From positions 159,216,001-159,280,000 of the forward strand of contig OZ024742.1 in NCBI GenBank assembly GCA_964016885.1: a stretch of 64,000 nt of DNA, read 5' to 3'. Shown here one piece after another: positions 1 through 64,000 of the stretch (positions are counted from its first letter, which is position 1; each line of letters starts with the position of its first letter). The notes under the pieces are model-generated. The model was not told the origin of the DNA, ran no database searches, and was given only the letters and a program-made list of their open reading frames with translations. The position numbers were made by a program, and so were the translations under genes. The DNA is from Eledone cirrhosa (lineage: Eukaryota).

Positions 1-1477
1 ATTACTGTTATAATTAATACTAGGGTGATTTGCCATGTTATTGTTATCAACGTATTTAATTTTATTCGAATACCCTGCTCTATTTAAAGCTTGATTATAA
101 TATTCAGCCTTATCATCAAAAATATTTTTATTAGTAGAGATACGTGAAATCCGTGGTTTGACCTTATTGACAGTAGTGTTCTTAATACTTCTAGGATGAT
201 TAGAGTTAAAACTTACATAATTTAGATTTTCGTTAATTTTATGGAAAGGATAGTAAAGGCCTGTGCTAAGGTTTAAGGTTACGTCTAAGAAGTTAACAAT
301 TTTATAGTTATTCTCTATTTCTAACTTAAAGTTGTAGTTATTGAAGAATTGTATTATGGATTTTCTTTTCCTATTAATTTCACAATTACTATGGTTTTCA
401 ATTAAAAGCAACATATCGTCACGATATAAACCACCGGTCATCTCTGGAATTTTCCTATGCAGTGCATTGTTAATAAATAAACCAACAAGATCCGTTATTT
501 GCGCCGAGTCAGATGATCCCATAGTGATATCAAAATTATTTTTTCTATTGGCTCTTGTCCAGAGATAATTATTGAATTCTATTAATGTTTTCCGTGCTGT
601 TAGAATTATATTTATTTCATCACTAGATAGGTCTGTATGTTTAGATGCGTATATAAGAGCCTTATTAAGTAAATTAGGAGTAATAGAGGAGTAGTAGTTT
701 GCAATATCCATTTGAATGCATTCTTTGTTATGTTTAAATTTTATGTTATTGAACCAATCTATAACTTCGTTAGTACCGTTCCATAGTTTCAGGTGTGATT
801 TTTCTTTAAGTTGTGGTATAATTCTATCCAATATATGTTTACTAATTATGCCTAAGTCTGATTTAGATGGTGCTATAAGTCTGGCTGGTAGTTCTATTTC
901 AAAATTTCTTTTGTGGTCTTTCAGGTTAATTTTCGGTTTTCTAGGTATAAAGGGTTCAGTCCTATTTTGGATGCCTAATTTATGAATAATTTCAGAAGCT
1001 TCTCTATTTAGTGTTGACAGATCTTCATTTGTTGTTATTTTGTAGTTTTTTCTGAGTTCTTTCAATATAAGGTTATTATATTCGTCCTTTTCCATCCCGT
1101 ATAAATTATTAGTTTTATCAGATTTAACGAGGATCTTCTTAGTTTTTTCAAGATTGTCTATATTATTCTTGAGGCTTTTAAGGTATTCCTGGCCTTTAAA
1201 TTGTTTGTTTTTAAATTTAATATTTTGTATAATAGATATTACTTTCAAATTCAGTTAGCAGTTTGTTGCTATGTGGATTCTTCTTAGATTTGAAGATAAG
1301 ATCGAAGTTGTAACTGGATTTGTTTATTTTTTCATCCGATTTTCTATCGAAATGGAAGGCACACCATCTAAGTCTTCGTATAAAGGAGTCAGATTTCTCA
1401 ATGAGTTGTTTTAGATATTCCTTATTCTTAGGTAAAGGTACACCTTTTAGAGAAGAAGAAATCCTAAAGAATTCCAT
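1..1477 (-). mobile_element. Penelope-like element reverse transcriptase (Naiad-like), one frameshift near 1230, runs off the window start
   Basis: Manual translation: SLKGVPLPKNKEYLKQLIEKSDSFIRRLRW (1217-1477 ORF), then an open frame from ~1230 to 1 with KSDKTNNLY, INLKDHK, ARLIAPSKSDLGIISK, QMDIANYYSSI, FDITMGSSDSAQITDLVG, GLYRDD, VNFLDVTLNL, NSNHP. Confidence 0.9.
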
Positions 1478-1683
1478 TATTTTGCAAGCAGTTATAATTT
1501 AAAGTGCTCAACATTAAAGGAGCTATTTATAAGCAGGAGGGATATTTAATTTGTTGGTATATATATTCAATTTGTTGGTATATATATATATATATAGTAA
1601 TAATAATAAAATTGAAGACTAAAATCCAAAGAGGGCTCGATAAGGAAAATATATATCAAATATATAAGAACCGTAGAGCAAAT

Positions 1684-2476
1684 ATTTATTAAAATAACAG
1701 ATTAAAGTTTAAGCAAAGAATCGCTGCTTTCACCCTTAACGGGATCTTCTGAAACTAACAAAGTCAATCTGTAAACGCAGAACTGGATATTTCAAAAAAC
1801 GTTGCAACCGGAGGAAGACAGGAAGACGATACTTTGGTTCGTGGTAACGTTCGCTGGCAAAGAACGGAAAAAAACGAATAATACGTCATTAATAGGAGCG
1901 GTGAAAAACAATTACGCGCAAAGACAGAACCACGTTTATGGTATAAAAGAGTTCGTAGACTAATGTTCTCTTAGGTGGTGCATAGAGACGTTCTCTGGCA
2001 ATGAAGGAAAAAACGAAGATAATAAGTCATATGTGGAGCGTGGAGAACAATAGCACGCAAAGACAAAATCACGTAAATGGTAAGCAGAAGTTGTAGACTA
2101 AAACTCTAACTATTGTTCTCCACGCTCCACATATGACTTATTGTCTTCGTTTTTTCGTTCATTGCCAGAGAACGTCTCTATGCACCACCTAAGAGAACAT
2201 TAGTCTACGACTTCTTTTATACCATAAACGTGGTTCTGTCTTTGCGCGTAATTGTTTTTCACCGCTCCTATTAATGACGTATTATTCGTTTTTTCCCGTT
2301 CTTTGCCAGCGAACGTTACCACGAACCAAAGTATCGTCTTCCTGTCTTCCTCCGGTTGCAACGTTTTTTGAAATATCCAGTTCTGCGTTTACAGATTGAC
2401 TTTGTTAGTCTCAGAAGATCCCGTTAAGGGTGAAAGCAGCGATTCTTTGCTTAAACTTTAATCTGTTATTTTAATA

Positions 2477-2478
<2 letters not shown>
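1684..2478. repeat. Fold-back element (family A, pLTR-like): ~370-bp inverted arms 1684-2053 and 2110-2478
   Basis: Arms are near-perfect reverse complements, with (TA)n nearby on both sides. Related fragments at ~9360-9470, ~11085-11360 and ~33850-33945. Confidence 0.85.
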
Positions 2479-2560
<82 letters not shown>

Positions 2561-2698
2561 TGGGTGTGTGTGTGAAGGTAGTACAGTGAATTACTGGTAT
2601 TGGTACCAAATCAGGCACTCTATGTATAGGCAGAGTGTATATAATAGAAAAATAAAAAGAAGTTTCGTTTACATATAAAAGATATTTATTGTGAATCG

Positions 2699-2790
2699 AC
2701 CTGTTACGCGCGTTTCGTAGAGGATTGGCTCAAGGTCACCCATAAGAGTTATGGACTCGACTCTACTATCGATCTGCTCCTCAGACTGGC
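2699..2790 (-). ncRNA. Type I hammerhead ribozyme with extended stem II, inside fold-back 2638-2942
   Basis: Minus strand: gccagt CTGAGGA gcaga...tctac GAAA cgcgcg TA acaggt; one mismatch each in stems I and II. Confidence 0.65.
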
Positions 2791-3144
2791 GTTGTGACCC
2801 AAAAATATATTGGGGAGTCGAGTCCATAACTCCTATGGGTGACCTTGAGCTACTCCACTGCGAAACTCGTATAACAGGTCGATACACAATAAATATATTT
2901 TATACGTTAACGAAACTTCCTCGTTTTTTTTCTATTATATATATACATATATATATATGCCTTTGATATATTCGGCTCCGTTAATTCGTCGAGCTAATTC
3001 AAATGTCGAGTAAACCCGGCTGCTATTTTTAGTGGTGTGAGTCTGCGAGACACGATAAGTTCTGATACCATGTGTGTTGTTATATATACGCACACTATCC
3101 AATTTTTTAATATACTTAGAAGTGACCAGGATACTAATAATTCT

Positions 3145-3225
3145 TCACCCGCTGATGAGCAAGGATTTGGTATTCCTCTTCACAATTAATATTGCGAAAC
3201 AGTATTATCAAAACTGTCTGGGTGA
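3145..3225 (+). ncRNA. Type I hammerhead ribozyme
   Basis: tcacccg CTGATGA gcaa...ttgc GAAA cagt-attatcaaa-actg TC tgggtga; all three stems pair, GUC cleavage triplet. Confidence 0.9.
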
Positions 3226-3389
3226 TTGGTAGTTACCACAATTCTGGTTTGTATTATTTTCTTGATTTATTCTTAAATTGAGTCTGGCAAACCCTATTGT
3301 ATATAGTTAGTATTCTCTTCGCGAATCTGGTCCCTTACGATTTGAACACATATGTATATGTCTGTGTTCGTTTTTCTTTTTTGTTCAGT

Positions 3390-3460
<71 letters not shown>

Positions 3461-3473
3461 CGTTTTTGTATAT

Positions 3474-3541
<68 letters not shown>

Positions 3542-3767
3542 CATACACGCACACATATATATATAATGATTGTTTATGAGGAAGACAGTGATATGGATCT
3601 ATAGTATCGAGACTTATAATATGGATCTACATAACTCCTATCGATGAGTCACTATAGTAATTTATTATGATCAATCAATCAACCTTCTGAAACGATCGTA
3701 AAATGATGAACTGATTACGCACTAACATTCGTCTTTTGTTTTCATTGTTTAACACACACACACACAC

Positions 3768-3831
<64 letters not shown>

Positions 3832-4052
3832 GGAGAGAGAAACACACACACGGAGACACACACACACATACATATATATATCTTCTGGTGAAGGACTAGC
3901 GAAACGTTAAGACTCTCTTCCTGCCATTTCAAGCATTAAACTGATATATTCCTTTCATGTACCATGCCCTTTGTTTTGTTATCCTTGTTATTTCTGTTTA
4001 TCTTTTACACACACACACACACGCACGCACACACACACCCACACACGCACGC

Positions 4053-4122
<70 letters not shown>

Positions 4123-4157
4123 ACACACATACGCACACGCACACGCACACGCACACG

Positions 4158-4191
<34 letters not shown>

Positions 4192-4399
4192 AACACAGTG
4201 TAAATTATGCCAGAGTCTCCATCGGGTAAAATACAAGAAAAACTAATACAAGAAATTAGAAATAGACCCACTATCAGGCTAATTAGAAACCCCACTATCA
4301 AGCTAAAATTTCTTTAGTAAAAAATACGGCGAAAGCTTCTATTTCTAATTTCAAACTCGCTCGCTGTTTCAAAACATACTTAATACAAAAAAGTCAATA

Positions 4400-5270
4400 T
4401 TGTCATAAAAATGACAATACTTGTTTCCTATCACGTCGAGCTTTCCTATGGAATGGTGGGAGCCAAAGAACCATAGAGAAGATTGCTTATTTTTGTTTCA
4501 CAGACTTCTGGTTATAGCAAGAAAACTCGACAGAAAATAAGTTACCCAAATCTGGATTCAGTAATTCGTCCCGTGCTTCACTCAGATGATGTACCAGTAC
4601 CTGTTTACACAGAATTACCTTCACTGAAAGATTAAAGTGATATATGTGTATCAGATGAAAATCATGAACATAACAGTAATACAGACTTTGTAGATACAGC
4701 AACCAAGGAACGTGAAAACTTCAACCAGGCAGAACTGAATGATTTAGTTAGAGGCTTAGGCATATCAAAAGAGTTATCAGAACTGTTAGCTTCTAAACTT
4801 AAAGAGAAGAATATGCTGCAGAAAGAAACAAATGTAACTTTTTATCGGAAGGATGAAAAAGATCTCTAGGCATTCTTTAAAACTGAAAAAGATTTTGTTT
4901 ACTGTTGTGACGTGTCGCGGCTGTTAAAAGCGAGGGGTGCTCTACAGAATGATCCTCATGAATGGAGACTATTTATAGATAGTTCACAGAAGAGTCTAAC
5001 ATGTGTATTACCCCATAATGGAAACTTTTTAGGTGCAATTCTTATTGGTCACTATGTGCATGAAAACATAAAAGCTGTATTATATTTACTCAAGTATGAT
5101 GAACACAAATGGGACATATGTGTGAATCTGAAAATGGTCAACCTTTTACTTGGCCAACAAGCAAAAGACAAACACGAAAACCTGATGTGTTAGGAAATAC
5201 TGGATGCCATATTTGAAATCAACACCTCAAAATTAGTTAAGAAACACAACAAAACCTAAGTCAGCAAAAA
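4400..5270 (+). mobile_element. Decayed DNA transposase fragment, probably Chapaev3 (CMC)-type
   Basis: PMEWWEPKNHREDC, FNQAELNDLVRGLGISKELSELLASKLKEKNML, EWRLFIDSSQKSL..VLPHNGN; frameshifted and truncated. Family name is from recalled motifs. Confidence 0.65.
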
Positions 5271-5367
5271 GTGACTAATTGAGATAACCAACATCGGAAG
5301 AAAATTCTTTCACCAGGGGGTTTCTTTGAAGGTAGGAAATAATATTCACCTGTATACGTATTTTTAT

Positions 5368-5707
5368 TCTTATCGAACTGGCACGGTTCATCTAGTTACA
5401 CCTATGCATAGTTCAACCACTAAATGAATGTTTGTATATCAAGGACAATGTTTATCGGAGTTTCTGATTTAGATATTTTAGCTAACTTTTTATTGAGATG
5501 TCCAATATATTAGTGTCAAATAACTTTTTATTTTTCACTTTTTGATATTTACTACTCCTTTATTGTTGAGTTGCTGTAGAAAGGTTTTATGGGTGCTATT
5601 TCTAGCGTCATTACGAACCTGTTATATTGTCCTTGATATACTGATATTCAATTAGTGGTTGAACTACGCACGCGTGTAACTAGATGCACAATGCTGGTTT
5701 GATAAGG
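5368..5707. mobile_element. Old inverted-repeat (MITE-like) element, ~80-bp diverged arms
   Basis: catctagttacac...gttcaaccactaa...tatatcaaggacaat versus its reverse complement at 5626-5707. Confidence 0.55.
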
Positions 5708-6335
5708 AGAAAATCCGTTGTTGGTATTGATGTTGTTGTTGTTGCTGTTGTTAAGGTGTTGCTAACAATACCACCGCTCTCATAGTAGTCACACTGGGGT
5801 TCCAGAGACACCACCATTGTTTAACAGTACGCATTAATATATGATACACTAAACCGTTTGCCCTGTATATTAACCATTTGTAACTGCCCAACACTCACTG
5901 GTGACTTCAAAATTATCGCAAAAGAAGCTGGACCTTGACAGCTGCCCTACTGTTGTTGTTGTTATTGTTCTTGTGGGTTTTTATTTTCTTTGCTTCACCC
6001 TGCTTATATATAAAGGGATTCATTGACCTCTTCAGCTGTTTGATTTTCTTAATGAACTGTCGGTGCAGTGTCGGGCCGGTCATCCTGGTCGCAACTTAAG
6101 CTGATCGATATCGAAACAATTGTGTGAATAATTATGTGAATAATTATGTGAATATATGATGCAACCTTGAAACTTTGTTCCGGACTTCTTTTATTTATAC
6201 TCCATAGATCACAGCTGCCCTTAGCCCTGAGCTATACAGAAGTATAAACTCTACACATTACGGATCATTGGAAAACTGTACCGAAACGCCTGTAACTTTC
6301 GTTTCATACTTACCAACTATATATTGCTCGCGGTC

Positions 6336-7590
6336 TGGTTCGGTCCGGACCTACAGGTGGAGAAAAACTGGAACAATCACGGCCAAGGTATTTGCGCTCA
6401 CCCAGAAGTGGGCTGAGTGCAAACTATTCTTGAAAGGTCGAGCGGAGATGGCGAACACTTTCATAGCGTCCATCATCTACCACCGCTTGACCGTCGTGCC
6501 TTGTCCCCGTGAATATCTCACCAGGATGGAACGCATGCTCTTCCAATTCCTTTAGAAGAAGCAGGTTCCACTGGTGAGGAGATCCGTCTGCTGTCAGCAC
6601 CCTTCCAACGGAGGGCTGGGAATGCCGTGGCTGATGATACGCAAACACACTCTGAGGCTACGGCATCTCCAGGTATTCCTCACCGACCAACCAGTGTTGG
6701 ACCCGTTTTTGAGAGAAGCCTTCCCGCAACTTGTCTCGCTAACGGAGCTGCAGTCCTGGGTCAAGTGGAGACCGAAGAAAATGGGCGCCTGGCACATTGA
6801 ATGCGCTCAGGCGCTCACAGTCCTCTGGCAAGCGGGCACAGCAATCTGTGGTGACTCCACTTCGACATTCTATAGAGGGATAATACGTTACAAGTGCGAC
6901 GACGTGCTCGGAGAAACTCTGGGCGTCGAAGACGACGAGCTCACCAGTCTGTTCGGTAGGACTTTCCACCCAGGACCTATGGACAACTTCCAAAGTTGCC
7001 TTGCAGTGCTACCGAGGAGCTCTACCAGTATGAGATAAGATCTACAGGCACGGATGCCCCGGCAGGGATCCTTCCAAGAGGACGTGTCCAAGATGCGAGC
7101 AGTACATTGAAACCGTCCTGCACGCAATTGTACACTACCCGGGCGTAACCGACCTGTGGAACTATGCAGAACAACTTCTGTCGCGTATGGGACAAATCCA
7201 GTTGACTGCCGAGTCCATAGTAAGGATCAAACTGTCACCTTCTTTCAAAAACGAAAGAGAGGCGGTTTTCCTCTGTATAGGTTTATATACAGAGAAGGCC
7301 CATTCAGTCGGGCCATTTTTGCTACATTCAGTGATTGGGCCTTCTCTGTATATAAACCTGTAGGTTGAAGAAGAGAGCAAAAGGAAGAAAGGAGCACTTG
7401 ACAACATGCTCCTGGAGTTGAAAACAACTCCTGGGTATAAAAGAACCCATTTGTAACACCTCCCCCTTACTGGGCATTTCGATTGTTGAATTTGTTTGTT
7501 AAACATTTTTTACACGATTGTATGTAAAATCCCGGCATACGTCCTTGTATTGTCCCCTGTTCTTGTGCGCTCTTGTGGCAAATAAAGAAA
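6336..7590 (+). mobile_element. 5'-truncated L1/Tx1-clade non-LTR retrotransposon, decayed
   Basis: WFGPDLQVEKNW, LFLKGRAEMANTFIASIIYHRL, QHPSNGGLGMP, CPRCEQYIETVLHAIVH zinc knuckle; AATAAA at ~7581 followed by (TA)n. Confidence 0.8.
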
Positions 7591-7650
7591 TATATATATA
7601 TATATAATTTATGTGTGTAGGTAGGTAGGTTATTTAAGTAACTTGTGGTT

Positions 7651-7751
<101 letters not shown>

Positions 7752-7877
7752 TATTATATATGTATATATAATAACATATATATAAAGTACCAGTAATGCA
7801 CTGATAATTGCTGGCCTTGTGCCTAAAGTAGAAACAATTATATATGTATATATATATATATGTATATATATCTATAT

Positions 7878-8481
7878 CTAGGGCGGGTAAAATTCCCGAG
7901 ATCCATGGACGAGTTCTCTCCAGCGGTCTCTGTCCCTCATTATCGCTGCCATGTCCTGCGTCTTCAACAGACCAGTGTCTGTCCTTAGGGCATCAACATA
8001 CGTTAGCCCTGGTCTTCCTCTTCCCGTGTGTCCATGTAGGGGCTCCCACAGGAGCACTGAGTGCAATGTCAACTCTGGATGTCGGTGAACATGTCCAGCT
8101 AACCTCAGTCTCCTCTGTGTCCCTTATGAGCTGACTTTTGGGAGGCTCCCATACAGCTCTGAATTTTGGTGACAAATACAGTGAAGGAGGCAGAGGATTT
8201 GATGCGGGAGGTTGAGACTGTGTCGATGAGTGTGGGGCTGAGAATGAATGAGACTAAAACAAAGTATCTGGTAGAGAATGTTGAGAAGCCAGAGGGGATC
8301 ACTAATGTAGGCGGGAAGCCGCTAGAATTGGTTGAGAGCTTCTTCCTGTATTTTGATTGAGAGGAAGAGAATGCCACAGCTTGAGATCGGTGTGGAGGTC
8401 GGACCTTCGTAAAGACCTGAAAATCCGCCTCTTCATTGCTGTGGTGGAGTCTGTGCTGCTATACGGGTCTGAGACTTGGAC
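7878..8481 (-). mobile_element. RTE-like LINE 3' end with an inverted 5' segment (8166-8481 on +)
   Basis: Minus strand: [28 protein letters not shown]...[11 protein letters not shown]. Plus strand: VGLRMNETKTKY...KIRLFIAVVESVLLYGSETWT. Confidence 0.8.
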
Positions 8482-8486
8482 ACATG

Positions 8487-8534
<48 letters not shown>

Positions 8535-8881
8535 AAGAATCAAAGAACTGTTCAAAACATTATTGTGCTTACAGCTGTTCCCTCCAAACCGAGGTTTGGA
8601 TTCTTCGGAGCAATTTATTAATGCATGGACAGTTATATGACCTCCTTTTCAGCCGAGAGACATACCGATACATATTCAAACATTGATACATATTCAAACA
8701 TTGTGGGTCAACATTCATTACAGAATTTAGAGTGGCAGTACACACTTCGAGATTACATTTATATTAAGAGGTACAATCAAAAATCAAAAATACAGGTTAA
8801 AATACAACATGAAGATAAGCGGTTTTATAGTGCAAATGTTATATGTGTTATTATTTACATAACCATAAATAGTATAACTAA

Positions 8882-8967
<86 letters not shown>

Positions 8968-8969
8968 AT

Positions 8970-9029
<60 letters not shown>

Positions 9030-9033
<4 letters not shown>

Positions 9034-9330
9034 ATATATATAAAACAGAGAATGTCTGTCTGTCTATCTGACTCCCTAAAACTCGCGAACCACCCAACCA
9101 ATTTTTTTCAAACTTTACACATGTAATACTTATGGTCCTGTGAGTGTTTTGAGCAAAAAATATTTCAAATTTTCAATGCCTTAGGGACCGCACTAGGCGA
9201 TTTAGTGATCTCTCTATAATTCTTATGCTGTCTTTTTAGATAGATACACAGCTACGACGTCGCGCCCTTATAATATCTGTATGTATGTCTGACTGTTTGC
9301 ATTACGACATTATGACGCTATCTGTGTGTG
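9030..9330 (+). mobile_element. Probable non-autonomous Helitron 5' fragment
   Basis: tataaaacagagaatgtctgtctgtc... resembles the 5' end of the 32657-33566 element; no 3' hairpin or CTRR seen. Confidence 0.35.
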
Positions 9331-9488
9331 TGTATATATGTATATATATATATATAGTGTGAAACGTTTTTCGAAATATTTACTTCTGCGTTCACAGATT
9401 GATTTTTTTAGTTTCAGAAGATCCCGTTAAAGGTGAAAGCAGCGATTCTTCGCTTAAACTTTAATCTGTTATATATATATATATATAC

Positions 9489-9569
<81 letters not shown>

Positions 9570-9748
9570 GAAATACGTCCCTTCACGCACAAGGCGCCAA
9601 GGTACGCATGTATTGTCCAACCAAGTGCCAGTGTGGTTCAATGGCGGGTTAATAAATTAACGAGCCAGAACAAATATAAACAAGGTTTAGTAAATAATGA
9701 AAAAGTTTCAAAATAAATTTTAAAAAATTGACTTTACCTACTATAGTT

Positions 9749-9832
9749 ACCTTTACCGATCGGTTTCGAATCCCAAAAATAAAACGGAGACCATACGGCC
9801 TTCGTTGCAAAGAAATATTCTCGTCAGAAGGT
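9749..9832 (-). ncRNA. Type I hammerhead ribozyme (family J)
   Basis: acctt CTGACGA gaat...attc GAAA ccgatcgg TA aaggt. Confidence 0.85.
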
Positions 9833-10633
9833 TCTTTTCATTCAAAGAATATAAAATTCCTGAATTTAAATCACAAACTAGCGCTATCAAAACTGTTCCT
9901 GGGATGAGAGTGGATGATGTAGAACAGGTTTATCAAGGGCCGTAGCAAAGATAGAGGCAAAAGGAGGTAGGTCAAACTAGCCACAGCTATTGCTAGCAGC
10001 AGTCAGAACGACCAAATTTGTTCTCAACGTTAGTGGAGGTAGTAGTAATAGGAAATACGTCCCTTCACGTACAAGGCGCCAAGGTCCGCATGTATTGTCC
10101 AACCAAATGCCAGTGTGGTTCAATGGCGGGTTAATAAATTAACGAGCCAGAACAAATATAAACAAGGTTTAGTAAATAATGAAAAAGTTTCAAAATAAAT
10201 TTTAAAAAATTGACTTTACCTACTATAGTTACCTTACTATAGTAGGTAAAGTCAATTTTTTAAAATTTATTTTGAAACTTTTTCATTATTTACTAAACCT
10301 TGTTTATATTTGTTCTGGCTCGTTAATTTATTAACCCGCCATTGAACCACACTGGCACTTGGTTGGACAATACATGCGTACCTTGGCGCCTTGTGCGTGA
10401 AGGGACGTATTTCATATTACTACTACCTCCACAAACGTTGAGAACAAACCGGGTCATTCCGACTGCTGCTGACAACAGCGGTGGCTAGTTTGACCTACCT
10501 CCTTTTGCCTCTATCTTTACTACGGCCCTTGATAAACCTGTTCTACATCATCCACTCTCATCCCAGGAACAGTCTTTGATAGCGCTAGTTTGTGATTTAA
10601 ATTCAGGAATTTTATATTCTTTGAATGAAAAGA

Positions 10634-10717
10634 ACCTTCTGACGAGAATCTCTCTTTGCAACGAAGGCCGTATGGTCTCCGTTTTATTTTTGGGATTCGA
10701 AACCGATCGGTAAAGGT
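10634..10717 (+). ncRNA. Type I hammerhead ribozyme (family J)
   Basis: acctt CTGACGA gaatctc...gggattc GAAA ccgatcgg TA aaggt; palindromic stem III. Confidence 0.88.
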
Positions 10718-10784
10718 AACTATAGTAGGTAAAGTCAATTTTTTAAAATTTATTTTGAAACTTTTTCATTATTTACTAAACCTT

Positions 10785-10835
<51 letters not shown>

Positions 10836-10838
<3 letters not shown>

Positions 10839-10989
10839 CGTTTCTGAATTTGTTTAGCAAGATTCTTTATCTGAAAACGTGTGTTGAAACCGATATTGTT
10901 ATACTTTGGGAGGGTCATGTTGCCAATAAGAAACACACGCACCATGTGCGTGTTATTGGCAACATGACCCTCCCAAAGTATAACAATAT

Positions 10990-10990
<1 letters not shown>
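10836..10990. repeat. Short fold-back fragment of pLTR family K
   Basis: Matches 53890-54000 and 60230-60340; internal inversion near 10945. Confidence 0.75.
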
Positions 10991-11066
<76 letters not shown>

Positions 11067-11356
11067 TATATACGTATATTATAAGAATAGATTAAAGTTT
11101 AAGCAAAGAATCGTTGCTTTCACCCTTAACGGAATCTTCTGAGAAAAAAGAAAAAAAAATCAACCTGTGGACGCAGAAGTGAATATTTCGAAAAACGTTA
11201 CGATCGAAGGAAAACAGGAAGACGATACTTTGGTTCGTGAAGACGTTCCCTTGCAATGGACGGAAAAGAAGCGAGGATAATTACATCGTTGTGTGGATCG
11301 AGAAGAACAATTTCTGGCAAAGACAATAACACATTTATGCTATTAAAGAAATCATT

Positions 11357-11409
<53 letters not shown>

Positions 11410-11418
<9 letters not shown>

Positions 11419-12036
11419 TAAACGGAATAGAAAATGCTGACAAATTGTTCACAGTTGAAAAATGGTTTAATTAGGAATAAAAGAGTATTAGTGATTGTAT
11501 GGGTTAGTATTCAGTTGTGGTTTTAAGTTTTTTAAGTTTTTAAGTTTTTACCGGTTGCGCATTTCTAAATGCTTTTCAAAAATAATTTTGAGATAGAGTG
11601 TCCGTGTTGTTTGCTCTGATCTGATTAGTTTTGGGAATTCTACCTGTTTTTATGTTAAAAAAGTGGCTCCAGCGTTACTTTCGTGTTGCAAAAATTCTTG
11701 TGGTCAAAACAATTCGCATGACCTCTACCGACCAATCAAAATTGTTTTGACCACAAGAATTTTTGCAACACCAAAGTAACGCTGGAGCCACTTTTTTAAC
11801 ATAAAAACAGGTAGAATTCCCAAAACTAATCAGATCAGAGCAAACAACACGGACACTCTATCTCAAAATTATTTTTGAAAAGCATTTAGAAATGCGCAAC
11901 CGGTAAAAACTTAAAAACTTAAAACCACAACTGAATACTAACCCATACAATCACTAATACTCTTTTATTCCTAATTAAACCATTTTTCAACTGTGAACAA
12001 TTTGTCAGCATTTTCTATTCCGTTTACCAATATATA
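11410..12036. repeat. Fold-back element with ~300-bp arms (11410-11714 and 11740-12036) between (TA)n tracts
   Basis: Direct reverse-complement match of the arms; ~25-bp spacer. Confidence 0.85.
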
Positions 12037-12065
12037 ATAACTTGTGTGTTACACCTCTATTCTTT

Positions 12066-12103
<38 letters not shown>

Positions 12104-12108
<5 letters not shown>

Positions 12109-15100
12109 TAGGTTTATTTACAATAGTTTATAACTTTGCCTAATAATCCGCATGGTGAGCAAATGGGGTTCCACGTGCTAGCCTCCCCCACAACCCCGGC
12201 AGACAGGATGGAGAAGGCGTTTCCCCGGAGGATGGTAGGGGAGATGCGCTGGAAGAGCCATTCCAACTCGCCTATGGTGGTGAATAGGGAGGTAGCTCTA
12301 GAGCCAAGGACACCAGAAGTTTCCACTGCCAAGGGCACGACCGCGAACCTGTCGGAGAGCGACCGGTACTTGGAGAGTTTGGGTTCCTCAGCCCCACATG
12401 CAGCAGTACCTGGGTTAGTCGCAGACTGCACCAGGTTGCGGCTGGAGAAAGTGTCGCTGCAAGTGGCATCACAGACGTGGGGTTTGCCACCACGAAACGG
12501 GAAGATGGTCATACCGTCTGGCCTTTTGCCATTCCCTCAGTCCAGCCCCACCGGCTCAAGCTGGGAGGGATAGCCTGCAGTGTCCAAGCCAGTCTTAATG
12601 ACCTCGTTGAGGGCAGCATGGCGTGGAAGGCGGCCGGCACTGTGGCGACAGGAAAGCGGATGGAGGCCGAAAGCGTCCACGGTGGATCCACAGCGACATT
12701 TATGTGGCTCGCAGATCCGGAATCCAAGCCTCAAGGAAACGCCGATGCGCAAGCTATCGTTATCCAGCTGCATGCCAGTGGAGAAGGAAGGAAAGGCACG
12801 GAGCCAGGCACTACTGTGGGGTTCGGAGGCCGCGCGAAAACAGGCAAGGTGGTGCTGGTCGAGCTGGCGCATGAGTTTGTCTGAGGCGAGGCTGCATTGG
12901 ATGGCATCCCATACGCTTTGGGGGGACTTGGCGTTAGCAAGGGGAGAAGGAGGAGGGACGTCTACTGGGCTAAGTCCCAGTCTGTCACATGTCTCACAGG
13001 CGACCTCACGTTCCCTGAACACAGAGGGTTCTATTATGTTTTGGAGAACCCTGCCGACCAGGACGCGACATGAAGTTACCGATGAAAGAAACGCCGGCAA
13101 AGCCAGCGAGATCGGGGTCAGGAAGTCAAGGCCCACATATCTGACAGGTCAAGTGGCCTGTTGCCATCCAATGTCGTCAAACCTGACGTTGCATACTTCT
13201 TCAGCTGCCGCTCGGATACAAGTATCGAGGTCAGCGAAGAGAGATGCGTGGCTGTAGCATGGAGCGCTGCGAAGGGTGTAGAGGAGCTTCGGCACGGCGA
13301 AGCAGTTCCTCAACAGGAAGAGAACTGGGTGGCCGTCGATCAAGCCCAGTCGGCTCGTGAGAGTCTGGAGTTGTTGGAACCTAGACCTGATGGTAGAGTG
13401 GATGGCCGGCGGGTGGATCGGTGACCCGAGGATGAGGACATCCTCTTTGGGGGTCACCTGGTGGAGAATGGACCTCACGCCCGAGACGGAAGCTGCAAAG
13501 CTCTCAGCATCATGGCTAACATTCACCACCTCCGACTTGGACGAGTTGACCTGGAGGCCGATTCCCGCCAGGGCAGGAACCACCGATTGGCAGACAGTCT
13601 CGACGGTCCCGCACAGCATAGCATCATTCTGGTACCAAACGTTGAGAGGGGGCCGTGATACTCCGGGAAATGCGTGTATATACCAAGGTCAAACAGGACG
13701 GGGTCCAAAGGGTCGCCCTGTTGGACCCCAGTGGCCAAAGGTATGACCGTATCAGCAGCAAGGAGCATGCTCGAGGCTCCATATGACAAGTAGGCCAGTG
13801 GGTAGGAGGAGGGGGCTCGGCTGAGGTAGGCATCGAGCAGATAGTCCGGGTGTATGCAGTTAAAGACATTCCTCATGTCAAGCTTGACAATGAGGTGTCT
13901 GGAGTCCCTGGATGCCGGTTCTGGTGGGCAGCTATTGAAGAACTGCCTGGTTGCATGTGCGGCCCCGTCACAGCCACCGGACACGCCGAGACTCAGTTGC
14001 ACCGGACTGAACTCCTCACCCAGTTCAGGTGTTATGGACCTGCAGACCACCTTAGCAGCCAGCCTCCGGAAGACATTGCCCACAGCGATGGGGCGTATGC
14101 CGCCTTCTTTCTTCCTGCACTCAGAAGGCGGGGCCCGGCTTCAGTGGAGAGGGAGGATAGCAACTCCTTGAGGTGGCCTGGTCGGAGACCATCAGCACCT
14201 CCTAGCTACTGCTAGCTGGGAAGGACTTGATAGCAGACATGATGTCTGCGTCGGAAGCCACAAGGAGCAGGTGGGGATCGGATAGGGGTATGAGTCGGAG
14301 ATCAGCGGGTGGATGAGGGTGCTTGAGTCGCAGGGCAGCCAGTGGTTGGAGGACAGTGTCCTCTGAGGCAACCACTCTTACTGCGATCGAGAAATCACCC
14401 ATGATAAGTTTATGATAATGGGCGCTTGCCTAAAGGGCGAAACATTGGCCTTGACAAAGGCTGCTGTCGACAGGCCGCCTCGGTCAGCGCCAGAGCTGGC
14501 GAGGCCGAGGGTGAGTGGGGCGAAATAGTAGAGGCGCTTCCAGTCGCTAGCTCGATTGGAGTCCAGAGTACTCTCGATCGAGGAAGCGAGGGCATCGGCT
14601 ACCGGCACCCGGGCCGTCCCTGGGATCCTGAGTGGAATCTTCCGGAGCCGCCTGAGCCGAGCGATGTTGATCAGCGAGGCTTGGGCATGAGGCAAGCTCG
14701 CTGTCTTATCTGGTGGAGTGCTAGATGGCCGTAGCTGGGCAGACGAGGGGAAGAGGCAGTTCCTGCATCTCCACGCTGCGGGGTCACTGGAAGTCCGACG
14801 CGTCAAGCCAACACAGGTGAGGTGGTGGAAGCAGCCGCACCCCGAACAGTTCCGGCCCCTGTTCCGTCTATTCTTGGTGCTGCAAGTGCTACAGATGTCG
14901 ACTGATGGGGATGGAGGATGGGGCGTGGAGCCGAGGACTGAGGCACCAAGCGGTATCAGGGGTGAGTGGCTGGTTGTCACCAGCCTAGGTGCTAGGCACA
15001 ACTGCATGTGGATGGAAGGGAAAGTGTTGGTATGAGTGAGGCCTCATAGCTCACCTACATCAGATATGGAGGCGACAGAAGACAAGATAAAGGAGAAGGG

Positions 15101-15245
15101 GGGGTTTGCATGGAGGGGGACGCAAGTACAAGTTACAAAAGGTATTAGATTCACGCTTAGTGAGAGTGAGGGGTGTGGGTGCGACTTTTCGGGCATAAGC
15201 CCTTCATCAGGAGAGGGGGGGAACTTCGAGAGGGAGTGAGGGGAG
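12104..15245 (-). mobile_element. CRE-clade non-LTR retrotransposon (RT plus restriction-like endonuclease), frameshifted
   Basis: IRPIAVGNVFRRLAAK, GVSGGCDGAAH, KLDMRNVFN, GVQQGDPL, CRCG..VDAFGLHPLSC..RHAALN, EPVGL..DGKRPDGMT..DATC, PLAVETSG; GC-rich island; 3' end runs into (TA)n. The 5' boundary is approximate. Confidence 0.88.
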
Positions 15246-15321
15246 AGTTAGTGGGAAAAACAAATGAAGTGGAAAATAAAAGTTAAAATACAAGTTGTGA
15301 AAAGATGTGAGGCGTGTAGAT

Positions 15322-15417
<96 letters not shown>

Positions 15418-16198
15418 ATACACACACACAAATATACAATACACACACATACACACACATACACACACACAGACGCGCATATATATATAAACACATACAT
15501 ATATGCATACATATATTCATGTGGAAAGATGGAGGAAATGCAATTGATACTCCATCTTGGAAAAGCGTATGCTAAATACGTCCAAACATTTTGAGTAGAA
15601 TTGCTTTAGACACTCAAATTTGAAATGAGACGCACAGAAACGAAATACCATACTTATTAATAATACGTCCAAATGTTCAACATGATCGAGTTTATCTTTC
15701 TTTCTAAGGTTGGCCTTTATTGTCGTTCGAGGTTACATTAACAATGGAAGTTAATAATAGAGAATGCCACATGGATGACCAAATGCTTGCTAATCGTGTA
15801 TCAAATGTCGTTCTATTTTGGGTCTGAGATACATATGTCTGTATTTAATGCCAATTGTCATGATTCTGCATTGCATGTAACTGAGAAGAGGCATCTATGT
15901 ATGTAATAGTTTTGGTTAAAGCTGCAAATCGTCAGCTGAGATTAAAAGTCATCTTTGCTTTATATGTCTCGGTGAGTAAAATCTTGAATATATAATGCTC
16001 TGCAAAACACAGATTTTAGTCTGTGTAAAGCATATCACCAGTGAAACATATGTAATATCTAATTAAATGAGTATATGATGCAATACTGATTCTTTGTTCC
16101 CATTTATTATTGTTACTATTGTTACTCTGCTCCCCAAGAGCATCGAGTGCTTATCTTGGCATACCGCCTGTGAACGCAATTCATTCATTTGCACTTCT

Positions 16199-16271
<73 letters not shown>

Positions 16272-16277
16272 AAGTAT

Positions 16278-16423
16278 GACCCCGACGGCAGAGCTCAAGC
16301 CTTCGAAAAGGCTTGAGCTCTGCCGTCGGGGTCATACTTGTTCCTATTACCCACTCTACTACTCTAAGTATTGAGTACTTTGGTGCGTTATGGTCCATCT
16401 GGTTCCTTACCACAATTCCTTTG

Positions 16424-16425
<2 letters not shown>
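16278..16425 (+). repeat. pLTR-like family N fragment starting with a perfect hairpin
   Basis: gaccccgacggcagagctcaagcc...ggcttgagctctgccgtcggggtc; homologous to 26290-26445 and 61010-61580. Confidence 0.7.
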
Positions 16426-16481
<56 letters not shown>

Positions 16482-16605
16482 AGGGTAAATATTGATGCAA
16501 TTCAATTCAAGCACTCAACGTACTTTTTCCACATAGGAGTGACGGAGTAAATATCGAATAAGGAAAAGCGAAGTAGTTTCAGATGTTCAAGTCCTTTAAT
16601 AATAA

Positions 16606-16792
16606 TTGTTTCTACTTTAGGCACAAAGCCAGCAATTACCCAGTGCGTTACTGGTACTTTATTTCATCGACCCCGTAAGGATGAAAGGCAAAGTCAACCT
16701 CGGCGGGATTTGAACTCAGATCGTAAAGGGACGTAACTATGCTGGAAAGCATGGCGTCCGACCCTCTACCGATACTGCCAATCCACCGCCCT
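16606..16792 (-). mobile_element. tRNA-derived SINE, full length
   Basis: A box tggcagtatcgg, B box gagttcaaatccc, body tttgcctttcatccttacggggtcgat...aagtaccag. Other copies or fragments at ~7785, 17467, 22140, 22295, 24640, 30735, 40985, 50436, 55795, 55995. Confidence 0.85.
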
Positions 16793-17196
16793 TTAATAAT
16801 AATGCTGTGATATATATTTCAATGACGACACTGGCCACACTGTTCTGTGTGCGAGTGTCGTGACATCATCAGACAGCTTGTTACATAATAAGGTTATGTT
16901 TCCGAGGCAATCCAAATTGAATCGACATGGGAACGGATGAAGTGTGTGCTTTTGGGTTCTTCATCCGTTCCCCTGTGAGTACCAATTCACCCCCACCGGT
17001 CTGCGCAGGCTCATGTCCGAAGGAAGTTGACCATTAGCTACCGCAGATTTCAACGAAATTCGCTTAGTCAGTTCACCCTCTCAGCCAAACAATGGCCCAC
17101 TCAGGCCTGTACGATAGTTTACTGCTACCTAACCCGACTGTGGCAGTCAGCCGAAAGCCAGAGGGGATGGGAGAGTGTTAGTTTTTACAGGTCACA

Positions 17197-17447
17197 ATAC
17201 TACCTCTCACCAAGCGTGGTCAGTACGACTGACCATCAACTCATAAGAGAAAATAAACTTAATTCTAGGTATCATGGTTTTACATTGGAAGTTAAGAGTG
17301 AGAGTTGGAAATAAAAATTAAAATCCTAAATCAAATATCAGAAATTATAAATTAAACAATTAAAAAATTGATACCTAGAATTAAGTTTATTTTCTCTTAT
17401 TAGTTGATGGTCAGTCGTAGTGTCCACGCTTGGTGAGAGGTAGTATT
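17197..17447. repeat. Fold-back element, ~78-bp arms
   Basis: 17197-17274 is the reverse complement of 17370-17447. Confidence 0.75.
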
Positions 17448-17645
17448 TTCATCATATATATATATAATTGTTTATACTTTTGGCACAAGGCCAGCAAATA
17501 CCCAGTGCATTACTGGTACTTTATTTTGTCGATCCCGTAAGGATGAAAGGCAAAGTTAACCCCGGCGGGATTTGAACTCAGAATGGCAAGGGCCGTAACT
17601 ATCATAACGTTATCGTTATATATATATATATACATATATATATAT

Positions 17646-17736
<91 letters not shown>

Positions 17737-18222
17737 CTTAACAGCCGTACTAAGAGTGGGAAATGAAATATCGTTTCATTTTTTCCGTTTATCGTTTTCG
17801 GTGCACCCGGCCGATTAACCCACTCGATATGCAAATTGGGCTACTCAGCCGTTAATATGCATAAGGTAAGTATATACGTTCAACAATCTGGCAGGAAGGT
17901 ATACGTTGCTGACGATAGCTAACAAGATTGAAACTAGTACAGCGTTCCTTTGTCAGTGTTGAACAAACGAGCAACGGTGGTTGCTAGACACTACGGCTTA
18001 ATACGGGATGTTTGTTTACAAACACACCGAGCATTATAATAAATATTCGGTGAATCCATACGTGCATATATATATGTGTGCATGTATGTATATATATATA
18101 TACATACTACTGTACGTCGGTACGTCGGTATACATATATGTATGTACGTGTACATACTTATATTTAAGTAACAGCCGTACTAAGAGTGGGAAATGAAATA
18201 TCGTTTCATTTTTTCCGTTTAT
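17737..18222 (+). mobile_element. Hammerhead element family Q: ~1.1-mer of a 430-bp unit in (TA)n
   Basis: taacagccgtactaagagtgggaaatgaaatatcg at 17739 and 18169. Confidence 0.85.
17903..17945 (+). ncRNA. Minimal type I hammerhead (family Q)
   Basis: acgttg CTGACGA tagctaacaagatt GAAA ctag TA cagcgt. Confidence 0.82.
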
Positions 18223-18321
18223 ATATATATATATATATACGTTATTCCGGGTTGAATCAGAGGTAACCACAATAAGTAAGGTACTCAATACATTGCAGAG
18301 TATAAAAGTTTTAATATAGAT

Positions 18322-18434
18322 GAGATTCTACAGGACTAGAACTGTTTCATTCTTTAGAAATCATCAGGATTCCTGATTATCGAGATTCCTGATGGTTTCT
18401 AAAGAATGAAACAGTTCTAGTCCTGTAGAATCTC
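18322..18434. ncRNA. Back-to-back inverted hammerhead pair (18322-18372 on -, 18382-18434 on +)
   Basis: gagattc CTGATG(G/A) tttctaaagaat GAAA cag-ttctagtc-ctg TA gaatctc; the minus copy has canonical CTGATGA. Confidence 0.75.
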
Positions 18435-18435
18435 A

Positions 18436-18496
<61 letters not shown>

Positions 18497-18777
18497 CGAT
18501 AACGTTATGATGAAAATATGACCTTGCTCAGGCTCAAGTATGATTTTTTATATTAATTTTTCTCATATTTCTTTATTGGTTCTTTCGGTTTACTTTGGAA
18601 GTATTACCTTCCTCGATCCATAAGTCAATCTATTTACATTTAGATACGTTCACATCATCATATTCTGAATATGTATTAGGAGTATATTTTAATATAACAT
18701 GTTTGAAAGAAAGGATCTATAGATATGATGGCTGCATCTCGACTTCAAGAATTACTATAACCTAATCCTTTTCTCAA

Positions 18778-19470
18778 ACATGGGTGGAACGAACATGACA
18801 TTTTAACGCCGCCAAGGACTTTCTATATATGCTGCATTCCTTTCTACATATGCTGTAGCAAAAAAAATGCCTTTTATAGCTACAGCCAGCCATGCTCATA
18901 TTACACATATGAAAGACTTTTAGATCAAGCGATATCTGTGCATTGGACCAACCCAACTCTCTGAAAAACCGCGACAGGTATCCAAAAAGAACAGGTTACC
19001 ATCATCAGCTGCAATTAAGCTGCAACTTTCCTCCAGAGTTTTCCTTCTCCTAGAATGGCGTCCTAACAAAGAACAGTGGTCTCACATCCAATAGGCTAAC
19101 CACATACTCGGTTACCAAGCCGAGTATTTCCATAACCCAGCTGCATACACAATGGCTGAATTTCAGTTTCGAGAAAATGCCATTCCTTTACTTTTTTTAG
19201 ACATGGGTAACACGAACATGACATTTTAGTTCTTCCATAGTCTCAGATTCTTTTTTACACATGATGCAGAGAAAGAAAAAGGCCATGCTCATGCAATACA
19301 CTTGAAAGTCGTTTAGGTCAAGTGAAGCACCAAACCAATCCCACTCTCTGAGCAACGGTAACGGCTATCCCCCCAAAAGAACAAGTCAATATCATTGGCT
19401 GCCATTAAATTACAGGCTTTTAGAGTTTTCTTTCTCCTAGTTAACCGTGTGCTCGAGCACCAAATCGAGT
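18778..19470. repeat. Diverged tandem duplication (~423-bp period)
   Basis: acatgggt..acgaacatgacatttta at 18778 and 19201; each unit carries gagttttcYttctcctag. Confidence 0.55.
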
Positions 19471-20027
19471 ATGTCCATGTCCCCGCGCATTAATCTATTT
19501 AATATCTTTATCGGTAGCCTCCAGCCGATCATTGACCACAACACGTCGGACACCACGCGGTCATCAACGATATGGTTTGCATGTATGAAATATATTCAAC
19601 TTCTCCTCTTCCAAAGAACTCTCCCCCAACGAAGGAATGGTAATTCTTCCAATGTCTTGGAATGGTCAATGTTGTTTTTTGAATTTCAGAAACCATGGTT
19701 TGGGAACTCTTTAAGTAAAACCGAATTATTTTTGTCGATCTAGGTCCATTCGCTATGATAAACGCTTAAAGCGAGAAACAGACTGTCTGTCGGCCCTCTC
19801 TGTTGTTTTTGCCGAGAATAAGTTAGTGACATAGTCACTACTTTAAAACTCATAGCGAATGGTCTTCTAAATGTTTTTAATTAAACATACAGTATATTAC
19901 CAAATATACTATACATACATTCATCGCTATTTCAGAGCACCAATACTAATACACTACAACACACACGCACACACACATATATATATGTGTGTGTATGTGT
20001 GTGTGTGTGTATGTGTGTGTGTGTGTA

Positions 20028-20252
20028 TGAGCTTTTCGAATATCAATAATAATATTCGATTCGTTTGCAATTATGCAAATAGCCTCTTTAAGATATGGGA
20101 GTAGAATGACTCCGGCATTCTTGCCCTTGTGTTGGCATCTAGACAGAACGGCAGACACTAATGTTTCTGGCTGATTACCCTTCACCAGGGCTTAAAGAGG
20201 CTGTTTTCATAATTGCAAACGAATCGAATATTATTAATATTCGAAAAACTCA
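20028..20252. repeat. Fold-back element, ~63-bp arms
   Basis: 20028-20092 versus 20191-20252. Confidence 0.7.
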
Positions 20253-20299
20253 GATATACATTTCTTGTATTCAGCCATGTAGAGCGATAACACTATTTG

Positions 20300-20403
<104 letters not shown>

Positions 20404-20782
20404 CATGAAAAGCTCGGAGCCTCATGGATAATGCAACAATTAGACATTTCCACAAAGTAAGAGCGAAGCTATCGATAGTCGGGACTTGGGAGAATTTTTG
20501 GTAACGTTTATCTATTTCTTTTTCTTCAAACTTACATTTTAGACTTAGCTCCATTTAATTAATTATTTGTCTAGTTAATTTCTACGACTAAGAGGAAAGA
20601 CTAGGTAAATTTTATCTGACTGTTCGTCATAAAGGAATATCGATAACATTTATCTGTTATCTCTTCAAAGTTACATCTTAAACTTAGCTCCGTTTCAATG
20701 AATATTTATCTGGTTGATTTCTAATACGGACTAAGAAAACATTGGATAAATTTTGTCTGACTATTCTTCAAACTTAAAATTT

Positions 20783-20821
<39 letters not shown>

Positions 20822-20851
20822 ATATTATATAAATATATTATATATATAAAT

Positions 20852-20907
<56 letters not shown>

Positions 20908-20925
20908 TATATTATATATATAAAT

Positions 20926-20963
<38 letters not shown>

Positions 20964-20981
20964 TATATTATATATATAAAT

Positions 20982-21074
<93 letters not shown>

Positions 21075-21104
21075 CCTCAGCCGGATGGCGAAACAGGTAA
21101 AAGA

Positions 21105-21153
<49 letters not shown>

Positions 21154-21280
21154 AAAGTTTTATTTAAAATTGTTGGGTTACAACGAGTAAATATTTTATA
21201 ACTGATATAAAGCACTCAACAAGTTTTGGAGTAGATATACGATATTAAACAAATGGAAACTATATTTATAAAACCATATT

Positions 21281-21480
21281 TATTTCATTATACATATTTC
21301 AGAGATACCATATTAAAAATATGGTATGCCTTCTTCAGATAAAATACAATATATAAGCAGTTTTATAAATAAATTTGACGTACCATAAAATATTGATCAA
21401 ACTGCTTATATATTGTATTTTATCTGAAGAAGGCATGCCATTTTTTAATATGGTATCCCTGAAATATGTATAATGAAATA
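21281..21480. ncRNA. Inverted hammerhead pair (21281-21346 on -, 21416-21480 on +) in fold-back pLTR 21150-21546 (family R)
   Basis: tattttat CTGAAGA aggcatacca...tggtatc(t/c)ct GAAA tatgta TA atgaaata. Confidence 0.8.
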
Positions 21481-21543
21481 AATATGATATGTATAATGAA
21501 ATAAATATGGTTTTATAAATATAGTTTCCATTTGTTTAATATC

Positions 21544-21612
<69 letters not shown>

Positions 21613-22943
21613 TATAAATATATATATATATATACACACACACATGCTTGTGTATGCGTGAGTGTATAAAGTAATCTAGTTGGAGTACAAACGTATCGAG
21701 ATTTTGTTATTTCCTTCCTGCTGCACTAAAATAACACACAACGCAACTCAGAAGATAAGACAACCCAGTGAAGCAGTTACAACTGAAAGCTAAGTTTTTA
21801 GAATCTAGACCAATAGTTTATCAATAAATTCTATATTATCAGAAAGAGAGGGAAAATGACTTAATTACAGTGTTGTTCAATGTTCTATCTCTATAGAACA
21901 AATTGGTGAAATAGTTGTGGCTGGTTTAATGGACTTTGGCAAATGCTTTATCATTGACGGCATTACACAATGAATATACGTTCTCATAATAAATAATAAT
22001 CATGTTATGTACTAAATAACCTTTCGTGTTTACCATTACTCTCTTAAGAGAAGGACTAACTCATATTAAAACATTCCATTGCTGCTTTTATTATGAAATC
22101 ATTAATCGAATTGATAGTCAGAATGGCATAAGTTATCTGTGGTCTAAGTTCAAATCCCACCAAGGTCTATTAACTTTTCATTTCACCCTTTCAGGATGGA
22201 TAAAATAAAGTAACAGTCCAGGTGAGTGGATTAACGGTATTGTTAGAGTGTCGAATAAGATGTTTTGTGGTATTTATTATAGCTTTGTTTCTTCTGAGTT
22301 AAAATCCCGCTGAGGTCAATCATCTTTGCATTTCTCTCTTCCAGGGTTGATAAAACAAAATACGGAGAAGTTGTCTTGCAGTATTTTCTCGGGCTCTTTA
22401 TGCTTTTCAACCCAAACCGGGAACTTTCAAATATTCTTGACTTTGATGCATTTCTGGTCCCTTAATCTCGCATAAAGATATTCTTGTAGACCCTCAAATC
22501 TAGAATCAACGAGATCCACCACTTTGGTTGCACCACACCTAATATAATATACTTCAATATTGTAGAGCTTGCAAACTCACATGTATACTTAATGACCTCT
22601 ATCATTATAACGCACGAGAAGCCTCCTATGGAATGCAACCTCGTGTGTGGCCAACCGAATTGCATAGGGGTTGGGAGTCTAGAGAGCTGGAAATTCAGGG
22701 GTAGTCGTGCCGGATGTGAGGAGCCTGTGATGTCACATCAGATGTGTGTGCGGACCGGATATCTCTCTTGGTCCATGCGCCGCGGCAGCGTATGGACGTT
22801 TTATGATGACTGGTGAGAATGAGTGTGAGTTTTACTATGTTCTCTGGCCAGACGCGAAAAAGATGAGCATCACGCAAGGAGATTGAGTCCAGACATGGAC
22901 TTCTTACGGCAGGTGTGAGCTGTATCAACATGACTAGACTGGG

Positions 22944-23135
22944 CCCTATTATTAAAACACCCGAGAAACCTCCTGTGAGATTGTTACCTAGTAGGAGGTC
23001 GGTTAAACCTACATAAATGTGAGCTGTATCAACAACATGATAGGACTGGTACCCTATCATTAAAACACCAGAGAAACCTCCTGTGAGATTGGTACCTGGT
23101 AGGAGGTCGGTTAAACCTACGTAGGTGTGAGCTGC
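22944..23135. repeat. Two-copy tandem repeat, ~109-bp period
   Basis: attaaaacacc.gagaaacctcctgtgagattg...ggaggtcggttaaacctac occurs twice. Confidence 0.7.
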
Positions 23136-23871
23136 AAATTTCATTTTTCGTTTTTTCATTTAAAGCGGTTCCTCAGACCCAGTGGTTTTACAATATGCCG
23201 GACACCAATCCGGGCTATTGCTAGATTGTCGTAGGTTCAATGCTAGGCTCATTGCTTTATTTTCAGGGATTATTGTTTTTGTCCTGCTGCGTAACCAGTA
23301 ACTCTCATTACTAGGATAGCCTTGTGAGGTGGGTATCGGCTACCCGACTATCCGACAGGTTGTATTGGATTGCATGTTATCAGTAACGCCCACGGGCAAC
23401 CTTCTGAAAATATGCACACACACACACACACACAATTACACACATACATACATAAGAGCATAAATATGTGTGTGTGTGTCTTCTTAAAAAATAGAGAGAT
23501 TTAGAGATAGATAGATAGACAGAGGGGGGAGAGAGATAGTGTGGAGGAAAGGGAGAGATATTAAGTTCTCTTGAAAATAGGTTTAAATAAGAGAAAGAAA
23601 AGAAAAATAGGGGGGGGGAGACAACAATAACAATAACAACAACAGTAACATGATAGGACAGATAGATAGACAGGGGGAGACAACAATAACAATAACAACA
23701 ACAGTAATAACAACCATAGTTACACTATTCGTTGACAGCTTGGCCTCGAAATTTTGTCTATTCATGGTTTGCTTATACAATAAACGAATACCGTATTCTA
23801 ATGTCAAGATTGAAAATATGCACACACACACACACACACATACACATATTGACACATTCACACACACACAA

Positions 23872-23906
<35 letters not shown>

Positions 23907-23982
23907 TGCGGCCACACAGGAGCAAATACATAGTTATAAGTATAATCAGTGTGCCTACATTCTCATTCCGCCTTACCTTACG

Positions 23983-24320
23983 TCTTTCTTTCTTTCTTTC
24001 TTTCTTTCTTCTCTCTCTTTTTTTTCTTATCTTTCTTTCTTCCCCCTCTCTCTTTCATTTCTTTCTTTCTTCTTTCTCTCTTTCCTTTCTTTTTTCCCCT
24101 CCTCTCTTTTTTCATTTTCTTTCTTCCCCCTCTCTTTCCTTTCTTTCTTCCCCTCTCTCTCTTTCCTTTCTTCCTCCTCTCTCTTTCCTTTCTTTCTTTC
24201 TACCCCCTCTCTCTTTCCTTTCTTTCTTCCCCCTCTCTCTTTCCTTTCTTTCCTTTTGCTTACTTTCCTTTCTCTCTTTGTCTCTTTTATTCAATTACGT
24301 CTTTCTCTCCCTATCTCTCA
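23983..24320. repeat. Polypyrimidine (CT/CTTT) low-complexity tract
   Basis: Base composition. Confidence 0.9.
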
Positions 24321-24345
24321 TTGTGTATACATTTGTGTATATACG

Positions 24346-24377
<32 letters not shown>

Positions 24378-25847
24378 ACACAAAGAAGGAGTTGTAACAT
24401 TGTCACTTGATATGCTAGAAATAACAAGTAAGGAAAACGAACACGTTAGATATACATAAAAGTCGTCCTTAATATGACGAGATAGTCACGGCTGGAATGC
24501 TTTTTATCGTACGTTTGCACAATCAGGTTTGACTCGGGCCTAAACAATAGCAATAAAAATTCTTTCTAATATTGGAACAAGACCAGCGATTGGTGGTGGT
24601 GGTGGTGATGGGGGGGGGGGGGGCGATTATATCGATCTATCGATCTCAGTATTTAACTGGTACTTTATACCATCGACTCAGGAAAGATGAAAGGTCAAGT
24701 TGACATCGGTGGGATTCGAACTCAGAACGTTAGCAAAGTCGTGACTAAATACTGCAACGCATTTTGTCCTACGCTCTACCGATACTATCAATTCAGCAAC
24801 AACACACGCATAAAGAGGGTGACAAACAAATACCAAATACATAACCACCATATCTAAAGCCAGGTTTCTGGATTCGCATGATTGAATTTGTAAACCTACC
24901 TTAGTCATGCGCAGCACAAGGGCGGAAATAGCGTGCCGGGTTTCTTTTTTGGTTTATATATTTATTTATTTATTTAGTTATTGAGTAGCTGGTTGCTTTT
25001 ATAATTTACTTTAGTTTATCTTGGTTTAACAAACAGTAGGTAAGCTCATCTATGTGTGACTAAAAAAACTTAACAAATAACTTAGTGAACTGAAAATTCG
25101 AAGACTGACTCACGCATGTAACGAACAGCGCAGTCCTCCTGTCATATTTCTCATCCAGCGAAGATTCATCTTTTAGAATTCGATACCGATAAAAAGATAT
25201 TTATTTAAGAGAGAAAAATCACCACCAAAAATAACAGCACTGCCATCGACATTGCCACTGCCGAAAAACTACTCACCAAGCCGGAAAAAAATATAACAGT
25301 TGGACTCTAACGGATATATACAAAACAAAACAAATAATATTATGAAATCAGGATATACACGAACCAATATGAAATAACAACGTGTTTTAATAATAAAAAA
25401 ACATTGTTGTTATTATTAGTATTATTATTATTATCATTTTCATTATTATTTTTATTATTGTTATTCTTATTATCTACTTTATCAGACTAAAGTTTGCACA
25501 ACGTTGATGGGTTTTCTACGTTTGAGAAAGACAAAGAACGAATATAAATATTACTATTATTAATAACAGTAATAATTATAATTATAATTATAATTATAAT
25601 AATTATACATATGTAATGTGTGTATCGCGAGGAAAATTACTAAACGTTGTTGGAAATAACCAAGTAAGAATATTTATTATATATTTCTTTGCTTACATAC
25701 ATCCACATACATATAAAAGCACATGTAGACACACATATATGTAACTACATGCATACGCACGCATATATGTGAGTGTGTATGCATATGTAACTATATGTAT
25801 ATATATATACATATATAGGTATGTGTATATGTTCATATATATGGTAT

Positions 25848-25943
<96 letters not shown>

Positions 25944-26148
25944 GTATGTGTGCATGTGTATGTATTGGTTTTTCAAAAGTTAATTTTGTCTTTCATCTTT
26001 ACGGAGTCGATAAAGTAAGTACCAGCCTAGTGCTGCTCTTTCTCCAAACCCTGGATGTTCTGCTGAATGATCAAAGGTGAACACCTAAACCCGTAGCGAA
26101 AGCCTTATATATGTTAGCCAGTCATCCCCGGTCTCAGCTTCTTTCTAG

Positions 26149-26250
<102 letters not shown>

Positions 26251-26451
26251 ATATATATATATATATATGTATGTATATATATGCATATGTTCGGATCTGT
26301 TCGGGGCCCTGACTCTTTTCCTATTACGCACTCTATAACCAGGTGGACCATAACGCACCAGAGTACTCGATACTTAAGGTATTAAGTATCGAGTACTATG
26401 GTGCGTTATGGTCCACCTGGTATCTTACCACACCTTCTTTGTTATATATAT

Positions 26452-26685
26452 ATCAATGATATTAATAAATGGAAACTATCTTTATGAAACCATATTTATT
26501 TTATTATATATATTTCAAGGGTACTGGTACCCTTGAAATATATATAATAAAATAAATATGGTTTCATAAAGATAGTTTCCATTTATTAATATCATTGATA
26601 TTATACTCCAGAAGAATACTGCAGAGTGCTTCGAATCTGTTATAAATAAATTTGTTGAATAACCAACAAATTAAATATCTCTTTG

Positions 26686-26690
<5 letters not shown>
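26452..26690. repeat. Fold-back fragment of pLTR family R, centred at ~26525
   Basis: tttcaagggtac-tg-gtacccttgaaa centre; arms match 21240-21300 and 60450-60510. Confidence 0.8.
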
Positions 26691-26727
<37 letters not shown>

Positions 26728-26734
<7 letters not shown>

Positions 26735-26747
26735 GAAATTGATTGAC

Positions 26748-26779
<32 letters not shown>

Positions 26780-26942
26780 AACATATGAAACAGTCACAGG
26801 GAATAATTTGTAAAGTGTCTAAGGGTATCTATATTTGAAGTTCTAGTTAAACTTTAACTAGTTACCTACCTACCTGTGTGTGCTTACACACTTTACAAAT
26901 TACTCCCTGTGATTGTTTCATGTTTATTTATATATATATATC

Positions 26943-26979
<37 letters not shown>

Positions 26980-27095
26980 CAATCAATTTCTAGTTGATAT
27001 AAAATGCTCGGATCTATTCATTGGAATCTTTGAGTATATTCTGCAGTGGATATGGCACATGTCTCTCTGACATGACACCCTTAATTTAATTTTGG

Positions 27096-27147
<52 letters not shown>

Positions 27148-27206
27148 GTGATTGTTTCATGTGTTTATTTTTGATATATATATATATGTGTCAAACAATT
27201 TCTAGT

Positions 27207-27244
<38 letters not shown>

Positions 27245-27997
27245 ACTAGAAATTGTTTGACATATATATATATATCAAAAATAAACACATGAAACAATCA
27301 CAGGGGATAATTTGTAAAGTGTCTAAGCACACACAGCTAGGTAACTAATTGAAGTTTAACTAGAACTTCAAATATAGATACCTTTTAAAATGATTAATCT
27401 TCCTTGTATATATTTCATTAAAGAAATATATTTCACCATTAATCCGTAAATCGCAGTAGTCAAATATCGAATTTTCAACAAGGGAGAAGATTTAACTATC
27501 TGTGTTTACACAGCAAATGCAAATCTGCGAATGATCCGTAGCACGTGTTGCATTTAAAAAAAAATACACACATCGTACCAGCGTCATCCCAGTGGCGTGA
27601 ATAGGATTATCGACAGCTAGAAATAGCAGCCGAGTCCTTTCAATTGAGTTAGCTCTACAATTAAGGGGCCGTATATATATCCAAAATTAAATTAAGGGTG
27701 TCATGTCCAAGAGACATGCGCCATGTCCACTGTAGAATAAGCTCAAAGATTCCAATGAATAGATCTGAGCATTTTATATCAACAAGAAATTGATTGACAC
27801 ATATATATATCTAAAATAAACACATGAAACAATCACAGGGGATAATTTGTAAAGTGTGTAAGCACACACAGCTAATTAATAGAACTTCAAATATAGATAC
27901 CTTTTAAAGCTGTGTGTGTGCTTACACACTTTACATATTATCCCCTGTGATTGTTTCATGTGTTTATTTTAGATATATGTGTCAATCAATTTCTAGT
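26728..27997. repeat. Family S: multiply inverted element including a ~1.2-mer of a ~537-bp unit
   Basis: caac(t/a)agaaattg.ttgaca at 27243 and 27780; inversions at ~26822, ~27225 (TA tract) and ~27908. Confidence 0.75.
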
Positions 27998-28015
27998 ATA
28001 TATATACACACACAC

Positions 28016-28053
<38 letters not shown>

Positions 28054-28058
<5 letters not shown>

Positions 28059-28480
28059 GGGTAAAATTCTTGAGATCCATGGACGAGTTCTCTCCAGCGG
28101 TCTCTGTCCCTCATTATCGCTGCCATGCCCTGCGTCTCCAAGAGACCAGTGTCTGACCTTAAGGCATCAACATATGTTAACCTCGGTATTCCTCTTCCAG
28201 TGTGTCCATGCAGGGGATCCCACAGGAGCACTGAGTGCAGCGTCAACTCTGGATGTCGGTGAGCATGTCCAGCTAACCTCAGTCTCCTCTGTGTCACTTT
28301 TGAGCTGACTTTTGGGAGGCTCCCGTACGGCTCTGAGCTCTTCATGCTCAGTGTATACTGATTAATGTTCAGAGTCATCCTCAGCATTCTCGTGTAGCAC
28401 CCATCCACCATCTGAGTGAGTTTCTTGGTCAGTGCCCAAGTCAAGACCCGTACAGCAGCACTGCCTCCACTACAGCAACG
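28054..28480 (-). mobile_element. RTE-like LINE 3' fragment, same family as 7878
   Basis: TWALTKKLTQMVDGCYTRMLR...RRLRLAGHAHRH...WRELVHGS; ends in (TA)n. Confidence 0.85.
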
Positions 28481-28574
28481 TTATATATATATATAACCAG
28501 GCTGTCGCAGCCAATAGAGCCCTCTCAAAGGAAGCATTAATAATTATTAATGCTTTCGTATCATCAGATACTTT

Positions 28575-29175
28575 CGTATCATCAACATAGCTAATGAGAC
28601 CCCCCAGAGAACTGTTTTGGAGTCACTGTTATTTGTAATGGCTATCTCAGACATACCTTCAGTTATACAGGCAGCCACTCTCATTAGCTATGCTGATGAT
28701 ACGAATGTAACACAGACGATAAAAAATCCTGTTGATGCTACTCTCCTACAAGTTTTAGATGCAATATACAAATGTGTCGAAGAAAATATGTAATTATATG
28801 CTGGAAAAGTTCATGCCTCCGCCCATCAGCCCTTTTACACGCTGAAACAGGGATATTCTGTAGCAGGAGGGATTGTAATACCAGAATCAAAATCAATGCG
28901 TGATCAATGGACTGATATGAACAATGATGTGTCGTTTCATGCGTATATCACCGTGATGGCAGCAAATGTGCAGACGGCTGGCTCAATTGATTCTTAGATC
29001 ATTCAGAACAAAAGACCATGAAACCGTGTTGACTCTGTGGAGGACATTAGTCCTCAGCCGTCTGGAGTATTGCTCTCAACTGTGGTCAACCTATAATGTT
29101 AAATTAACAATGCTACACCAAAAAGATTGCCTCAATGAAAGGGATGAGCTACTGGGAGAGACTGACAGAATTGAG
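28575..29175 (+). mobile_element. Decayed CR1/L2-group RT fragment
   Basis: PQRTVLESLLF, ISYADDT, ILRSFRTKD..VLSRLEYCSQLWS. Confidence 0.75.
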
Positions 29176-29631
29176 GCTACTCTCTGGAGCGAAGAGATAG
29201 TTTCCTCATCAAATTCATCACAAATGTCAGTCTCTAATTCATCATCGTCATCCTTAATTCCGTCACCGTCTGTCTCAATCTCATTATCATCAATCCCAAT
29301 TTCGTCATCGTCAATCCCAATTTCGTCTTGAAATTTCATAGTTAATGTAGAAGGTAGCGAATTTTTGTTATCATGAGTGAGGCATTGGCATCAGTGATTA
29401 CTTATCGTAGAATTGTAAAAAAAAATGTAAACATTTAAACGTTTTACAAAGGATTACATGTTTTGTATTAAAAAATTGTCGTATTCTACATACATCTATG
29501 TAACGATAACTTCAGTTTAACCTGTCATTCATTAGTCACATTTATTAACTATCTTAATACATTCCTATAAAAAACCCCGCATAATCGTCTTTGGAAAACA
29601 TTGGCACCTTAAGGTTAATCAAATTACGGTA

Positions 29632-29973
29632 TACTCTCGGGTCTCGAATAATCCGCCCCCCCCCCCCCCAACCCCACCCCCGCTTAAAATGTTTCAGATT
29701 GTGTCCCCCCCCCCCATACACACACCTATTAAATGTTGCTTATCTATTATCTATCTCCGGCGAAATTTTTCTTTATACATTAAAAAACATTATACATGAC
29801 AAAAAAGTACATTACTAGAAATCCCATACGTTATGAAATAAATAGTATGGGTTGAGGGTCTCAATATATAAACTAAACGGCTAATTCTGGTTTTTAAGTA
29901 GAAAAATTACTGATTTTCCAACCCTCCCCCATCCTTATTCCAAACATCCTCTATTATTTGAGACTTGAGAGTA
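29632..29973. mobile_element. MITE with TIR tactctcgggtctc.aataat
   Basis: Matching right end attatttgagacttgagagta; related copies at 38121-38505, 40680-40804 and 42490-42545. Confidence 0.7.
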
Positions 29974-31215
29974 TGTAAATACATAGATAAACATCGGACT
30001 GTCTTTGTTTACCGAATATGATTTTGCCGGAATTTTTAGGAATGTCTTAAGAGATTTAAGAAATGTGAATAATGAATAAAAGGTTAAACTGATGTTATTC
30101 GATATTGTTTCTATTGTGATGTGTATAGCATTGTCTGTAGTTTTACATAAAATGTAGCCATATTTACGGTCATGTAAGGCGCGACAATTTCTTTATATAA
30201 AACACGTACAATTCTGCCACACTCTTTATAATAAAAACATTGTTATTGTCGTCTTATATATTTGTGTGTGTGTGTATGTTATAGCATCTCCTTGCATGAA
30301 CACGTCTCTTTTTATATTAACTTTATCCTCTCAGCACTTCGTAATCGGTTACGTGTATGTTTGTTTACATTTAAAAGGTGTAATTCAGCTACCTAATTTA
30401 AGACGGTAAGAGTTGTCACGGTTCCTTAGCTTAATGTTTCCAAGTGCCAAGCCGGTATCTGGGAAATACAAGGTTCGAGTCCCCGTAGCGGTCGATGGCA
30501 AATTTATCCGGTTTTTAAGGTTTTACACACACAAACACATATATTTACCTTATTAGGTTGTTTCCGAAAATTATGTTTGTATGTATGGATTTGTAACTCC
30601 GAGTAGAGTCGTAGAGACGCCGTAGAGGTATTTTAAACCTAGCAGAGCCCATCCCTTCACCAAGTCTGGACACAGCCGATTTCTCCCAGAGAAGGAGAGA
30701 AAGTGAGTGAGAAAGATGTATAGAGAAAGAATTGACCCCAGTAATGGACTGGTACTTTTTTCTTGACCTCGAAATGATAAAAGGCAAATTTGACAGCGGC
30801 GGAATTTGAACCCAGGGTGTAGAGAACCGGAACGAAAACTGCAAAGCGTTTCTATGCAACGTTCTAACGGCTATACCAATACGCCACCGCTTCCGACAAT
30901 TAGAAGTTATGAAAAATAGAATTAAAAGATTTAAAAAATGTAAACGAAAACAAATTATATATATATTTGATTGAATTTTATGTCAACTATAATTTACAAA
31001 CAAAAGTTATACAATGATGAAAATATTCTAAAAAAAGATAAAAACAAAAATTAAATAACGAACAAAAAGGGGGAAGGGAAAAGAAGGGCAGTTCTAGCTG
31101 TATAGGAAAGTAAAGTAAAGGACTATAAATGCCATAAATGAGAAAAAAAAGGAGGAGGAGAGCATGGACTATTAGGCAACAAAAGAAAGAGAGGAGGAAG
31201 GGAAGGTGATAGACT

Positions 31216-31530
31216 CTAGGTCGGGGCGGCGTTTCGGCTGCGCTCCACGGACAAAACTGCAAAGGCATTTCCGCAGACAAAGGCCAGCGACACCTGCTGC
31301 AACAGCCACCCCACCTTGCGGTGCTCCTTTCTCAGATGGGCTGCTGGCATTCCGATTTTACGGAGGAGCTTGGCTGTACGGGGTCCGAGGACGCCTGAGG
31401 TCTCTACAGCGACCGATGTAATGAGGGAGGGACTGGACAAACCCTGGTATTTGCTTGTCTTCCTGTCCTTTGCATTGCGCGCCGCAGTACCGGGGTTAGT
31501 GGCCGAAACAACTCTGTGAATGTGTCACAG
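31216..31530 (-). mobile_element. CRE-clade 3' (endonuclease) fragment
   Basis: VAVETSGVLGPRT...WLLQQVSLAFVCGNAFAVLS, homologous to 12114-12512. Confidence 0.75.
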
Positions 31531-31544
31531 CTTGGTTCATTGAC

Positions 31545-32145
31545 TTATCTGTTAGTCGGTTGATTAGTTGGCTTGTCTCTCGGCTGGTTTATTTGTCTGT
31601 GGGTCCGTTGGTCCAGCTCTCTGTTAGTCTGTCTGTTGGTCTGTGGATGTTTGTCTGTTTATCTGCGGGACTGTCTACTGGCCTGTTTGTCTGTGGGTCC
31701 GTTGGTCTATCTCTCTGCTAGTCTGTCTGTCTGTTTGTCTGTTGGTCTATGGATCTATTTGTTTATTTACGGGACTGTCTACTGGTCTGTTTGTCTGGGG
31801 GTCTGTTGATCCATCTCTCTGCTAGTCTGTCTGTCTGTCTGTTGGTCTATGGATCTGTCTGTTTATCTACGGGACTGTCTACTGGTCTGTTTGTCTGTGG
31901 GTCCGTTGGTCTATCTCTCTGCTATTCTGTCTGTCTGTCTGTTGGTCTATGGATCTGCTTGTTTATTTACGGATCTGTCTACTGGTCTGTTTGTCGGCTG
32001 GTATGTTTGTCTGGGGGTCCGTTGGTCTATTTCTCTACTAGTCTGTCTGTTGGTCTCTGGGTCTGTTTGTCAACTGGTCTGTTTGTGGGCTGGTCTGTTT
32101 TGTTAGTCTGTCTGTTGGACTGTTGATTTTGTCTGCTGTCTGGTT
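31545..32145. repeat. Degenerate GTCT-rich minisatellite (~90-95-bp units)
   Basis: Recurrent gggactgtctactggtctgtttgtctg.gggtccgttggtctatctctctgct. Confidence 0.8.
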
Positions 32146-32571
32146 GTGTGAAATTATATGAATGATATGAAATGAACAAAATGTAATGAATGAAATAAAA
32201 TAAACTAAACTGAATGAATACATAACAGAATGTTGAACAAAAGAAACATTCAATCTTTTTTATTGCGTGTGATCAGGTTGTTACCCATACTGCTGTTGCT
32301 GTAGTAGTAGTTGTTGGTGGTAGCGGGGTGGTGGTGACGGTGGGGGCGCCAGTAATAATGAATGAGGTGATAGTAATGTTGCTGCTACTGGTTGTGTGTG
32401 TATATAAACATGAACCCTGGAATTTATTATATATATATATAGATATATAAAATTTCGATCGCGGCGTCAAGCGTTTTCGGCACCGCTTGGCCCGCGGTCG
32501 GGATTTTACATATCTCTGTACCCACTTTACATCTCTCCATGCATTGAGTACTTCCATGTCTCAGGCCCGCA

Positions 32572-32637
<66 letters not shown>

Positions 32638-32656
32638 ATATTGTTTTTATCATTTA

Positions 32657-33566
32657 CTAGCAGTAAAACCCGGCGTTGCTCGGGGTCGCTCAGTAGCTGT
32701 GTTAAAGTTACAATGTTAAGTTTCTTTTTTTGGCTTAAAAACTGTAGTGTCTACTGTGCAGACTTGCATGTGGTGTTTTTGATTAATATTCCCTCAACCA
32801 ACAATATGCCTTATGAAGTTAAGAAAACATAACGATAACCCGAATGTTATAACAAAAGAGGATGCTGGGGATAGAAACTGCACTGGTTATTTATTAACAA
32901 AGATCGAAAATGTAAACACTGCAACGCAGAGAAAAACATTAGCGTAACCAAATTATCAGTTATGTCTGTCTGCACGCCTATATCACCTCTCTGCACGACT
33001 GTCTGTCTGCACGCCTATATCACCTCTCTGCACGACTGTCTGTCTGCACGCCTATATCACCTCTCTGCACGACTGTCTGTCTGCACGCCTATATCACCTC
33101 TCTGCACGACTGTCTGTCTGCACGCCTATATCACCTCTCTGCACGACTGTCTGTCTGCACGACTGTCTGTCTGCACGCCTAACGACGAAATATTTGCTTG
33201 TTTTACGTAGTCTTTAAATAGACTTGTTTTCAAGTAAAAATATTGTTTTAAAATGCTTTTAAATGGAAATGAAGCAAAACGGAGTCATTTTAAACGCTGA
33301 GAAAGCCAGCGTAATTTTTTACGTAAGACGCTCAATGTAAACAGAACAAAGGGAAATAACTGATAACTTACGCTCAAAAATCGATACATTATATTCGATT
33401 TCGTCACATAGGGTGGGTCAATTTGAAATATTTTGTTTCCGATGTCTTCGCTAGGGCTCAATGTACAAGTATAGCAATTTCGGTGCAATTCCGTGAGAGA
33501 TTCTAAGAGGAGATGTGTGCCAAAAATCGATAGACAGACAGACAACCACAGTTTTATATATATAGA
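32657..33566 (-). mobile_element. Non-autonomous Helitron with an internal 37-bp minisatellite (32963-33180, five full copies plus partials)
   Basis: Minus strand 5' A|TCTATATATATAAAA; 3' hairpin cccgagcaacgccggg then CTAG|T. Confidence 0.85.
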
Positions 33567-33763
33567 TTTTGTTTGACCTGTTTAGCTTGATTTGTTTTTT
33601 GGCTTAGGTGGTTAATGCCATCTTGACCACTTTTTCAGTTTGTATGGCGTTTTAACATATTGTTTAGCTCTAGTTTTCTTAACTATTGGAGCGCTTGCCA
33701 GCATATCTAAGATTTTGTGTTTCGTTTCGCTTTTTCTACCAGCCGAAATACGATTCTCGCTGA

Positions 33764-33835
<72 letters not shown>

Positions 33836-34229
33836 TATATAGTAATAATAATTATGAAGACTAAAATTTGAAGAAGGCTCGATAAGATTCAGAAGATCCC
33901 ATAAAAGGGTGAAAGCAGTGATTCTTTGCTTAAACTTTAATCTGTACAAATAATAAGTATATATGTAATAAATATATATTCTTTACCAAATGCGAGAAAG
34001 CTAAATGTATTGATTGATTATGGTAAAAATTCAGAGCATAGTAATTTTAATTCAAGTGACAAACTTGATACTTCAAATCCTTTCATTAACACCCACACCC
34101 GTTTCACATTTAATGTAATCAGGTACCACTAAAATATTTTCAGGACATCAATGTAATATCTGGGTATGCAAGTCCCAAAGAAAAACAAGAAGTCATGTCT
34201 TAATAAAGTATAGATATTTTCGGGGAAGG

Positions 34230-34405
34230 CGAAAGTCGATTAAATCTACCCCAGTGCATTACTGGTCTTTTATTTTATCTACACCGTAAGGATGAAAGGC
34301 AAAGCTAGCCTCGGCAGGATTTGAACTCAGAACGTAAAGGACCATAACTCTATTCTACAAAGCATGGTGTCTGACGCTCTACCGATATTGCCAATCCACC
34401 ACCCT
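34230..34405 (-). mobile_element. tRNA-derived SINE
   Basis: Same family as 16606-16792. Confidence 0.8.
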
Positions 34406-34571
34406 AATAAATAAAGTATAGATAGTGAACATTTTTTTTTACCCCACAGAGAGGCATATGCAAAGTAGTTGATTAGTTTGGCAAAATAAAGCGTGAGTTT
34501 TTTAAGCAGCATACGATTAGTTATAATGGCTCAATGTAAAGCAATGTTATAGTATAATTTATATACGTATA

Positions 34572-34755
34572 AGGGCGGTGGATTGGCAGTATCGGTAGAG
34601 CGCCGGACGCCGTGCTTTTTACGGTCTAAGTTCAAATTTCGCTGAGGTTAACTTTGCCTTGGTCGATAAAATAAAGTACCAGTAACGTACTGGGGTAGAT
34701 TTAATCGACTCTCCGCTCGCCCCAAATTACTGGCCTTGTGCCTATACTAGAAATC
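34572..34755 (+). mobile_element. tRNA-derived SINE
   Basis: gggcggtggattggcagtatcggtagag...aagttcaaat; flanked by direct repeat ataatttatatacgtata. Confidence 0.8.
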
Positions 34756-35596
34756 ATAATTTATATACGTATATAAAAAAAAAAAATAAATGCCTTTTCT
34801 GGTTACGAAAGTTTTCTGTGGGTCATTATAATTTAAAATGAATTCGAAACAATAATGATCCAGAGAAGACAGCCGATGAACGGGAATTGTCCTAGTGTTG
34901 TGTCTTCCGAATTATATTTATATGATCATACATATGTGTATGTGTGAAAGGTCAACAGAAATTGAAGGAATATATTAGTTTAACGCTTCAAATAGCAGGA
35001 TTAATATATTAGTTATAATGACCCAAAGTAATGCAAAGTGATAGTGTGTATATAAAGAAAATTACATACATTTTAAACTAACTAATGTTTTCATTTTACG
35101 GAGAAAAACGTAACGCTTGTTTTCTTTAAAAAAATAGTTTTTCATTATACATACATATTACATATGTTATTCACCGTAAAATGAAAACAGTAGAAAGTAA
35201 AAAATGTATTTATTTTTTATATATAAACTATACTATACCTTTATTACTTCGAATTATATATATATATATACAAATAAAGATTCAGCGAGAATCGCATTTT
35301 CGGCGGGCAGGAAAAGCGAAGCGAAACGCAAAAATCAGAAATTATATGTATATATATTATAAAAAGGAAAAGAATGACTTCACTTGTAGTTCTAAACAAT
35401 TTAATTTAATTTTATTATATTATAATTTTGAATTTGGTTTTTTAGATCTAGTAAGTTCTTTGTTAACTTCGATGGGGAGATTTTTAAAGATTCCTGGTTA
35501 ACTTTACTGGAATACTTTCTCGCATTCATCGGTGGCGATTGTCAAACTGTTCTCAAGTTGTGTTGTGATGTGTGACTGTCTATCCCTCTCCCCCCC

Positions 35597-35709
<113 letters not shown>

Positions 35710-36104
35710 TAAAGTGGTCCTTCATCAGTCATCTTCCAACCATCATCGGTATTTCTTCGCTTTAAAGACCATATACCTCCGGTTGGTGCGAGCAGCGGCT
35801 AAAAAAAAGTCGTTGGGACACGTAAATAAAGGGAACAGCGAGAGTATAAACAAACAAAGATGGTGAAGCAACGAAAAGTGAGGGAGAACGAGTCAAGCCC
35901 AAAATTTCCATGAATATAAGTTCGGTGAAATCGTGAACGAGAGAGAATAAAGACCATCAAACCTGGTTGAAATGTGAGCAAGGAAGGAATTCTGTACAGG
36001 TCTAACGGGAGGAAGAAGGAATCTAGTCTGTGAATTCGGTGAACATAAGTTCTGTGAAATCGTAGACGAGAGAGAGAAAAAAGGCGAACCAGCCTATATA
36101 TATA

Positions 36105-37567
36105 GGCATACCTGACTTTTAACGGTCTGAAGAATGAAAGTAAATTTATTTTCATTTTCAACGTCATGAAAATGAAACTACATTTATTGTCATTAATTAT
36201 TTTCATTTTCGATTGTAAATGTTGTTGTTGATACTGTCCGTTCTGTTATGGCTTGATTCAAGCCATAACAGAACGGACTGGGGTCATAAAAAGGGCAGAG
36301 AATGAGAACGGATTGGGGTCAGAAGGGCAGAGAATAGTCTGTTTTTAAAACAAAGCACCAGAGGGCACGATTTTACTACAATCTCATATCAAATATGTCT
36401 GGACGAGTATATGGTCGCAGTACCTTAGCTGATGATATTTTCGATACAAATGATATCCTTAATCATAATGAAACAATATATACACTAATACCTGCGATAC
36501 ACGGTGACACTGTGTTGGCGAGACGGCGTTTGTTGGCAAACAGTGTCAATTGTCCTGTTTGTAATGAGGCGTGCCGATTGCAACGATATTCTGAGGGTGT
36601 CGATAAATGGAGATGGCGATGCAACCGCGACAAATTCAGTCAATCGGTGCGACGGAATTCTTTTTTCGAACGAAGCCATGTGCGACTGGATCACATTATT
36701 GGTATTTTATACATGTAGTGCTATGATCAGGCACACGTACAGATCATTAGAGAAACGGGAGTCTCCGAACGGACAGTTATAGAACGGACAGTTATAGAGA
36801 AATTTGTGAGCAGTATTTGGAGGCAAATCCTCAAGAACTTGGAGGCTTCGATGATAATGGTGAGTCGATCATTGTAGAGATCGACGAATCGAAATACTTC
36901 CATAGAAAGTATCATCGTGGCCAGTGGAAGCAAGGCCACTGGGTCTTCGGCGCTGTTGAACGCCATTCTGAACGCTGCTGCCTTGTAGAAGTCCCAGATC
37001 ATAGCCGTGAGACTCTCGTCCCCATTATTCAGCAGTGGATTTTGCCAGGCAGCCGCATCATCTCGGATGGTTGGGCTTCCTATTCGGAAATTGAAGAAAT
37101 TGAAGGTGGTATTTACCTCCATGATGTTGTGGTGCACCAACGGAACTTTGTCGATCCTGCAGACCCTGATGTGCACACACAACTCATAGAGAACACGTGG
37201 AGCCGTGCGAAGAAGAAGCTTCGTCGCCAGCATGGGACCAGCAATACTTTATTCCCCTCATATCTAGCTGAATTTCTTTGGCGGCAGAGAGTTGGTGCCA
37301 ACAAGTTTGGCGAAATGCTAAACTGTATTGGAGCTATTTACAGGGTGTAGTAAAGATTTTAATAAGGTTGGTCAATTTAAATTTTATATGCAACAAACGT
37401 TTAAATATGTACTTTTTTTCAACACACAGAACGGACAGTATCAACAACAACATTTACAATCGAAAATGAAAATAATTAATGACAATAAATGTAGTTTCAT
37501 TTTCATGACGTTGGAAATGAAAATAAATTTACTTTCATTCTTCAGACCGTTAAAAGTCAGGTATGGC
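36105..37567 (+). mobile_element. Merlin (IS1595/ISXO2-like) DNA transposon with ~142-bp TIRs
   Basis: TIRs 36105-36246 and 37426-37567, left one starting GG; inserted in (TA)n. Confidence 0.92.
36395..37350 (+). pseudogene. Merlin transposase, interrupted by a stop at ~36716 and a 15-bp duplication at ~36767-36796
   Basis: CPVC...WRC zinc ribbon, SVRRNSFFE; catalytic motifs VEIDESKY, IISDGWASY, HTQLIENTW. Confidence 0.9.
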
Positions 37568-38774
37568 ATATATATATATATATATATATATGAAATCTCA
37601 CAAACTTCAAAATTGTAGGAATCTCAATCGCGGAAGAAGCTGCGAAAACAGTCAGCAGCTATTAAGAATAGCAAAAGTCGGGTTAAAATACAACCTCATG
37701 AGATCGGAAGAACGATCAGAGAAGGATGGAGATTTCAGTCATCCACATACCAGTAACTGGTGCAGGCTGGTTGTTATTTTTCTGGTAAGGTTGAGATATG
37801 GTTATGAAGTACCTGTTTGATATTTACTTTGTCGTTTGCGGTACGGGTCTGGTGAATGATGTGGAATGATGGTTGCTGGATTGCGTTTACTTCAATACCT
37901 GGATAGTATTGGATAGATTTATTTACGTTCAAATTAAAGCAATTGACGGTCTTAATTACGTATATATATATGTTACACCTTGATACCTTGTGGACTGAGT
38001 TCTCTGTTGACAGGCCTCTGACAGAAACGGTCCTTCGGTAGGATTGTCTGTCATTACATTTGTTTGAGTTTGTGGATAACATTGGATCTCACGTTAAGGC
38101 ATTTAACGGTCATAGTTACCTATCCTCGGGTCTCAAATAATCGTCCGGCCCCTCGTTTTAATTTTTTTCAGATTTTTTTCTTACCCCCTCCCCTGCTCTT
38201 ATTCCAACCACCCGCCCGCTTATTAAATTCTGCTATTCTATTTCAGCGAAATTTTATTTTAAGTGGTAGTATTCCTGCGACAATTAATTTTTCTTAAGAC
38301 ATTAAAAAACATTATATATGAAAAAAAATTACATTACTGGAAACCTCATACGTTATAAAATAAATAGGATTGGTTGGGGTCTCAATAGGTAAACTAATCG
38401 ACTGTTTCTGGCTTTTAAAAAAATCTACGGAGACAACCTAGATAAATTATCGATTTTCATACCACTACGCTTATTCCACCCTCTTATTATTTGGGACCGA
38501 TAGTATGTATGTATGTAACTATTCTAAAAATTCATTAAAAAATCATAGACATTGTCATGCACTAGGAATATTGTAATGAAATGGATAACGATGAAGAATT
38601 TCCCCTAATAATCCCAAACGTCCAACGAAGCTATTTATCGTTCATAAATGCGAATAAATTGAATATAAATTACATTCGATAATGAAGTTGATGATCTTTC
38701 AGCATAGGTCTGTTCGATCATTATTGACCTTGGGCTAAATAGCATAATACGAAAAAAAATCAAGCGTACACACA

Positions 38775-38871
<97 letters not shown>

Positions 38872-38937
38872 GGTATATCTTTATGACAGAGCAACCGCAT
38901 AAAGGAACCCTCTTGGCTTTTTTCATATAATGCTATG

Positions 38938-39026
<89 letters not shown>

Positions 39027-39029
39027 CTC

Positions 39030-39285
39030 AAGCCAGGAGGCCCCTCAGGCCGGTGCTTATCCCGGTTTCGAGGCGTGAAGCGACTGTGAGTACATGACTC
39101 CTCTGGACAGGACACCAGTCCATCGCAAGATTAAAACCCCCACCTATTGCTGGTACACATTTTCAGCTCAATATAATGGAACAACGTGAAATGGAGTGTT
39201 TTGCTCAAGAACACATCTGACAACCCAGCCCAGGAATCTAACACACGACATTACCGTCGTAATTCCAACAGCCTTAACACTAGTC
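39030..39285 (-). mobile_element. Second SINE family
   Basis: Minus strand gtgttcttgagcaaaacac after a B-box-like segment; core gcgatggactggtgtcctgtccagaggag...gaaaccgggataagcaccggcctgaggggcc; partial relative at ~48020-48120. Confidence 0.65.
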
Positions 39286-39307
39286 CATGTATATGTGTGT
39301 ATATAAT

Positions 39308-39385
<78 letters not shown>

Positions 39386-39471
39386 CGTAGGAGCGTGTAT
39401 ATATATATGCATATATATATATATATGTATATAAACACACATACATGTATACATATATACATGTTTGTGTG

Positions 39472-39502
<31 letters not shown>

Positions 39503-39694
39503 ATGCGTGTGTGTGTATCCATGTCAGTGTTTACATTTACTCTGTGTACTTAACCCGTAACTTAGCAATTTGAAAAAATTGGGATCGATAAAATATGCAC
39601 CAGCCTTTAAAAAAATAGTATTTGGGTCGATATGATCTCCTGATCCTCTAAATGTGGTGCCCTAGCATGGTCTCAGTCTAATGACTGAAGCCCG

Positions 39695-39798
<104 letters not shown>

Positions 39799-39945
39799 CA
39801 TCTTGAGGAGATTAGTCGATCGTATCGACCCCAGAACTATTTTATTTTTTAAAGTCTTGTACATAGTTTATCGATCACAATTGTTTTCAGATTGCTAAGT
39901 TACAGGAGACATACAAAGAGTTAATGTAAACACTGACATGGAAAC

Positions 39946-39993
<48 letters not shown>

Positions 39994-39996
39994 ATT

Positions 39997-40032
<36 letters not shown>

Positions 40033-40070
40033 CCTATATATATATGTATATATATATATGTATATGTATG

Positions 40071-40138
<68 letters not shown>

Positions 40139-40457
40139 CATACATACATACATACATGCATATATATATATATATATATACCTATATATATATGTGTATA
40201 TGTATATATATATATATGTATATGTATGTATATACATATATATATATATATATAATATAAGATCAAAAGATGGTTAAAGGAGTTCCATGTATTTTATTAT
40301 GCGCATTTCAAAAACAAACATCATCATGCAATAATATTTGTGTTTTCATCAGATAAAACAGGAGAACATGATATGAAGGCTAAAAAACACTTGTGGATAG
40401 TGCAGTTTTAAATCAACATATGCATTGCTTTATTGTACTACAATAAAACTCACCTCC

Positions 40458-40548
<91 letters not shown>

Positions 40549-40573
40549 ACATATATATACATACATACATACA

Positions 40574-40641
<68 letters not shown>

Positions 40642-41086
40642 AAGTAGACGACAGAACTGAGTTTACAAAAAGTCTTATTAGTTTCACGCTTTAAAAAACT
40701 CAACGGAGACAACCTAGAAAAATTACCGATTTTCCACCCTCCACTTATTCTACCACCCCTGCTTATCGCCCCCCCCCCCCACACTATTATTTGTTACCCG
40801 AGAGCAGACATATTCAACACACGACTAAGGTAATCTTATTCAAAATATGAACTATTATAGCGCTTACGCTACACTACTTGTTGATTATTTGAATTTAGGA
40901 ACTGTGAACGCAACAATGGCGGCAAATTGACAGGCGTTAAAACGTCTGATATAATGGTTTGTGATATTCATTGTGATTCTTGCTCAAACCCAGCCGAGGT
41001 CAAATTCTTCTTTCATCCTCTCTGCGATGATAAATATAAAATACCAGTCCAATAAGGGATCGATTCTTTCTCGTTACCTCTCTCCC

Positions 41087-41117
<31 letters not shown>

Positions 41118-42217
41118 GGCATAGATTCGATGCCTGGAACGGGTGGTGCGTTGAGTATTTGAGCAAAACACTTCATTAATTCGGTGGCTCCAGTCAACTC
41201 ATTTGAAAATAAGTACCAGCAGCTGTGGTGGGTGTTTAACCCACTGATGGACTGTAGACTTGTCTCCCAATCGCTAAATGCTAATGAAACCAAGGATAAG
41301 AACTAGCCTGATAAACCTTGGGGCTTGGGTCAGACTTCAACATTTTACTTACATTTACTTACAGGAGACTATGAACAGAAAACCATAAAGCATTCCACAC
41401 ATATTTCAAATTAGCTCTACTACGCACAACATACAACCTACGCAATAAAATTTGATGTCAATTCAACAAATACATACTACACACACTACTCTTTCTGCAT
41501 ATCTCACGCAACACATACCCCACATAATCACCTGTTAATAAAATATCGCAGCTCACATTAAGTACACTCTACAGAATTATCATCTATAGTGCAACGTACG
41601 CATACATACAATCACCTCTCAATGCACACATACACTCTCTGCTCAACGCACATATACAATCATCGCGCAATGCATAGAATCGTTGCTAGTGCTCTTTACA
41701 ATTAACACTCAATGAAATCAGGCTACAAATACTGTTACATAATCGACACCTATTACTATTAGACACTACCACTACAACTATTAACACCACCACTACAAAA
41801 TCACACAACTTATGTTCTAAATAAGTGCTATCCAATAATGTATATGTACACACACACACACACATATCTATATATAAATATAATAGGCGGTTCAGTAGAT
41901 TCGTGGTTTACTGAGGAGGATACCAAAATCAGCACTCTAGGCTAAGGCAGAGTGTATATATTGAAAACAAAGCGAGGTTTCACATTAAGGTCATTATTGA
42001 TTATACACAGTTACGAAGGGTGGCTCGGGATCTATATAAATGCTATAGACCCGACTCCAGTCTGATCTGCTTATCAAACTTGTTAATCAAGCAAAGCTAA
42101 AATCTTATATGCTAAGAAGCCAAATTATATGATAAAGTGTTAAACCATAACAAATATTTTAAACCGGCTTTCAAGCCTAGTTGGGCTTTAGTCAGAAGAT
42201 ATGTATATCATCTAAAC

Positions 42218-42457
42218 CAGGCATGTCAAACATGTGGCCCGCGGGCCGCATGCAGCCCTTTACAAGCACGCCTGCGGCCCGCACAAAGGTTTTTATAGCG
42301 CGAGTATGTTTTATCTTCGTAATATAAAAAAAAAGTTGTAACGTGCACAATTAGTTGTCGTGTGTGGCCCTCAGACAACACATATGTGACCCATGTGGCC
42401 CTCAGACAAGACATGTAACCCATGGGGCCCTCGGGGACCCTCAGTTTCACATGCCTG
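42218..42457. mobile_element. hAT (Charlie-like) MITE
   Basis: TIR caggcatgtcaaac / gtttcacatgcctg; 8-bp TSD atctaaac / atataaac. Confidence 0.8.
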
Positions 42458-42659
42458 ATATAAACAACCACAAAAAAAAATAGATAATCGAAAAATTAAT
42501 TAGTGGTAGTGGGGGGGGGGGGCGATTATTCAAGACCCGAGAGTAGGTAATTAAGGTGTATATTAAGTTGTGAGATAGGCGGCTGAAAAATATGAGCATA
42601 TAAATTTACATTTTTAGCATTGTAAACATGCCAAATATAAGTTACTTCTATTATGTATA

Positions 42660-45600
42660 CAAGCTGACGTACCCAGCTTCGCCCGGGTAAACAGATGATA
42701 AGAGAAGACAGGTAAAAGAGAAAATGACTGTATTGGATGTTTGTCTGGTTACAGTATGAGGCGAGTCCGTGGTGTCTGTGTGATACAGAAAACAGTTTTA
42801 AAAAATCTTCCAGATATACCAGATTCTTCATTGTACCGTTTGTGCATAGTATATGAACAATTCTAGGTGCTCCCACCTAGAATAGTGACCTCTAAGAGAT
42901 GGTTCATCTTCTACCTGACAGTAAAACGTGTATCATTGCATAGACGTGGTTGTTCCACGTTTCTCAAAAGGATGATGGAAGTTCCAATCTTTTATATTAT
43001 ATGTAGATATAGATATAGATAATTAATATAAAATATGTCCGTCAATGTAAAAAAGGTCCCTATTTACTTGAAATGGTTTATACAAATGCCAAATTATTAT
43101 GGATATGGATAACATGCTTATCTATAAGTGGTCAGCTATAATAATAAAACAACAAATTATATGACACAAAAATTTATTCAGTAATTTCCAGGCTCTTAGC
43201 TACAGAGTAATAGACAGTCAATGTTGCACAGAGTTCAGTTCGGGGAGGTGGCCTGGTTTGAACTCCAAATGACGGATCCTTCTACTTCGAAAATAGAATC
43301 GTTTTTCAATATTACTCTAGCCCTGGCCGGCCATAGGCACCAAGCCTTTTGCCAGACTCAGCATATGATGAGGTTTTATTACCACTGCAATCAGAAGTGA
43401 TACATTTGAAGGCAATTTCTACCAATACTTGTTGGTTTTTATTGCTCATTATCGACAATAAATGACATTGAACATAAATGATAACTCTGTCAAAGCTCAC
43501 AATACTGATCAAAGGACACCAATGTCTGAATCATTTATGTCGCTTATTGATAGCATTAAAGATATGCATACATCAGCTCAAAGTTTCATTATAGACAATA
43601 TTCAGGGTTGTTCCTCTGTTAGTGGTATCAATTGCAAATTTTATACCATCAGGATCGCACACTCGAGATGCAGCAACATACAGTTGCCCATGGCTGACTA
43701 CTGGATCATTCAAGTAGACACCGAGTTTAGCTTCTAAAACTCTTCCGATAATCAATCTATCAACAATCAATCTGGCACCATTGCAAAGACCCATTTTATG
43801 ATTGATATTTCTAAGCAATATAATCGGCATACCCTTTTTCAACCTCAAAATATGTGGGGGAAATCCGGGTATTTGAAGTGAATTCAGATACTCAGTCGGA
43901 ACATCCACATTGATCTGCTGATTAGGCTCCATTGCATCCACACTGACGGTCAACCATTCCTCTCCAGGAAACATTCCGGCTACTTGTGAATTTATTTCAT
44001 CGACCGTTGCATTCGTATGAATTAGAATAACGCGTTCTGATATCCAGGAGATATTCTGCCAAAAAGCATTCAAATTAGGGAACACCCAGTCAATCAATGC
44101 TTGGCGGTCCAGTGGCATGACCAAATGGTCTGGGATTCTTACAGTCTGATTATCACTAACGTGTGGCAATTCATCGTTTCCCAGCTGCATCAACCATCGG
44201 CCGTATGTCTCAGCCTTTTCGTTTTGCCCGAATATACGAAGTCGCATATTATCGTGTAATCGCAAAACTCTGAAATGGCGCCACAACGGGGACTTTTTCA
44301 GACATGCATCGACAATTTGCGCTCTTTGAGCATTCCTAACAATTGGTAGCACCTGTCTGAAATCGCCACCAAGAACGATAGTCTTACCACAGAATGGCAG
44401 GTCACTACCGAAGATATCTCTCAAAGTTCTGTCCAATGCCTCCAGCAAATATCTGTGTGCCATTGGAGCCGCGTCCCAAATAATCAGAGACGTATTGCGT
44501 ATAAGGCCCGCGAGTTCACTTTTTCCTGTAATGTTACAGACTCAACTCATCCGGAGGCAATGAAGCCTTGAAGCATGAGTGGAAGGTCCTTCCACCACTC
44601 AGCAAAGTGGCAGTGATCCCACTGGTGGCCACAGGGAGAGCAATCTTCCTCTGAGCTCTGACTGCCGATAACATAGTGTTGAAACAGAATGTCTTTCCGG
44701 TGCCTCCTGGAGCATCTATGAAAGCACACAGTTGCTCGTTAGTGGAAATCGAGTGGAGAACACCATCGACCAATTCTCTCTGAGATTGGGTCAACATTGG
44801 CATACGTTCATCCACAATACGTTACTGTTCCAGTGGATCAAACTGGAATAGTTCCCTCCGATCGAGTGGCAACCGTCTAAGCTGCAATCTCATGTTCAAT
44901 GCTAAGACACGTTGCCGCATTTCTTCATCAGGAATTGGCAAATTGAAATCTCTTAAACATTTCAAATGAACTTCAAGCAGTTGCTCAATATTGAGCAAAA
45001 CAATAGCCTTCATCAAATGTTCATCATCGACCTGAAGATGATGCCTAAAATCATCAGTCCTAATTCCCCAATGGCGTTCAAATAACTCTCTTGTAGAATC
45101 CTAGAATCGTGACAAACAACTGCCTTATTTGAGCTGGCATCTGTGTTCCTGCAGCTTCCATGGCGTTATTCCATTCAGCGTCATCCTGAAGGAGTCCCAG
45201 ATGTTGACACACAGCTTGGTATGTTTCATATTCCACGCCATTGATTGTTTTCAAATCAGCGAAGCTCTGTTTACCTCTCGAAAACTCACTATGCAACAGA
45301 ATTCGGAGATAAAACACATCACCAGATGCTGGATGAACATTACAAACCCATCCAATAGTCATGAATCTCAACTTTTGTTTTCTATCATTCCATTTCTTTC
45401 CCTTCTTATCCCACGTATAGTGCGAAGGGAAATCGCAGTAGAGTTGCCTTTGATTCGGGTTCAAAGCATGTTCCCTATTATGCTTGAACCACTCAGTCAA
45501 TTATTGTGTCTATTGCCACCTCCCTGTTGATGCTGATTCTCATGATCATCTAACTGAACAGACTGAACAGATATGTTCCATCCATTTTCACCTTTTGGGA

Positions 45601-47266
45601 ATAAAAGAACATAATGCAATGGATCGTATGCCCTATTTGACTCATTGATAGTCTTGAGACCACCATCTCTGCGATTGAGGACGATATCTCTCGATCCAGG
45701 CTTATCGTCCATCAACACAGAAACTTCACGAAATCCTTCAGGGGCATTATATCGCCTTTCGTGTTGATTCCTTGGCATTGCGTCAGCCTTTATCGCCAAT
45801 GTTTGCTGCCGAACATTTTGCATTTCAGCCACCAACATGAAATCCATAACATAAGGATTACACTCTCTAAGCCATGATTGAAAATCACGGATCAAATCAC
45901 TTAACCTTTGCCGTTCAAGTTCAGTTATATTTCCTGGCAACTTCATCCAACCGATCCTGATATCCTCCTCCGATTCACTATAATCTGGATCGTTATTGTA
46001 AATTTGAGCGAATCGAGGCCTCTCTTCTGGGGTAACTTCTAAATTACCGATACAATGATACAAACGGCCTTGAATGACTACATTCGGTTGCCATGCTCCA
46101 CTCTCAAACATCTCACTAACTCTCTGCGATGCTAAAGCTAATGGATTGTTAATTTGCCGCGAATATTTGCGCAGTAATCTACCTCGGTCTCCTTGATCAC
46201 CCCACATACTTAGTAGTTTAAACTCCGGTGACTCCTCATCATCCGGCATTCGCAAGGGTTCTAGTTGAACTGCTCCTTTATGACAGCACATTGTGGTCCA
46301 CGTCTTTTCGTGCCTCCAAAGCAATGCTCAACAATGTGGACACTCTGCTCGTCCACCAATCTGAAAATGATACGGTTGCCATGATCTATTTTTAATATCA
46401 TTCGTTCGCCTTCTAGCCTCTTTACTGGAATGAGGAGCACTTTGGCGACACATTCTCTGAACTTCTGTATTGCGCTGGCGCTGTTCAGCCAGCTCCTCTT
46501 CATCCATCGCAGCACGCCGTTGCTGCTGAATTCTGGCCATCTGCTGATGATGCTCAGCCAGTTCGTCTTCAACCATCGCAGCACGCCGTCGCTGCTTGAC
46601 TCCAGTGTTTCGTTGGCGTTGTTCATCCAGCTCCTCTCCATTCATGGTGGCACGCCTACGCCTCTGAAGTTGGGCGTTCCGATGGCGCTGTTCGTCCCGT
46701 TTTTCTCCATTGCTGGCTGCACGCCGTCGCCGCTGTAGTTCGCTGTTTGATAAAGTCGAATTGCTTTTATTATCAGTATTCATTTCGAGCAATTGTCAAA
46801 AATTGACACAATAATAAATATAAAACATGTTCGGCAATGTAAAGAAAGGTCCCTATTTACTCCCTTCACAACTCTGTGTATGTTAGACTGACAGACAGGC
46901 ACACAGACAGATAAACTGCGTGACAATTGTGGAACGCCACATACATACACGCATGGAAACGCGCACACGCACGCAAACTTACACACGCACACATAAAAAA
47001 CATGTTGATAGTTTTTACTTTCTGTGGAACGCTGCACGCACGCACACACACATAAACACACGCACACGTACATACACACGCACACATGTTAATAGTTATT
47101 GAACACAGCGTTCACACTCTCCCCTCTCACTCCCTCATTGGCATTATGCATATTAATTTCAGTTTGGCGTCGTTGAGGTGGGCGGAGTCGTTTGAAACCT
47201 ATGAACCAATGATAATCGAGAATTATGACACACGGAATACTGACGTTCTTCAAATTAATAAATAGA
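42660..47266 (-). mobile_element. Helitron, internally deleted and decayed
   Basis: 5' A|TCTATTT; 3' hairpin cccgggcgaagctggg plus CTTG|T. Pif1 motifs DAPGGTGKT, VATSGITATLLSGGRTFHS, LGGDFRQVLP, LLRNI...LCNG; CPHC..CCHKG, RFAQIY, YDPLHYVLLFPKGENGW. Confidence 0.92.
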
Positions 47267-47329
47267 TATACAGATATAACTTAATCATATATATTTGTCG
47301 AAAAAGTATTCAACCTTAGGCTGTAGAGA

Positions 47330-47935
47330 GGAATCACATACTTTGTGGGGTTCAATTGCTAATCCTCTTCGAAGAAGGCCCCTTGTGCCTCCACACAGCG
47401 ATCCTTTCATTGTCTGAAGCACGTCTGGAATGCTTCTTTCAGAATGGCTCCAACACTGCAATCTGCATGATGTTTTCTCGATTCTCAAACTGAGAACCCT
47501 TCAGTGTTATCTTCGTTTTTGGTAACAATCAGACGTCATGGGCCATATCTGGCGAGTAGGGAATCTGGTAAATGAGTGAAACGCCTTTCTTTGCCAAGAA
47601 ATCTTGGATCCGCTGCGACAAATGAACCGGGGCATTGTCATGATGCAGCTCCCATTTTTTGTGGTCACTTGCTCCGTACTGCACCTCAAAGGCGTTGGAG
47701 GCATTCATGATAGTACTCTTTTGTAACTGTTTGTCCTTCTGTTGCGTATTCGTGATGCATAATGCTTAATTCAGTCAGCATTGCCTTGATTTTTCTCAGT
47801 ATCTGACATGCTTTTGGGGGCCTTGGCGACGTTGGAAGATTCTAATATGATGATTGAGTTTTAGTATCCGGGTGAAACTCGTATACACACGTCTCACCCC
47901 CAGTTATCACAGTATTCATGAATTCAGGATACTTG
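47330..47935 (-). mobile_element. Decayed mariner transposase fragment
   Basis: VITGGETCVYEF (first D mutated), GQTVTKEYY, HHDNAPVH, PYSPDMA. Confidence 0.75.
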
Positions 47936-48179
47936 TTGGCAGTATGGGGCGAAATAGAAATAGGACGATTAAGTCGTAGCATTACACAGTGTGTGGCAAA
48001 ACTAGCCATTTGAATTACAGGTACAACTCATTTCTCCCCAGTTGAGTGGACTGGAGCTACGCGAAATATAGTCATGCCCAAGGACACAGCGTGGCGGCGT
48101 GAATCGAAATCACGAACTTACGAGGCGTGTTACTGTGACGAATAGAAGTTATCATACTAAAGTGGCAGAACCTACGATT

Positions 48180-49060
48180 AAAGACCGAGGTGATGTACAC
48201 TCAAACACCAGGAGCACTTTATATTGTGTTAATTATATGTGAATGAAATTAGATTGGCACTAGTCTATACTTTTGTATATCTGGATTGTACTTTGTCAAG
48301 AGTCGGAAGTTTAGATGCAGAAATACATGTTCGAATAGTGAAGGTAAGCGCTGCATTTGGAAAATGGTGTGGTCAGACAGGCATAACATTGAGGACAAAA
48401 ATAACTGTGTATAAGGCATGTGCGCTTACAGTTTTATTATATGGGTGTGAAACATGGACCACTAATCAACGGCACTTCAAAATACTTGGAAGATTTCACC
48501 AAAAGTGTCTTCGGCAGATCCTAACCATTAACTAGAGAAGCATGCCACTTGATACGGAAGATTACAAAGACCAGGTGCTCTAAAATCAGTTCCCTTGTCA
48601 TTAATAGTCAGATACGTTGGTTGGGGCATCATGTTCGCATGAATGACGGGCGGCTTCCAAAGGAAATATTTTAGGTGATCTCTTGCAAGTAGATAGACCA
48701 CATCATAAGCTATAGAAAAACTAGAAAGAATCTATGAAAGAAAATGTAAAATGTCTAGGTTTGGATATAAATCAATGGGAAAAGAAAGCTCTTGATCGTA
48801 TTACACAGAGAAAGACGATTAAATCAGCTTGACAATTGAATAAAACGAAAAAGGTAACAGCAGTGTTAAAACGAACACTAAGAAACGGTGATGTTGATTA
48901 TTGGAATTGCAATTTCTCTCTAGAGCCGACTGTAAACCGTATGAAAACGTACGAACAGACAATGACACAGGTAGATTAAGTTGCAAACCTTCCTCCACCC
49001 CCAGATCACTACTTGTCCAATTTGTGGCAAGATATGCAAAGTTAAAATGTCATATGAAGG
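48180..49060 (+). mobile_element. Decayed RTE (BovB-like) LINE 3' fragment
   Basis: FVYLDCTLS..LDAEIHVRI..TKITVYKACALTVLLYGCETWT..FHQKCLRQIL; CPICGKIC near 49015. Confidence 0.75.
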
Positions 49061-49223
49061 TTCAACAACATGAGATTACATACTCTGATCCAATACACTC
49101 GGAACAAACAGTAACATACAACTGTTACAGGAATGAACAGTTACGTCCGTGCACACGGTAGGGCGTAAACTTGTTGGAGGGATTGAGATGATGTTGAGAT
49201 GGCTATTATCTGACAAAATGAAG

Positions 49224-49320
<97 letters not shown>

Positions 49321-49445
49321 GTTCTAAGTAGAAAAGTGATACTTCGAAATCACTGACATTGTTCGACTTAGAAAATGTATTTCTACACTTTACCCACCAG
49401 TACTGAGTGCTCAATCAGTTAATACTACGGTATCTTAAACACACA

Positions 49446-49476
<31 letters not shown>

Positions 49477-49644
49477 GTAAGAATATTTTCGAAACAGCGA
49501 GTTGATTTGAAATTATTAAAAATCTTAGCTATCGCCGTATTTTGACTAAAGAAATTAAAGAAATTATTTAGCCTGATAGTGGGTTAAGAACCCTCGGAGA
49601 AATGGAAAAAGATGAGTATTGACGTACATATATATATATACACA

Positions 49645-49718
49645 CAGGATGTCCCCCCAAAATGTATAACATATTTATTAGAATGCTGTTGAAGTATGTA
49701 TACATTTTTTGGGGGGAC

Positions 49719-49724
<6 letters not shown>
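49645..49724. mobile_element. Tiny Tc1/mariner-type MITE
   Basis: caggatgtccccccaaaatgtata / tatacattttttggggggacaccct in TA context. Confidence 0.6.
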
Positions 49725-49769
<45 letters not shown>

Positions 49770-49770
49770 T

Positions 49771-50286
49771 CAAGGTTTAGCAAATAAGAAAAAGTTTCAA
49801 AATAAATTTAAAAAAATTAACTTTACTCACTATGGTTACCTTTACCGAATCGGTTTCAAGTCTCAAAAATAAATGGACAGTCCTTACGGCATCCATTGCA
49901 AAGATAAACTCTCGTCAGAAGGATCTTTTCACTCGGAGAATATAAAATTCCCGAGTTCAAATTACGAACTGGCGCTATTCAAAATTGTTCCCGAGATGAG
50001 AATAAATGAAGTGGAAGCAATTCCTTCAAGTGCCGTGTGTAAAGATAGAAGCAAAGGCAGGGAGGTCAGTCTGCTACCGCTATAACTAGCAGCAGTCAGA
50101 ACGACCAAATTTTTTTCTCGACCAAGAGGGGAATAATAATAAAGTATATATCCCTACACGCACAAAGCGCTTAGGGACACATGTATTGTCCAACCATATG
50201 CCAATGTGGTTCAATGGCAGGTTAATAAATTAACGAGCCAGAACATATATAATCAAGGTTTAGCAAATAAGAAAAAGCTTCAAAAT
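49771..50286 (-). mobile_element. Family J second copy (~1.07-mer) with hammerhead at 49839-49922
   Basis: caaggtttagcaaataagaaaaag at 49771 and 50254 (period 483); cctt CTGACGA gagtt...gactt GAAA ccgattcgg TA aagg. Confidence 0.85.
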
Positions 50287-50557
50287 ATATATATATATAT
50301 ATGTATGTATAGACAACTGATGAGGAAACGCCCCCCCCCCGTTCTTGATTTCTTCGTATTCCCACTGCATTTTAAGTTACCTTAAATAGCAACTACACAA
50401 CCATTTCTATTCTCCATATATTTCATTATATATATCCCGCCGAGGTTAACTTTGCCTTTCATCCTTACGGGGTCGATAAAATAAAGTACCAGTAATGCAC
50501 TGGGTAATTGCTGGCCTTGTGCCAAAAGTAGAAACAATTATATATATATATACATAC

Positions 50558-50815
50558 AGTTGATTCAGGTTTATTTAAAGCTATACATATTTCACTGAGG
50601 ACTATCAATTATGATAGTCCGAGCTCTTCAAACGGCAAAACCTAAAATAAACTTATACAGTTCCTAAGAAACCTAGATTTTTCAAAATTTAAAGGTTTCT
50701 TAGGAACTTTCTAAGTTTATTTTAGGTTTGGTCGTCTAAAGAGCTCAGGCTATCATAATTGATCGTCCTCAATGAAATATGTATAAGGCAGTTTTAAATA
50801 AACCTGAATCAATTG
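50558..50815. repeat. Fold-back with a degenerate hammerhead in each arm
   Basis: (t/c)t(g/a)aaga gctc.ggactatcataattgatagtcc.. GAAA tatgta TA; core mutated in both arms. Confidence 0.6.
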
Positions 50816-50959
50816 AATATGGCCTCCGATATTTTATTAATATATAACGCTCCGTCTTGTACCATTTATACAGGTCATTGAGCGCCTCTTTTTATCTGCT
50901 TCACAACCGACAGACCATGGTATGATCCGCACGTCCCGGTTCTATTAACCCCTTACTAT

Positions 50960-51058
<99 letters not shown>

Positions 51059-51099
51059 TTCAAAATATTTAAAAAAATAGACATTCGTGTGATCAAGTA

Positions 51100-51166
51100 T
51101 ATTTTATTATACATATTTCAGAGGTACTGAGCTAACTTCAACAGTACGTCCTCATCAGATAAAATA
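51100..51166 (-). ncRNA. Type I hammerhead
   Basis: tattttat CTGATGA ggacgtactg...cagtacctct GAAA tatgta TA ataaaata. Confidence 0.82.
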
Positions 51167-53176
51167 AGATGATGCATGACATACCCTGACATAGTAGATG
51201 GTTAAGATTCAGTCATGGTAGTGAATAAGGTATGACAAAACTCAATATTTATATACCTTAAGATTGAGACATGAAAAAATTTACATATAATACAGAGGAT
51301 GCGTGTGAGAAAGCTTAAAAATACATAATAGCAATTTACATAACTGTTAGTAATTCAAATAATTTAAGTTATTGAAGAAAGAAGAAAGAAGAAAGACAGA
51401 GAGAAACAGATGAGGAGAAAATATAGTTACTAGAAGTATAGAAAGCAAAAGAGAATTGATCAAGGATAGAGAGACAAGGAGTAATAATTTTTATAGTATA
51501 AAGCATAGGGAGGGATGTTTGTATTGTCGTGGATGAATAGGGTGTGATTAGATAATGCAAAAATTATATATATCTATACAAACACATGAATATACATTTA
51601 GGCATAGCTTTGTGAAAGATTAAACTCGAATCTTTGAATTATTGAATTATATAGAAGTATCCACAAGCGAGACAGCAACACACACACACACACACAGTAG
51701 CATTCCATCATACGAACATACTACACTGCCAATACAGAGGAACAAGGCAACAACACACGCACACACACACTCAAGCGAGACAACAACACACGCACACACA
51801 CACACACACACAGTAACATTCACCAAACAGGCAGGGAATGGACTGACAGCTAGCACCACCCCACTCCCACAATTGAAAGAACTACTTCGGCCGATGACCT
51901 CTGCCTGACCGACCCCATTTCACGCGCATGCGTGCTCTGCTGAATACCTCAGATATTCAAAACAACGAACAGCGGAGGACACGTTTCGCACCTTTCCGAC
52001 AGACAACCCCACCCCCGGAAAAAACCCCAGTTGATGGATGTGAATCCGAAATATATAGGGACAATTAAATCTCTCCTAAGGTAACTCTTTCTCGTGTTGT
52101 TATTTTTATTTTTATCCTTTACGCTCTTTGCTTCATTCCTCTACACGTTACAGTCTTATACACGCCACGCATCTCAACGTACACCCACTTACATCTCTCT
52201 CTCCACCACCGGATCTTGTTACCCGGAGATTTACCCATCTGCATTGTCGAGGCTTCTAAACGACTTATTATTCCACAAAGCTTCAAGCAAACTTCAATAC
52301 TCTCTTATATATTTAAATATATATTTAATATAATATAAGATAATATAATTTAATATGGATTACCTTCGTGAGGATGAAAATATTAAGTATTCCTTCTCAT
52401 GTTTGCAAATACTTTAAATATGATTTTATAAATTAAATATAATAGTATACTTTAATATTAATATAGATATTTATAAACTTTTATAGCCTGAAATATTATA
52501 CATTTTGATTAATTCATTATTCTAAACTAACATAAATGATTTTAAATTTAACGGTCAGCCGGATACGTTTGGATATATATAGTGTATATAATTAATTGTT
52601 AGTATATTTCTAATTAACTAAGGACTCGATTTTAAACCTTCATATAATTACACCCAGATATATTTAATATTTAGATTGATGGATACTTCTAGTTAATTCA
52701 ATAATTCAAAGATTCGAGTTTAATCTTTCACAAAGCTATGCCTAAATGTATATTCATGTGTTTGTATAGATATATATAATTTTTGCATTATCTAATCACA
52801 CCCTATTCATCCACGACAATACAAACATCCCTCCCTATGCTTTATACTATAAAAATTATTACTCCTTGTCTTTCTATCCTTGATCAATTCTCTTTTGCTT
52901 TCTATACTTCTAGTAACTATATTTTCTCCTCATCTGTTTCTCTCTGTCTTTCTTCTTTCTTCTTTCTTCAATAACTTAAATTATTTGAATCTCTAACAGT
53001 TATGTAAATTGCTATTATGTATTTTTAAGCTTTCTCACACGCACCCTCTGTATTATATGTAAATGTTTTCATGTCTCAATCTTAAGGTATATAAATATTG
53101 AGTTTTGTCATACCTTATTCACTACCATGACTGAATCTTAACCATCTACTATGTCAGGGTATGTCATGCATCATCT

Positions 53177-53243
53177 TATTTTATCTGACGAGGACGTACT
53201 GTTGAAGTTAGCTCAGTACCTCTGAAATATGTATAATAAAATA
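53177..53243 (+). ncRNA. Type I hammerhead, mirror of 51100-51166
   Basis: Same layout with a CTGACGA core. Confidence 0.82.
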
Positions 53244-53385
53244 TACTTGATCACACGAATGTCTATTTTTAAAAATATTTTGAATTAATATTAATAACTC
53301 CGGAAAACCAAAGCTTGTTGAGTGCTTCCAATCTATTGTAAAAATCATTCTTTGATTTATTCATTGAACCTTGTTTAACCTTTAA

Positions 53386-53413
<28 letters not shown>

Positions 53414-53419
<6 letters not shown>

Positions 53420-53996
53420 TGTTATACTTTGGGAGGGTCATGTTGCCAATAAGAAACACACGCACCAGTTGCTTTCACTTCAATTTATTATATATTTATA
53501 AATTTATAAATTTACAAATTTATAAATTTCTGGTTGGTTGGTTGGTTCCACAACCAGATAGTTGTTTATATATAGTCATAGTTCTTTCGTCACACACTCT
53601 GTGACCTCTTCAGTGACTGGGAATTCCTTTCTCTGTTTCTGTGCCTCTCCTTTGTTCTGTCCTACGCCATTTTGTTTCTGTGAAACAAAATGGCGTAGGA
53701 CAGAACAAAGGAGAGGCACAGAAACAGAGAAAGGAATTCCCAGTCACTGAAGAGGTCACAGAGTGTGTGACGAAAGAACTATGACTATATATAAACAACT
53801 ATCTGGTTGTGGAACCAACCAACCAACCAGAAATTTATAAATTTGTAAATTTATAAATTTATAAATATATAATAAATTGAAGTGAAAGCAACTGGTGCGT
53901 GTGTTTCTTATTGGCAACATGACCCTCCCAAAGTATAACAATATCGGTTTCAACACACGATTTCAGATAAAGAATCTTGCTAAACAAATTCAGAAA

Positions 53997-54000
<4 letters not shown>
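53414..54000. repeat. Family K pLTR forming a near-spacerless ~265-bp palindrome (centre ~53680); hammerheads at 53574-53618 (-) and 53742-53786 (+)
   Basis: agtca CTGAAGA ggtcaca-gagtg-tgtgac GAAA gaac TA tgact. Confidence 0.82.
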
Positions 54001-54032
<32 letters not shown>

Positions 54033-54101
54033 CCATTTCATGCAACCTGATAATAATTTTTGTAATCCTCTTCTTGTTTGTCTTCCGTTTATGAACTTGT
54101 A

Positions 54102-54147
<46 letters not shown>

Positions 54148-54148
54148 G

Positions 54149-54261
<113 letters not shown>

Positions 54262-54687
54262 CTCTCTCTCTCTCTATATATATATATATACACACACACA
54301 CACGCATATATATATATATATATATATACGTACACACATACACAGGTCTATAAAAGTTATTTTCTTAATATCTCAGACGTCAAAATGGACAATTGTTACA
54401 TATAAAAAATGTTAATCGATAATGGACCCATTTCTATGCGCTGCAAGTCATATTTCGAGATATAAATGCATTAGTCGGCGTGAATAACTTAGTTACCTAC
54501 ACATTCTGATAATAAAACAATGTAGATACGGTATATATTTTACAGTTTGCATTAGTGGTGAAAGAGACTGCCAAATATTGGGAATGGATTTTGAAACATC
54601 GTGGGGTTATAAAATAGGAAGACAGGCAGTTTGAAAGATAAGAGAGAACGAAGTTATTAAATATTGTTTGTTTTCCCAAGCAATAAA

Positions 54688-55010
54688 GTGAAACCTCGGC
54701 TCTCGAAGTTAATTCGGTCTTGAAGACCGCCCGTCATCCGAAATGTTCGTAAGCCGAAACTATTTTTTTCATATAAAATGTTGAGAGAGAAATACAGTAA
54801 GTGTGATTGTGTGTGAAAAAGAGATAAATGTCACCATAGTAACTAAACTACACAGAAGTGATGCTTTCCCGCCGATTCTCCCAGTCTGTCGCAACCGTTG
54901 TTGCCGGCCAGCCTGTTTGTTACTCAAGACACCGTTCGTCAATCGAGACGTTTTATGTTCGGAAAAATTGTTCGAGATGAAAGGAGTTCGTGAACCGAAG
55001 TTCCTCTGTA
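54688..55010. mobile_element. pogo/Tigger-like MITE remnant
   Basis: gtgaaacctcgg... / ...ccgaagttcctctgta. Confidence 0.5.
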
Positions 55011-55394
55011 TTTGTTCACATTCGTAAACTTAGATTTATAGCATATAGAAGCCTTACAGCGAATATAAATGAGTAGAAGCCAGAAGGAAAGGTTTATGTA
55101 TATTTGGACGTGGTTTTATCATGTAGTAGGACAAGTAGCATATTTGATTATTGTCGATACTTTAAAAAATGTTATAGTACCAAAGAGATAAATCGGTTTG
55201 CTATGTAATATAAACCAAATAAAAGAATAAGCTTCGTAATGTAGAAAGTAGGATATTAAAGCTAGATACATGTGCAAACCTTAAAACAAATGTAATGGAC
55301 ATTGAATATGACTGCCTGTCTGTCAGTCTGCCTGTCTTTTTTTTTGCATGTACCCCCCCCCCCCCCTTTCAGTCTCTCTCTCTCAGTCTCTCTC

Positions 55395-55532
<138 letters not shown>

Positions 55533-56292
55533 CATCGCGCAGTTAAACGACTGGGAGTGAAGGACCCCTAGCCTTTGTCAGGGCATACTCCTAGGAGAAG
55601 GCAACTCAGGAAACTGGGATAACTCCGACATAAAACCTGCGACTCAGTAGTTACCGATGATGTTGATCTTTTCGGATTATAGCTAGTCACTCAGAGAGTG
55701 GGATTGGCTCAGTGCGCAGTCTTTCTTCACTTTAAAAAAAAATCTTCACGCACAGGCATTGCACGATGGCATTATTAATAATTATTACGTCCCTTAACGA
55801 TCTGAGTTCAAATCCAGCTGAGGTTGACTTTGCCTTTCATCCTTACGGGGTCGATAAAATAAAGTACCAGTAATGCACTGGGTAATTGCTGGCCTTGTGC
55901 CAAAAAGTAGAAACAATTATTAATAATTATTAATAATGTTATATCGTGCAATGGCCATACTCGATAACGAGAGGGGAGCCGTCATGTATGTAAAGGCGGC
56001 GAATTGGCAGAGTCGTTAAGATGTCGGATAGAATTCTTTACGGTATTCGTCACACCTCATTGCATGCTCTGAGTTCAAATCCCGCTAGGGTCAGCTTTGC
56101 CTTTCATTCTTTCGAGGTCGATAAAAAAGTACCAGTACTGGGGTCGATTCTCCCTCTATAGAAAAAATCGACTGTGTTCAGACCTGGAGAGGCCTGGGCT
56201 GCGTCAGGTTTAAACAGTGCCCTAGACACGCCGTATGACGGTGACTCTACGACTCCACAAGGAGTTATGGGATCTTTATCCTATCTTTTTTT

Positions 56293-56865
56293 ATGTATGT
56301 ATGTACGTATGTATGTATGTATGTATGTATGTATGTATGTATGTATGTATGTATGTATGTATGTATGTATGTATGTGTGCGTGTATGTATGTATGTGTGT
56401 ATGTATGTATGTATGTATGTATGTATGTATGTGTGCGTGTATGTGTGTATGTATGTATGTATGTATGTACGTATGTATGTATGTATGTATGTATGTATGT
56501 ATGTATGTATGTATGTATGTATGTATGTGTGCGTGTATGTATGTGTGTATGTATGTATGTACGTACGTATGTATGTATGTATGTATGTATGTATGTATGT
56601 ATGTATGTATGTATGTGACTAAAAAGTCACACTCGTTCAGCGCATCGGTAGGGGTTCTCCTACATGGATATAAAGTAGTGGCCGTACTCGAAAACGAGTT
56701 GGCCTGCCACCATGTATGTATGTATGTCTGTATGTATGTCTGTATGTATGTATGTATGTATGTCTGTATGTATGTATGTATGTATGTATGTATGTATGTC
56801 TGTATGTATGTATGTATGTATGTATGTATGTATGTATGTATGTATGTATGTATGTATGTATGTGT
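56293..56865. repeat. (TATG)n microsatellite interrupted by a ~95-bp insert (56617-56712) that also occurs at 63048-63143
   Basis: Direct match gactaa.aagtcacactcgttcagcgcatcgg...gccaccat. Confidence 0.85.
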
Positions 56866-57380
56866 GGTCACTCTTGAGTGCTACTGGTAACATGTAACCC
56901 AGTACAACCTGTCGCATGGTCGGGTCATCGGTGACTAAACCGGCAACCCCACCAAGTTTACTTGGTGAGGAGGGTGATTTTGCAGGACAAAAAACAAAAC
57001 TTGATAAAGGGCGGAAGAACTCATAAAAGTCAATGGCCATCCAAATGTGTGTAAATATGTATATAGACATTACCGTGAGGTTAAACCCCTGGGAGTGAAG
57101 GACCCCTAGCCTTTGTCAGGGCATTCTTCTAGGAGAAGGCAACTCAGGAAACTGGGATAACTCCGAATTAAAACCTGCAGCTCAGTAGTTCCTGATGATG
57201 TTGATCTTTTCTTCTTTTCGGGTTATAGCTACTGTCGCTCAGAGAGTGGGATTGGCTCAATGCACAGTCTTTCCGCACTTTAAAAAATATCTTCACGCAC
57301 AGGCATTGCACGATAGAATTAATTAATAATTATTAATAATGGTATATCGTGCAATGGCCATACTCGATAACGAGGGCAGC
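56866..57380 (+). mobile_element. Dispersed repeat resembling an RTE-type 5' UTR; copies at 55550-55770, 62540-62920 and a fragment at 23310-23390 (-)
   Basis: Shared ccctagcctttgtca..ctaggagaagg.aactc and gctactggt.acatgta.ccca.tacaacctg. Confidence 0.55.
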
Positions 57381-57685
57381 CATCATATATGATTGTATGT
57401 ATGTATGTGTGAGTGTGTGTTTGTGCATAGAACAATGAAGAAAAGACAGAAGTCAGACGTAGGTAGTTAATTAGTTCATTGGTTTTTGATCGTTCCAGAG
57501 GGTCGATTGATCGTGGAAGATCGATGTATCAACTAGCATGGAATTATTTAGGCTACTACCTATTTCTAGTCTCGAAATTCTTGTCGATCGACCGTCTTTT
57601 TCAGAAACACTAAACTATCATAGTTTAGTGTTTCTGAAGAATAAAATGAATTATGAATATCTACACCTCGCCTTCGCAATTATCA

Positions 57686-57865
57686 TTGGCAGTATCGGTA
57701 GAGGGTCGGACGCGATGCTTTGCTGCAAAGAGTTACGGCCCTTTATGGTCTGAGTTCAAATCCCGCCGAGGTTAACTTAGCCTTTCATCCTTACGGGGTC
57801 GATGAAATCAAGTACCAGTAATGCACTGGGATAATTGCTGGCCTTATATCAAAAGTAGAAATAAT
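57686..57865 (+). mobile_element. tRNA-derived SINE
   Basis: Same family as 16606-16792. Confidence 0.85.
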
Positions 57866-58099
57866 TATATTAAGGCTAAAGAGTGAGTCTTGTTACTCTG
57901 GAGTTTCGCCTGGTTATCTCAGTCATTAGATGAGAGTATATTAGATTTTTTCAGTGAAGGTTATAATAAGTACAATAATTAGGAAGACCACATTTCTTAA
58001 CGTTGTCCCAGATACAGATGGCCTGGACATTGCAGGAATGCCTTTGATCTTAGGTTTAGTCACTCAAGCGTATTTGTGGCTAAACAACACCATTAAATA

Positions 58100-59012
58100 C
58101 AACAATAACAACGTCAATAACAATATCACCATCACCATCAGCAATACCACAACCAAACCACTACCATCACCACCGCCGCCACCTCCAAAACCACCACCGT
58201 CGCCGCCACAGCTAATACCATCACCAATAGAACCACCACCACCACTACCACAACCATCACCAGCATCACTACTACAACCACTGTTTCCACTACCACCAAC
58301 ATCACCGCCATCACCGCCACGACCACCATTACCACCACTACCACCATTACCACCACTACCACCACCACCACCACTACCACAACCACCATTCCTACCACCG
58401 CCATCACCATCACTTTCACAACCACTATTTCCACTAGCACCACCATCACTACCATCACCACCACCACCACCACTACCACAACCACCATCACTACCATCAC
58501 CACCACCACCACCACTACCACAGCCACCATTCCTACCACCGCCATCACCATCACTTTCACAACCACTATTTCCACTAGCACCACCATCACTACAATCACC
58601 ACCACCACCACCACTACCACAACCACCATCACTACCATCACCACCACCACCACCACTACCACAGCCACCATTCCTACCACCGCCATCACCATCACTTTCA
58701 CAACCACTATTTCCACTAGCACCACCATCACTACCATCACCACCACCACCACCACTACCACAACCACCATCACTACTATCACCACCACCACCACCACTAC
58801 CACAACCACCATCACTACTATCACCACCACCACCACCACTACCACAACCACCATCACTACTATCACCACCACCACCACCACTACCACAACCACCATCACT
58901 ACCATCACCACCACCACCACCACTACCACAACCACCATCACTACCATCACCACCACCACCACCACCACTACCACAGCCACCATTCCTACCACCGCCATCA
59001 CCACCACCACAA
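58100..59012. repeat. (CCA/CTA)-based minisatellite with a 141-bp higher-order unit
   Basis: accactatttccactagcac at 58421, 58562 and 58703. Confidence 0.9.
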
Positions 59013-59222
59013 TCAGACTCAATGGAGACATGTCGAATAAACATGTAATAGTTTGACACCTGACGTAACTGTTTCAGTGGCTGCCATGATTATTGCATTA
59101 TGTAATATGATGAGAAGGTTCTCACATACAGACACATACTGGCACACAATTACACATATATGCATACATGCACATATATACACATATACATATATGTATA
59201 TATTATATATATATATATATAT

Positions 59223-59792
59223 ATGCAAGTATGTATGTATGTATACGTACATACATATATGTATACAGACGTACAGTAGTATGTATATATATACACACAT
59301 GCACACATATATATATATGCACGTATCGGTTTACCGAACATCTATTATAATGCTCGGTTTGTTTGTAAACAAACAAACAGCCCGAATTACGCCGTACAGT
59401 GTTTAGGCAACGACGTCACCTTTTTGTTCAACACTGACACAAGAACGATGTACTAGTTTCAAGCTTATTAGCTATCGTCAGCATCGTATACCTTCCTGCC
59501 AGATGGTTGAACGTCTGAAAGTATATACTTTCCTTATGCATAGTAACGGCTGAGCAGCCTAATTTGCATATCGAGTGAGTTCAGTCGGCCGGGCACACCG
59601 AAAACGATAAATGGAATAGAATGAAACGAAATTTCATTTCTCACTCTTATACGGCACTTACTTAAATGCAAGTATGTATGTATACGTACATACATATATG
59701 TATACAGACGTACAGTAGTATGTATATATATACATACATGCACACACATATATATATGCACGTATCGGTTTACCGAACATTTATTATAATGC
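59223..59792 (-). mobile_element. Family Q second copy (~1.3-mer, ~444-bp period) with hammerhead at 59445-59487
   Basis: atgcaagtatgtatg at 59223 and 59667; acgatg CTGACGA tagctaataagctt GAAA ctag TA catcgt. Confidence 0.87.
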
Positions 59793-60340
59793 CTCTGTGA
59801 TTTGTCTAAAAGACGCAATGTTTAGACAAATCAAAGAGGCAATAAACATAAATGAACTCCAACCAAAATTAAATAGAAAACATGAATGGAACAGCAACAT
59901 CACAACTTACAATTAAGGACAAAATGAAAACACACACACACGTAGAACAAACAAACAACCAGTAACATATAAATAAACAAATATAAACACACACAGACAC
60001 CCGGATGTAACACATGCGCAAACTAAGCACACATCACACACAAAAACAAGATGGCGTAGGACAGAACAAAGGAGAAGCACAAAAACAAAGAAAAGAATCC
60101 CTAGTCACTTAAGAGGTCACAGAATGTGTGACAATATATGAACAATCATCTGGTTGTGGAACCAACCAACCGGGAATTTATAAATTCCTAAATTTATAAA
60201 TTTAATTTATAATAAATTGAAGTGAAAGCAACTGGTGCGTATGTTTCTTATTGGCAACATGACCCTCCCAAAGTATAACAATATCGGTTTCAACACACGT
60301 TTTCAGATAAAGAATCTTGCTAAACAAATTCAGAAACGAA
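59791..60340 (+). mobile_element. 3' end of a Penelope-like element: GIY-YIG endonuclease C-terminus plus family K pLTR
   Basis: DAMFRQIKEAININELQPKLNRKHEWN* (~59812-59916), resembling Neptune-type RQIxEA..I..LNxKxEW, followed by family K sequence. Confidence 0.65.
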
Positions 60341-60488
60341 ATATATATATATATATATGCAAAAGTTCTATTTAAATTGTTGGGATACAACAAGCCTATA
60401 TTTTTATAACTGATATAAAGCACTCGACAAGTATTTGGAGTAAATATACGATATTAACAAATGGAAACTATATTTATAAAACCATATC

Positions 60489-60897
60489 TATTTTATTATA
60501 CATATTTCAAGGATACCATGTTAAATTATGGTATGCTTTCATCAGACAAAATACAATATATACCAGTTTTATAAATAAATTTTGACATACCCTTTCAAAA
60601 TGTAACCGTTACTTTTGGAAGACATCAGGGATATTGGATTTGTTTATCTTAGTAAGTCATTGTGTTACGGAGAAGGAAAAAGACGGTTTTTCTCTCCCTC
60701 CGTCTTTTTCCTTCTCCGTAACACAATGACTTACTAAGATAAACAAATCCATTATCCCTGATGTCTTCCAAAAGTAACGGTTACATTTTGAAAGGGTATG
60801 TCAAAATTCATTTATAAAACTGGTATATATTGTATTTTGTCTGATGAAAGCATACCATAATTTAACATGGTATCCTTGAAATATGTATAATAAAATA
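60489..60897. ncRNA. Inverted hammerhead pair (60489-60553 on -, 60833-60897 on +) in fold-back 60358-60940 (family R)
   Basis: tattttgt CTGATGA aagcatacca...tggtatcctt GAAA tatgta TA ataaaata; arms ~245 bp. Confidence 0.85.
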
Positions 60898-60937
60898 GAT
60901 ATGGTTTTATAAATATAGTTTCCATTTGTTAATATCG

Positions 60938-61009
<72 letters not shown>

Positions 61010-61011
<2 letters not shown>

Positions 61012-61199
61012 CGAAGGAAATGTGGTAAGGAACAAGGTGGACCATAACGCACCAAAGTACTCAATACTTAGGGTAGTATAGTGGGTAATAGGAACGAGTA
61101 GGACCCCGACGGCTGAGCTCAAGCCGTTTCGACGGCTAATTCTGGACTACCGGAATTAGCCGTCGAAACGGCTTGAGCTCAGCCGTCAGGGTCCTACTC

Positions 61200-61283
<84 letters not shown>

Positions 61284-61578
61284 ATATGTGTGTGTATATA
61301 TATATTTATGTATATATGTATATATATAAATATATATATATATAAATATTGATATATATATACATATATATATATAGGAACGATTAGGACCCCGACGGCT
61401 AAGCTCAAGCCGTTTCGACGGCTAATTCTGGACTAAAGTTTAGTCCAGAATTAGCCGTCGAAACGGCTTGAGCTCAGCCGTCGGGGTCCTACTCGTTCCT
61501 ATTACCCACTTTACTACCCTAACTATTGAGTACTTTGGTGCGTTATGGTCCACCTTGTTCCTTACCACATTTCCTCCG

Positions 61579-61580
<2 letters not shown>
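61010..61580. repeat. Two family N fold-backs (centres ~61147 and ~61438) carrying hammerhead 3' halves
   Basis: gccgtc GAAA cggct-tgagctc-agccg TC (g/a)gggtcc on both strands; no CTGANGA. Confidence 0.75.
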
Positions 61581-61639
<59 letters not shown>

Positions 61640-61892
61640 AGGGTGTTAAAGTTTGCTTGAAGCATTGTGAAATGTGTAAAATACGTAGTTAAGAAAGCCA
61701 CAACAATGCAGAGGGAAATCTCGAAGTAGGAAGTGAATGATAGATAAGAGAAATAGGAGAAAGTGAAAATAGAGAGAGACAAAGATGAAAACAAAACAAA
61801 GGTAGAAGGGTTACCGTAGTGGAGATTTAATCCCAATATTTCGGGCTCACGCCCATCAACGGGGGAAAGTTCCAAAGCTAAGCGGAGAAAGT

Positions 61893-61950
<58 letters not shown>

Positions 61951-61951
61951 A

Positions 61952-62126
<175 letters not shown>

Positions 62127-62139
62127 AATATATATATAA

Positions 62140-62412
62140 CAAATGGCGGACAACTGAGGCCACATACCGTTCCTCTCCGACAGATAACTTTCCCCCTCGG
62201 AAAACCGCTCAGTTGTCGGATGCGAAATCCGAAATATAGGGACAATTAAATCTCTCCCAAGGTAACTCTATCTCGTGTTAATATTTTTATTTTTACGCTC
62301 TTTCCTACGTTCCTCTACACACTATACATCTCATTCTACATTTCCTCTTCACCACCGGATTTTGTTACCCGGTGATTTACCCATCTGCATTGTTGAGGCT
62401 TCCAAAACGACC
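62140..62412 (+). repeat. Repeat homologous to 51970-52265
   Basis: tccgacaga.aac...atccgaaatat..agggacaattaaatctctcc.aaggtaactct...accaccggat.ttgttacccgg.gatttacccatctgcattgt.gaggcttc. Confidence 0.75.
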
Positions 62413-62468
62413 AAATTTTTATATATATATATATATTTTTCTTCCTAATAATCGTCTCATTCTCCCTG

Positions 62469-62535
<67 letters not shown>

Positions 62536-63672
62536 CAAGTCACCAGTTGGTGCTACTGGTGACATGTATCCCAATACAACCTGATTCATGGTCGGGTCGT
62601 TGGCGACTAAACTGGCAACCCCACCAAGGTTTCTTGGTGAGGAGGGTTACTTTGGACATCCTGCAGGAATAAAAACAAAACCTGTCAAAGGGCAAAGGAG
62701 CTCTTAAGAGTCAATGGCCATCCAAAATCACCGGGAGAGATGACCCCTTAGCCTTTGTCAAGGCAGAATTCTAGGAGAAGGAAAACTCTGATATAACACC
62801 TGCAACTCTGATGGTATCCAATGATGTTGACTTGTTCTTCTTTTTGGTAAATATCATCTTGGTTAAGAGAGTGGGACTGGCTTTGTGCAGTGCCTTTGCT
62901 CACTATAAAAGCTTCACGGCACAGCCATTCCTTTATATCTGGAGATCTCTCTGCACTTGTCGTTACATGGTACCATGGGCCCAGCACTATGTGTCAATAA
63001 TTGTCACAGGTCTAGTGTTTGTACCAGAGTTTTCAAGTCGCGGGCTGGACTAAGAAGTCACACTCGTTCAGCGCATCGGTGGGGGTTCTCCTACATGTAT
63101 ATAAAGTAGTGTCCGTACTCGAAAACGAGTTGGCAGCCACCATATATATATATATAAATATATGCATCGGTGGGGGTTCTCCTACATCGATATGTGATTT
63201 TCCACATTCCAGAATATTTTTCGCGGATATAGAGGTTATCTCCCTTGCTGGATTCCATGTGCGTTTTCAGCTAGGGTTGTGCTTTTTTATTCGTCTGGAC
63301 AAAGCTCGTTGATAAAGTATTTCCTGTCCGCCGCTCCCTAGAAGTCTTATATATTTTCATGTGGGCTGATAGTGGGCGATTTAAGGATTTACAGAAACCC
63401 AAGAAGCTAGATTTACCATCTTTCTAGTGGGTCCGGGTAAGCTTTTTACATTCATATGATTTATTGATTTATTGATATTTTATCTGAGTGACCCGAATCT
63501 TCCGGATCGTAATTTTTCGGTCGTATGGTTGATTTTAGACATGATCTATGTGTGTTGGTATTTTAACGATAGTTATAGCTCTGATTTATCTGAATTATTG
63601 AGCCCTCTGCCACTCATGTCGAATTTTGTTTATCGTGAACTCGTGCGCCGATTTTTCGATACTCGATTATTC

Positions 63673-63722
<50 letters not shown>

Positions 63723-63785
63723 TTATATATTTTTATACAATAATAAATATATATATATATATATATAATAAAAAATATATATATA

Positions 63786-63841
<56 letters not shown>

Positions 63842-63887
63842 AAAAATATATATATATAATAAATATATATATATATATAATAAACAT

Positions 63888-63948
<61 letters not shown>

Positions 63949-64000
63949 TATATATAATATATATATAATATATATATAAATATATATGTATATATATATA

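Follow-up and report, generated by a model that had tools for sequence, protein, structure and literature searches.

A young hammerhead retroelement of the retrozyme kind in Eledone cirrhosa, apparently moved in the fashion of Penelope-like elements

The window analyzed in this study, a stretch of 64,000 nt of the Eledone cirrhosa genome, holds at 9565-10790 a unit of ~482 nt that is present as two opposed arms in (TA)n, joined 5' to 5' at 10235/10236 (Table 1). A first-pass annotation had read 9567-10790 as one tandem array, a reading that gives way to this opposed pair; it had overlooked the second arm, which is inverted, and the nearly strict rule, described below, by which two fixed 3' ends are paired. 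Several of its structural claims are borne out: the unit period is 482 at 9570/10052 and 483 at 49771/50254, each unit has one hammerhead, with cores in the plus arm, the minus arm and the copy at 49.9 kb, and there is no credible reading frame. When both strands are read with the unit as a circle, the longest ATG frame measures 14 aa in unit A and 75 aa in subfamilies D and E. We number the unit in the hammerhead sense, position 1 being the base that follows the predicted cut between GUA and AAGG. The terminal partial unit of the minus arm equals unit B of the plus arm over 176 of the 176 nt compared, and the palindrome ACTATAGT adjoins the head-to-head joint. The copy at 49.9 kb starts around unit position 33-42, crosses the hammerhead and stops at the proximal 3' site. 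Subfamily units are 482-486 nt long with a GC content of 0.36-0.38; no open reading frame for a reverse transcriptase (RT) plus GIY-YIG endonuclease occurs in the unit, and no LTR-body-LTR layout was seen in the loci examined.

Table 1. Coordinates of the unit copies and of the small head-to-head elements in the window.
Feature	Position	Strand	Remarks
Left (TA)n target tract	9470..9566		
Minus arm, terminal partial unit (variant B')	9565..9753	-	Unit positions 1-189; ends at distal 3' site (~188) in TA
Type I hammerhead of unit A	9748..9834	-	Core CTGACGA 9827-9821; predicted cut 9754/9753
Minus arm, full 482-nt unit A	9754..10235	-	5' end exactly at the predicted hammerhead cut
Head-to-head joint	10235..10236		Unit position 1 against position 7; no overlap or insert
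Plus arm, unit B	10236..10712	+	Unit positions 7-482; 17 substitutions and 1 indel relative to unit A
Type I hammerhead of unit B	10632..10718	+	Core CTGACGA 10639-10645; predicted cut after 10712
Stems I and III of unit B hammerhead	within 10632..10718	+	Stem I CCTT/AAGG; palindromic stem III ACCGATCGGT
Stem II of unit B hammerhead	10646-10652 with 10692-10698	+	Closes a loop of ~39 nt
Plus arm, terminal partial unit	10713..10790	+	Unit positions 1-78; ends at proximal 3' site (~80) in TA
Right (TA)n target tract	10788..10836		
Single-armed subfamily D copy	49771..50284	-	~80% identity to unit A; TA on both sides
Hammerhead of the 49.9-kb copy	49837-49925	-	Core CTGACGA 49918-49912; predicted cut between 49843 and 49842
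Small head-to-head (TA)n elements	1685-2478, 2646-2933, 10837-10989, 11415-12070, 16268-16424		
Small head-to-head (TA)n elements	18240-18437, 21151-21544, 26453-26687, 27680-27994, 50554-50956		
Small head-to-head (TA)n elements	51060-53385, 53420-53998, 60359-60937, 61011-61200, 61376-61579		

The ribozyme motif has the type I makeup, with the core CUGANGA, GAAA and UH, three stems and an open stem I. In an alignment of 15 sequences, drawn from subfamilies A, D and E and one older copy, 95.8% of the cells are paired and two-sided changes occur in 6 of the 16 pairs. These values were reached by 0 of 500 shuffles and the signal was lost on sliding the partners, a count that is not a probability because the rows were chosen by hand and are mutually related. 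In subfamily E, stem I has changed from CCTT/AAGG to CCCT/AGGG and the stem III palindrome from ACCGATCGGT to ACCGCGCGGT, a double change by which the palindrome is kept. Such a palindromic stem III fits cleavage as a dimer, by analogy with what has been published for animal type I hammerheads (PMC4209133). The covariation proposed earlier for stem II is likewise found (gaatc/gattc versus gagtt/gactt, an A-U to G-C change), the first pair being G-U in the 49.9-kb copy and G-C in most copies of subfamily D. Loop 2 is variable and ~40 nt long. Rfam called no hammerhead at gathering or E<=10 thresholds, probably because of this loop, and a loose hammerhead pattern missed the motif because the loop exceeds the gap of that pattern. 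The Rfam microRNA matches at the locus are artefacts of the long inverted repeat. In folds of the monomer the core is sequestered (CUGA with UCGG, pairing with stem III), with z values of -1.8 to +0.2 that do not rise above shuffles; circular folding gave z values of -1.8, -3.0 and -3.3 for units A, D and E, respectively (30 shuffles each).

The window copy is a mosaic. In the minus arm, the two units are not of the same variant, differing at 4 sites in 186 nt; a single circle read twice is therefore not demonstrated by the window on its own. Unit A is identical to the middle unit of another insertion (L001) located 1.93 Mb away on the same contig, and the remainder of the window element is variant B. 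The identity includes 166A and 420A, which are absent from the other units of L001; unit A has therefore moved from L001 to the window. Either the RT switched to the one cut-to-cut monomer available from L001 and ran off at its cut 5' end, or gene conversion from this neighbor took place, the latter being favored by the short distance. The presence of two variants was also considered as proof against a monomer circle and rejected, the copies elsewhere in the genome showing that the window is exceptional.

Among 19 inverted elements counted in the window (4 further self-inverted matches were left out), 16 have one side flush with TA and an extension of 28-138 nt on the opposite side; none is flush on both. 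The small head-to-head elements in (TA)n listed in Table 1 are unrelated, each has one end flush with TA and the other 28-138 nt longer, and several carry hammerhead-like cores; the two-site rule recurs across these families. Three further features were observed. A broken RT frame with a weak RVT_1 match at 12114-15043 (minus strand) is probably a decayed non-LTR retrotransposon; an ISXO2/IS1595-like transposase fragment (36751-37350) lies between 140-nt inverted repeats of 99% identity at 36107-37565; and PIF1 helicase fragments with 69-nt repeats upstream at 43573-46795 (minus strand) are probably a Helitron remnant. An Rfam match to Plastid-psbJ-2 at 16194-16341, although above the gathering score, was discarded as an artefact of a TA run plus a hairpin.

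The unit belongs to a dispersed family. Searches of the 3.0-Gb genome with units of three subfamilies returned 2056, 2719 and 2157 first-look candidates, of which 40 were scored per search, so that these figures are not copy numbers. The earlier suggestion that 3' ends coincide with internal TA-like motifs is upheld by exact matches to end/TA junction patterns, 546 for position 80 and 115 for position 188, with 0 for reversed controls. It had further been claimed that copies begin and end at different points of the unit. This is true of the 5' ends, which vary, but the 3' ends are fixed: in a first, score-biased sample, 127 of 134 arms end at ~80 or at ~180-194. Both sites resemble the target (GTTTATAT; CATAT or CCTAT, with TATTA/TACTA right behind), which is a microsatellite, the 3' ends lying in (TA)n, a repeat that masks any target-site duplication. 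Around the proximal site, unit positions 28-150 form the best-conserved part beside stem III, with identities of 0.83 and 0.86 across the three subfamilies versus 0.42-0.71 elsewhere in the unit. At 63 of 93 single-armed loci, TA lies no more than 12 nt from the 5' end. The family is young, as several multi-unit insertions are free of internal differences.

The two 3' sites are used one per arm. For an unbiased view we took the first 100 listed of the 546 position-80 junctions, corresponding to 99 insertions (90 retrieved for the sample and 10 from earlier retrievals). Their opposed arm ends at ~188 in 55 insertions, at 80 in 1 and elsewhere in 2, and none was detected in 41, among which a doubtful tiny partner arm at L118 was scored as none. 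Conversely, 43 position-188 loci, which overlap this sample, have a partner ending at ~80 in 28 cases, at 188 in 0, elsewhere in 4 and none in 11. The arms meet with an overlap of 1-9 nt in 33 of 63 joints, bluntly in 18 and with short inserts in 12. We looked for an accumulation of stops at the points where one arm would run into the primer of the other, and saw none. We conclude that reverse transcription very probably starts at two sites, each assigned to one of the two opposite target strands.

Within an insertion, the units, up to 9-12 in number, are largely of one variant. Comparisons of units at the diagnostic sites of subfamily A show differences in 34 of 1051 cases inside an arm and in 28 of 629 between the arms of a locus, versus 46159 of 150462 between loci. 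Homogeneity is weaker in subfamily D (42 of 253 within an arm versus 31% between loci), where 5 of the 14 diagnostic sites border homopolymers. Where a common clean variant is present, every unit that covers its site carries it in 524 of 552 cases, and it extends over both arms in 257 of 274. Of 162 locus-private clean variants, 144 are found in one unit, 13 in all units and 5 in some units. The loci behind these counts were de-duplicated by sequence signature, and a few may figure twice. The youngest insertions differ from one another by 1-4 nt and each has its own combination of variants in every unit, mostly on both arms: 15G plus 436G in 4/4 units of L182, 15G in 5/5 and 205T in 3/3 units of L401, 436G in 4/4 units of L186 and in 9/9 of L400, and three variants in 4/4 units of L403. 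Single arms hold 9 (L402), 8 (L400) and 5 (L399) nearly invariant full units. None of the 178 crossings of the cut site in the 99-insertion sample, nor of the 195 in the first sample, shows a length change. These observations make it likely that one monomer was copied many times without a visible seam; its simplest template is a closed circle, towards which we lean with less assurance. The same variant on both arms indicates the same source and not necessarily the same molecule.

Some arrays depart from this uniformity. In older ones (L405, L414, L027), mutations are mostly private to a unit and star-like, while private variants shared by part of the units (L029, L006) imply that copying between units occurs after insertion. 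In L006 (1383-3029), two private variants stand in alternate units, the second and the fourth, a pattern expected from duplication of two units or from a template that is a dimer. One insertion (L046 and L047; G000 C17, 7.69-7.71 Mb) is present three times, 5-6 kb apart, with identical ends but 3, 2 and 2 full units; this is probably a segmental repeat in which the unit number was altered after insertion.

Autonomous Penelope-like elements (PLEs) co-occur with the unit in the same genome, some with intact RT-GIY-YIG frames. The GIY-YIG profile PF01541 gave 10,595 candidates, of which 150 were scored. In the PLE loci retrieved, frames that combine RT and GIY-YIG reach 938 and 1096 codons and contain a C-x4-C-x2-C linker, a motif by which the elements appear Neptune-like (PMC8557442). 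A hammerhead-like motif in their 3' UTR is followed by two fixed ends in TA. Their head-to-head pairs combine one proximal and one distal end, in 7 of the 7 pairs of one family (L268) in which both ends are visible and in each of three pairs (L263, L266, L271) of another (L258). The latter family has an open 938-codon RT plus GIY-YIG frame with relatives of 97-98% identity, and matches the unit in stem I, in a palindromic stem III, in GGTA with AAGG beyond the cut and in the distance of 77-78 nt from the cut to its proximal end. On these motifs it is the best candidate partner of the unit, with which it has only short motifs in common. Its frame lies between two hammerhead-like motifs 4,979 nt apart (L258:2700-8000, G000 C1, minus strand), and its core reads TTGAAAA, not CTGANGA, a variant missed by the standard descriptor.

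A pLTR parent of the unit was sought among the PLEs, and the 110 loci compared, out of 150 listed GIY-YIG loci, gave no credible blastn match, the one 66% match lying outside the 3' UTR. No same-sense PLE protein match runs into the unit among loci L001-L227. The first-pass annotation had set its retrozyme idea against pLTRs with fixed ends that are contiguous with an RT frame. The 3' ends are indeed fixed, but they do not refute this idea because the units are not contiguous with a same-sense RT frame. One arm with the 189 end (L101:1369/1370, with L308) lies head to head with a truncated PLE of the L268 family that ends at its own proximal site. At L101 and L086, unit arms meet 5'-truncated autonomous PLEs head to head with no TA in between, the PLE family differing between the two loci; these chimeras may be separate insertions followed by deletion and thus do not name the partner. 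A unit-PLE contact at L306 was rejected as evidence, being a local duplication.

In this study, we propose that the unit is a non-LTR retrozyme, a protein-free and non-autonomous passenger of PLEs whose movement is almost certainly driven by them. Rolling reverse transcription by a Penelope-like RT had already been suggested from the window; the window alone does not carry this suggestion, but the genome-wide copies, with one variant per insertion and seamless junctions, do, together with the anatomy that the unit has in common with PLEs. The full explanation that we prefer, in which a PLE RT-endonuclease divides sites ~80 and ~188 between the strands and copies round a one-unit RNA circle released by the hammerhead, is moderately probable. 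A locus with at least two hammerheads would be transcribed, and the predicted cuts, probably made as dimers through the palindromic stem III, would release a cut-to-cut monomer that, by analogy with published retrozymes, could be ligated into a circle. A PLE protein would then bind the conserved, hairpin-rich positions ~28-190 and nick both strands of (TA)n, upon which the nicked TA end of one strand would pair with the TA-like motif at ~80 and that of the other with the motif at ~188, in keeping with the ends and their pairing as observed. Each RT would run backwards past the cut and on round the unit for ~330-400 nt on average and up to ~10 rounds, the extent that the observed arm lengths suggest. 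The two cDNA ends would finally be joined head to head, often via an overlap of 1-9 nt, as in the observed joints; where one strand yields little or no product, a single arm flanked by TA would result.

Published work agrees with parts of this scheme and conflicts with others. A PLE protein extends both strands from two internal start sites and is a predicted dimer (PMC11167929), and circles have been proposed as RT templates (PMC4209133; PMC7229834). However, the anole PLE needs no hammerhead cleavage in vitro and uses unprocessed RNA, and its start sites, as reported there, are not homologous to the target and are alike on both strands (PMC11167929). Our own data also hold points against the explanation, namely the monomer folds that sequester the core, the window mosaic, the weaker homogeneity of subfamily D, the private variants common to part of the units, the lack of alignable homology to 110 PLE loci and the length of arms with 9-10 units. 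With an average stop rate of 0.0028 per nt, arms of 2,800-4,900 nt are far longer than predicted.

The alternative that survives best, though we consider it unlikely, keeps the two-site PLE priming but takes as template an uncut linear multimer transcribed from a tandem copy, with a mostly idle hammerhead and no circle. Seamless junctions are just as compatible with this template; in vitro, cleavage by the hammerhead can be dispensed with, and the hammerheads of PLEs are poor cutters (PMC11167929; PMC4209133). Arrays of 9-11 units exist as possible sources. A daughter can, however, not be longer than its source, so each combination found in up to 9 units demands a separate, long and homogeneous source. 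New variants moreover start in single units (144 of the 162 private ones) and need a one-unit bottleneck to fill an array. We found no large master array among the first 100 of 809 internal-unit matches, the largest having 11 and 9 units, although an assembly can collapse such arrays; from the position-80 loci alone, 577 internal-unit matches are expected.

A still less probable template is a cut linear monomer held ring-like via stems I and III, with the RT jumping in each round from its 5' end to the 3' end of a monomer. Stops are about twofold enriched near the cut, with 23 versus 11.3 expected at positions 473-14 (a range chosen after inspection) and 4 versus 0.9 expected at 482/1. Unit A of the window stops precisely at the cut and is identical to the sole cut-to-cut unit that L001 has, down to two mutations private to that unit. 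The four-gamete patterns seen among young variants are suggestive of template switching. Yet when non-LTR RTs jump end to end they usually leave some indels behind, of which the 178 crossings show none. Intermolecular jumps should yield mosaics more often than the 28 of 552 cases seen, and none of the 167 unbiased stops falls exactly at position 1, which also rules out an arm start exactly at the cut as a rule.

We regard it as very unlikely that the arrays and their uniformity were made in DNA, by unit duplication and gene conversion after insertions slightly longer than one unit. The private variants common to some units of L029 and L006, the very long young arms that exceed the average length distribution, and a possible conversion of unit A from L001 at a distance of only 1.93 Mb would agree with such a process. 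Yet mutations in older arrays are mostly unit-private (144 in single units versus 5 partly shared), variants are common to opposed arms, which tandem duplication does not reach, and older arrays are not longer (Spearman -0.17, p 0.26, n 45).

The joints speak to the origin of the inverted arm. A self-primed fold-back copy of the first arm, as proposed for the pLTRs of rotifer Penelope elements (PMC3846280), could account for the 4 of 53 two-armed insertions whose 5' ends lie within 8 nt of each other and for the palindrome ACTATAGT at the window joint, but it is largely refuted here and scarcely credible, as 49 of the 53 joints lack symmetry and, in 17 of the 53 pairs, at least 15 nt of each arm have no counterpart in the other, which a mere copy of the first arm would not show. 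That the copies are merely 5'-truncated pLTRs of an autonomous PLE, whose remnants have the same ends, target and inversion, is of negligible probability given that the unit repeats itself up to ~10 times with no reading frame between the hammerheads, no same-sense PLE protein runs into it (L001-L227) and there is no homology to 110 PLE loci.

Returning to the circle model, we tentatively extend it to the possibility, to which we give somewhat less than even weight, that PLE insertion is obligately two-handed: an RT dimer on one ribozyme-made circle would use the proximal and distal sites from opposite strands, both hands rolling along the same ring. If so, the pseudo-LTRs, partial tandems, inverted copy and one-sided tail of PLEs would be by-products of a single reaction, with the still-active 482-nt unit as its minimal natural substrate.

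In summary, the sequence anatomy identifies the unit as a young non-autonomous hammerhead retroelement of the retrozyme kind that is moved in PLE fashion. The retrozyme class and the circle hypothesis are already published, while the genomic evidence on the mechanism is apparently new: in the mostly open-access literature searched, we found no report of strand-split use of two start sites or of one-variant-per-insertion evidence. The family bears on two open questions, the origin of the pseudo-LTRs, inverted copies and one-sided tail of PLEs, and the reverse transcription of retrozyme circles. On both it provides genomic evidence, as one variant fills all units and both arms and the start sites are split by strand. 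The unit is small and young and lies beside PLEs with intact frames, and the model is therefore directly testable in vitro.

A two-strand reaction is also known from LINE-1 twin priming, where both target strands prime cDNA and the joined products give a 5' inversion. There, the internal site at which the second primer lands is variable, and no part of the RNA is copied into both arms; both sites of the unit, by contrast, are fixed, and its two arms often contain the same stretch of the unit.

Earlier work has described non-LTR retrozymes together with their circular RNAs and has proposed rolling by a PLE RT (Cervera and de la Pena, 2020, PMC7229834; PMC4209133), and retrozymes have been linked to pLTRs (Li et al., 2026, bioRxiv 10.64898/2026.07.22.740005). 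PLE pLTR homology is reported for 24 of 57 Xenopus families and is thus not required of retrozymes; we found none in the 110 PLE loci compared. As in metazoan non-LTR retrozymes, each tandem unit carries one type I hammerhead and lacks an ORF, the GC content is 36-38% and PLEs are present in the same genome. Its length of 482-486 nt is above the 170-400 nt given for retrozymes in PMC7229834 but inside the 51-972 bp given in bioRxiv 10.64898/2026.07.22.740005. Loop 2 measures ~40 nt, and the copies observed are dispersed as arrays that do not exceed ~10 units; they show inverted arms of the PLE type and two fixed 3' ends, for which we found no description in these two sources.

Endonuclease-positive (EN+) PLEs of the Neptune-like type share with the unit the 5'-truncated partial tandem, the inverted 5'-truncated copy, the tail at one end only, the microsatellite target and a hammerhead located close to the 3' end (Craig et al., 2021, PMC8557442; Arkhipova et al., 2013, PMC3846280). 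The unit differs from them in that it has neither RT nor endonuclease, the whole element being the hammerhead-bearing unit, and in its tail of ~110 nt as compared to the 30-40 bp given for EN+ PLEs. Non-autonomous Chlamys elements such as MRC1 are likewise PLE passengers with multicopy head-to-tail insertions, but their 3' ends are similar to those of the autonomous partners, and canonical hammerheads, as far as described there, are missing from most Chlamys elements (PMC8557442). A further parallel is Poseidon of Anolis carolinensis, with two internal starts bracketing the tail, extension of both strands and an AT-rich target (Frangieh et al., 2024, PMC11167929). In the case of Poseidon the starts are reported as not homologous to the target and the same on both strands in vitro, whereas the sites of the unit are TA-like and split per strand in the genomic pairs.

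Follow-up and report, generated by a model that had tools for sequence, protein, structure and literature searches.

The Q family of Eledone cirrhosa is most probably (at a probability of about 0.8) a protein-less tandem retroelement with a hammerhead motif, i.e., a non-LTR retrozyme or a non-autonomous derivative of Penelope-like elements (PLEs), that is inserted by PLE machinery. Because its insertions bear the same two-site, (TA)n footprint as the PLEs of this genome, Q is likely a parasite copied by a PLE enzyme. It is a new example of a described class, non-LTR retrozymes or non-autonomous PLEs, and not a new class.

Two Q copies lie in the window, i.e., the whole 64,000-nt stretch of contig OZ024742.1 that was analyzed (Table 1), and both were found where the first-pass annotation of this DNA had placed them. 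Copy 1 consists of a 430-nt unit followed by a 54-nt terminal repeat that is 100% identical (18169–18222 repeats 17739–17792), and its 5′ edge is blurred within 17732–17739 by the flanking (TA)n. The unit length of 430–444 nt proposed earlier is right for copy 1 at 430 nt and wrong for copy 2, in which the period, by coordinates, is 439 nt and not 444 nt. The two copies are 83.5% identical. They had been regarded as different permutations of the unit; instead, they display two fixed 3′ ends, the long site S2 in copy 1 and the short site S1 in copy 2, together with variable 5′ truncation. Copy 1 reads through S1, and copy 2 reads through S2 at 59607.

Table 1. Coordinates of the Q copies, their motifs and the adjoining family R sequence in the window.
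Feature	Position	Strand	Remark
Q copy 1, 1.13-mer, subfamily A	17739–18222	+	3′ end is long site S2
Q copy 2, 1.30-mer, subfamily B	59792–59223	-	3′ end is short site S1 (59223), then (TA)n
(TA)n run 5′ of copy 1	17617–17736	.	Host target, or expanded
(TA)n run abutting copy 1 at S2	18223–18239	.	
TA/TATG-rich segment, copy 1	18059–18150	+	Long RNA stem with G.U pairs predicted; its inner (TA)n hairpin varies in length
Small conserved hairpin, copy 1	18157–18168	+	4-nt loop holds S1 (junction after 18163)
59-nt "tail" between S1 and S2, copy 1	18164–18222	+	Contains hairpin
Type I hammerhead motif, copy 1	17903–17945	+	Predicted cleavage after 17939
Hammerhead stem I, copy 1	17903–17908/17940–17945	+	
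Hammerhead core, copy 1	17909–17915	+	
Hammerhead stem II, copy 1	17917–17928	+	Private mismatch at 17927
GAAA-CTAG-TA, copy 1	17930–17939	+	
Hammerhead motif, copy 2	59445–59487	-	Stem II intact; predicted cleavage after 59451
Short inverted family R piece	59793–59807	-	Between copy 2 5′ end and R arm; microhomology at both joints
3′ part of autonomous PLE family R	59808–60341	+	Head-to-head with copy 2; long (tailed) site of R before (TA)n

The Q hammerhead motif occurs far more often than expected by chance: the exact 32-nt core had 12,546 matches in the 3.0-Gb genome and a looser version of the motif had 23,705, compared to 0 for each reversed-pattern control. The best 40 relatives of copy 1 are 99–100% identical to it and spread over many contigs, and those of copy 2 are 96–98% identical. 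The sequences fall into at least three subfamilies (A, B, and C). Given that they are nearly identical, some copies are probably recent; overall, the family is real, very abundant and young to moderately old. Its units, mostly 420–460 nt and up to ~540 nt long with a GC content of 38%, are non-coding and arranged in tandem as dimers to multimers, with arrays that reach at least seven units, and a type I hammerhead motif was found in each tandem unit (119 core-to-core units from the sampled loci). The longest ATG frame in a Q dimer encodes 51–71 aa, and the Q units contain no ORF with RT and GIY-YIG endonuclease, the combination by which an autonomous PLE is recognized. Pieces resembling subfamilies A and C also occur in contigs of the public runs X4 and X5 that are labelled as two other organisms, and related species may thus have the family as well.

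As first described, both window copies carry the type I motif CTGACGA…GAAA-ctag-TA, and the double change in stem I (acgTtg/caGcgt in copy 1 vs. acgAtg/caTcgt in copy 2) was borne out. The motif has 6 bp in helix I, 4 bp in helix II with a U.U beneath them, and 1 bp in helix III, which carries a 4-nt palindromic loop. Judged by its sequence, it has the "canonical" metazoan type I layout in the accessible text of Cervera and de la Pena (2014). It had been called a minimal hammerhead, but the minimal form defined in that text is without helix III and loop 3, both of which the Q motif keeps. Hammerheads with a very short palindromic helix III are thought to cleave as dimers (Cervera and de la Pena, 2014), and by analogy the Q hammerhead, being of this type, would be expected to work as a dimer. 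Self-cleavage of Q cannot be assumed, since 8 of 9 Xenopus retrozyme dimers did not cleave according to the available part of a recent preprint (Li et al., 2026, bioRxiv 10.64898/2026.07.22.740005). One stem II pair is disrupted by a C>A change at 17927 that is private to copy 1, C being the letter found there in nearly all other copies. At the variable position of stem I, the first 100 matches listed had U.G (47), G.U (38), A-U (13), and U.U (2) when counted by hand; pairing across the subfamilies is kept in 98 of these 100, although the counts reflect a few subfamily events and not 100. Among the 150 of 223 Rfam matches listed (E ≤ 1), there was no hammerhead match; those listed were to miRNA models only, on hairpins and microsatellites. 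Stems I and II are to be read as predicted pairing, and the motif as a candidate self-cleaving one.

Copy 1 folded with a z of −5.95 (100 shuffles), and circular monomers of subfamilies A and C with z of −6.6 and −7.9, respectively (25 shuffles). Stems I and II were predicted in all four monomers folded, stem I being weaker in B2 and C, and the sense strand folded much better than the antisense strand in three of the four (B2 no better). Double changes across subfamilies were found in 5 of 92 named pairs (10 representatives), including a long-range helix and stem I, a number matched in 3 of 500 shuffles; this covariation is supportive only, because the structure was derived from the same alignment and the sequences come from three related subfamilies.

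The insertions are fixed on their 3′ side. Across 73 merged loci, 112 free 3′ ends were identified, leaving out ends at locus edges and ends continued on the same strand. Forty-nine of them were at S2 (unit position ~54) and 42 at S1 (~417), compared to the 2.9 and 4.8, respectively, expected from uniform placement, and the other 21 comprised 9 in the TA segment and 12 elsewhere. (TA)n adjoined 86 of the 91 hot-spot ends. At loci chosen by the hammerhead pattern alone, 23 of 31 ends were at S1 or S2; the other loci were chosen for containing the whole query, which biases them to long arms and restricts the ends of their main arms. The S2-(TA)n junction had 1,935 exact matches in the genome (control, 0) and was the best-supported loose end in contigs of a public run (39 contigs; library type unrecorded), so it is not an assembly artefact. 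The two sites are 59 nt apart, and each matches (TA)n by 2–5 letters only; in the predicted structure, S1 falls within the 4-nt loop of the small conserved hairpin, and the stretch that holds S2 is mostly unpaired. Subfamily C retains both sites despite altered neighbouring letters. Several ends join non-TA DNA (L011, L063, and L090), which rules out a telomerase-like addition of TA by the RT as an obligatory step. In a check for target-site duplications, 10 of the 73 clusters shared a flank word, all simple repeats; duplications are unreadable in (TA)n.

These ends bear directly on the model of the first-pass annotation, according to which a freely permuted circular RNA anneals to (TA)n through its internal TA tract. 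Consistent with this model are the position of S1 just past the 3′ foot of the tract, the 9 of 112 ends inside it, and the arms that cross the hammerhead with no 5′-end pile-up (3 of 70), which fits a circle. The commonest end, S2, is located 59 nt outside the TA segment, however, and the 3′ junctions, which had been suggested to cluster at that segment, are distributed as 9 inside, 42 just past its 3′ foot and 49 at S2. With 91 of 112 ends at S1 or S2, the 3′ termini are fixed, an outcome that the annotation itself had set against its model. The tract is also predicted to be mostly paired: its mean unpaired probability is 0.13–0.22, and in copy 1 it folds at −43.0 kcal/mol in sense vs. −26.8 kcal/mol in antisense. 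Its outer arms are conserved across subfamilies and its inner loop is variable. Given that the tract is predicted to be paired and that the junctions have only 2–5 nt in common with the target, a long target-annealing sequence carried by the RNA is unlikely, and we regard the permuted-circle model as highly improbable. The TA/TATG tract is instead predicted to form a long RNA stem, not an annealing guide.

The related proposal that the unit seeds new TA-like landing sites has fared better. Among 309 closed TA segments (overlapping loci largely, not fully, removed), 42 had at least 10 TA units, with a maximum of 40, and two loci (L082 and L216) have a foreign element within the TA loop, beyond which the Q sequence continues. 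The inner loop, in other words, expands and takes later insertions, and on these grounds the tract seeds targets in DNA. Another 53 anchor matches without closure within 130 nt were mostly truncations, mutated anchors or false anchors. The TA runs flanking the inserts at L216 and L082 have 36 and 52 and 24 and 29 units, respectively, the usual number being 4–8; either expanded loops are preferred as targets or insertion lengthens the runs.

In contrast to the 3′ ends, the 5′ ends are scattered over the whole unit (70 S2-anchored loci, 43 with an inverted arm). The predicted hammerhead cut was reached or passed by 36 of the 70 S2-anchored arms, and 20 of the 70 were longer than one unit, with unit running seamlessly into unit. 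No significant pile-up of 5′ ends was found at the predicted cleavage site in these loci: 3 of the 70 arms ended near the cut, where 1.5 would be expected (P = 0.19). At L010, one inverted arm (1 of 112 ends) ends exactly at the predicted cleavage position.

If the Q unit were the pLTR of a still existing autonomous PLE, the copies would be 5′-truncated insertions and partial tandems of that element. Such an origin would account for the end signature, which is the same as that of autonomous PLEs, and has a precedent in the Xenopus retrozymes, which the available text of Li et al. (2026) reports to be homologous to pLTRs. We consider it very unlikely, given the seamless arms of more than one unit, the arrays and the short dimer frames described above. 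Furthermore, in a tblastn search five PLE proteins matched only 4 of 176 Q loci (528 kb), and in none of 107 5′ flanks did the end of a PLE ORF run straight into a Q unit among the library matches.

The arms of head-to-head insertions follow a one-short-one-long rule. Both sets taken together, 55 pairs were S1+S2, 1 was S1+S1 and 0 were S2+S2, i.e., the tail is found on one side only. The 37 pairs from the merged loci were divided into 25 S1+S2, 1 S1+S1, 0 S2+S2, and 11 with at least one end elsewhere; for the 26 pairs with both ends at a hot spot, P was about 4e-7. Of the 41 partner arms in the independent S2-anchored set (68 loci, after 2 duplicates were dropped from 70), 30 ended at S1, none at S2, 10 at other positions and 1 at the locus edge. 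Opposite arms diverge by 4.4%, redundant units by 2.6% and different loci by 11.1%, and rare alleles are shared 7–12 times more often within one insertion; low divergence and shared rare alleles within insertions indicate that both arms come from the same or a near-identical RNA. The within-arm identity test yielded one haplotype per insertion, which fits circular and uncleaved multimeric templates alike; the within-arm distance was at or below that to the nearest other locus in 29 of 74 cases only.

The inverted arms could also have been produced by fold-back self-priming of a single cDNA (Arkhipova, 2013), with S1 and S2 as points of resolution by the endonuclease and not RT starts. This alternative applies to the insertion step alone and leaves room for dependence on PLEs. 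Self-priming and endonuclease resolution have been proposed in print, in the portions available to us (Arkhipova, 2013, PMC3846280; Craig, 2021, PMC8557442); in 32 of the 55 S1+S2 pairs, one arm could be nested in the other, and the short inverted R piece next to copy 2 looks like a fold-back. The arms of the remaining 23 of the 55 pairs are not nested either way, which a single fold-back would fail to explain, and in the anole PLE studied in vitro the tail maps to two RT start sites, as described in the accessible text (Frangieh, 2024, PMC11167929). We therefore consider fold-back priming unlikely.

A DNA-level satellite, in which local tandem duplication and unequal crossing-over multiplied a unit with a vestigial hammerhead, would explain one group of loci. 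At 20.40–20.43 Mb of C12 (L014 and L025–L029), Q forms a satellite-like higher-order array in which a shared internal deletion of ~200 nt recurs every ~5.5 units, which points to local amplification after insertion at some loci. For the family as a whole, such an origin is extremely improbable: copies that are 99–100% identical are dispersed over many contigs with unrelated flanks, the flanking host DNA is not co-duplicated, and fixed 3′ ends occur together with variable 5′ ends and inverted arms. In addition, the catalytic core differs between subfamilies at position 7 only, which is a free position of the hammerhead. The first suggestion, that Q is a mobile tandem monomer with a hammerhead and inserts into (TA)n, is upheld, and local duplication fails for the dispersed copies with unrelated flanks.

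The same signature is found in the autonomous PLEs of this genome, in which a GIY-YIG search yielded 10,595 first-look candidates. The autonomous RT+GIY-YIG families P1, P2, and R each have two 3′ ends about 50–62 nt apart before (TA)n. Short+long inverted pairs were found in P1 (L126, L130, L166, and L190) and P2 (L136) and likewise in family R, which has its own two end sites. P1 was identified at L105, L109, L112, L121, L122, L126, L130, and L132, with a 938-aa frame in L121; in its hammerhead-like motif near the 3′ end, core positions 3 and 8 appear, by eye, to be jointly changed. No sequence similarity was found between Q and the 3′ regions or pLTRs of 53 PLE loci, of which 50 were GIY-YIG loci falling into 9 clusters and 3 belonged to R; these 53 are a small part of the 10,595 candidates. 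Ordinary Q insertions lie near 3 of the 50 GIY-YIG loci (L115, L131, and L132).

Family R, with frames of up to 1005 aa (L261), carries a hammerhead motif of its own, and about 60 nt separate its two 3′ ends; an inverted short+long pair of R lies at 53420–54000 of the window. Pfam returned no family for the 1005-aa frame. Given that this frame matches other PLE proteins in BLAST (E down to 1e-19), displays visible RT and GIY-YIG motifs and has Atlas neighbours with HTH_animal, GIY-YIG, and RVT_1 domains, R is a PLE. In extending the family, the protein search reached long R copies, and the DNA search matched an unrelated repeat. Copy 2 of Q is joined head-to-head to R, the Q short end being paired with the R long end, a junction found in 1 of 107 5′ flanks. 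It is possibly a chimeric insertion made by one complex with two different RNAs; it also fits an insertion that deleted most of an R arm.

The window also holds other likely mobile elements. Directly after copy 1, 18240–18437 forms an almost perfect palindrome flanked by (TA)n runs, one arm exceeding the other by about 75 nt; it is a PLE-type inverted insertion from another family. Most of the additional type I hammerhead motifs, which have a helix III insert of 6 nt, are arranged in inverted pairs (21338/21424, 51158/53185, 60545/60841, and 40352); they probably belong to other PLE-dependent families. Long inverted repeats at 36127/37545 surround a 199-aa frame (36751–37350) that by eye resembles a transposase fragment and carries what we take to be ISXO2-like motifs. 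Helicase-like frames at 43573–46795 are suggestive of a Helitron, and LINE-like RT frames are located at 12114–15043.

Q resembles the metazoan non-LTR retrozymes, in the available text of their descriptions (Cervera and de la Pena, 2020, PMC7229834; Li et al., 2026), in the following: short tandem units with one type I hammerhead per unit, a GC content under 45% (38% in Q), no ORF, monomers to multimers, and co-occurrence with PLEs. The axolotl motifs share the U.U at the base of helix II and the 1-bp helix III. The Q unit, at 420–520 nt, is longer than the ~300 nt of non-LTR retrozymes and within the 51–972 nt of Li et al. (2026). CircRNA and cleavage have been described for published retrozymes, whereas Q is known here from its DNA sequence. 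CircRNA templates and PLEs as candidate helpers were proposed by Cervera and de la Pena (2020), and Li, Clavereau and Pollet (2026) backed this proposal with co-occurrence and a phylogeny of pLTRs. In the accessible parts of these papers, PLE mobilization is inferred from shared motifs, co-occurrence and pLTR homology without analysis of insertion ends. Q is instead linked to PLEs by the footprint of its insertions, and comparison with the 53 PLE loci revealed no pLTR homology.

Published insertions of EN+ PLEs, in the portions available, resemble those of Q in 5′ truncation, partial tandems, a head-to-head inverted arm and a tail at one end (Arkhipova, 2013; Craig, 2021), as well as in two internal start sites, microsatellite or AT-rich targets and a hammerhead upstream of the starts. 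The anole PLE uses two internal RT start sites, extends both strands and is a predicted dimer, and its main in vitro substrate was unprocessed RNA (Frangieh, 2024). It primed without homology to its target (Frangieh, 2024), unlike Q, of which both sites have AT letters in common with the target. Q also differs from EN+ PLEs in that it has no coding capacity, its short-long rule has been counted (55:1:0) and its arms are often not nested; its 59-nt tail exceeds the published 30–40 nt (Craig, 2021) and matches that of this genome's PLEs. The non-autonomous Chlamys elements (e.g., MRC1) are without canonical hammerheads and generally have 3′ sequence in common with their helper in the part of Craig (2021) available, whereas Q has a hammerhead and no detected helper homology. 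MRC1 is unmentioned in PMC9977147. Searches of an open-access library listed no paper on the Q family or on the insertion ends of animal retrozymes; repeat databases may already hold Q.

From the footprint we infer the following course of insertion. A structured RNA of 420–520 nt per unit, either circular or an uncleaved multimer, would bind a PLE RT/GIY-YIG protein that is probably a dimer, and the endonuclease would cut both strands of a (TA)n target. Priming would start from one DNA end at S1, in the loop of its hairpin, and from the other end at S2, which lies 59 nt further downstream, with 2–5 nt of AT microhomology at each site. Both cDNAs would be extended over a variable distance, often through the hammerhead and beyond one unit, and their ends would be joined by microhomology, giving head-to-head arms with a one-sided tail, or a single arm if the other is lost. 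In DNA, the loop of the TA/TATG tract expands and takes later insertions.

A bolder joint reading, which we consider doubtful, would unite a circular hammerhead RNA, a PLE dimer, two hard-wired start sites, R as the helper and the spread of TA. Two rolling-circle reverse transcriptions would then proceed simultaneously, one per cut target strand, with each dimer subunit hard-wired to one of the two start sites 59 nt apart. The junction at 59793–59807 would record a complex with the parasite RNA at the short site and a helper RNA at the long site, and would name family R as the helper despite no common sequence. The parasite would also, as it spreads, create new (TA)n sites into which it and its helpers can insert.

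The case for a PLE as the enzyme that mobilizes animal retrozymes has so far been based on co-occurrence and pLTR homology. The Q family, with its tens of thousands of copies, bears the very footprint of PLE insertion, and so provides unusually direct genomic support for such mobilization. The one-short-one-long rule and the non-nested arms bear on how PLEs make their inverted ends and tails. The counted two-site, two-arm footprint makes PLE mobilization and the dimer-priming model directly testable, for which a 420-nt RNA with two mapped start sites offers a small in vitro substrate. The Q family also suggests how (TA)n-rich genomes gather nested insertions.
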